26,838 nucleotides of DNA from assembly GCA_038231275.1 (NCBI GenBank), contig JBBRLQ010000058.1, positions 1 to 26,838 of the forward strand, written 5' to 3'. The notes under the pieces were generated by a model. That model saw nothing but the letters and a program-made list of their open reading frames with translations. It was not told where the DNA came from and did no database searches. The stretch's first letter is position 1. Each line of letters begins with the position of its first letter. Made by a program: the position numbers and the translations under genes. Source of the DNA: Polyangiales bacterium. GTDB lineage: Bacteria > Myxococcota_A > Polyangia > Polyangiales > Polyangiaceae. Shown here piece after piece: positions 1 through 26,838 of the stretch.

Positions 1-614
<614 letters not shown>

Positions 615-650
615 TTAGGGCGGGGCGCCTTCGTGAGGCGCGCTCCGAAG

Positions 651-947
651 TCACTTCTCGAGGACACCCAGGATGTCGTCCTCGCGGACGATGAGGTGCT
701 CTTCGCCGTCGATCTTGACCTCGGTGCCGCTGTACTTGCCGAAGAGGACGCGGTCGCCGACCTTCACGTCGAGCTTGCGGACGGTGCCGTCCTCGAGGAC
801 CTTGCCGGAGCCAACCGCGAGAACCTCACCCTCGATGGGCTTCTCTTTGGCCGAGTCCGGGATGATGATCCCGCCCTTGCTCTTCTCTTCTTCCTTCACA
901 CGCTTGAGAATGACGCGGTCCTGCAGGGGGCGAATCTTGGTCGACAT
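651..947 (-). CDS. groES: Co-chaperonin GroES (98 aa)
   Basis: [16 protein letters not shown]...[13 protein letters not shown]...[37 protein letters not shown] Shine-Dalgarno (SD) upstream of ATG 947. Lies directly upstream of groEL. Confidence 0.99.
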
Positions 948-1018
948 GGTCGTGCTCCTGAATTCTTTTGGGCTCCGCCTGCCTATGCCTCGATCGAGGC
1001 GACGGACGGGGCCGGTTG

Positions 1019-1045
1019 TTAGCACTCACCTGTGGCGAGTGCTAA
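1019..1045. promoter_or_regulatory. CIRCE element (HrcA operator)
   Basis: Exact TTAGCACTC-N9-GAGTGCTAA in the groES leader. Confidence 0.97.
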
Positions 1046-1056
1046 CGGTGCCGCGC

Positions 1057-1084
1057 AAGATAACCGCGCCCTTGGGCACGTCAA
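1057..1084 (-). promoter_or_regulatory. Sigma70-type promoter of groESL
   Basis: Minus strand TTGACG-N16-TATCTT immediately upstream of the CIRCE, the usual HrcA-repressed layout. Confidence 0.7.
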
Positions 1085-1146
1085 GGGTCGCCGGCGAGAT
1101 TCATAACCTGCTGGAATCGCTAGCGTAGTCGCCGCGCGCTCGAGGT

Positions 1147-1173
1147 TTGGCACACTCGACGCGCGAGTGCTTG
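1147..1173. promoter_or_regulatory. Second, degenerate CIRCE-like element
   Basis: TTGGCACAC-N9-GAGTGCTTG: 14/18 match to CIRCE with the exact 9-nt spacer. Confidence 0.5.
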
Positions 1174-1312
1174 TCGGCGTTTGTCTAACTAGCCGAATTT
1201 CAAGGTATTTGCGCGCGCTCCCCGATCCCGTTACATCCTTAAGAGAACTCTGGGCCTCCTCTGGTCCGCGCATTGCTCTTATCTGGAGGAGGTCATCGAG
1301 GGAGGCGCGCAC

Positions 1313-1924
1313 ATGTCGATTCTGACCAGCGGGAGCGTCACCGAGTTTTTTCACGAGGTCGTGGAGGACGCGATCAAGTCGCGGAGAGTGGAGGCGACCG
1401 ATGGGGCGACCACCTACCTCGTCTCGCTCCTCTCGGACTACGCGAAGCCCGACGCGCGGACCGAGCAGGCGCTCGAGCGGCCGCTCGCGTTCCTCCTCGA
1501 CGAGGCACTCCACACCGTCCCGCCCGCCGAGCGCTTCGATCGGCTGAGGGTCCTCGGCGACTGCGTCCTCTACTCGTGCGGCTTCTTCGGCGATCACTTC
1601 GAGGCACGCGGCGTCGATCAAAAGTACCTCGTCGGCATCGGCACGACGGCGTACGGGAGCGCGAGCGCGATGCTCCTCACGCGCTCGCACGACACGGGCA
1701 CCAAGACGATCGACGTTTTTGGTGAGCTCGCGAACAAATTCGCCACGTTCGTGGAGGTCATCGCCGAGGTTGCCGACACGACGGTCGCGAAGTCCGTCGC
1801 ATCGCCGACGGGCCTCCTCCGCGTCTACGAGCGCTGGCAGAAGACGAAGAGCGGGACCTTGGCGCAGGCGCTCACGTCGCACGGCCTCGTGCCGATGAAC
1901 GTCCCGAAGGGAATGGCTTCGTGA
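1313..1924 (+). CDS. Conserved hypothetical, probably all-alpha protein (203 aa)
   Basis: GGAGG SD, GC3-rich codons, globular sequence (FFHEVV...YLVSLL...LGDCVLYSCGFF...GTTAY...FGELANKF...YERW). Its stop overlaps the next start (GTGA). Confidence 0.85.
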   Translation: MSILTSGSVTEFFHEVVEDAIKSRRVEATDGATTYLVSLLSDYAKPDARTEQALERPLAFLLDEALHTVPPAERFDRLRVLGDCVLYSCGFFGDHFEARGVDQKYLVGIGTTAYGSASAMLLTRSHDTGTKTIDVFGELANKFATFVEVIAEVADTTVAKSVASPTGLLRVYERWQKTKSGTLAQALTSHGLVPMNVPKGMAS

Positions 1925-2568
1925 GCCGAGCGCGCGACGGCGCGGAGCTCCTCGCCGGCAACGGCGCGATGTTGGTCCGCGAGCGCGCGCTCGCCACGCG
2001 GGTACAAGGAGGGCTCGAGCGGCTCTACCAGCTCGAGCGGATCGCCGAGGTTCATGACTTCGTCGCGCCCGCGCGCGAAGGCGAGCGCGAGGCGTTGCTC
2101 GTGCGCGAGGCCGAGGACGGAACGCTCGAGATGCGCCTCAACCTGCCGCAGCTCGGCGAGGGCACGGGCGTCGGGCTCGATCCGCTCTGCCAGATCGTCG
2201 AGGGTGTGAGCCACTTCGTCTACCTCGCGAACCGCGCCGCCGAAGGGCGCGAGGCGACGCAGCTCGAGATGGAGATGCAGGCGGAGGTCGACAAATACGT
2301 GGTCCTCGCGTCGTCGCTCCGCGCGTCGACCGTGGAGAGCAGCGCACGCCTCCGAGAGCGCCTCTACGAACGCGTGCATTATACACACGACGCCGCGAGC
2401 GAGCTCGGCGAGCGATACCGCGTGGCCAACGACGTCGCCCATGCCTTCGTGCGAAAGCTCGAAGGGCGCTTCGTGTCGGCGGGGAACTGGCCGGCCTTGC
2501 GTGGCGAGCTCCGGCGCTTCTTCCGCATGGGGCAAGCGGACAAGGTCCGACTCGGACGCGCCGCGTAA
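1921..2568 (+). CDS. Conserved hypothetical protein with EGVSH...E possible metal-binding motif
   Basis: Coupled to the upstream ORF by GTGA overlap. Motifs CQIVEGVSHFVYL and LEMEMQAEVDKY. Start could be slightly downstream. Confidence 0.8.
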   Translation: MSRARDGAELLAGNGAMLVRERALATRVQGGLERLYQLERIAEVHDFVAPAREGEREALLVREAEDGTLEMRLNLPQLGEGTGVGLDPLCQIVEGVSHFVYLANRAAEGREATQLEMEMQAEVDKYVVLASSLRASTVESSARLRERLYERVHYTHDAASELGERYRVANDVAHAFVRKLEGRFVSAGNWPALRGELRRFFRMGQADKVRLGRAA

Positions 2569-2594
2569 GGTGACGTAGAGTACCGATTCCTCAC

Positions 2595-3599
2595 GTGGAC
2601 GGTCTCAAGGGCACCCTCGATTTCGTCGTGCGCCTCGCCTTCTTCGCGGCGGCGCCGTTCCTGCTCGTCATCGCCGCGCTGCTCTTCCCGGTCACCGGCG
2701 CGCTCGTGCAGATCTCGCTCGCCATGGTGGTGTTCTTCGTCGGCGAGGCCGTGCGCGATCTGGCGACGAAATCACGCATCGCGCGCATTCTGCTGGGTCC
2801 CCAGCTGGCGTTCGAGGAGCACTACCGCGAGCACCCGCCGCGGCCCTTCCTCTACTACGTCTTCTACCCGCTCCTCTTTCCGTACTGGCTCGCGGTGAAG
2901 CCGGCGCGGCGCGAGTTCCTCCTCTACAAGGGCTACACGATCGCGAGCTTCGTCTTCCTCGTGGGGTCGATGGCCTTTGGGTACTACCGGAGCTTTCCCC
3001 CAGAGCTCGGCCTCAAGCAGTTCGCGCCGATCGCGATCGGGACGCTGGTCGCCGAAGCGGTCGTCGTCTTGATGTTCCTCATGCCGATCACGACGACGGT
3101 CGTGCACTTCCACCTCCTTCACGCGCCGCGTCGGCTGGCGGCACTTCTCCTCGTGGGCCTGCTCTCGATGTCCTTCGCCGTCTACCGACTCGAGCGGCGG
3201 CGAGATCCGATCGTCTCGTATGCGACGCGCACGCGCGTGGGACTTCGCACCGTCGCGCGGCCGCACGAGGCAGACAGGGCGCTCACGGCGGCGCTTCGTT
3301 CGGCGTGGGGCGTGCTACCTGCCGCGAAGGGGGACGTGGACAGCGACGGCAAGGTCGAGGGGCGCGTGCTCGATGCCGCGCACGACGGCCTCTCCGGCTT
3401 CTTCCGCCCCGACGAGGCGAACGCGTTCGACCTTTGGTACACGAGGCGCGGAAAGACGGCGATCCTCGTCGTCTACTTCGAGGCGCGACGCGGTCATCGG
3501 CCGATTTGGCTCGCGATGGATCATGCCCACGCGGTCACGCACGACGCGGCCAAGCTCCCGAGGGGCGCGTTCGCGGCGATGGAGAAGGCGACCGAATAG
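2595..3599 (+). CDS. Polytopic membrane protein with a C-terminal soluble domain, unknown function
   Basis: About 6 hydrophobic segments in the first ~200 aa; typical codon bias. Confidence 0.8.
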   Translation: MDGLKGTLDFVVRLAFFAAAPFLLVIAALLFPVTGALVQISLAMVVFFVGEAVRDLATKSRIARILLGPQLAFEEHYREHPPRPFLYYVFYPLLFPYWLAVKPARREFLLYKGYTIASFVFLVGSMAFGYYRSFPPELGLKQFAPIAIGTLVAEAVVVLMFLMPITTTVVHFHLLHAPRRLAALLLVGLLSMSFAVYRLERRRDPIVSYATRTRVGLRTVARPHEADRALTAALRSAWGVLPAAKGDVDSDGKVEGRVLDAAHDGLSGFFRPDEANAFDLWYTRRGKTAILVVYFEARRGHRPIWLAMDHAHAVTHDAAKLPRGAFAAMEKATE

Positions 3600-3623
3600 C
3601 GGCCGCATGGATCGCGTCCGCGA

Positions 3624-4124
3624 CTACTCGTCGTCGGTGCCGACGGCTCCCTCTCGGATCCACTGCTCGACCGCCTCGATGTCCTCGTCGGCCCAGTAGG
3701 GCGGCCCGTCCTTCGGCATGCGCTCGCCTGTGTGGAAGGTGCCCTTGAGCTTTTTCACGAGGCCCGACTCCCCAGGGTTGGCCGTGAGGATGATGTCGGT
3801 GCCGGTATTTTCGCCGCCGCGGCGGAGCGCGCCGAGGGTCGCGAGGTCGAGCCCCGTCGCGTCGAGGCCTACGTGAGAGCCGCGCGTCGAGTAGTGGCAC
3901 GCCGCACAGCCGTGGCCATCCTCGTCAGTGCTCGAGTGGTCCATGTAGGGCCGAATGTCGCGGCGGAAGCTCACGCGCGGCGGCCCCTCCCATGCGTCAG
4001 GCGCGCCTGCGTCGTCGGCGACCAGTTGGGAGCTCGCGCTCGGCGCGCACGCATCCCCCACCATCAGGAGCACGAAGGAAGCCGTCGTGCTCCAGCTCAA
4101 GACACCCTTGCCGACCCCCGTCAT
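3624..4124 (-). CDS. Exported monoheme c-type cytochrome domain protein (planctomycete cytochrome c-like)
   Basis: VSFRRDIRP, CAACH heme-binding motif, GLDL, PGESGLVKKL, distal MP (possible axial Met), and IEAVEQWIREGA ending. N-terminal hydrophobic segment followed by Cys. Confidence 0.8.
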   Translation of the reverse strand: MTGVGKGVLSWSTTASFVLLMVGDACAPSASSQLVADDAGAPDAWEGPPRVSFRRDIRPYMDHSSTDEDGHGCAACHYSTRGSHVGLDATGLDLATLGALRRGGENTGTDIILTANPGESGLVKKLKGTFHTGERMPKDGPPYWADEDIEAVEQWIREGAVGTDDE

Positions 4125-4220
4125 TCAGACGGTAATACGAATGGGAGCCGCGCATCGATCCCGATCGAATCGAAGCGTCTTCTTCGCTCGATCGGCAATA
4201 CGGCCAGTCGCCCTATTCGA

Positions 4221-5138
4221 TCAGTCCGTCGCAGGTGTCGCGCAGCAGCGGAATCCGGTCGAGTAGTCGTGGTACGTGTACTCGTGCGCGATCGTCCGGT
4301 ACGCGCAGCCGTCGCCGTGCTGCGACGTGTCGAGCCAGTAGCCGCCCTGGAACGTGCCGTTGGGATCGGCCGTCCACTCGTGCAGGTTGCCGACCATGTC
4401 GTAGACGCCCAGATCGCTCACGCAGCCGTCGTACTCGCCGGTCTTGGCGACGGTGCCCTCGAGCTGATTGAGGCGCGGATCGTTGAGCTCCGCCCGACCC
4501 CACCCCTTCTTCATCGTCGACGCGAAGAAGACGACCATCGGCGCCGCGCCGGTGTCGTGGCATTTACCAGCGACGCGCGTGGGCCCGTACGGGTATGCCA
4601 AGGCCTGGCTGCCGCCGCACGCCGCGCGCCACTCCACCGCTTGGCAAAGCCGCTTGCCCGACGCGGCGCACGCCGCCTGCGCCTGCGATGCACTGATGTA
4701 CGCCTGCGGGATGACACCGCGGACACTGCGTGCATAATACACCTGTCCGTCGGCGGGCGGCTGGTAGTGCGGGTACGGCGTCTCCTTCGTGCCCTCGCGC
4801 GTGACGAGCGAGCCCTCGAACTTGTCGACGCAGAAGCGGCCGAACGCCAGAGCCATGTCATCGGGGCAGCGCGCGCTCGAGAGGATCGGCGGGAGCACGC
4901 CTTCTACGACGGGGTGGTACTTGAGCGGCGCGTACGCGGACATGACGCTCTCGAGCGTCCCTGGGCGGCCGAAGACACGACCGGGTTTTCTCAGCACGGG
5001 CCCGAGCGCACGGAGCGCGTTCTCCACCTGATCGCGCGACTCTTGCGGCGCGTCCTCGGGCTTCGCAGCCTGCGCGAACGCGCCGAGCGTGGCGGCCCCA
5101 ACGAAGAGGGCGAGCGCGAAGACGCGGGCGCGATGCAT
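4221..5138 (-). CDS. Secreted FGE-sulfatase (SUMF1/EgtB/PvdO-family) domain protein
   Basis: Signal peptide MHRARVFALALFVGAATLGAFAQA; motifs CPDDM, FCVDKFE, GKRLC..EW..AC, YPYG, GVYDMVGNLHEW, GGYW, TGFRCC. Start taken at ATG 5138 rather than the ORF-track 5414. Confidence 0.88.
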   Translation of the reverse strand: MHRARVFALALFVGAATLGAFAQAAKPEDAPQESRDQVENALRALGPVLRKPGRVFGRPGTLESVMSAYAPLKYHPVVEGVLPPILSSARCPDDMALAFGRFCVDKFEGSLVTREGTKETPYPHYQPPADGQVYYARSVRGVIPQAYISASQAQAACAASGKRLCQAVEWRAACGGSQALAYPYGPTRVAGKCHDTGAAPMVVFFASTMKKGWGRAELNDPRLNQLEGTVAKTGEYDGCVSDLGVYDMVGNLHEWTADPNGTFQGGYWLDTSQHGDGCAYRTIAHEYTYHDYSTGFRCCATPATD

Positions 5139-5154
5139 CCGCCTCAAGTGTGGC

Positions 5155-6459
5155 TCAACGCGCGCGCGAAGCCAAGGCCGAGCGCCGGCGCCGCGCCGTG
5201 ATCGCCGCGAGACCGACGAGGAGCGCGAAGCTTCCGACGTCGCCCGTGCCCGCGCCGGTCGCCGAGCATCCCTTTTTCGCGGCGCCGCCGGTGCCGTCGC
5301 CTGCGTCGTCTCCGTCGGCGCTCGCCGGATCGGCCGGATAATCGCCGGACGGGTTGCCCGTGCCGCCGGTGCCCGCGCTCGGCGTCTTGTGGCCGGAGCC
5401 GTCGTCACCCTCATCTGTCGGATCGGGCGTCGCCGCGTCCTTCTTGCCGGCGTCCTTGCCGCTGCCGCTCGGCCCCGCGTCGGACGGAGGAGGGGGATCC
5501 TCGCCGGCGTCGACGTCGCCGGCGTCGATCACGCGGCCGCCGTCGTGCGTCGCCGCATCGTGCGTGCCCGCGTCGAGCTCGCCTGCGTCGATGTCGCTCG
5601 CGTCGGGATCGCCCGCGTCGATGTCGACCGCGCCACCGTCGTCGCTCGCGCTGCCGCCGTCGTCGTCCGTCGCGCATCCGCTGGCGTCGGCGGGGCAGGT
5701 CGCGCCTTTGTACTTGAGCGCCTTCGCGAAGACGTTCCACAGGCCCATGTGACCGGCCGCGCCGGCGACGCCCTTCGTCCCGCCAGCGGCCTCGCCGATG
5801 TATGGCGTGTACACGTAAATCGCCGCAGTCGCCGCGTTGACGGGCGTGACGGTGATCTTGTCTTGCGTCTTCAGCGCCGCGCCGCGCTTCCAGCCGCCGT
5901 TCGCCTCTTGTCCCCCTTCGAGGAGCATCATCGCGCGGGCGACGGCGCGCGTCGCGCAGCCGGCCTGCGCGTCGAGGCCGAGAATTCGCCCGCAGTTGAA
6001 CGCACTCTGGATCTTCGTCTCGACGCCCGTGGACGTCGGCGTCTCGAGGCCGGAGTCTGCGGACGCATCACCGTCGACGGCCGGGCCGGCAGGCGCGCTG
6101 ATGAGGCCGTTCTCCATCTCGATGCGCACGAGGAGCGTGATCGGATTGACGCCGTACGACACGGCCGCGTCGTGGAGGAGCTCGGCCGCCGGCGCGCCGT
6201 TCTCGTCGCGGTAGTTGGCGAGCGGCGACTGCGTCCCGTACGGCGTGCGATCGAGGAACGTCTGGATCTGCTGCGCCGTCACGGCCTTGTCGTCCATGAG
6301 GACGTCGTCATCGATCAGGTGGTTCTTGTCGAACTTCGACCCCGTGATCGCGTTCTGGGTCCCCGCGCTGGACGGTGCCGCAAGCGAGCACCCAACAACG
6401 GCGCCGAAGCTCGCCGACGCCAAGACGACCGCCATCGCAACGCCAAGTCTGGTCCACAT
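5155..6459 (-). CDS. MYXO-CTERM-type surface protein with an N-terminal lysozyme-like domain and acidic DAG-rich linker
   Basis: Signal/lipobox-like N-terminus (AVVGC). C-terminus KKGCSATG...FALLVGLAAITARRRR (GC-TM-RRR). Domain with QIQTFL, AAVSYGVNPITLLVRIEMENGL and NAATAAIYVYTPY. Confidence 0.8.
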   Translation of the reverse strand: MWTRLGVAMAVVLASASFGAVVGCSLAAPSSAGTQNAITGSKFDKNHLIDDDVLMDDKAVTAQQIQTFLDRTPYGTQSPLANYRDENGAPAAELLHDAAVSYGVNPITLLVRIEMENGLISAPAGPAVDGDASADSGLETPTSTGVETKIQSAFNCGRILGLDAQAGCATRAVARAMMLLEGGQEANGGWKRGAALKTQDKITVTPVNAATAAIYVYTPYIGEAAGGTKGVAGAAGHMGLWNVFAKALKYKGATCPADASGCATDDDGGSASDDGGAVDIDAGDPDASDIDAGELDAGTHDAATHDGGRVIDAGDVDAGEDPPPPSDAGPSGSGKDAGKKDAATPDPTDEGDDGSGHKTPSAGTGGTGNPSGDYPADPASADGDDAGDGTGGAAKKGCSATGAGTGDVGSFALLVGLAAITARRRRSALASRAR

Positions 6460-6586
6460 GCACCCACATGGTGCTACTTTTATGCCGCGCCAAATGGTAA
6501 CTCAAGTGCATGATTTTATGAGTCTCAAGTGGATCGGACCGCCTCCAGACTGGATCCACCCCCACCTGGACGCGCATACCTGGGAC

Positions 6587-6616
6587 AAGTTGTATTACAA
6601 ATTTGTATTACAACTT
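6587..6616. promoter_or_regulatory. 30-bp AT-rich near-perfect palindrome made of two TTGTATTACAA boxes; candidate operator
   Basis: AAGTTGTATTACAAATTTGTATTACAACTT (boxes at 6590-6600 and 6603-6613) in the divergent intergenic region. Confidence 0.65.
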
Positions 6617-6678
6617 TGATGTTCGTTGCGAGCAAGCGCGTGACAGCGCCTCGCCTCGCCCTGTGCGACACCGCGGGC

Positions 6679-7704
6679 ATGCGGATCGAATCGACGCGTT
6701 CGACGACTTATCTCCTTCTTCTTCTCGCGTTGCCGGCGGGAACGCTGGGGTGCGGGGCGCCGTCGACGGCGTCCGCGAGCGCTCCGTTCGTCGCGTCGCA
6801 CGGGTGCAGCGAGACGGAGTACCGCCGGCTCGATTTCTGGCTCGGCGAGTGGGAGGTGACGACGCCGGACGGAAAGGTCGACGGGACCAACCGCATCACG
6901 AAGGTCGCCGGTCGCTGCGCGCTCGAGGAGGACTGGCGCGATCACGACGGGAGCCGCGGCCGCAGCGTCTTCTTCTTCGATCGCGGCGAGAAGGCGTGGA
7001 AGCAAATCTGGGTGACGTCGGACGGCGCCTGGAAGGAGAAGCGCGAGGTGTCCGGCGCGCCTCCCGGTGGCCTGCGCTTCGAGGGGCGTGTCCCGCTTCC
7101 CGGCGGCGGCGCGGCGCTCGATCGCACGACGCTGACGCCCCTGCCCGACGGTCGCGTTCGCCAGGTCATCGCACAGTCGACCGACGACGGCGCGACGTGG
7201 CGCACGTGGGAGGGCCTCTACTCCCGGCCGAAAGCGCGTCCGTCGTGCGAGGCGAAGGAGCACCGGCAATTCGATTTCTGGATCGGCACGTGGGACCTCG
7301 TCGTCCGCGCGCGCAAGTCTCCCGGGAGCGAGGCGTGGGACGAGGCGAAGGCGACGAACGATATCCGCGCGACCCACGGCGGCTGCGTCATCGAAGAGTC
7401 GTTCCACGCCGACGGCCCCGGCAATCCATGGGCCGGCCACAGTGTGTCGACCTTCACCAAAGGGAAATGGCGCCAGACTTGGGTCGACGATCAGGCGTCG
7501 TACTTGCCGTTCGTCGGTGAGTGGAAGGACGGCGCGATGACGCTCACCGGGGAGCCTCAATCGGCGAACGGCAAGCCCTTCCAGATGCGCATGGTCTTCT
7601 CGGAGATCACCAAGAACGCCATCCACTGGACCTGGGAACGCACGACCGACGAAGGCGCCACATGGACGCCTTCAATGACCATCGACTACCACCGCCGCCC
7701 TTAA
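6679..7704 (+). CDS. Lipoprotein with two tandem DUF1579-like beta domains
   Basis: Lipobox GTLGC. Internal duplication: CSETEYRRLDFWLGEWEV / CEAKEHRQFDFWIGTWDL, WKQIWV / WRQTWVD, STDDGATW / TTDEGATW. Start taken at ATG 6679. Confidence 0.8.
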   Translation: MRIESTRSTTYLLLLLALPAGTLGCGAPSTASASAPFVASHGCSETEYRRLDFWLGEWEVTTPDGKVDGTNRITKVAGRCALEEDWRDHDGSRGRSVFFFDRGEKAWKQIWVTSDGAWKEKREVSGAPPGGLRFEGRVPLPGGGAALDRTTLTPLPDGRVRQVIAQSTDDGATWRTWEGLYSRPKARPSCEAKEHRQFDFWIGTWDLVVRARKSPGSEAWDEAKATNDIRATHGGCVIEESFHADGPGNPWAGHSVSTFTKGKWRQTWVDDQASYLPFVGEWKDGAMTLTGEPQSANGKPFQMRMVFSEITKNAIHWTWERTTDEGATWTPSMTIDYHRRP

Positions 7705-7759
7705 TCCAGCGTTCGGGTCCGCCGTCGTGCACCGCACGACCGCGACGCCCTCGCGGCCG

Positions 7760-8929
7760 TCACAACCCCATCAATTTCGCCACGTAGTACCGCATGGTCT
7801 CGGTCGTGCCGCCGCCGATGCGGAACAGGCGCTGATCCCGCCACGCGCGCGCGATGTGCATCTCCTCCATGTACCCGGCGCCGCCGTGGAACTGGAGGCA
7901 CTGGTCGGCGATCTCCGTCATCATCTCACCGACGAAGATCTTGGCGAGCGAGATGTACTTCACCGTGTCCATCGAGACGTTGTCCTTCTTGATGTACTTG
8001 TCCTCGTTGTACATCTCGGCGCCGCGGTAGGAGAGCGCCTTGCCGGCCTCGAGCTTCGACGTCAAGTCGACGAACTTGTGCTGCCAATACTCGCGCTTGA
8101 TGATCGGCTTGCCGAACGCCTTGCGGTCGCGACCATAGGCGATCGACTCGTCCATCATGAGCTGCCCGCCGGCGCACGCGCTCGTGCACGCGATGATGCG
8201 CTCCGACTGGAAGTTCTGCATGAGGTACATGAACCCCATGTTCTCTTCGCCGAGGAGGTACCGCTTGGGGACGCGCATGTCTTCGAAGTGGAGCTCCGCG
8301 GTGTCGCTCGAGTGGTTGCCGATCTTCTTCAGCTTCTTGGAGACGTTGAAGCCCTTCGTCTTCGTCGGCACGAGGAAGAACGAGCAGCCGTGCGCGCCGT
8401 GCTCGGGGTTCGTCTTCACGAGCAGCGTGACGAAATCCGCGCGGGTCCCGTTGGTGATGTAGGTCTTGGAGCCGTTGATGATGTAGTCGTCGCCGTCCTT
8501 CTTCGCCCACGTTTGGATGCCGGCGACGTCGCTGCCTGCGTTCGGTTCGCTGACGCCGAGGGCCGCGATCTTCTCGCCGCGGATGGCGGGCGTGAGAAAT
8601 TCGGCGATCTGCTCTTTGGTGCCGATGTCCTTGATGACCGGCGTGGCCATGTCGGCCTGAACCAAGAGGCCCATCGAGACGCCCGCCATCATGCAGCGCG
8701 GGAGCTCTTCGCTCTTCGCGACGGAGAACCAGTAGTCGCCGCCGGCGCCGCCGACCTCTTCGGGATAGTGCGCGCCCAAGATGCCGAGCTCGCCCGCGCG
8801 CTTGAAGACCCAGTTCGGGAAGATCTCGTCCTTCTCCCACTCGTCGGTGTGGGGCGCGAGCTCCTTCTCGCAGAACTGGCGGACGGTCTTCCGGAATTGC
8901 TGGTGCTCTTCGGTGAACGGGCTGGCCAT
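7760..8929 (-). CDS. Acyl-CoA dehydrogenase (LCAD/IVD-type catalytic position)
   Basis: SEPNAGSD, NGSKTYITNG, CLQFHGGAGY, RIGGGTTE (no Glu at the MCAD position; QSER Glu present). AGGAG SD. Confidence 0.96.
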   Translation of the reverse strand: MASPFTEEHQQFRKTVRQFCEKELAPHTDEWEKDEIFPNWVFKRAGELGILGAHYPEEVGGAGGDYWFSVAKSEELPRCMMAGVSMGLLVQADMATPVIKDIGTKEQIAEFLTPAIRGEKIAALGVSEPNAGSDVAGIQTWAKKDGDDYIINGSKTYITNGTRADFVTLLVKTNPEHGAHGCSFFLVPTKTKGFNVSKKLKKIGNHSSDTAELHFEDMRVPKRYLLGEENMGFMYLMQNFQSERIIACTSACAGGQLMMDESIAYGRDRKAFGKPIIKREYWQHKFVDLTSKLEAGKALSYRGAEMYNEDKYIKKDNVSMDTVKYISLAKIFVGEMMTEIADQCLQFHGGAGYMEEMHIARAWRDQRLFRIGGGTTETMRYYVAKLMGL

Positions 8930-9023
8930 GGGAAAATTCTCCTGAATCGCGATTCAGTTTCAAGATGATTCGTACACGAAACATCGCCCGATGCAACCCC
9001 GAACGGGCGTATTCTGCCGGGCC

Positions 9024-10022
9024 ATGAGCGATGTAGCGGCGGTGACGGGGGCGACGGGCTTCATCGGCAGTGCGGTCGTGCGGAAGCTCCTCGCGCAGGG
9101 GCGCGCAGTGCGGGCGCTGGTCGAGCCCGGCGCGAACGCGAAGAACCTGGAGGGTCTGAACGTCGAGCGCATCGCGTGCGACGTGACGGACGCGCCGCGC
9201 CTGAAGATCGCGCTCGCCGGGTGCGCGTCGCTCTATCACCTCGCGGCGATCTACAAGACGTGGCTACCCGATCCCGAGATCATTTACCGCGTGAACGTCG
9301 AAGGGACGGCGAGCGTGCTCCTCGCGGCGATGGACGCGAAGGTGAAGCGCGTCGTCTACACGAGCTCGATCGCGGCGATCGGCGTCAACCCGGACGGAGG
9401 GGAGGCGGATGAATCGACGCGCTTCAACCTCTTCGACGTCGCGATGCCGTACATCATGACCAAGTGGCAGAGCGAGCGGATCGCGATGCGCTTCGCGGCG
9501 GGCGGCGCGCCGGTCGTCGTCGTGAACCCCGCGTTCCCGTTCGGTCCAGGTGACATCGCGCCGACGCCCACCGGCGGAATCATCCGCTCTCTCCTCGACG
9601 GCAAGATGCCCGGCGTAAGCCCGGGAGGATTTTGCGTCATCGACGTCGACGATTGCGCAGAAGGACACCTGCTCGCCGAGGAGAAGGGGCGCGTCGGCGA
9701 GCGGTACATCCTCGGCAACCACAACGTCACGTGGAAGGAGTTCTTCGCCACGGTCGGGCGCGTCGCGGGCGTGCAGGTGCCCAAGCTGACCTTGCCGAAG
9801 GGCGTGAGCGCGACGCTCGCCGCGGGAATGGAGTGGTGGAGCGACAACGTCAGCCACGCCGAGCCACTCGCGACGTACAAGAGCGTGCGCTACGCGCAGA
9901 AGGATTCGTTCTTCTCGAACGCGAAGGCGCGACGCGAGCTCGGCCTACCCACCCGTCCGCTCGACGACACTGTCCGGCGGGCCGTCGACTGGTTCCGCGA
10001 TCACGACGTCGCGCGAGGATAG
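9024..10022 (+). CDS. NAD-dependent epimerase/dehydratase, HpnA/dihydroflavonol-reductase-like extended SDR
   Basis: VTGATGFIG, HLAA, NVEGT, YTSS, YxxxK (YIMTK), VNP..PFGPGD..PTPTG, DVDDCAEGH, GERYIL. Confidence 0.93.
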   Translation: MSDVAAVTGATGFIGSAVVRKLLAQGRAVRALVEPGANAKNLEGLNVERIACDVTDAPRLKIALAGCASLYHLAAIYKTWLPDPEIIYRVNVEGTASVLLAAMDAKVKRVVYTSSIAAIGVNPDGGEADESTRFNLFDVAMPYIMTKWQSERIAMRFAAGGAPVVVVNPAFPFGPGDIAPTPTGGIIRSLLDGKMPGVSPGGFCVIDVDDCAEGHLLAEEKGRVGERYILGNHNVTWKEFFATVGRVAGVQVPKLTLPKGVSATLAAGMEWWSDNVSHAEPLATYKSVRYAQKDSFFSNAKARRELGLPTRPLDDTVRRAVDWFRDHDVARG

Positions 10023-10177
10023 GCGCTCGGGGCTCCAGATCCCCTTTGCGTCGGGCACGTAGATGCAGCGCTCCGTCGAAGGGATCGGCTCGGGATCGCT
10101 CTTCGGCGGGGCTTCGGTGTCGTTGCGGTCCATCGTCAAAGGGATCTACGCGCAGGAGGTGCGAACGGTTCCCCTGT

Positions 10178-10924
10178 TCAGCGCTTCTTCTTGATGGCTT
10201 TCTTGATGGCCTTCTTGACGGCCTTCTTGATGACCTTCTTCGGCGCCGTCTTCTTCGCGGGCTTGGCGGCCTTCTTCGGGGCGGCCTTGGCGACCTTTGC
10301 CGGCTTCTTGGCCGCCTTTTTGGGCGACGCCTTCGCGACCTTCTTCGCAGGCTTTTTCGCGGCTGTCGCCGTGAGAACGGCAGCCTTGACCGCCTTCGCG
10401 ACCTTGGCGGCGGCCTTCGCGACCTTGGCGACCGCCTTCGCGACCTTCTTGACGCCCTTCGGGCCCTTCGCGGCCTTGGCCGCGCCGCCGACGCCGTTCA
10501 TCACGGGCCGGGAGATCCCCTCGCGCTGCGCCGCGCGTGACTCGAGCGCGGTCTTGACCTTTGCGTCGAGCTCGTCAAATTCGAAGGGCTTGTCGATGTA
10601 CGCGTCCGCGCCGTAGAGCGGGCTCGTCATCATGTTCAGGTTCTCGCCAATGCCCGTGAGCATGACGACGCCGGTGTGGGCGAGCGCCACGTCCTCGCGG
10701 ATCTTGCGGCAGACTTCCCAGCCGCTCATCCCCGGCATCATGACGTCGAGGACGACGAGATCGGGCAGGTGCTCACGCGCGAGCCGCCATGCCGCCTCGC
10801 CGTCCGAGGCCTCGATGACCTCGAGCTTCGGGTCTTCCATCGTCTTGAGGTGGCGCGCCACGAGCTCGAGCATCGAGGGCTCATCGTCGGCGACGAGGAC
10901 GAGAGGCGTTTGGCTGATCGGCAT
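10178..10924 (-). CDS. Response regulator receiver domain fused to a Lys/Ala/Pro-rich histone-H1-like tail
   Basis: ADDE, LDVMMPGMSG (phosphoacceptor Asp), MLT, GADAYIDKPF, then about 100 aa of AKKPAKK-type repeats with no acidic residues. Confidence 0.92.
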   Translation of the reverse strand: MPISQTPLVLVADDEPSMLELVARHLKTMEDPKLEVIEASDGEAAWRLAREHLPDLVVLDVMMPGMSGWEVCRKIREDVALAHTGVVMLTGIGENLNMMTSPLYGADAYIDKPFEFDELDAKVKTALESRAAQREGISRPVMNGVGGAAKAAKGPKGVKKVAKAVAKVAKAAAKVAKAVKAAVLTATAAKKPAKKVAKASPKKAAKKPAKVAKAAPKKAAKPAKKTAPKKVIKKAVKKAIKKAIKKKR

Positions 10925-11068
10925 GGGCGCAATCTTTGAGGAACCCGGCTCCCGGGGTCAAGGACTCAGATTTTCGCGCGGGCGAAATCTGAGCAAAACG
11001 ACCGAGCGGCGTCATTCGTCCTTGAATTTTGTGGGCACCCGCGTCGAAAAAGACGATCACGTCGCCTC

Positions 11069-11275
11069 TCAGCGACCGCCGTGCGCCGCGGGCTTGAACG
11101 GCGGAGCCTCGACGCGCGACGGGCGCTCGGCGGCGCGCTCGGTGCGGCTGGCGCTCTCCACGCCGAAGCCGACGAGAGCGCGGGCCCCCTGGGGACCGGT
11201 CGAAGCGCAGCCGCCGAGGGCGCAGGCAACGAGGGACGAGAGGACGACGACGACGAGCTTGGTGTTGTTGTTCAT
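11069..11275 (-). CDS. Small putative lipoprotein (68 aa)
   Basis: AGGAG SD; MNNNTK, hydrophobic stretch, then LGGC lipobox. Confidence 0.65.
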   Translation of the reverse strand: MNNNTKLVVVVLSSLVACALGGCASTGPQGARALVGFGVESASRTERAAERPSRVEAPPFKPAAHGGR

Positions 11276-11493
11276 TGGGGTTTCTCCTGTAAGGGCGGCG
11301 TCAATTCGCCGCGTTCACCCCCCAATCGGCATCGGCGAGTAGACGTTGCTACGAAAGTGCTGGGGCCTAGTCGATTTGCGCGAACGCCCAATAGGGCCTC
11401 GAATTTGTGCCTCGGTGTGCCGTCGGACCGTCGCGAGGCCGCGTAGTTTCGTAAGGTTGCGTCCGGCACGAGACTTGGATGAGTCTGGTCCGG

Positions 11494-12186
11494 ATGACCA
11501 AGACGAAGCGCGTCAAGCTCCGAGCCCCATTCGTGACGACCTTCGCCGCCGCCGCCGCCGTCGTGGCGTGTGGCGGGCACGTCGCAGGCTCGTCGTCGGG
11601 GAGCACCTCGTCGTCGGGGAGCGGTCCGACGCAGGATTGTCCGGCCGTGGCGCCCGCAGCCGGCGACGTGTGCAATGTGGCCGCCGACAAGTTCTGCTCC
11701 TTCGGCGGCACGGGATGCGCGACGACGGCATATCAATGCGTCCAAGGACGCTTCGTCGAGCTCCAGAGCAGCTGCAATCCTCCTCCGTCCGGGTGTCCGA
11801 CGACGGAGCCGCTCAGCGGAAGCGCCTGCTTCGGCAGCGGTTCGGTTTGTTCCTACCCCGACGCGTGCACCGGGATGGAGCGGGACACCGCCACCTGCTC
11901 CGGCGGAACGTGGAGCATCGCCTCAGCGAGCTACGTGGCCGCGTGCCCCGCGGTGATGCCGCAGGAGGGCACTTCATGTGCGGCGTGCGCGACTCATTAT
12001 CCGAGCTCGTGCGGGTATAACGCCACGTGCGTCGGCTCGCCCGCTTCGTTCACCGCGCGGTGCGACGTCACGACGGGGCTCTGGCAGATCTCGAGCTGGT
12101 CCTGCAACCCGCCGCCGGACGCGGGCCCGATCCTCAACGATGGTGGCACCGAAGGCGGTGCCACGGACGCGTCCACCAACGGCTGA
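11494..12186 (+). CDS. Cys-rich lipoprotein with three CPxxxPxxGxxC repeats
   Basis: Basic N-terminus, hydrophobic stretch, VVAC lipobox, Ser/Gly linker, three repeats with 18 Cys in total, SCNPPP twice. Alternative start at 11479. Confidence 0.85.
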   Translation: MTKTKRVKLRAPFVTTFAAAAAVVACGGHVAGSSSGSTSSSGSGPTQDCPAVAPAAGDVCNVAADKFCSFGGTGCATTAYQCVQGRFVELQSSCNPPPSGCPTTEPLSGSACFGSGSVCSYPDACTGMERDTATCSGGTWSIASASYVAACPAVMPQEGTSCAACATHYPSSCGYNATCVGSPASFTARCDVTTGLWQISSWSCNPPPDAGPILNDGGTEGGATDASTNG

Positions 12187-12233
12187 AGCCGCGGCGACCT
12201 CTTGGCGCTACGCTCGGCACGACGGAACGCGGG

Positions 12234-12965
12234 ATGACGAAGCGGAGAACGAAAAAGACGAACGCCTCGCCGCTCGTCCAGCGCGAGTGGCTGCGTCGCG
12301 TCGAGGCCGAGTACCGCTCGGCGGCGATCGCCCACCACGTGACGCACTGGCTGATGCAGATCGGAGCGTCGCCGGATCTCGTTCGCGCGGGCCTGCGCGT
12401 CGTCGGCGACGAGATCGCGCACGCGGAGCTGTCGCATCGCGCGTTCGTCGCCGCGGGGGGTGCGGGCGGCCCCGCCCTCGCGCGCGAGACGTTGGAGCTG
12501 AGGCGAACGCCGAACGAGCCGCTCGAGCACGACGTCGCGCGCGCCGCGGCCGACGTGTTCTGCCTCGGCGAGACGGTGGCGGTGCCGCTCTTCAAGCAGC
12601 TCCGCGACGGTTGCACGGTGCCCGCCGCGCGACGCGTTCTCGATCGCGTCTTGCGTGACGAGGTGCGCCACCGCGACTTCGGGTGGACGCTGCTCGGGTG
12701 GATGCTGGAGGAGCTCCCGATGCGGACGGCGCTCCTTGCGCTCATCACCCGGGAGCTCCCTCGCTATTTTCGCCGCATGCGAAATGCCTACGGGGCCACG
12801 CCCGCCCGCGAAGAACTGGACGACGCAGACCGCGCCTGGGGGCTCATGCCGGGCGCGTCGTACGCGCGTGTTCTCGAGCGTACGGTCGCGCGCGATTGGG
12901 CGCCGCGCTTCGCGCGTTTGGGGATCGACGCGCAGAGCGCCTGGGCTCTTTCCGAGTCCCTCTAA
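12234..12965 (+). CDS. Ferritin-like (four-helix diiron) domain protein
   Basis: Complete E / DExxH / E / DExxH ligand pattern: EAEYRSA, DEIAH, LGETVA, DEVRH. No signal peptide. Start taken at ATG 12234. Confidence 0.88.
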   Translation: MTKRRTKKTNASPLVQREWLRRVEAEYRSAAIAHHVTHWLMQIGASPDLVRAGLRVVGDEIAHAELSHRAFVAAGGAGGPALARETLELRRTPNEPLEHDVARAAADVFCLGETVAVPLFKQLRDGCTVPAARRVLDRVLRDEVRHRDFGWTLLGWMLEELPMRTALLALITRELPRYFRRMRNAYGATPAREELDDADRAWGLMPGASYARVLERTVARDWAPRFARLGIDAQSAWALSESL

Positions 12966-13117
12966 AGCTTGGTCGCCGTCGGGAGAGGCGCTCTCGAGAC
13001 CGGCCCGCTCACGCGGCACATAAGTGGCACAACGCCGGACGCCACGGCCACCCTCGACAGGCCGACCGCGACTTAACCGCACGGATCAGGCGTACGGCAC
13101 GGCGTTCGCTTTAGGGC

Positions 13118-13831
13118 ATGTTCATGGTCCTCACGCCGCTCATGAGTCCTCTCGTCGTCGCCTTCGTCGCCTTCACGGCCATGCATTGTGGTGGCAAGAG
13201 CATCGGCGATCCCGGTACGGGGGAAGGGTCGAATCCAAACGATTCGGCGGGATCGAGCGGCGCCGGGACGGGATCGAGCGGCACGGGAACCGGCACCGGT
13301 GGAACGGGCAGGCCGAAGGGGGTGCCGCTGAAGCACCGCGCGACTGCGCAAGAGTGCCCGCGCGACCGAGCGCCGGGCGGCTCGCCGTTTGATTCAGGGG
13401 TGGGCGGGCCGCCAGGCGGCTGCCAAAAAGACTCCGAGTGCACGGCCGGCGAAAACGCGCGGTGCGATTACCCGGCGGAGAATCTCCACTCGGGGTTCCG
13501 GTGCAGTGCCGACGCGTGCTTCACGGACTCCGAATGCCCCGGAAGCGCAGCGTGCATCTGCGGCGGACAAGGGGGTGTCACGCGCGCGGCGCACGCGTGC
13601 GTGCCGGGCAACTGCCGCGTGGACGCCGACTGCGGATCGGGCGGCTACTGCTCACCCTCCGGAGGCATCTGTCCGGGTGAGGCCGCCTCGTACCGCTGCC
13701 ACACCGCGAACGACGAATGCACCAACGACTCGGACTGCAACGCGGACGCAAGAGGAAAAGGATCCTGCGAATGGCAGGCGACGGTCGGGCACTGGATGTG
13801 CTCGTACAGTCACTCCTGTCCCGTCGGCTGA
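13118..13831 (+). CDS. Cys-rich lipoprotein with four CxxDx(D/E)C repeats
   Basis: Hydrophobic N-terminus, AMHC lipobox-like site, Gly/Thr/Ser linker, 20 further Cys: CQKDSEC, CFTDSEC, CRVDADC, CTNDSDC. Start may be 13124 or 13142. Confidence 0.85.
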   Translation: MFMVLTPLMSPLVVAFVAFTAMHCGGKSIGDPGTGEGSNPNDSAGSSGAGTGSSGTGTGTGGTGRPKGVPLKHRATAQECPRDRAPGGSPFDSGVGGPPGGCQKDSECTAGENARCDYPAENLHSGFRCSADACFTDSECPGSAACICGGQGGVTRAAHACVPGNCRVDADCGSGGYCSPSGGICPGEAASYRCHTANDECTNDSDCNADARGKGSCEWQATVGHWMCSYSHSCPVG

Positions 13832-13837
13832 GGCCGT

Positions 13838-14272
13838 CTACGGCGCCGGTTCGTCCTTGAACTTCGTGGCTACTTGCGACGTCGTCTCGACGAGCGCGCG
13901 CGACGACTGCACGTACTTTACGATCGTGGGCATGTGTCCTTTGGTGAGCTTGAGCTTGCCCTGCATCATGCCCTTGATGGGATCGAGCTCCTTCTTGATG
14001 ACGCTCTTCCAGCGGGCATAGTCGGCGACGATGATGAACGCCGCCTCCTGCGCCTGGGCCGCGGGCATCAAGGTACAGCTGCGGCATTCGCCGGCGTTCA
14101 CGTCGAGCCAGAGGGCCGTGTCCTCGGCGATGCCCAGGGTGGGCTCGGCCTTGACGACCATCGCAACGACGCCGTGCGTCCAGTCTTTTCCAGCCGTCTT
14201 GTAAGCGGGGTTGGCGTTGAGCGCGTCTTTGTACGCGGTGGCCCACTCCGGCGATGGAAAGAGGAACGACAT
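13838..14272 (-). CDS. SCP2 sterol/lipid-binding domain protein
   Basis: FPSPEWA.AY...LNANPAY...GKDW and ADYARWKSVIKKELDPIKGMMQGKLKL (SCP2 signature). AAGGAG SD before ATG 14272. Confidence 0.88.
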   Translation of the reverse strand: MSFLFPSPEWATAYKDALNANPAYKTAGKDWTHGVVAMVVKAEPTLGIAEDTALWLDVNAGECRSCTLMPAAQAQEAAFIIVADYARWKSVIKKELDPIKGMMQGKLKLTKGHMPTIVKYVQSSRALVETTSQVATKFKDEPAP

Positions 14273-14324
14273 CTGGAATTTCTCCTTTGCGCAAAGACCC
14301 ATTAGCACGGAAACTCGAGGAACC

Positions 14325-15656
14325 GTGCCCAAGCCGAGAGTCCATGCCCGTGGGAACAAGCGCCTCGACGGCGTCCTCGACTTCGTGGCGTTCGCGGCCC
14401 GGCCGATGCCGCTGGTCACGTTGCTCGACGAAGCGCCGCGTCGCATCGCGGCGATCTTCGACGCGGACGTGTGCTCGCTCTACCTCCTCGAGGGGGAAGG
14501 GAACGAGCTCGTCATGCGCGGCAACGTCGGCTTCCCGCACAAGGCGATCGGGCAGGTCCGGCTCCAGGTCGGGCACGGCATCACCGGTGAGGCGGTCGAG
14601 TACTTGCGCCCCGTGTCGGTCGATCAAGCGGAGACGCACGAGGCGTACAAGCACTTCGACGGGCTCGGGGAGGAGAAGTACCCAGTCTTCCTCGCGGTGC
14701 CGATCCGCGGGAAATCCGGGCCGCTCGGCGCGCTCGTCATCCAGCGCGCGAAGGATGCGTTCGAGGATCGCGACGTCGAGCTGCTCGCGTCCCTGGGCGC
14801 GCTCATCGCCGCGGGCATTCGTCATGCGGAGCTGATCGACGCAAAACGCGAGCGTGGCGATCAGAGACGCGCCGGCGGGGGAACACGAAAGGTCACGCTG
14901 CCGGGCACCCCGCTCGTCGTGGGCCGTTCGCTCGGCGCGCTCGCGGCGATCCGCAGACCGTCGGCGCGACCGAGCGAGCGCGCGATGGCACCCGGCGGTC
15001 CGACCGAAGGCGAGGCGCGCCTCCTCAAGGGCGCGTTCGACGTCGCGGACAAAGCGATACGCGGCATCGCGGCGCGCGCGCAGAAGCTGGAGCTGGGACG
15101 CGAAGCGGCGTTCTTGTCGACCTACGTGGAGATCCTCGGCGATCAACGCTTCCGAGAGCGCGCGATGGCACTCGTGGGCGAGGGGGGCGGCGTCGCGCAG
15201 GCGCTTGGTCGAGTCGCCCGTGAGGTGACGCGCACCGCCGCGTCGATCACGCGTGACGCGTTCCTCGAAGAGCGCGCGCGCGACGTGGAGGATCTCTGCG
15301 ACGCGCTCACGATGCTCGCCGCCGCCGACAAGCGCGCGGAGCTTCCCCAGAAGGCGATCCTCGTCGGGGACGGCCTCAGCGTCTTCGATCTCCTGATCTC
15401 GGCGCGGGCGCACCCTGTAGGTGTCGCCCTCAGCGATCGCGCGACGGGTCCTCGCACGCGGACGCTCCTGCACCTCCTCGCCGTACCGTCGATCGTCGGC
15501 GTCCAGGGGCTTTTTCGCTGGGCGGCCGACGGAGACATCGCGCTGCTCGACGCCGATCACGGCCTCCTCGTCATCAACCCCACGAAGAGCGAGATCGCGA
15601 GCATGCGCGAATACAAGAAGACGCGCTCCGAGGACTCGCAGGGCGAAGAAGAATGA
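14325..15656 (+). CDS. GAF + PTS enzyme I N-terminal/mobile-domain protein (truncated PtsP-like; no PEP-binding domain)
   Basis: PtsP-type GAF (ADVCSLYL, VRLQVGHGITG, FLAVPI, GALVIQ), EI helical domain (YVEILGD, FLEERARDVEDL) and swivel domain (VPSIVGV...GDIALLDADHGLLVINP), then a stop. GAGGA SD before GTG 14325. Confidence 0.85.
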   Translation: MPKPRVHARGNKRLDGVLDFVAFAARPMPLVTLLDEAPRRIAAIFDADVCSLYLLEGEGNELVMRGNVGFPHKAIGQVRLQVGHGITGEAVEYLRPVSVDQAETHEAYKHFDGLGEEKYPVFLAVPIRGKSGPLGALVIQRAKDAFEDRDVELLASLGALIAAGIRHAELIDAKRERGDQRRAGGGTRKVTLPGTPLVVGRSLGALAAIRRPSARPSERAMAPGGPTEGEARLLKGAFDVADKAIRGIAARAQKLELGREAAFLSTYVEILGDQRFRERAMALVGEGGGVAQALGRVAREVTRTAASITRDAFLEERARDVEDLCDALTMLAAADKRAELPQKAILVGDGLSVFDLLISARAHPVGVALSDRATGPRTRTLLHLLAVPSIVGVQGLFRWAADGDIALLDADHGLLVINPTKSEIASMREYKKTRSEDSQGEEE

Positions 15657-15708
15657 GCCCGTCACCCAAGCTCGTGCATCGCGAGGGTGTCTCCATCGTG
15701 TGCTCCCC

Positions 15709-16332
15709 ATGACCGCCTCGAAGGACCCGGCGCCCGAAGGTCTCCACGATCTCGGCGCGGACGCGGACGGCGACCGGATCTCGATCACCGACGTGAACGG
15801 CACCGTCGCACGCTTCGAGATGGCGTACACGCCGGCGATCGGCGAGCGGATTTTCTTCGGGCCGCCGACGAGCGCCAAGATCCCCGGCTTCGTCTTCCTC
15901 GCGTTCGCGCTGGTGCTGGTGATGCTCGAGGTGCTGGCCTATTCGGGCTCGAGCAACTCGCGCCTCTACGTATGGCTGGTCGAAGGAGATCGCGGCCGCC
16001 CGTTGCCGTCGGTCGTGCTCGCCATCATCGTGCTCGTCAGCGCGCTCGGCACCGTCGTGCGCGCGCACCTTCGCGGCGTCGTCGTGCGCGCGGAGGGGCT
16101 CGAGGCGCGGTACCTCATCGCGCTCGCGTTCCCGCGGATTCGCACGTGGGCGTGGGCGCAAGTGCACCGCGTCATCGTGGACGAGAAGACCGTGATGCTC
16201 GAGCTCTGGGACGGTTCGTACGAGAAGCTCCCGCCGGTCGCCGCGCCGGTCAAGATGCGCGATATGCTGATCGCCGTGTGCGCCGGCCGAAAAATCCCGG
16301 TGACGCAGCTCGGCGCTGTACGCGCTACGTGA
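15709..16332 (+). CDS. Two-TM membrane protein with a C-terminal PH-like domain
   Basis: Two hydrophobic helices, then GVVVRAEGLEAR...RTWAWAQVHRV...LELWDG, typical of bacterial PH-like domains. Confidence 0.7.
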   Translation: MTASKDPAPEGLHDLGADADGDRISITDVNGTVARFEMAYTPAIGERIFFGPPTSAKIPGFVFLAFALVLVMLEVLAYSGSSNSRLYVWLVEGDRGRPLPSVVLAIIVLVSALGTVVRAHLRGVVVRAEGLEARYLIALAFPRIRTWAWAQVHRVIVDEKTVMLELWDGSYEKLPPVAAPVKMRDMLIAVCAGRKIPVTQLGAVRAT

Positions 16333-16351
16333 GCGCTGCTCCGCTAAGGGT

Positions 16352-17527
16352 TCAGCGCGCAGCCCACTCCGTGCGCACCGCCTGACGAAGGTCCGGCGAG
16401 CCGAGCAGCTCGATCGCCGTCTTCGCCATCGCCTTCGCGGCGGCGAGCGCGGTGGTCGTGCCCTGATCGCTCCCCGCCGCGGCGGCGAACCGATGCTCGT
16501 GGCAGAGCGCCTCCCCCTCTCCGACGATGGCGAGGTACGGATGAATCGACGGGACGACGTGCGAGACGTCGCCCATGTCGGTGCTTCCAGCGCCCGCGCG
16601 CGCGTCGGTCTCCTTCGCCTGGCGGCCGCCGGCGGCGAGGTGCACGCCGAAGACGCGAGCGAGCGTGAGGTTATTTCGCATGTCCTTGTAGCCCTGGCGT
16701 GCGCTGATCGAGACCTCGACGCCGCTCGCCATCGCGGCCGCGCGACCGCATCGCTCCACGATGGCGCGAACGCGCGCGAGCTCGTCGACGTCGCGCGCGC
16801 GGACGCTGATCTCGCACCCGGCGGACTCGGGGATGATGTTCACCGCTTGTCCGCCGTTGGTGATGAAGCCGTGCACGCGCACGCCGTCCTTGAAGTGGAC
16901 GCGCTGGCCGTCGACGAGGCGGAACGTGTCCATGCACGCCGTGAGCGCGCTCGCGCCGATGTGCGGCGCGGCGGCGGCGTGCGACGGGGTGCCCTTGAAG
17001 TCGAAGAGCAGCCACGTGTTCGCGAGCGCCGGGTGCGCAAGGATGTCGCGATCGAACGGGTGGAACATGATCGCCGCGTCGAGCCCCTCGAACGCGCCGG
17101 CCTCGATCAGCTTGATTTTCCCGCCTCCGCCCTCTTCGGCGGGCGTCCCGAGGAGCACGACCTCTCCACCCGTGCGCTCGGCGACGCGCGCCGCCGCGAG
17201 GAAGGCTCCGACCGCGCCGGTCGCGATCAAATTGTGCCCGCACGCGTGCCCGATCTCCGGGAGCGCGTCGTACTCCGCGAGGATCGCGACGCGCGGACCA
17301 CCTGCCTTGCCGGCGCGCGCGCGAAACGACGTAGGCATCCCGGCGAGCCCCTTCTCGACGGTGATCTTGCGCGACGCGACGAGCTCGCAGATCCACGCGG
17401 CGGCCTTCGTCTCCTCGAAGCGCAGCTCGGGGTTCTGGTGGATGTTCGTGGAGAGGGTGACGAGGTCTTTGGCGTCGGCGACCACGGCCTCGTCGATCGC
17501 CGCGCTGAGCTCTTTCGGGAGGGACAT
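16352..17527 (-). CDS. M20 family amidohydrolase (AbgB/ACY1L2-like)
   Basis: HQNPELRFEE, AEYDALP, GHACGHN, GTPAEEGGGGK, FHP, GSTDMGDVS. GAAGGTGG SD before ATG 17527; the ORF-track extension to 18598 is spurious. Confidence 0.94.
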   Translation of the reverse strand: MSLPKELSAAIDEAVVADAKDLVTLSTNIHQNPELRFEETKAAAWICELVASRKITVEKGLAGMPTSFRARAGKAGGPRVAILAEYDALPEIGHACGHNLIATGAVGAFLAAARVAERTGGEVVLLGTPAEEGGGGKIKLIEAGAFEGLDAAIMFHPFDRDILAHPALANTWLLFDFKGTPSHAAAAPHIGASALTACMDTFRLVDGQRVHFKDGVRVHGFITNGGQAVNIIPESAGCEISVRARDVDELARVRAIVERCGRAAAMASGVEVSISARQGYKDMRNNLTLARVFGVHLAAGGRQAKETDARAGAGSTDMGDVSHVVPSIHPYLAIVGEGEALCHEHRFAAAAGSDQGTTTALAAAKAMAKTAIELLGSPDLRQAVRTEWAAR

Positions 17528-17608
17528 ACGACCACCTTCGACCATGGGCGGCGCCTCGTCAACGCGCGTAAGTCTCGGGCAGCGCCGCCGTGGTAGGCTT
17601 TCGCCGAC

Positions 17609-18772
17609 ATGCTCTCGCGCTCCCGGTGCGCCGCGTTCGCCCTCCTCGCCGTCGGACTCTTCGGCTGCCGCGATCGCATCCCTGGATCCGGCGCGTCGGA
17701 GTCGCCGGGGACCGCGGAGCCTCCGGCAACCTCGGCTCCCCTTCCCGCGACGCCAGTGACCGCTGCGTCGGCGCCCGTTCCGGCATCGGGCGCCCGATTC
17801 GTTCCGGAGCGCGTCGCGCACGAGGGGCAGGCGATGGGCACGCACCTCGCGTTCACAGCGTTCACGACGCCAAACGTCGACGCAGGCAAAGCGAGGAAGC
17901 TCTTCGAGGACGCCGTCGTCGAGATCAAGCGCATCGAAGCGCTGATGACGACGTGGCGCCCCGACAGCGAGGTCTCCGCGATCAACACAGCCGCCGGCAA
18001 GGCGCCCGTCAAGGTCGGCGCCGAGACCTTCGCCGTCATCAAAGAGGCGATCCACACGAGCGAGATCAGCGAGGGCACCTTCGACATCACGTTCGAGGTC
18101 CTGCACGGACTGTGGAAGTTCGACGAGGACCTCGATCCGCACCCGCCCACCGACGCCCAGATCAAATCGAAGCTGGGCCTCCTCGGGTACAAGCACGTCA
18201 AGCTCGACGCCGCCGCGTCGACGGTGTTCTTGGACAAGGAGGGCGTGAAGATCTCGCTCGGCGGAATCGCGAAGGGGTACGCCGTCGATCGCGCGGCGAA
18301 GGTGCTCGAGGCCGGCGGGCTCGACGCCTATTTCGTCCAGGCCGGCGGCGACCTCTACACGCACGGTAAGAAGCCCGACGGCACCGACTGGCAGGCCGGA
18401 ATCCGCGATCCGCGCGGCAAAGACGGCTCGTATTTCGCGATGCTGCCGGTGACCGACCACTCCTTCAGCACGGCCGGCGACTACGAGCGCAGCTACGTGC
18501 TGGACGGCAAGCGCTACCACCACATCATCGATCCTAGGACGGGCAAGCCTGCGACGGCGAGCCGCAGCGTCACCATCTGGGCCCCCACCGCGCTGCAAGC
18601 CGACGCCATCGACGACGCGGTCTTCATCCTCGGCCCCGAGAAGGGACTCAAGCTCGTCGAGTCGATCGACGGCGTCGGCGCGGTGATCGTCGACGCGAAG
18701 AACAACCTCTACGTGAGCCAGCGTCTCTACGGGAAGCTGCGCATCACCGCGGTGCCGACCGACGGACCGTGA
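17609..18772 (+). CDS. apbE: FAD:protein FMN transferase (ApbE), lipoprotein
   Basis: Lipobox LFGC; AMGT, SEVSAIN, FDIT, LGGIAKGYAVD, GGD, GIRDP, STAGDYER, YHHIIDPRTG. Confidence 0.95.
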   Translation: MLSRSRCAAFALLAVGLFGCRDRIPGSGASESPGTAEPPATSAPLPATPVTAASAPVPASGARFVPERVAHEGQAMGTHLAFTAFTTPNVDAGKARKLFEDAVVEIKRIEALMTTWRPDSEVSAINTAAGKAPVKVGAETFAVIKEAIHTSEISEGTFDITFEVLHGLWKFDEDLDPHPPTDAQIKSKLGLLGYKHVKLDAAASTVFLDKEGVKISLGGIAKGYAVDRAAKVLEAGGLDAYFVQAGGDLYTHGKKPDGTDWQAGIRDPRGKDGSYFAMLPVTDHSFSTAGDYERSYVLDGKRYHHIIDPRTGKPATASRSVTIWAPTALQADAIDDAVFILGPEKGLKLVESIDGVGAVIVDAKNNLYVSQRLYGKLRITAVPTDGP

Positions 18773-18793
18773 CGCTGCGCGCGTCGATGCAAC

Positions 18794-20209
18794 TCAGCGG
18801 CGCTGGAGGATCGCGCGCGCGGCCGCCTCGAGATCGCGCGCGTTCCTGACCTCGAGGACCTGCGTGCAGCGGGGGGCGTAGCGGGCCATCGCGCTGTCTC
18901 CCGTCGCGTAGTCGCCGGTGCTCTCGGGGCACAGCCACAAGAGGGCACGCGCGCGCGCGCGGATGCGATCCAAGACGTCGGCGGAGTCCTCGTGGTAGTT
19001 CGTGCGGCCATCGCCGAGGACGACCACGGTCGTGCGGCGATCGACCTCGTTCAAGTGACGCGCCTCGAACGTGCGGAGGACGCGCCCATAGTTGGAGTTG
19101 TCGGCGATCGAGACGATGCCTCCACCGTACGCGACGCCGAGCGCAACGCCGAGCGGTTTGCGCGCGAAGAGCGCCGTCGTCTCGCCGAGCTCGCTGACGA
19201 AGACGAAGCTGCGCGTGCGCTCGAAGAGCTCTTGCGCGCTGTAGGTGAGCTCCAACGTGAAGCGCGCCACCGCGCGCACGGAGTCGCTGACGTCGCAGAG
19301 CAGCATGAGGCGGGCCTTGTCGCGGCGGCGGTCTTTGCGCGCGGGCGCGAACGGCACGCCGCCAGTGCGGAGGGCGCGGCGGAGGGTGCGGTGCACGTCG
19401 ATGCGCCCGCGCCTCGCCCGCCGCGCGCGCACGTGCTCGCTCCCGCGGAGTCGCTCGACGAAGACCCGGACGGCGCGGCGCACCTCTTCGACCTCGGCGT
19501 CGGTGAGCGTCGCGAAGTCTTTTGTCTCGACGTTGCGCGCCCCGGCGAGCTCCGAGAGCTCGCGTTCGCGACGGGCGAAGGTGGCGCGGACGTGGGCGCG
19601 GACCTCTTCGGCGGCCCGGTCGAGCTCTGCGCGAAGGGCGTCGGCGAGCGCCTCACCGCGCGCGCCGAGCGCATCGACGAGCGCCGCACGAACCGCCGCC
19701 AGGGCGTGGTAGCTCTTCGGCACCCCGAGCTGATCGAGGACGCGGTGCGTGTAGAAGCCGGCCTGGAGCTGGCTCCTCATCCCGTCGAGCGTGCGCACGA
19801 CGCCGGCGAGCTGAAGCATCCGATCGAGCTCCGCGCCGCGATCGAGCAGCGTGGCGAACGCGCCGCCGCCGTCCACCGCACCACGCGCCATCTCCGTCAG
19901 CAGCGCGCGCAAATGCGTGAGCTCGTCCTCCGCGAAGCCCTGGGCAGCGAGGCGCTCCCACAACGTCGCGCGCGACGCGCCTGGGCCGAAGAACGCGTCG
20001 AACGCCGCCTCGAAGCGCCCGCGCTCCTTCGCGTCATGGACGACGACGCAGGCGATCGCCTCCCGCACCGCCCACCGATCCTCGAGCCCCACCGCCACGA
20101 CGGCGCGCGCCACGTCGATCGCCTGCGACGTCGCGATGGAGAGCCCCGCGCGTCGGAGCGACCAGACGAGCTCGTCGAGGACGCGCGTGATCGCCCGCGG
20201 ATCGGCCAC
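18794..20209 (-). CDS. CoxE-like VWA domain protein
   Basis: LRRAGL at the N-terminus, FEAAFDAFF, GRIDVHRTLR, MIDAS CDVSDS, SNYG, TTVVVLGDGRTN, WLCPE, GDSAM..Y. Confidence 0.9.
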   Translation of the reverse strand: MADPRAITRVLDELVWSLRRAGLSIATSQAIDVARAVVAVGLEDRWAVREAIACVVVHDAKERGRFEAAFDAFFGPGASRATLWERLAAQGFAEDELTHLRALLTEMARGAVDGGGAFATLLDRGAELDRMLQLAGVVRTLDGMRSQLQAGFYTHRVLDQLGVPKSYHALAAVRAALVDALGARGEALADALRAELDRAAEEVRAHVRATFARRERELSELAGARNVETKDFATLTDAEVEEVRRAVRVFVERLRGSEHVRARRARRGRIDVHRTLRRALRTGGVPFAPARKDRRRDKARLMLLCDVSDSVRAVARFTLELTYSAQELFERTRSFVFVSELGETTALFARKPLGVALGVAYGGGIVSIADNSNYGRVLRTFEARHLNEVDRRTTVVVLGDGRTNYHEDSADVLDRIRARARALLWLCPESTGDYATGDSAMARYAPRCTQVLEVRNARDLEAAARAILQRR

Positions 20210-20221
20210 GGCGCGAGCAGC

Positions 20222-21052
20222 CTACGGCGCCGGCTCGGCGAGGAGCGTCTTCACGAGCTGCTCGACAGCCGCGTCGTGCGAGGGATCGAAGCCGACCGAG
20301 ACGTCGCGCACGACGCCGCGCTTGTCGAGGACGAAGAGCGTCGGCAGATTCGCGATGCCGTACGTGCGCGACGTGTCCCCCTGACCATCGACGACGCTCG
20401 GGTACTTCATGTCGGAGCGCTGCGCGAACGCCGCCGCCACCTCGGCCTCGTCCGTGGTGATGCCGACGACCGTGAGCCCCTGCGCGCCGAAGCGCGCCTG
20501 CATCGCCGACAGCCGCGGCGCGACGAGGCGGCACGGGCCGCACCACGTGGCCCAGAAATCGAGCACGACGACGCGCCCACGAAGCTCCGCGAGCGACTTG
20601 GGAGCAGCGCCGAGCGGCGCGACGTTCTTCCACGCCGGCGCGATGGCCCCGAGGTGATCCATGCGCAGCATCTCGTCGGCGGTCGGGCGCGGCTCGAGCG
20701 TGACAGTGAGCTTCATCTCCTTGTCACCGCGCTGCACGGCCACCGCCACCGTCTCGCCCGCGACGTGCGCGGCGACTGCGCGCGTGACGTCGACGGCGCG
20801 CAGGACGCCGCCGCCGTCAATCTTCACGATCTTGTCCCCCTCCTTCAGCCCTGCCTTCTCCGCAGGCGACGACCGCACGACGTGCCGGACGCCAACGCCC
20901 GCGAGACCGCCAGGGTCCATCGCGACACCGAGCCACCCCGGTGCTGCACCCCCGCCGCCCCGCGCCGTGTCCGCGGCATCGGCCGAGGTCGTCAGGGTCG
21001 CGGCGAGGGCCAGAAGCGCGAGTGCAAGCGTGGGCGCGAGAGCGCGTCTCAT
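20222..21052 (-). CDS. Exported PDZ + TlpA-like thioredoxin protein
   Basis: Signal peptide; PDZ (GWLGV, SPAEKAGLKEGDKIVKIDG); TlpA-like domain (GRVVVLDFWATWCGPC, LPTLFVLDKRG). Start taken at ATG 21052. Confidence 0.92.
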   Translation of the reverse strand: MRRALAPTLALALLALAATLTTSADAADTARGGGGAAPGWLGVAMDPGGLAGVGVRHVVRSSPAEKAGLKEGDKIVKIDGGGVLRAVDVTRAVAAHVAGETVAVAVQRGDKEMKLTVTLEPRPTADEMLRMDHLGAIAPAWKNVAPLGAAPKSLAELRGRVVVLDFWATWCGPCRLVAPRLSAMQARFGAQGLTVVGITTDEAEVAAAFAQRSDMKYPSVVDGQGDTSRTYGIANLPTLFVLDKRGVVRDVSVGFDPSHDAAVEQLVKTLLAEPAP

Positions 21053-21077
21053 CCTCTTCACCGTAGCATCAGACCCA

Positions 21078-21399
21078 CAAAAGCATCGTGGCGCGCTCGC
21101 TCCGCCCCGCGTTCAAGCTGGGGAGGAAGACGATGCGCGCCACGCGAAAGCTCGGAACGATCGGGAAGAGCCGTGAAGCCGAGAAAAGAAGAGAAAGAAG
21201 GCACGCGAAGAACGTGAAGCAGGAACAAGAGCCGGAACAAAGAGAAGAGGTAAGCGGTCGATCGAAGCGAGCAGCGAAGCCAAAAAGTCGAAGCTACTAA
21301 GGATCAAGCAAGGACAAGCGAGTCTGAAAGCGCGTTTCCGATCCCGAAGGGAGGTGGGATCGGGCAAAGGGCCGCAGCCCACAGTCCTCTGCGTCGCTG
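21078..21399 (-). ncRNA. Candidate sigma54-dependent small RNA (~320 nt), U/C-rich with repeated GCUU motifs
   Basis: Lies downstream of a strong sigma54 motif. A-poor body with 10 GCUU, a 5' hairpin (21338-21363) and a long 3' hairpin (21087-21144) followed by UUUU. No credible same-strand ORF. Not a family I recognise. Confidence 0.5.
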
Positions 21400-21409
21400 C
21401 ACTGCCTTG

Positions 21410-21426
21410 AGCACCTCACGTGCCAG
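21410..21426 (-). promoter_or_regulatory. Sigma54 (-24/-12) promoter
   Basis: Minus strand CTGGCACG-TGAG-GTGCT versus consensus TGGCACG-N4-TTGCW, with exact GG-N10-GC. AT-rich tract just upstream (21444-21468). Confidence 0.72.
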
Positions 21427-21632
21427 GCCAAGGAGCACGCGGGAATTCATATATTTTGTCGTTGTTTAGGACAGTTACCACGGTGTGGAAAACCTGCGCG
21501 CGGAGCGAAGGAGCGGACGCGGCGAGGCAGAGGGGTCGCGATCGGCGCGGTGGCCCGCACGTTTTGCGATGTAGGCAAATAGGCGCACCGGCGCGTGATT
21601 TTCACGGAGTCCAAGAGGCGCCGACAAGAGCG

Positions 21633-21660
21633 TTGACCTTATCCATGGCGCGAGTATGGT
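21633..21660 (+). promoter_or_regulatory. Sigma70 promoter for tRNA-Arg/tadA
   Basis: TTGACC-N16-TATGGT followed by a GC-rich discriminator (GCCGCGCG), typical of stable-RNA promoters. Confidence 0.65.
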
Positions 21661-21703
21661 GCCGCGCGCTTCGCCCCTTTTCTTGGGGCGCGCGAGACGT
21701 AAC

Positions 21704-21780
21704 GCGCCCGTAGCTCAGCTGGATAGAGCATTGGTCTACGGAACCAAGGGTCGGAAGTTCGAATCTTCCCGGGCGCGCCA
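21704..21780 (+). tRNA. tRNA-Arg (anticodon ACG)
   Basis: Acceptor stem GCGCCCG/CGGGCGC, D-arm AGCTCAGCTGGATAGAGC, anticodon arm TTGGT-CTACGGA-ACCAA, T-arm GGAAG-TTCGAAT-CTTCC, encoded CCA; 77 nt. Confidence 0.98.
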
Positions 21781-21783
21781 GCG

Positions 21784-22248
21784 ATGACCCACGAGGAGTG
21801 GATGCGCGCGGCGCTCGCGGAGGCCGACGCGGCCGCGGTGATGGGAGAGGTGCCGGTCGGCTGCGTCCTCGTCGGCGCGGACGGGGCGGAGCTCGCGCGC
21901 GGACACAACCTCCGCGAGGCGACGCAAGACCCCACGGCGCACGCCGAGATGATCGCCGTGCGCGCGGCGGCGGCGAAGCTCGGCAGCTTCCGCCTCGAGG
22001 GCGTGACGGCGTACGTGACGCTCGAGCCGTGCCCGATGTGCGCCGGCGCGCTCGTCCACGCGCGGGTCGCCCACCTCGTGTACGGCTGCGACGATCCCAA
22101 AGGCGGCGCCGTGACGAGCCTCTACTCGGTGGGCGTCGACGGAAAGATGAACCACTCCTTCGCGCTCACGCGCGGCGTCTTGGCCGACGAATCGGCGGCG
22201 CGCTTGCGATCGTTCTTCGCGGGGCTGCGGGCACTCGGCAAGAAGTGA
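21784..22248 (+). CDS. tadA: tRNA adenosine(34) deaminase
   Basis: GEVPVG, N.RE...DPTAHAE, YVTLEPCPMCAGA, DPKGGA, NH, LRSFF..LR. Confidence 0.96.
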   Translation: MTHEEWMRAALAEADAAAVMGEVPVGCVLVGADGAELARGHNLREATQDPTAHAEMIAVRAAAAKLGSFRLEGVTAYVTLEPCPMCAGALVHARVAHLVYGCDDPKGGAVTSLYSVGVDGKMNHSFALTRGVLADESAARLRSFFAGLRALGKK

Positions 22249-22269
22249 ACGGAGGCCTTGCCGAGGGAT

Positions 22270-24633
22270 TCAGTTCTGCTGCCACTGCGCTTCGTCGTCG
22301 CTCGTGACGTGAATGACGCCAACCGGCGGGCGCGGCGGCGGCGACGGGGCGCCCCCGTGGTGGAACGAGATCGTCTCGGTGAGCGCTTCGGCGAGCTCCG
22401 CCTTCGTGATCTTGCCCGTCCGTTCGGCGATCTCCATCAATTGACGCACGTGCCTCATCCACGACTCGGGGACCTCTCCCTTCTCGTAGATGCGATAATT
22501 TTTGATGGGGGACGGCATGATTGACGATAGATAAAGGCACTCAGCGAGGTTCAGCTCCTCGGGCTTTCGGCCGAAATAGTGCTCTGCTGCGCGCGTCACG
22601 CCGTAGAGATTGGGGCCGAACTCGATGATGTTCAAATACAGTTCCATCATGTCGTCTTTGCGAAAAATCTGTTCGAGATAATCCGTCAAGATCACCTCCT
22701 CGAGCTTGCGCGAGAGGGTCTTGTCACGCAGCAGAAACAGGTTCTTCGCGAGCTGCATCGTGATGGTGCTGGCGCCGCGCTGGAATTTGCGTGCCTTCAG
22801 GTTGGCCACCAGCGAGCTGCGGATGGCGGCGTGGTTGAATCCCTTGTGGTGCGGGAACGCGCCGTCCTCGGTCGTGAGCACGGCGACCTGCATGAACGGG
22901 CTGATGTGGTCGAGATCGGTCCACGCCGTGGTGCCGGGGCCGGTCTGCTCTTCCTCGATCTTCCCGTCCGGCGTGTAGACGTGGTGCGAGAACGGCTGCG
23001 TGAAGCGATCGCGCGACAGATCGCCGGGGACCGCGATCATCCGGCACTCGTCGGCGATCGAGTAGTCGAGCGCGAGATCGTCGAGCTTGCGGCTGTCGAA
23101 GGCCAGCCGGCCTCGCGCGCCGAAGGTCCCCGCCATTCGCGTGCCGCGCAGCGTGGGGAGTAGCGCGCTGGGGACGCTGTCGAAGAGCTGCTGGCACGCC
23201 GCGCCGGGCACGTCGAAGCTGAGCGCCGCCGAGACGTGATCGGGCGTCTCTTCCAATGCCCCGCGGCCGTGCAGGTGCAGCGCACCCATCGAGATCTCTC
23301 CGTCGTCGAGCCGGAGCTGCCCCTTGTCGTCGAGGAGGCCGCGCGCGGCGACGCCGAAATCGAGCCCGCGCAGCGTGTCGGACGCGAGCTTGGCGTGACG
23401 GATCGCGACACCGCGCACCTTGACGTCGACGTCGAAGGTCATCGCGTCGCCCGCCGCCGCGATCACCACGCGCCCCTTGCCGGCCAAGGTCGCGCGATCG
23501 ACGTCCGTGAGGCCCATCGCGCCGTTTTTCACGCCGAGGAGCGAGAGCGCCACGGGGCCGCCGGAGAGATCGACCACGACGTCCCCCCCCGCGAGCGGCA
23601 GCGTGCCCTCGAGAGAGAGGCGGGTGGCGGCGTTGGCCGACGCGGCGTCGCCGGTGGCGAAGGACACGCGTACGTCGTCGTGCGTTCGCTCGAATCGGAA
23701 AGGGCCGGGGCCGAGCGCGATGCGGTCGCCGCGAACTCCGAGAGACAGCTCGAGGCCGTCCACTTCCACCAGCGCCCCTTCGGGGATGCGCGACGCGAGC
23801 AGCGCCGCGATCGTCCCCGCCTTGTGGCGAAGCGCGTGCAGATCGGGGAGCGGCAAGAGGGGCGGTGCGCTCGACGGCGTCGCCGCGACCGGTGAGGGAG
23901 CCGCCGGGCGCGCACCGCGGCGCTTGGAGGGGAGAACGACCGGCAGCGGAGGCGGCGCCGGATCGAGCGGGCTCACCGCGGGCGCCGCAGAAGGATCGGG
24001 GCCGAGCGCGAGATCGTACGAGAGCTGCACACGCCCGACCTTCGCGCTCTTCAATGCGCCGCTCGGCTCGAGCTGAACGCTCAGCGTCGCGAGCTCCGCG
24101 TGAGCATCCCCGTCGCTCGCCTTGGCCCCCTCCAGCGCGATGCGGTACCCGTCGTCGCTCCGCTCGACCGAAACGCCTTGGCTCGTGAGGCTCGGCGGTG
24201 CGCCGGCGGTCGGGCTCCACGTGATCGCGATCCCTTCGGCGCGCCAAGGCGTCGAGCCGCCTCCGCCGCCGCCCGCCGTTCCCTCGCCACGCCAGGCGCG
24301 AATCGCGTCACGGAGCTCTTCGGGGCTCCCCTCGAGCGAAACCGTTCCCCCCTGCGCGACGAGCTCGCGCGGCTTGAGAGATGCGCTCAATTCGACGCGG
24401 ATCTCCGGAAGGCGAACGTCGACGCCGCGCACGTTTTGCAAGCGCACATGTACGTCGCGGAGGGTCAGCGAGAAGAATCCGGGGCGCACGGTGCCGACCT
24501 CGACGTCGAGCTTGCGGCGGGCAGCTTCCGCGGCGATCTTCGCCCGAACGAGCGGGGAGAAGCTCAACGCGGCAGCGAGCGCGAGCACCGCGAGGGCGCC
24601 CGACACGATCCACGTCCGCCGCGAAAGACGCAT
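22270..24633 (-). CDS. Large monofunctional biosynthetic peptidoglycan transglycosylase (GT51 at C-terminus)
   Basis: N-terminal TM, long beta-rich region, then GT51 motifs TEDGAFPHHKGF, GASTITMQLAKNLF, RKLEE, KDDMMELYLNIIEFG. No transpeptidase domain. Start taken at ATG 24633. Confidence 0.9.
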   Translation of the reverse strand: MRLSRRTWIVSGALAVLALAAALSFSPLVRAKIAAEAARRKLDVEVGTVRPGFFSLTLRDVHVRLQNVRGVDVRLPEIRVELSASLKPRELVAQGGTVSLEGSPEELRDAIRAWRGEGTAGGGGGGSTPWRAEGIAITWSPTAGAPPSLTSQGVSVERSDDGYRIALEGAKASDGDAHAELATLSVQLEPSGALKSAKVGRVQLSYDLALGPDPSAAPAVSPLDPAPPPLPVVLPSKRRGARPAAPSPVAATPSSAPPLLPLPDLHALRHKAGTIAALLASRIPEGALVEVDGLELSLGVRGDRIALGPGPFRFERTHDDVRVSFATGDAASANAATRLSLEGTLPLAGGDVVVDLSGGPVALSLLGVKNGAMGLTDVDRATLAGKGRVVIAAAGDAMTFDVDVKVRGVAIRHAKLASDTLRGLDFGVAARGLLDDKGQLRLDDGEISMGALHLHGRGALEETPDHVSAALSFDVPGAACQQLFDSVPSALLPTLRGTRMAGTFGARGRLAFDSRKLDDLALDYSIADECRMIAVPGDLSRDRFTQPFSHHVYTPDGKIEEEQTGPGTTAWTDLDHISPFMQVAVLTTEDGAFPHHKGFNHAAIRSSLVANLKARKFQRGASTITMQLAKNLFLLRDKTLSRKLEEVILTDYLEQIFRKDDMMELYLNIIEFGPNLYGVTRAAEHYFGRKPEELNLAECLYLSSIMPSPIKNYRIYEKGEVPESWMRHVRQLMEIAERTGKITKAELAEALTETISFHHGGAPSPPPRPPVGVIHVTSDDEAQWQQN

Positions 24634-24759
24634 GCTCCACGAGAGTAACGCTCGACGGGCCTGACGTAACCGCCAAAGCCGCGTCGGACGGCCTGCGCCG
24701 GACCGACCGTTTTTTGACGCACCTTCGAAATCCGCGTCGCGGCGTCGTCGAGACGCGGC

Positions 24760-25311
24760 AGCGCGGTGAAGATGGCCGAGACGACGAACACCACGATCTC
24801 GCGCCTCGGCGAGAGCAGCGCGGACATCGGCAAGGTGATCAAGGTCATCACGTCGATTGCCCAGCAGACCAACCTCCTCGCGCTCAACGCGACGATCGAA
24901 GCGGCGCGCGCAGGCGACGCCGGTAGGGGCTTCGCGGTCGTGGCGAACGAGGTGAAGGAGCTCGCGCGCGAGACCGCCAAGGCCTCCGACGACAGTCAGC
25001 GGATCGAGGCTATCCAGGCCGACGCCCGCGGCGCGATCGGAGCGATCGGACAGATCACCGCCATCATCAACCAGATCAACGATCTTCAGACCACGATCGC
25101 GAGCGCCGTCGAAGAGCAAACGGCGACGACGAACGAGATCAGCCGCAACGTGCTCGAGGCCGCGCAGGGCAGCGAGGAGATCGCGAGGAACATCGGCTCG
25201 GTCGCGCGCACCGCGGCGGAGACGACCCGAGGCGCGACCGACGCGCGCGGCGCCGCACAGGAGCTCGCGCGGCTCGCGACCGAGCTCGCGACGATCGCGA
25301 GCTCGAGCTAG
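24760..25311 (+). pseudogene. 5'-truncated methyl-accepting chemotaxis protein (signalling domain only)
   Basis: [47 protein letters not shown] hairpin tip. Begins mid-helix (SAVKMAETT) with no sensor, HAMP or SD. Apparent one-codon loss at ASDD-SQRI. Confidence 0.8.
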
Positions 25312-25360
25312 TCCCGCGGGCAGGGACCTCCGAGCGCGACCCTAGAGAAGGATTCGTCCC

Positions 25361-25910
25361 ATGAGCCGCGTTCGTGTCCTGATTATCGACGACTCGGTGC
25401 TTGCCCGGCGCTTGCTCGGGCAAGCGCTCGAGGGCATCCCGGAAGTGGAGGTCGTCGGGGTCGCCGCCAGCGGAAAGATCGCGCTCCAGCGCGTGCCGCA
25501 GGTGAACCCCGACGTCGTCGTCCTCGACGTGGAGATGCCCGAGATGGACGGTTCTTGCGACGTTGGGCGCCCTGCGAAGAACCCATCCCAATCTCCGCGT
25601 CATCATGTTCAGCGCCACGCCGGAGACGGAGGCGCTCGCGATCGACGCGCTCACGCAGGGCGCGAGCGACTACGTCGGCCAATCGCTCTTAGGTCCGGCG
25701 ACGGAGGTGATCGCCCGGCTACACGCGGACTTGGCGCGTCGATTGAGGGGGATCACGGCGGGCTCGGCGCGGCCTCCCAAGGCAGCGGCCCCGCCGGCGC
25801 CCCGTGTGAGCGCGCTCGTGGTGCCGCCACGCGCGATGCCCTCGTCGCGCGTGACGATCGTCGCGATCGGCGCATCCACTAGAGGTCCCAACGCGGTGAC
25901 CGACGTGCAC
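25361..25910 (+). pseudogene. cheB: CheB (REC-methylesterase) pseudogene
   Basis: RVLIIDDS...LDVEMPEMDG, then one extra T at ~25553. The other frame continues LATLGALRR...VIMFS...DALTQGASDYV...IVAIGASTRGPNAV (GASTGGP altered), after which the esterase domain is missing. Confidence 0.85.
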
Positions 25911-25943
25911 CGGCCAGTAGTACTTGAGGCCAACGATCGGTCC

Positions 25944-26051
25944 GACGGATATCTGTTCCTCGGTGGCGCGGAAACCCCTCAGCAGACCGACGCTGCGCTA
26001 GTCGTCGAGACCGGCTGCGACGGCGGCTGCTACCGGCTGAAGGCGAGCTGA
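25944..26051 (+). pseudogene. cheR: C-terminal remnant of CheR methyltransferase
   Basis: DGYLFLGGAET...CYRL matches the CheR C-terminal G.L.LG..E motif and is joined in frame to the cheB remnant. Confidence 0.6.
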
Positions 26052-26083
26052 CACGAGCAGGCCCGACCTCACGCGAGCCGGAC

Positions 26084-26120
26084 AAAAGCAAAAAGCCCGC
26101 AACGCGTTGGCGTCACGGGC
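26084..26120 (-). terminator. Intrinsic terminator of the rRNA operon
   Basis: Minus strand GCCCGTGACGC-CAAC-GCGTTGCGGGC followed by TTTTTGCTTTT, downstream of 5S. Confidence 0.8.
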
Positions 26121-26160
26121 ATTTTGGGGATTTTCGCGTCCTCGAGGGGCGCATAAAAAA

Positions 26161-26278
<118 letters not shown>

Positions 26279-26417
26279 ACTGTTGGGTTCCGACGATCTC
26301 TCAGTCTTTTGTGCTGATCGTTTCGTCCTAACTCAGCTCCGACTCATCTGATTGAGTCGAGCGAGGACTTCGCAACCCGAATCCTGGGTGCGAGGTCTCG
26401 ATACTTACCTTAGAGAC

Positions 26418-26838
<421 letters not shown>

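Follow-up and report, generated by a model that had tools for sequence, protein, structure and literature searches.

A candidate σ54-type noncoding RNA with a reiterated GCUU motif upstream of a PDZ-thioredoxin gene in Polyangiales

Does the intergenic region in front of the PDZ-thioredoxin gene of this Polyangiales bacterium specify an RNA of its own, and what might such an RNA do? A preliminary description had proposed a σ54-driven, sponge-like sRNA on the minus strand. We followed this up in the window, i.e. the whole 26,838-nucleotide stretch of DNA that was analysed (contig JBBRLQ010000058.1), and compared it with two orthologous loci, L001 and L002, whose flanking PDZ-thioredoxin proteins are 52-56% identical to that of the window.

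The locus and its σ54-type promoter

The three loci are syntenic. The order PBP-type transglycosylase, tadA, tRNA-Arg(ACG), element and PDZ-thioredoxin is the same in all of them, and each has a gene for an M20 peptidase further downstream; genes for VWA_CoxE and ApbE come next after PDZ-thioredoxin in the window and in L002. In the window, the PDZ-thioredoxin gene (20222-21052, minus strand; GC3 = 0.89) encodes a PDZ and thioredoxin-like (AhpC-TSA/Redoxin) protein according to Pfam (AhpC-TSA, 1.5e-23; PDZ_2, 7.9e-14), which is probably secreted, as its N-terminus resembles a signal peptide. On the other side, tRNA-Arg(ACG) (21704-21780, plus strand) is divergent from the element, with a promoter TTGACC-16-TATGGT at 21633-21660, and tadA is the next gene (21784-22248).

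Promoters of the σ54 type follow the consensus TGGCACG-N4-TTGCW. Within the window, TGGCACGTGAGGTGCT at 21425-21410 on the minus strand is the sole match to this consensus at ≤ 1 mismatch; it departs from it at one position and carries the -24 GG and the -12 GC with the canonical GG-N10-GC spacing, as part of the promoter CCTGGCACGTGAGGTGCT (21410-21427, minus strand). Taken in the window alone this match is not significant, because 0.19 chance matches are expected and 19 of 100 shuffles contained at least one. It gains its significance from conservation in L001 and L002: all three loci carry CCTGGCACGT-N5-TGCT, in which CCTGGCACGT and TGCT are invariant and the 5-nt spacer differs (orthologous boxes at 2229-2246 in L001 and 3476-3493 in L002). 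The near-consensus σ54 box that had been pointed out on the minus strand is present where it was stated to be, and a transcript start may be predicted near 21400, ∼12 nt after the GC.

A σ54 promoter implies that an enhancer-binding activator is needed, so that the RNA would be made on signal only. The AT-rich, IHF-type tract that had been pointed out upstream of the promoter exists in the window, but as a conserved feature it is absent, being found in the window only. As a possible upstream activator site, neither a 7-mer nor an inverted repeat was common to the three loci at a consistent position; the upstream words that they do have in common are either GC-rich or part of the region of the tRNA promoter. 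A scan of 25 window ORFs gave no match to a σ54 activator domain. An EBP gene could sit elsewhere than in the window.

Conservation extends beyond the promoter. In all three loci the σ54 box, an invariant 12-mer, a C/U-rich and GCUU-rich body and a terminal hairpin follow one another in the same order. The three intergenic regions have 11 8-mers in common; 300 shuffles averaged 0.66 and never exceeded 6, and none of them reached the shared-word statistics of the real sequences. Single-sequence nhmmer searches between the orthologues gave E = 0.35 to 8, and this for the promoter-to-12-mer stretch only, so the conserved blocks contrast with surroundings that have otherwise diverged. When further copies were sought by nhmmer with the three-element profile and with single elements in 81 sequences (644,297 bases), the three elements alone were returned; searches of the same 644 kb with the 12-mer and with hairpin-arm words likewise matched all three elements and nothing else. 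Two Fibrobacter loci, L003 and L004, which have a full-length protein match at 32% identity, entered the word, nhmmer and strand-bias scans only.

Architecture of the predicted RNA

From the predicted start to the presumed 3′ end region, the RNA would be ∼325 nt long in the window, and ∼312 and ∼260 nt in the relatives. The invariant 12-mer GTGGGCTGCGGC (21371-21382, minus strand) follows the promoter at a distance of 27-34 nt. No longer word is common to the three intergenic regions (in 300 shuffles the longest shared word averaged 7.5 nt and never exceeded 10), and its three copies in 644 kb are distributed one per element. RNAalifold paired the 12-mer internally, and it may form a small stem-loop. 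As to a target, searching for its complement at ≤ 2 mismatches yielded scattered GC-rich matches, and none of these sites was retained in all three loci. Further into the 5′ domain, the hairpin that had been claimed was located at 21363-21338 (minus strand), where the MFE fold pairs CCGATCC with GGATCGG around the loop CACCUCCCUUCG. L001 and L002 have a hairpin on CGATC/GATCG words at the same place, with pairs partly broken, and in 3 of the 16 pairs of the 5′ domain both partners differ among the three genomes.

The body (21145-21370, minus strand) is C/U-rich and A-poor and holds an array of GCUU, CGCUU and UUCGA motifs. The strand skew noticed over ∼21145-21335 proved to be the strongest of the window: the minus strand of this 191-nt core is made up of 77 T, 64 C, 36 G and 14 A, the purine/pyrimidine strand bias reaches its window maximum (0.742) here, and 190-nt segments with a bias of ≥ 0.70 start only at 21090-21195. 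It was also the strongest among the 81 sequences (644 kb). The orthologous bodies cannot be aligned, yet all are C/U-rich, with pyrimidine fractions of 0.66-0.73 and C/G ratios of 1.6-1.84 over 176-230 nt (window body: T 85, C 79, pyrimidine fraction 0.73, C/G ratio 1.84).

The ten GCUU sites of the core (plus-strand AAGC at 21148, 21176, 21217, 21252, 21265, 21277, 21291, 21306, 21316 and 21328) lie exactly where the preliminary description had put them, with further AAGC at 21081 and 21115. The seven 5′-most sites are spaced by 12, 10, 15, 14, 12 and 13 nt, within the 10-15 nt described; overall, however, the spacing is irregular (8-61 nt). The core contains 22 CTT. The ten GCTT compare with 3.9 expected, a count reached by 2 of 2000 dinucleotide shuffles; in the window alone this is not compelling, as GCTT is just one 4-mer out of 256. 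Over the three bodies together, GCTT heads the list of jointly enriched 4-mers (23 vs 9.8 expected, z = 5.0, 0 of 1000 shuffles), alongside CGCTT (14 vs 5.0 expected) and TTCGAT (5 vs 0.49 expected). Lineage-specific tandem units, GCTTAGCT three times in L001 and TTCGATTCCGC twice in L002, carry the GCUU motif; with tandem copies collapsed, the GCTT excess was 20 vs 8.9 (0 of 2000 shuffles). The motif is therefore more frequent than composition explains and persists in the orthologues although the sequence around it diverges, a pattern that matches a multi-site decoy, and its conserved excess fits a motif array. The predicted unpaired fraction is 0.48-0.54 for the body, compared with 0.18-0.25 for the terminal hairpin, and the GCUU sites have a mean predicted accessibility of only 0.40-0.56.

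Folding placed the 58-nt terminal hairpin at 21144-21087 (minus strand), with a conserved base CGTGGCGCG / CGCGCCACG, an energy of -40.4 kcal/mol and z = -5.9 vs shuffles; the tail ATGCTTTTGTG (21086-21076, minus strand), presumed to be the 3′ end region, follows directly, so hairpin and tail are as previously described. The hairpins of L001 and L002 are shorter (34 and 36 nt; -26.5 kcal/mol; z = -6.5 and -5.2 respectively), and a GC(G)TTT(T)GTG tail follows the hairpin in all three loci. Among the 15 pairs of the hairpin consensus, nine are identical in all three loci, eight of which form the stem base, and two have changed on both sides. Thus, of the conserved features to be looked for in related genomes, the box, the GCUU excess and the hairpin were all found in the corresponding slot of L001 and L002, but double-sided pair changes were few (2 of 15 and 3 of 16), and support from covariation is thin because there are only three genomes. 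A simple terminator scan called the terminal hairpin in none of the three loci, as the T run (3-4) begins 3-5 nt past the stem. We presume that the hairpin is a terminator or a protein-binding 3′ structure; the minus-strand RNA would end at or just past this hairpin, which is conserved, GC-rich and trailed by a few U.

Stand-alone RNA, leader or neither

These features support a minus-strand, σ54-type noncoding transcription unit and make it probable that the region is the gene for a noncoding RNA transcribed from the σ54 box. We rejected coding on either strand, given a low GC3 (sense ORF 0.54, antisense ORF 0.56, vs 0.89-0.94 in four neighbouring genes) and ORFs that are unconserved: sense ORFs from the 12-mer have only MGCG in common across loci.

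Whether the element is a stand-alone sRNA or a leader turns on its relation to the PDZ-thioredoxin gene. According to the leader explanation, a serious rival that we nevertheless consider less than likely, the element is the cis-acting, σ54-driven leader of a PDZ-thioredoxin / VWA_CoxE operon and the hairpin a regulated attenuator. A factor on the C/U-rich tract just before it, such as an RNA melter of the cold-shock type or a protein specific for the motif, would choose between termination and read-through, a step that is equally tentative, as is the proposal that the gene's own -10 supplies basal, possibly leaderless, expression. Such leaders are controlled by motif-specific proteins in the case of TRAP and PyrR. 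In all three loci the element is co-oriented with, and adjoins, the same gene, and this position directly upstream is equally expected of a leader. Moreover, the hairpin ends only 34-80 nt upstream of the ATG; its U tail is weak and offset, which makes read-through likely; its stem sequence is invariant, which suggests specific recognition over plain termination; and the Shine-Dalgarno-like purines at the ATG in the window and L002 would be usable by a read-through mRNA.

Other observations at the same boundary speak against a leader. The extended -10 that had been ascribed to the PDZ-thioredoxin gene was recovered as TGCTACGGT at 21068-21060 (minus strand), outside the RNA and followed by 7 nt and then the ATG at 21052. 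L001 (TGCTAGAAT) and L002 (TGCTAAAAA) retain both TGCTA and its offset: TGCTA lies 15-16 nt upstream of the ATG in all three loci, and the TGnTAnnn -10-like element ends 6-7 nt upstream of it. By contrast, the spacer between hairpin and ATG varies in length (34, 80 and ∼52 nt) as well as in sequence. There is no Shine-Dalgarno at the ATG of L001, so a read-through transcript would be translated poorly there, and inspection short of a systematic search found no alternative antiterminator pairing. As the -10-like element abuts the ATG and the hairpin distance is variable, we lean, by somewhat more than an even chance, towards a stand-alone sRNA rather than the PDZ-thioredoxin leader.

A role related to Rho is considerably less probable. 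Rut sites combine a high C and a low G content with a lack of structure, and the tract could be a rut site that terminates the σ54 transcript, or could occupy Rho if the RNA were abundant; the C/G ratios (1.6-1.84) and pyrimidine fractions (0.66-0.73) over 176-230 nt in all three loci would suit this, as would the prediction that about half of the tract is unpaired. However, a strong conserved hairpin and U tail follow, which would be superfluous for a Rho terminator, enrichment concerns GCUU, CGCUU and UUCGA rather than plain YC, and the tract holds more U than C (T 85 vs C 79 in the window body).

The view that the region is a non-functional, low-complexity spacer whose motif matches arose by chance is disfavoured and very improbable. 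Short repeats can arise by slippage, and a σ54 match did appear by chance in 19 of 100 window shuffles, but chance does not account for four colinear conserved blocks in three genomes with only 52-56% identity in the flanking protein, for shared-word statistics that 0 of 300 shuffles match, or for hairpins with z = -5 to -6.5. A small, very basic plus-strand protein (55 aa at 21133-21300, or 70 aa from a GTG at 21088), which the preliminary description had named as the conserved product that would overturn its proposal, is close to refuted: a GGAGG-N6-ATG precedes the ORF and L001 and L002 likewise have antisense ORFs, but that GGAGG corresponds, on the opposite strand, to the 3′ arm in the upper stem of the hairpin, the shared GTG start is merely a palindromic hairpin arm, the scan called no plus-strand promoter, GC3 is 0.56 as against 0.89-0.94 in the neighbouring genes, Pfam has no match for the ORF (P0002), a comparison with proteins of 30-97 aa gave no homologue, and the antisense ORFs vary in length among the three loci (70, 69/30 and 100 aa) and are dissimilar (E = 0.30, or no alignment).

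Possible function and comparison with known systems

How would a stand-alone RNA act? Transcription from the σ54 box and stand-alone status taken together, for a σ54 noncoding RNA acting in trans, seem to us about evenly poised. More tentatively, we propose that the C/U-rich body, long and weakly structured as it is, would be the part through which the RNA acts in trans. Multi-site decoy RNAs evolve by reiterated words, local duplication and drifting context. Similarly, the (C)GCUU(C) and UUCGA words of the element would be reiterated and renewed by local duplication while their surroundings drift, and by this analogy a decoy ('sponge') function of the predicted RNA is plausible. The body might bind several copies of a pyrimidine-preferring factor of the cold-shock-domain, KH, S1 or Rho type or, alternatively, several purine-rich RNA segments, while the invariant 12-mer and the hairpin base may serve stability, processing or a chaperone.

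The fullest version of this proposal, a new RNA class of Polyangiaceae-like Myxococcota in which a σ54/EBP-induced, pyrimidine-rich decoy titrates a global factor of the CSD/KH/Rho type, is speculative and on balance unlikely. If true, it would link a signal sensed by an EBP to altered translation or termination across the genome, and would be the first pyrimidine-motif decoy RNA and the first such circuit in the phylum. Myxococcota have very large σ54/EBP networks and, to our knowledge, almost no characterised regulatory RNAs besides Pxr. Were the element a leader instead, it would represent a new type of attenuator before a periplasmic thioredoxin operon. A conserved, promoter-defined candidate RNA with an unusual pyrimidine-rich motif array offers an entry point beside an envelope-redox operon.

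The preliminary description had recognised no family, and Rfam agrees for all three loci. At gathering scores, Rfam 15 returned only 23S, 5S and tRNA from the window; at E ≤ 5, none of the seven matches in L001 and L002 fell inside the element. A full-text literature search, judged by titles and the beginnings of abstracts, brought up no description of such an RNA. The single match at E ≤ 10 in 20900-21720 was CcsR1 (RF02791), a stress sRNA with a CCUCCUCCC motif, at 18.1 bits vs a gathering threshold of 65.3 (E = 0.1), and we rejected membership on this score. The match stems from the 5′ hairpin at 21363-21338, which has a C/U-rich, anti-Shine-Dalgarno-like loop as in CcsR1; unlike CcsR1, it is confined to the window, with none in L001 or L002, and CCUCC occurs 1-2 times per RNA.

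Among protein-controlled attenuator leaders with reiterated motifs are the TRAP trp leader and those of PyrR and HutP. Like these, the element has reiterated short words immediately 5′ of a terminator-like hairpin before a gene; unlike them, it has an irregular spacing of 8-61 nt and a downstream gene with its own -10-like element.

Pxr is σ54-dependent, and a σ54 promoter is what the element has in common with the sRNA genes of Qrr, GlmY and Pxr. Those RNAs are roughly 100-180 nt long and structured, with conserved seeds or protein-binding hairpins, whereas the element has a C/U-rich body of 176-230 nt that cannot be aligned, and no Rfam match. Papers on these sRNAs are PMC10162802 (Qrr) and PMC3045617 (GlmY), and Pxr of Myxococcus (PMC5568312, PMC11928866) shows that regulatory sRNAs do occur in Myxococcota.

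With CsrB and RsmX/Y/Z, a group to which PMC4894983 relates, the element has in common the concept of a decoy whose many sites arise by local duplication. It differs from them in promoter type and in having few GGA: the three RNAs contain 4, 3 and 0 GGA and 0, 1 and 0 ANGGA, and together with the lack of an Rfam match this led us to reject CsrB/Rsm membership. CsrB and RsmX/Y/Z are decoys of CsrA and act via GGA motifs.

Further counterparts are the CrcZ, CrcY and CrcX RNAs of Pseudomonadaceae, σ54/CbrB-dependent decoys for Hfq/Crc with an A-rich motif. Membership of this group was rejected as well, with no Rfam match and no AAnAAnAA word in any of the three RNAs; the predicted window RNA is A-poor (32 of 325 nt) and belongs to another phylum. 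What it has in common with the CrcZ group, to which PMC6292655 relates, is a σ54-type promoter, a length of a few hundred nucleotides, a reiterated short single-stranded word and a terminal hairpin, with motif number and order differing between orthologues. A decoy of this kind, if true, would place a new motif and a new partner beside the GGA (CsrA) and A-rich (Hfq/Crc) RNAs.

A conserved intergenic locus

From its sequence and conservation, the candidate RNA is best regarded as a noncoding RNA of the sigma-54 type that is new, has not been described before and belongs to a Polyangiaceae-like clade. In the high-G+C window it lies on the minus strand, within a 651-nt intergenic region between a gene for a secreted PDZ and thioredoxin-like protein (20222-21052, minus strand; Pfam AhpC-TSA, 1.5e-23; PDZ_2, 7.9e-14) and, on the opposite flank, tRNA-Arg(ACG) (21704-21780, plus strand), directly followed by tadA (21784-22248, plus strand). 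The closest relatives of the PDZ-thioredoxin protein were from Polyangiaceae and 'Deltaproteobacteria' MAGs (two matches), which points to a Polyangiaceae-like member of the Myxococcota as the probable source. Of the 80 loci retrieved when genomes were scanned with this protein, just two had close, near-full-length relatives: L001 (52% identity over residues 3-276) and L002 (56% over residues 40-276). In two Fibrobacter loci the alignment was also nearly full-length, at 32% identity; the other 76 matched more weakly, for the most part in the thioredoxin domain only.

Synteny between the window, L001 and L002 extends to both flanks, with a PBP-type transglycosylase gene, tadA, tRNA-Arg(ACG), a long intergenic region (668 nt in L001, 574 nt in L002) and PDZ-thioredoxin; all three loci have an M20 peptidase gene further downstream, and VWA_CoxE and ApbE genes follow PDZ-thioredoxin in the window and L002. 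Importantly, four blocks recur in the three intergenic regions in unchanged order and orientation. These regions have eleven 8-mers in common (mean 0.66, maximum 6 in 300 dinucleotide shuffles), and their longest common word is 12 nt (shuffle maximum 10). Outside the blocks the sequence has drifted, and single-sequence nhmmer comparisons between orthologues gave E values of 0.35 to 8, confined to the promoter-to-12-mer stretch. Our main argument for a functional element is that the blocks were kept against these drifted surroundings. A sigma-54 box, GCUU excess and hairpin, which the preliminary description had suggested seeking upstream of tRNA-Arg(ACG)-tadA in relatives, were thus present in both orthologues; for the covariation also anticipated there support is thin, with changes on both sides at 2 of 15 terminal-hairpin pairs and 3 of 16 5'-domain pairs across the three genomes.

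Several features of the neighbourhood were recorded alongside. The tRNA-Arg(ACG) ends 3 nt before the tadA ATG and is preceded by a TTGACC-16-TATGGT promoter (21633-21660 within 21633-22248, plus strand); L001 (about 1320-1968, minus strand) and L002 (about 2600-3229, minus strand) show this order too, again with small gaps. The tadA product is the deaminase that edits A34 of exactly this tRNA, and substrate and enzyme probably share a single transcript. At the window edge (26161-26838, minus strand) lie a 5S rRNA gene and the 3'-terminal part of a 23S gene, and L002 opens with a 5S gene (1-90), so the conserved neighbourhood begins where an rRNA operon ends. An ORF with GAF and PEP-utilisers_N domains (within 14205-16332, plus strand) resembles PtsP/EI-Ntr, a nitrogen-PTS enzyme usually mentioned alongside rpoN. 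It stops after 483 codons, and the expected C-terminal domains were not found in the next plus-strand ORF (15421-16332); the gene may be frameshifted or truncated, or the ORF may have been miscalled. The ApbE gene (17597-18772, plus strand; E = 6.8e-83) is overlapped by a 748-codon minus-strand ORF (16352-18772), whose M20 peptidase match covers only the C-terminal half, placing the true M20 start further in; long ORFs overlap likewise in L002. A 259-aa protein (10178-10957, minus strand) has an N-terminal response-regulator receiver as its sole recognised domain.

Putative promoter, pyrimidine-rich body and terminal hairpin

Block 1 is a sigma-54-like box, TGGCACGTGAGGTGCT (21425-21410, minus strand), which is unique in the window when at most one mismatch is allowed. 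The box alone is not significant (0.19 matches expected by chance; at least one in 19 of 100 shuffles). Across the three loci the block reads CCTGGCACGT-N5-TGCT, with -24 and -12 elements invariant and a different spacer in each genome (TGAGG, TCGTC, TCCGC), the pattern expected from a working sigma-54 promoter and in keeping with the near-consensus promoter originally proposed here. The AT-rich tract read as an IHF region occurs in the window only and is absent from L001 and L002. No conserved activator site was found upstream of the promoter in the three loci, and no gene for an enhancer-binding activator among the 25 window ORFs scanned. Block 2, the invariant 12-mer GTGGGCTGCGGC (21371-21382, minus strand), follows 27-34 nt past the promoter block. 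Alternatively it could act as a base-pairing seed; across the 27 kb window, L001 and L002, a very small search space, its complement gave no match that is conserved.

Block 3 is a C/U-rich body of 176-230 nt. Its core in the window (21145-21335, minus strand; T77 C64 G36 A14) has the strongest purine/pyrimidine strand bias of the window, in line with the U/C-rich, A-poor transcript proposed earlier, and of all 81 sequences compared (644 kb in total). In the window, L001 and L002, respectively, pyrimidine fractions of the body were 0.73, 0.67 and 0.66, C/G ratios 1.84, 1.66 and 1.60, and predicted unpaired fractions 0.54, 0.49 and 0.48 (versus 0.18-0.25 for the terminal hairpin). All ten GCUU sites reported for the core were found as plus-strand AAGC, the seven 5'-most spaced 10-15 nt apart; 3.9 GCTT were expected, and ten were reached in 2 of 2000 dinucleotide shuffles. 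When words present at least twice per body (at least once for 6-mers) were scored against such shuffles, GCTT was the top 4-mer of the three bodies (10 + 8 + 5 = 23 versus 9.8 expected; z = 5.0; 0 of 1000 shuffles). Also enriched were CGCTT (14 versus 5.0), CGAT (10 versus 2.9, in all three) and TTCGAT (5 versus 0.49). Perfect, lineage-specific tandem units (GCTTAGCT three times and CACGATCCG twice in L001; TTCGATTCCGC twice in L002) supply part of the motif count. With tandem copies collapsed, the excess survived (GCTT, 20 versus 8.9; CGCTT, 13 versus 4.4; each 0 of 2000 shuffles), and the units differ by lineage, so the excess is real, shared and renewed via local duplication amid drifting context. 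GATC and CGATCG words cluster in the RNA and upstream region of the window (21145-21365, minus strand) and L001 (2150-2330), and not in L002.

Block 4 is a hairpin whose base, CGTGGCGCG/CGCGCCAC, is invariant and whose distal part varies in length and sequence. The 58-nt hairpin of the window (21144-21087, minus strand), proposed earlier as the 3' end, has a folding energy of -40.4 kcal/mol (z = -5.9), and ATGCTTTTGTG comes after it; GC(G)TTT(T)GTG follows the hairpin in all three loci. All five features of the preliminary description were thus recovered in place, and conservation reinforces the observation as a whole. The RNA would be driven by a promoter of the signal-dependent type. Its 5' module and 3' hairpin are conserved, and between them lies a long pyrimidine tract that is only weakly structured and in which a short word recurs.

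Stand-alone RNA, leader or coding sequence

We judge it somewhat more probable than not, on these sequence features, that the element specifies a stand-alone sRNA. The conserved hairpin and tail, the varying hairpin-to-ATG distance (34, 80 and about 52 nt, the intervening sequence varying too) and the -10-like element of the downstream gene all suggest this. In the window that element, TGCTACGGT (21068-21060, minus strand), is separated by 7 nt from the ATG (21052). Its TGCTA, kept in all three genomes (TGCTACGGT, TGCTAGAAT, TGCTAAAAA), fits an extended -10 (TGnTAnnnT/A), as claimed, and the hexamer ends 6-7 nt 5' of the ATG throughout (window 21050-21068, minus strand; L001 2622-2639; L002 3788-3806). 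Together with the lack of a Shine-Dalgarno sequence at the L001 start, this fixed position suggests a candidate leaderless PDZ-thioredoxin mRNA from the gene's own promoter. A leader or attenuator of this gene is a less probable but serious alternative, and three observations speak for it: the same gene lies directly downstream in the same orientation in all three genomes, the invariant stem sequence suggests that the stem is recognised by some partner and does not just terminate, and a simple terminator scan called none of the three loci because the U run is short and offset 3-5 nt from the stem.

A Rho-loading or Rho-occupying role of the tract is compatible with its C>G composition, but leaves both the hairpin and the particular words unexplained. 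Coding readings were rejected: GC3 was 0.56 for P0002, the plus-strand antisense ORF at 21133-21300 (55 aa; 0.66 for the 70-aa version that starts with GTG at 21088), and 0.54 for the sense ORF beginning at the 12-mer, against 0.89-0.94 in four neighbouring genes; P0002 had no Pfam match, and proteins 30-97 aa long included no homologue; L001 and L002 have antisense ORFs that differ in length and do not align with it (E = 0.30 in one comparison, no alignment in the other), which speaks against the conserved plus-strand peptide considered earlier. The common GTG start of the antisense ORFs is just the palindromic arm of the hairpin, the GGAGG preceding the antisense ATG in the window is the upper hairpin stem on the opposite strand, and the sense ORFs (89, 29 and 34 aa in the window, L001 and L002) have only MGCG in common.

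Comparison with known RNAs

Consistent with the view that the RNA belongs to no recognised family, Rfam 15 gave no match to the element at gathering scores. At E values up to 10, the window yielded a single sub-threshold CcsR1 match (18.1 versus 65.3 bits), which is due to one hairpin with a CCUCC-type loop; at up to 5, nothing fell within the L001 and L002 elements. In full-text literature searches, no title or abstract opening described an RNA of this kind from Sorangium, from Polyangiaceae or from myxobacteria. The defining motifs of known decoys are absent: the three RNAs hold 4, 3 and 0 of the GGA words that define CsrB/Rsm-type decoys, no AAnAAnAA words of the CrcZ type and no (ARN)3 words. 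CsrB/Rsm- and CrcZ-type decoys keep motif density in an unalignable context with lineage-specific duplications. This decoy-like pattern of evolution leads us to favour, tentatively, a multi-site platform for a pyrimidine-preferring factor; we regard the putative sponge function as a reasonable inference. In conserved motif density, unalignable context and lineage-specific duplications the body resembles these decoys, and it is unlike base-pairing sRNAs, which have a single conserved seed.
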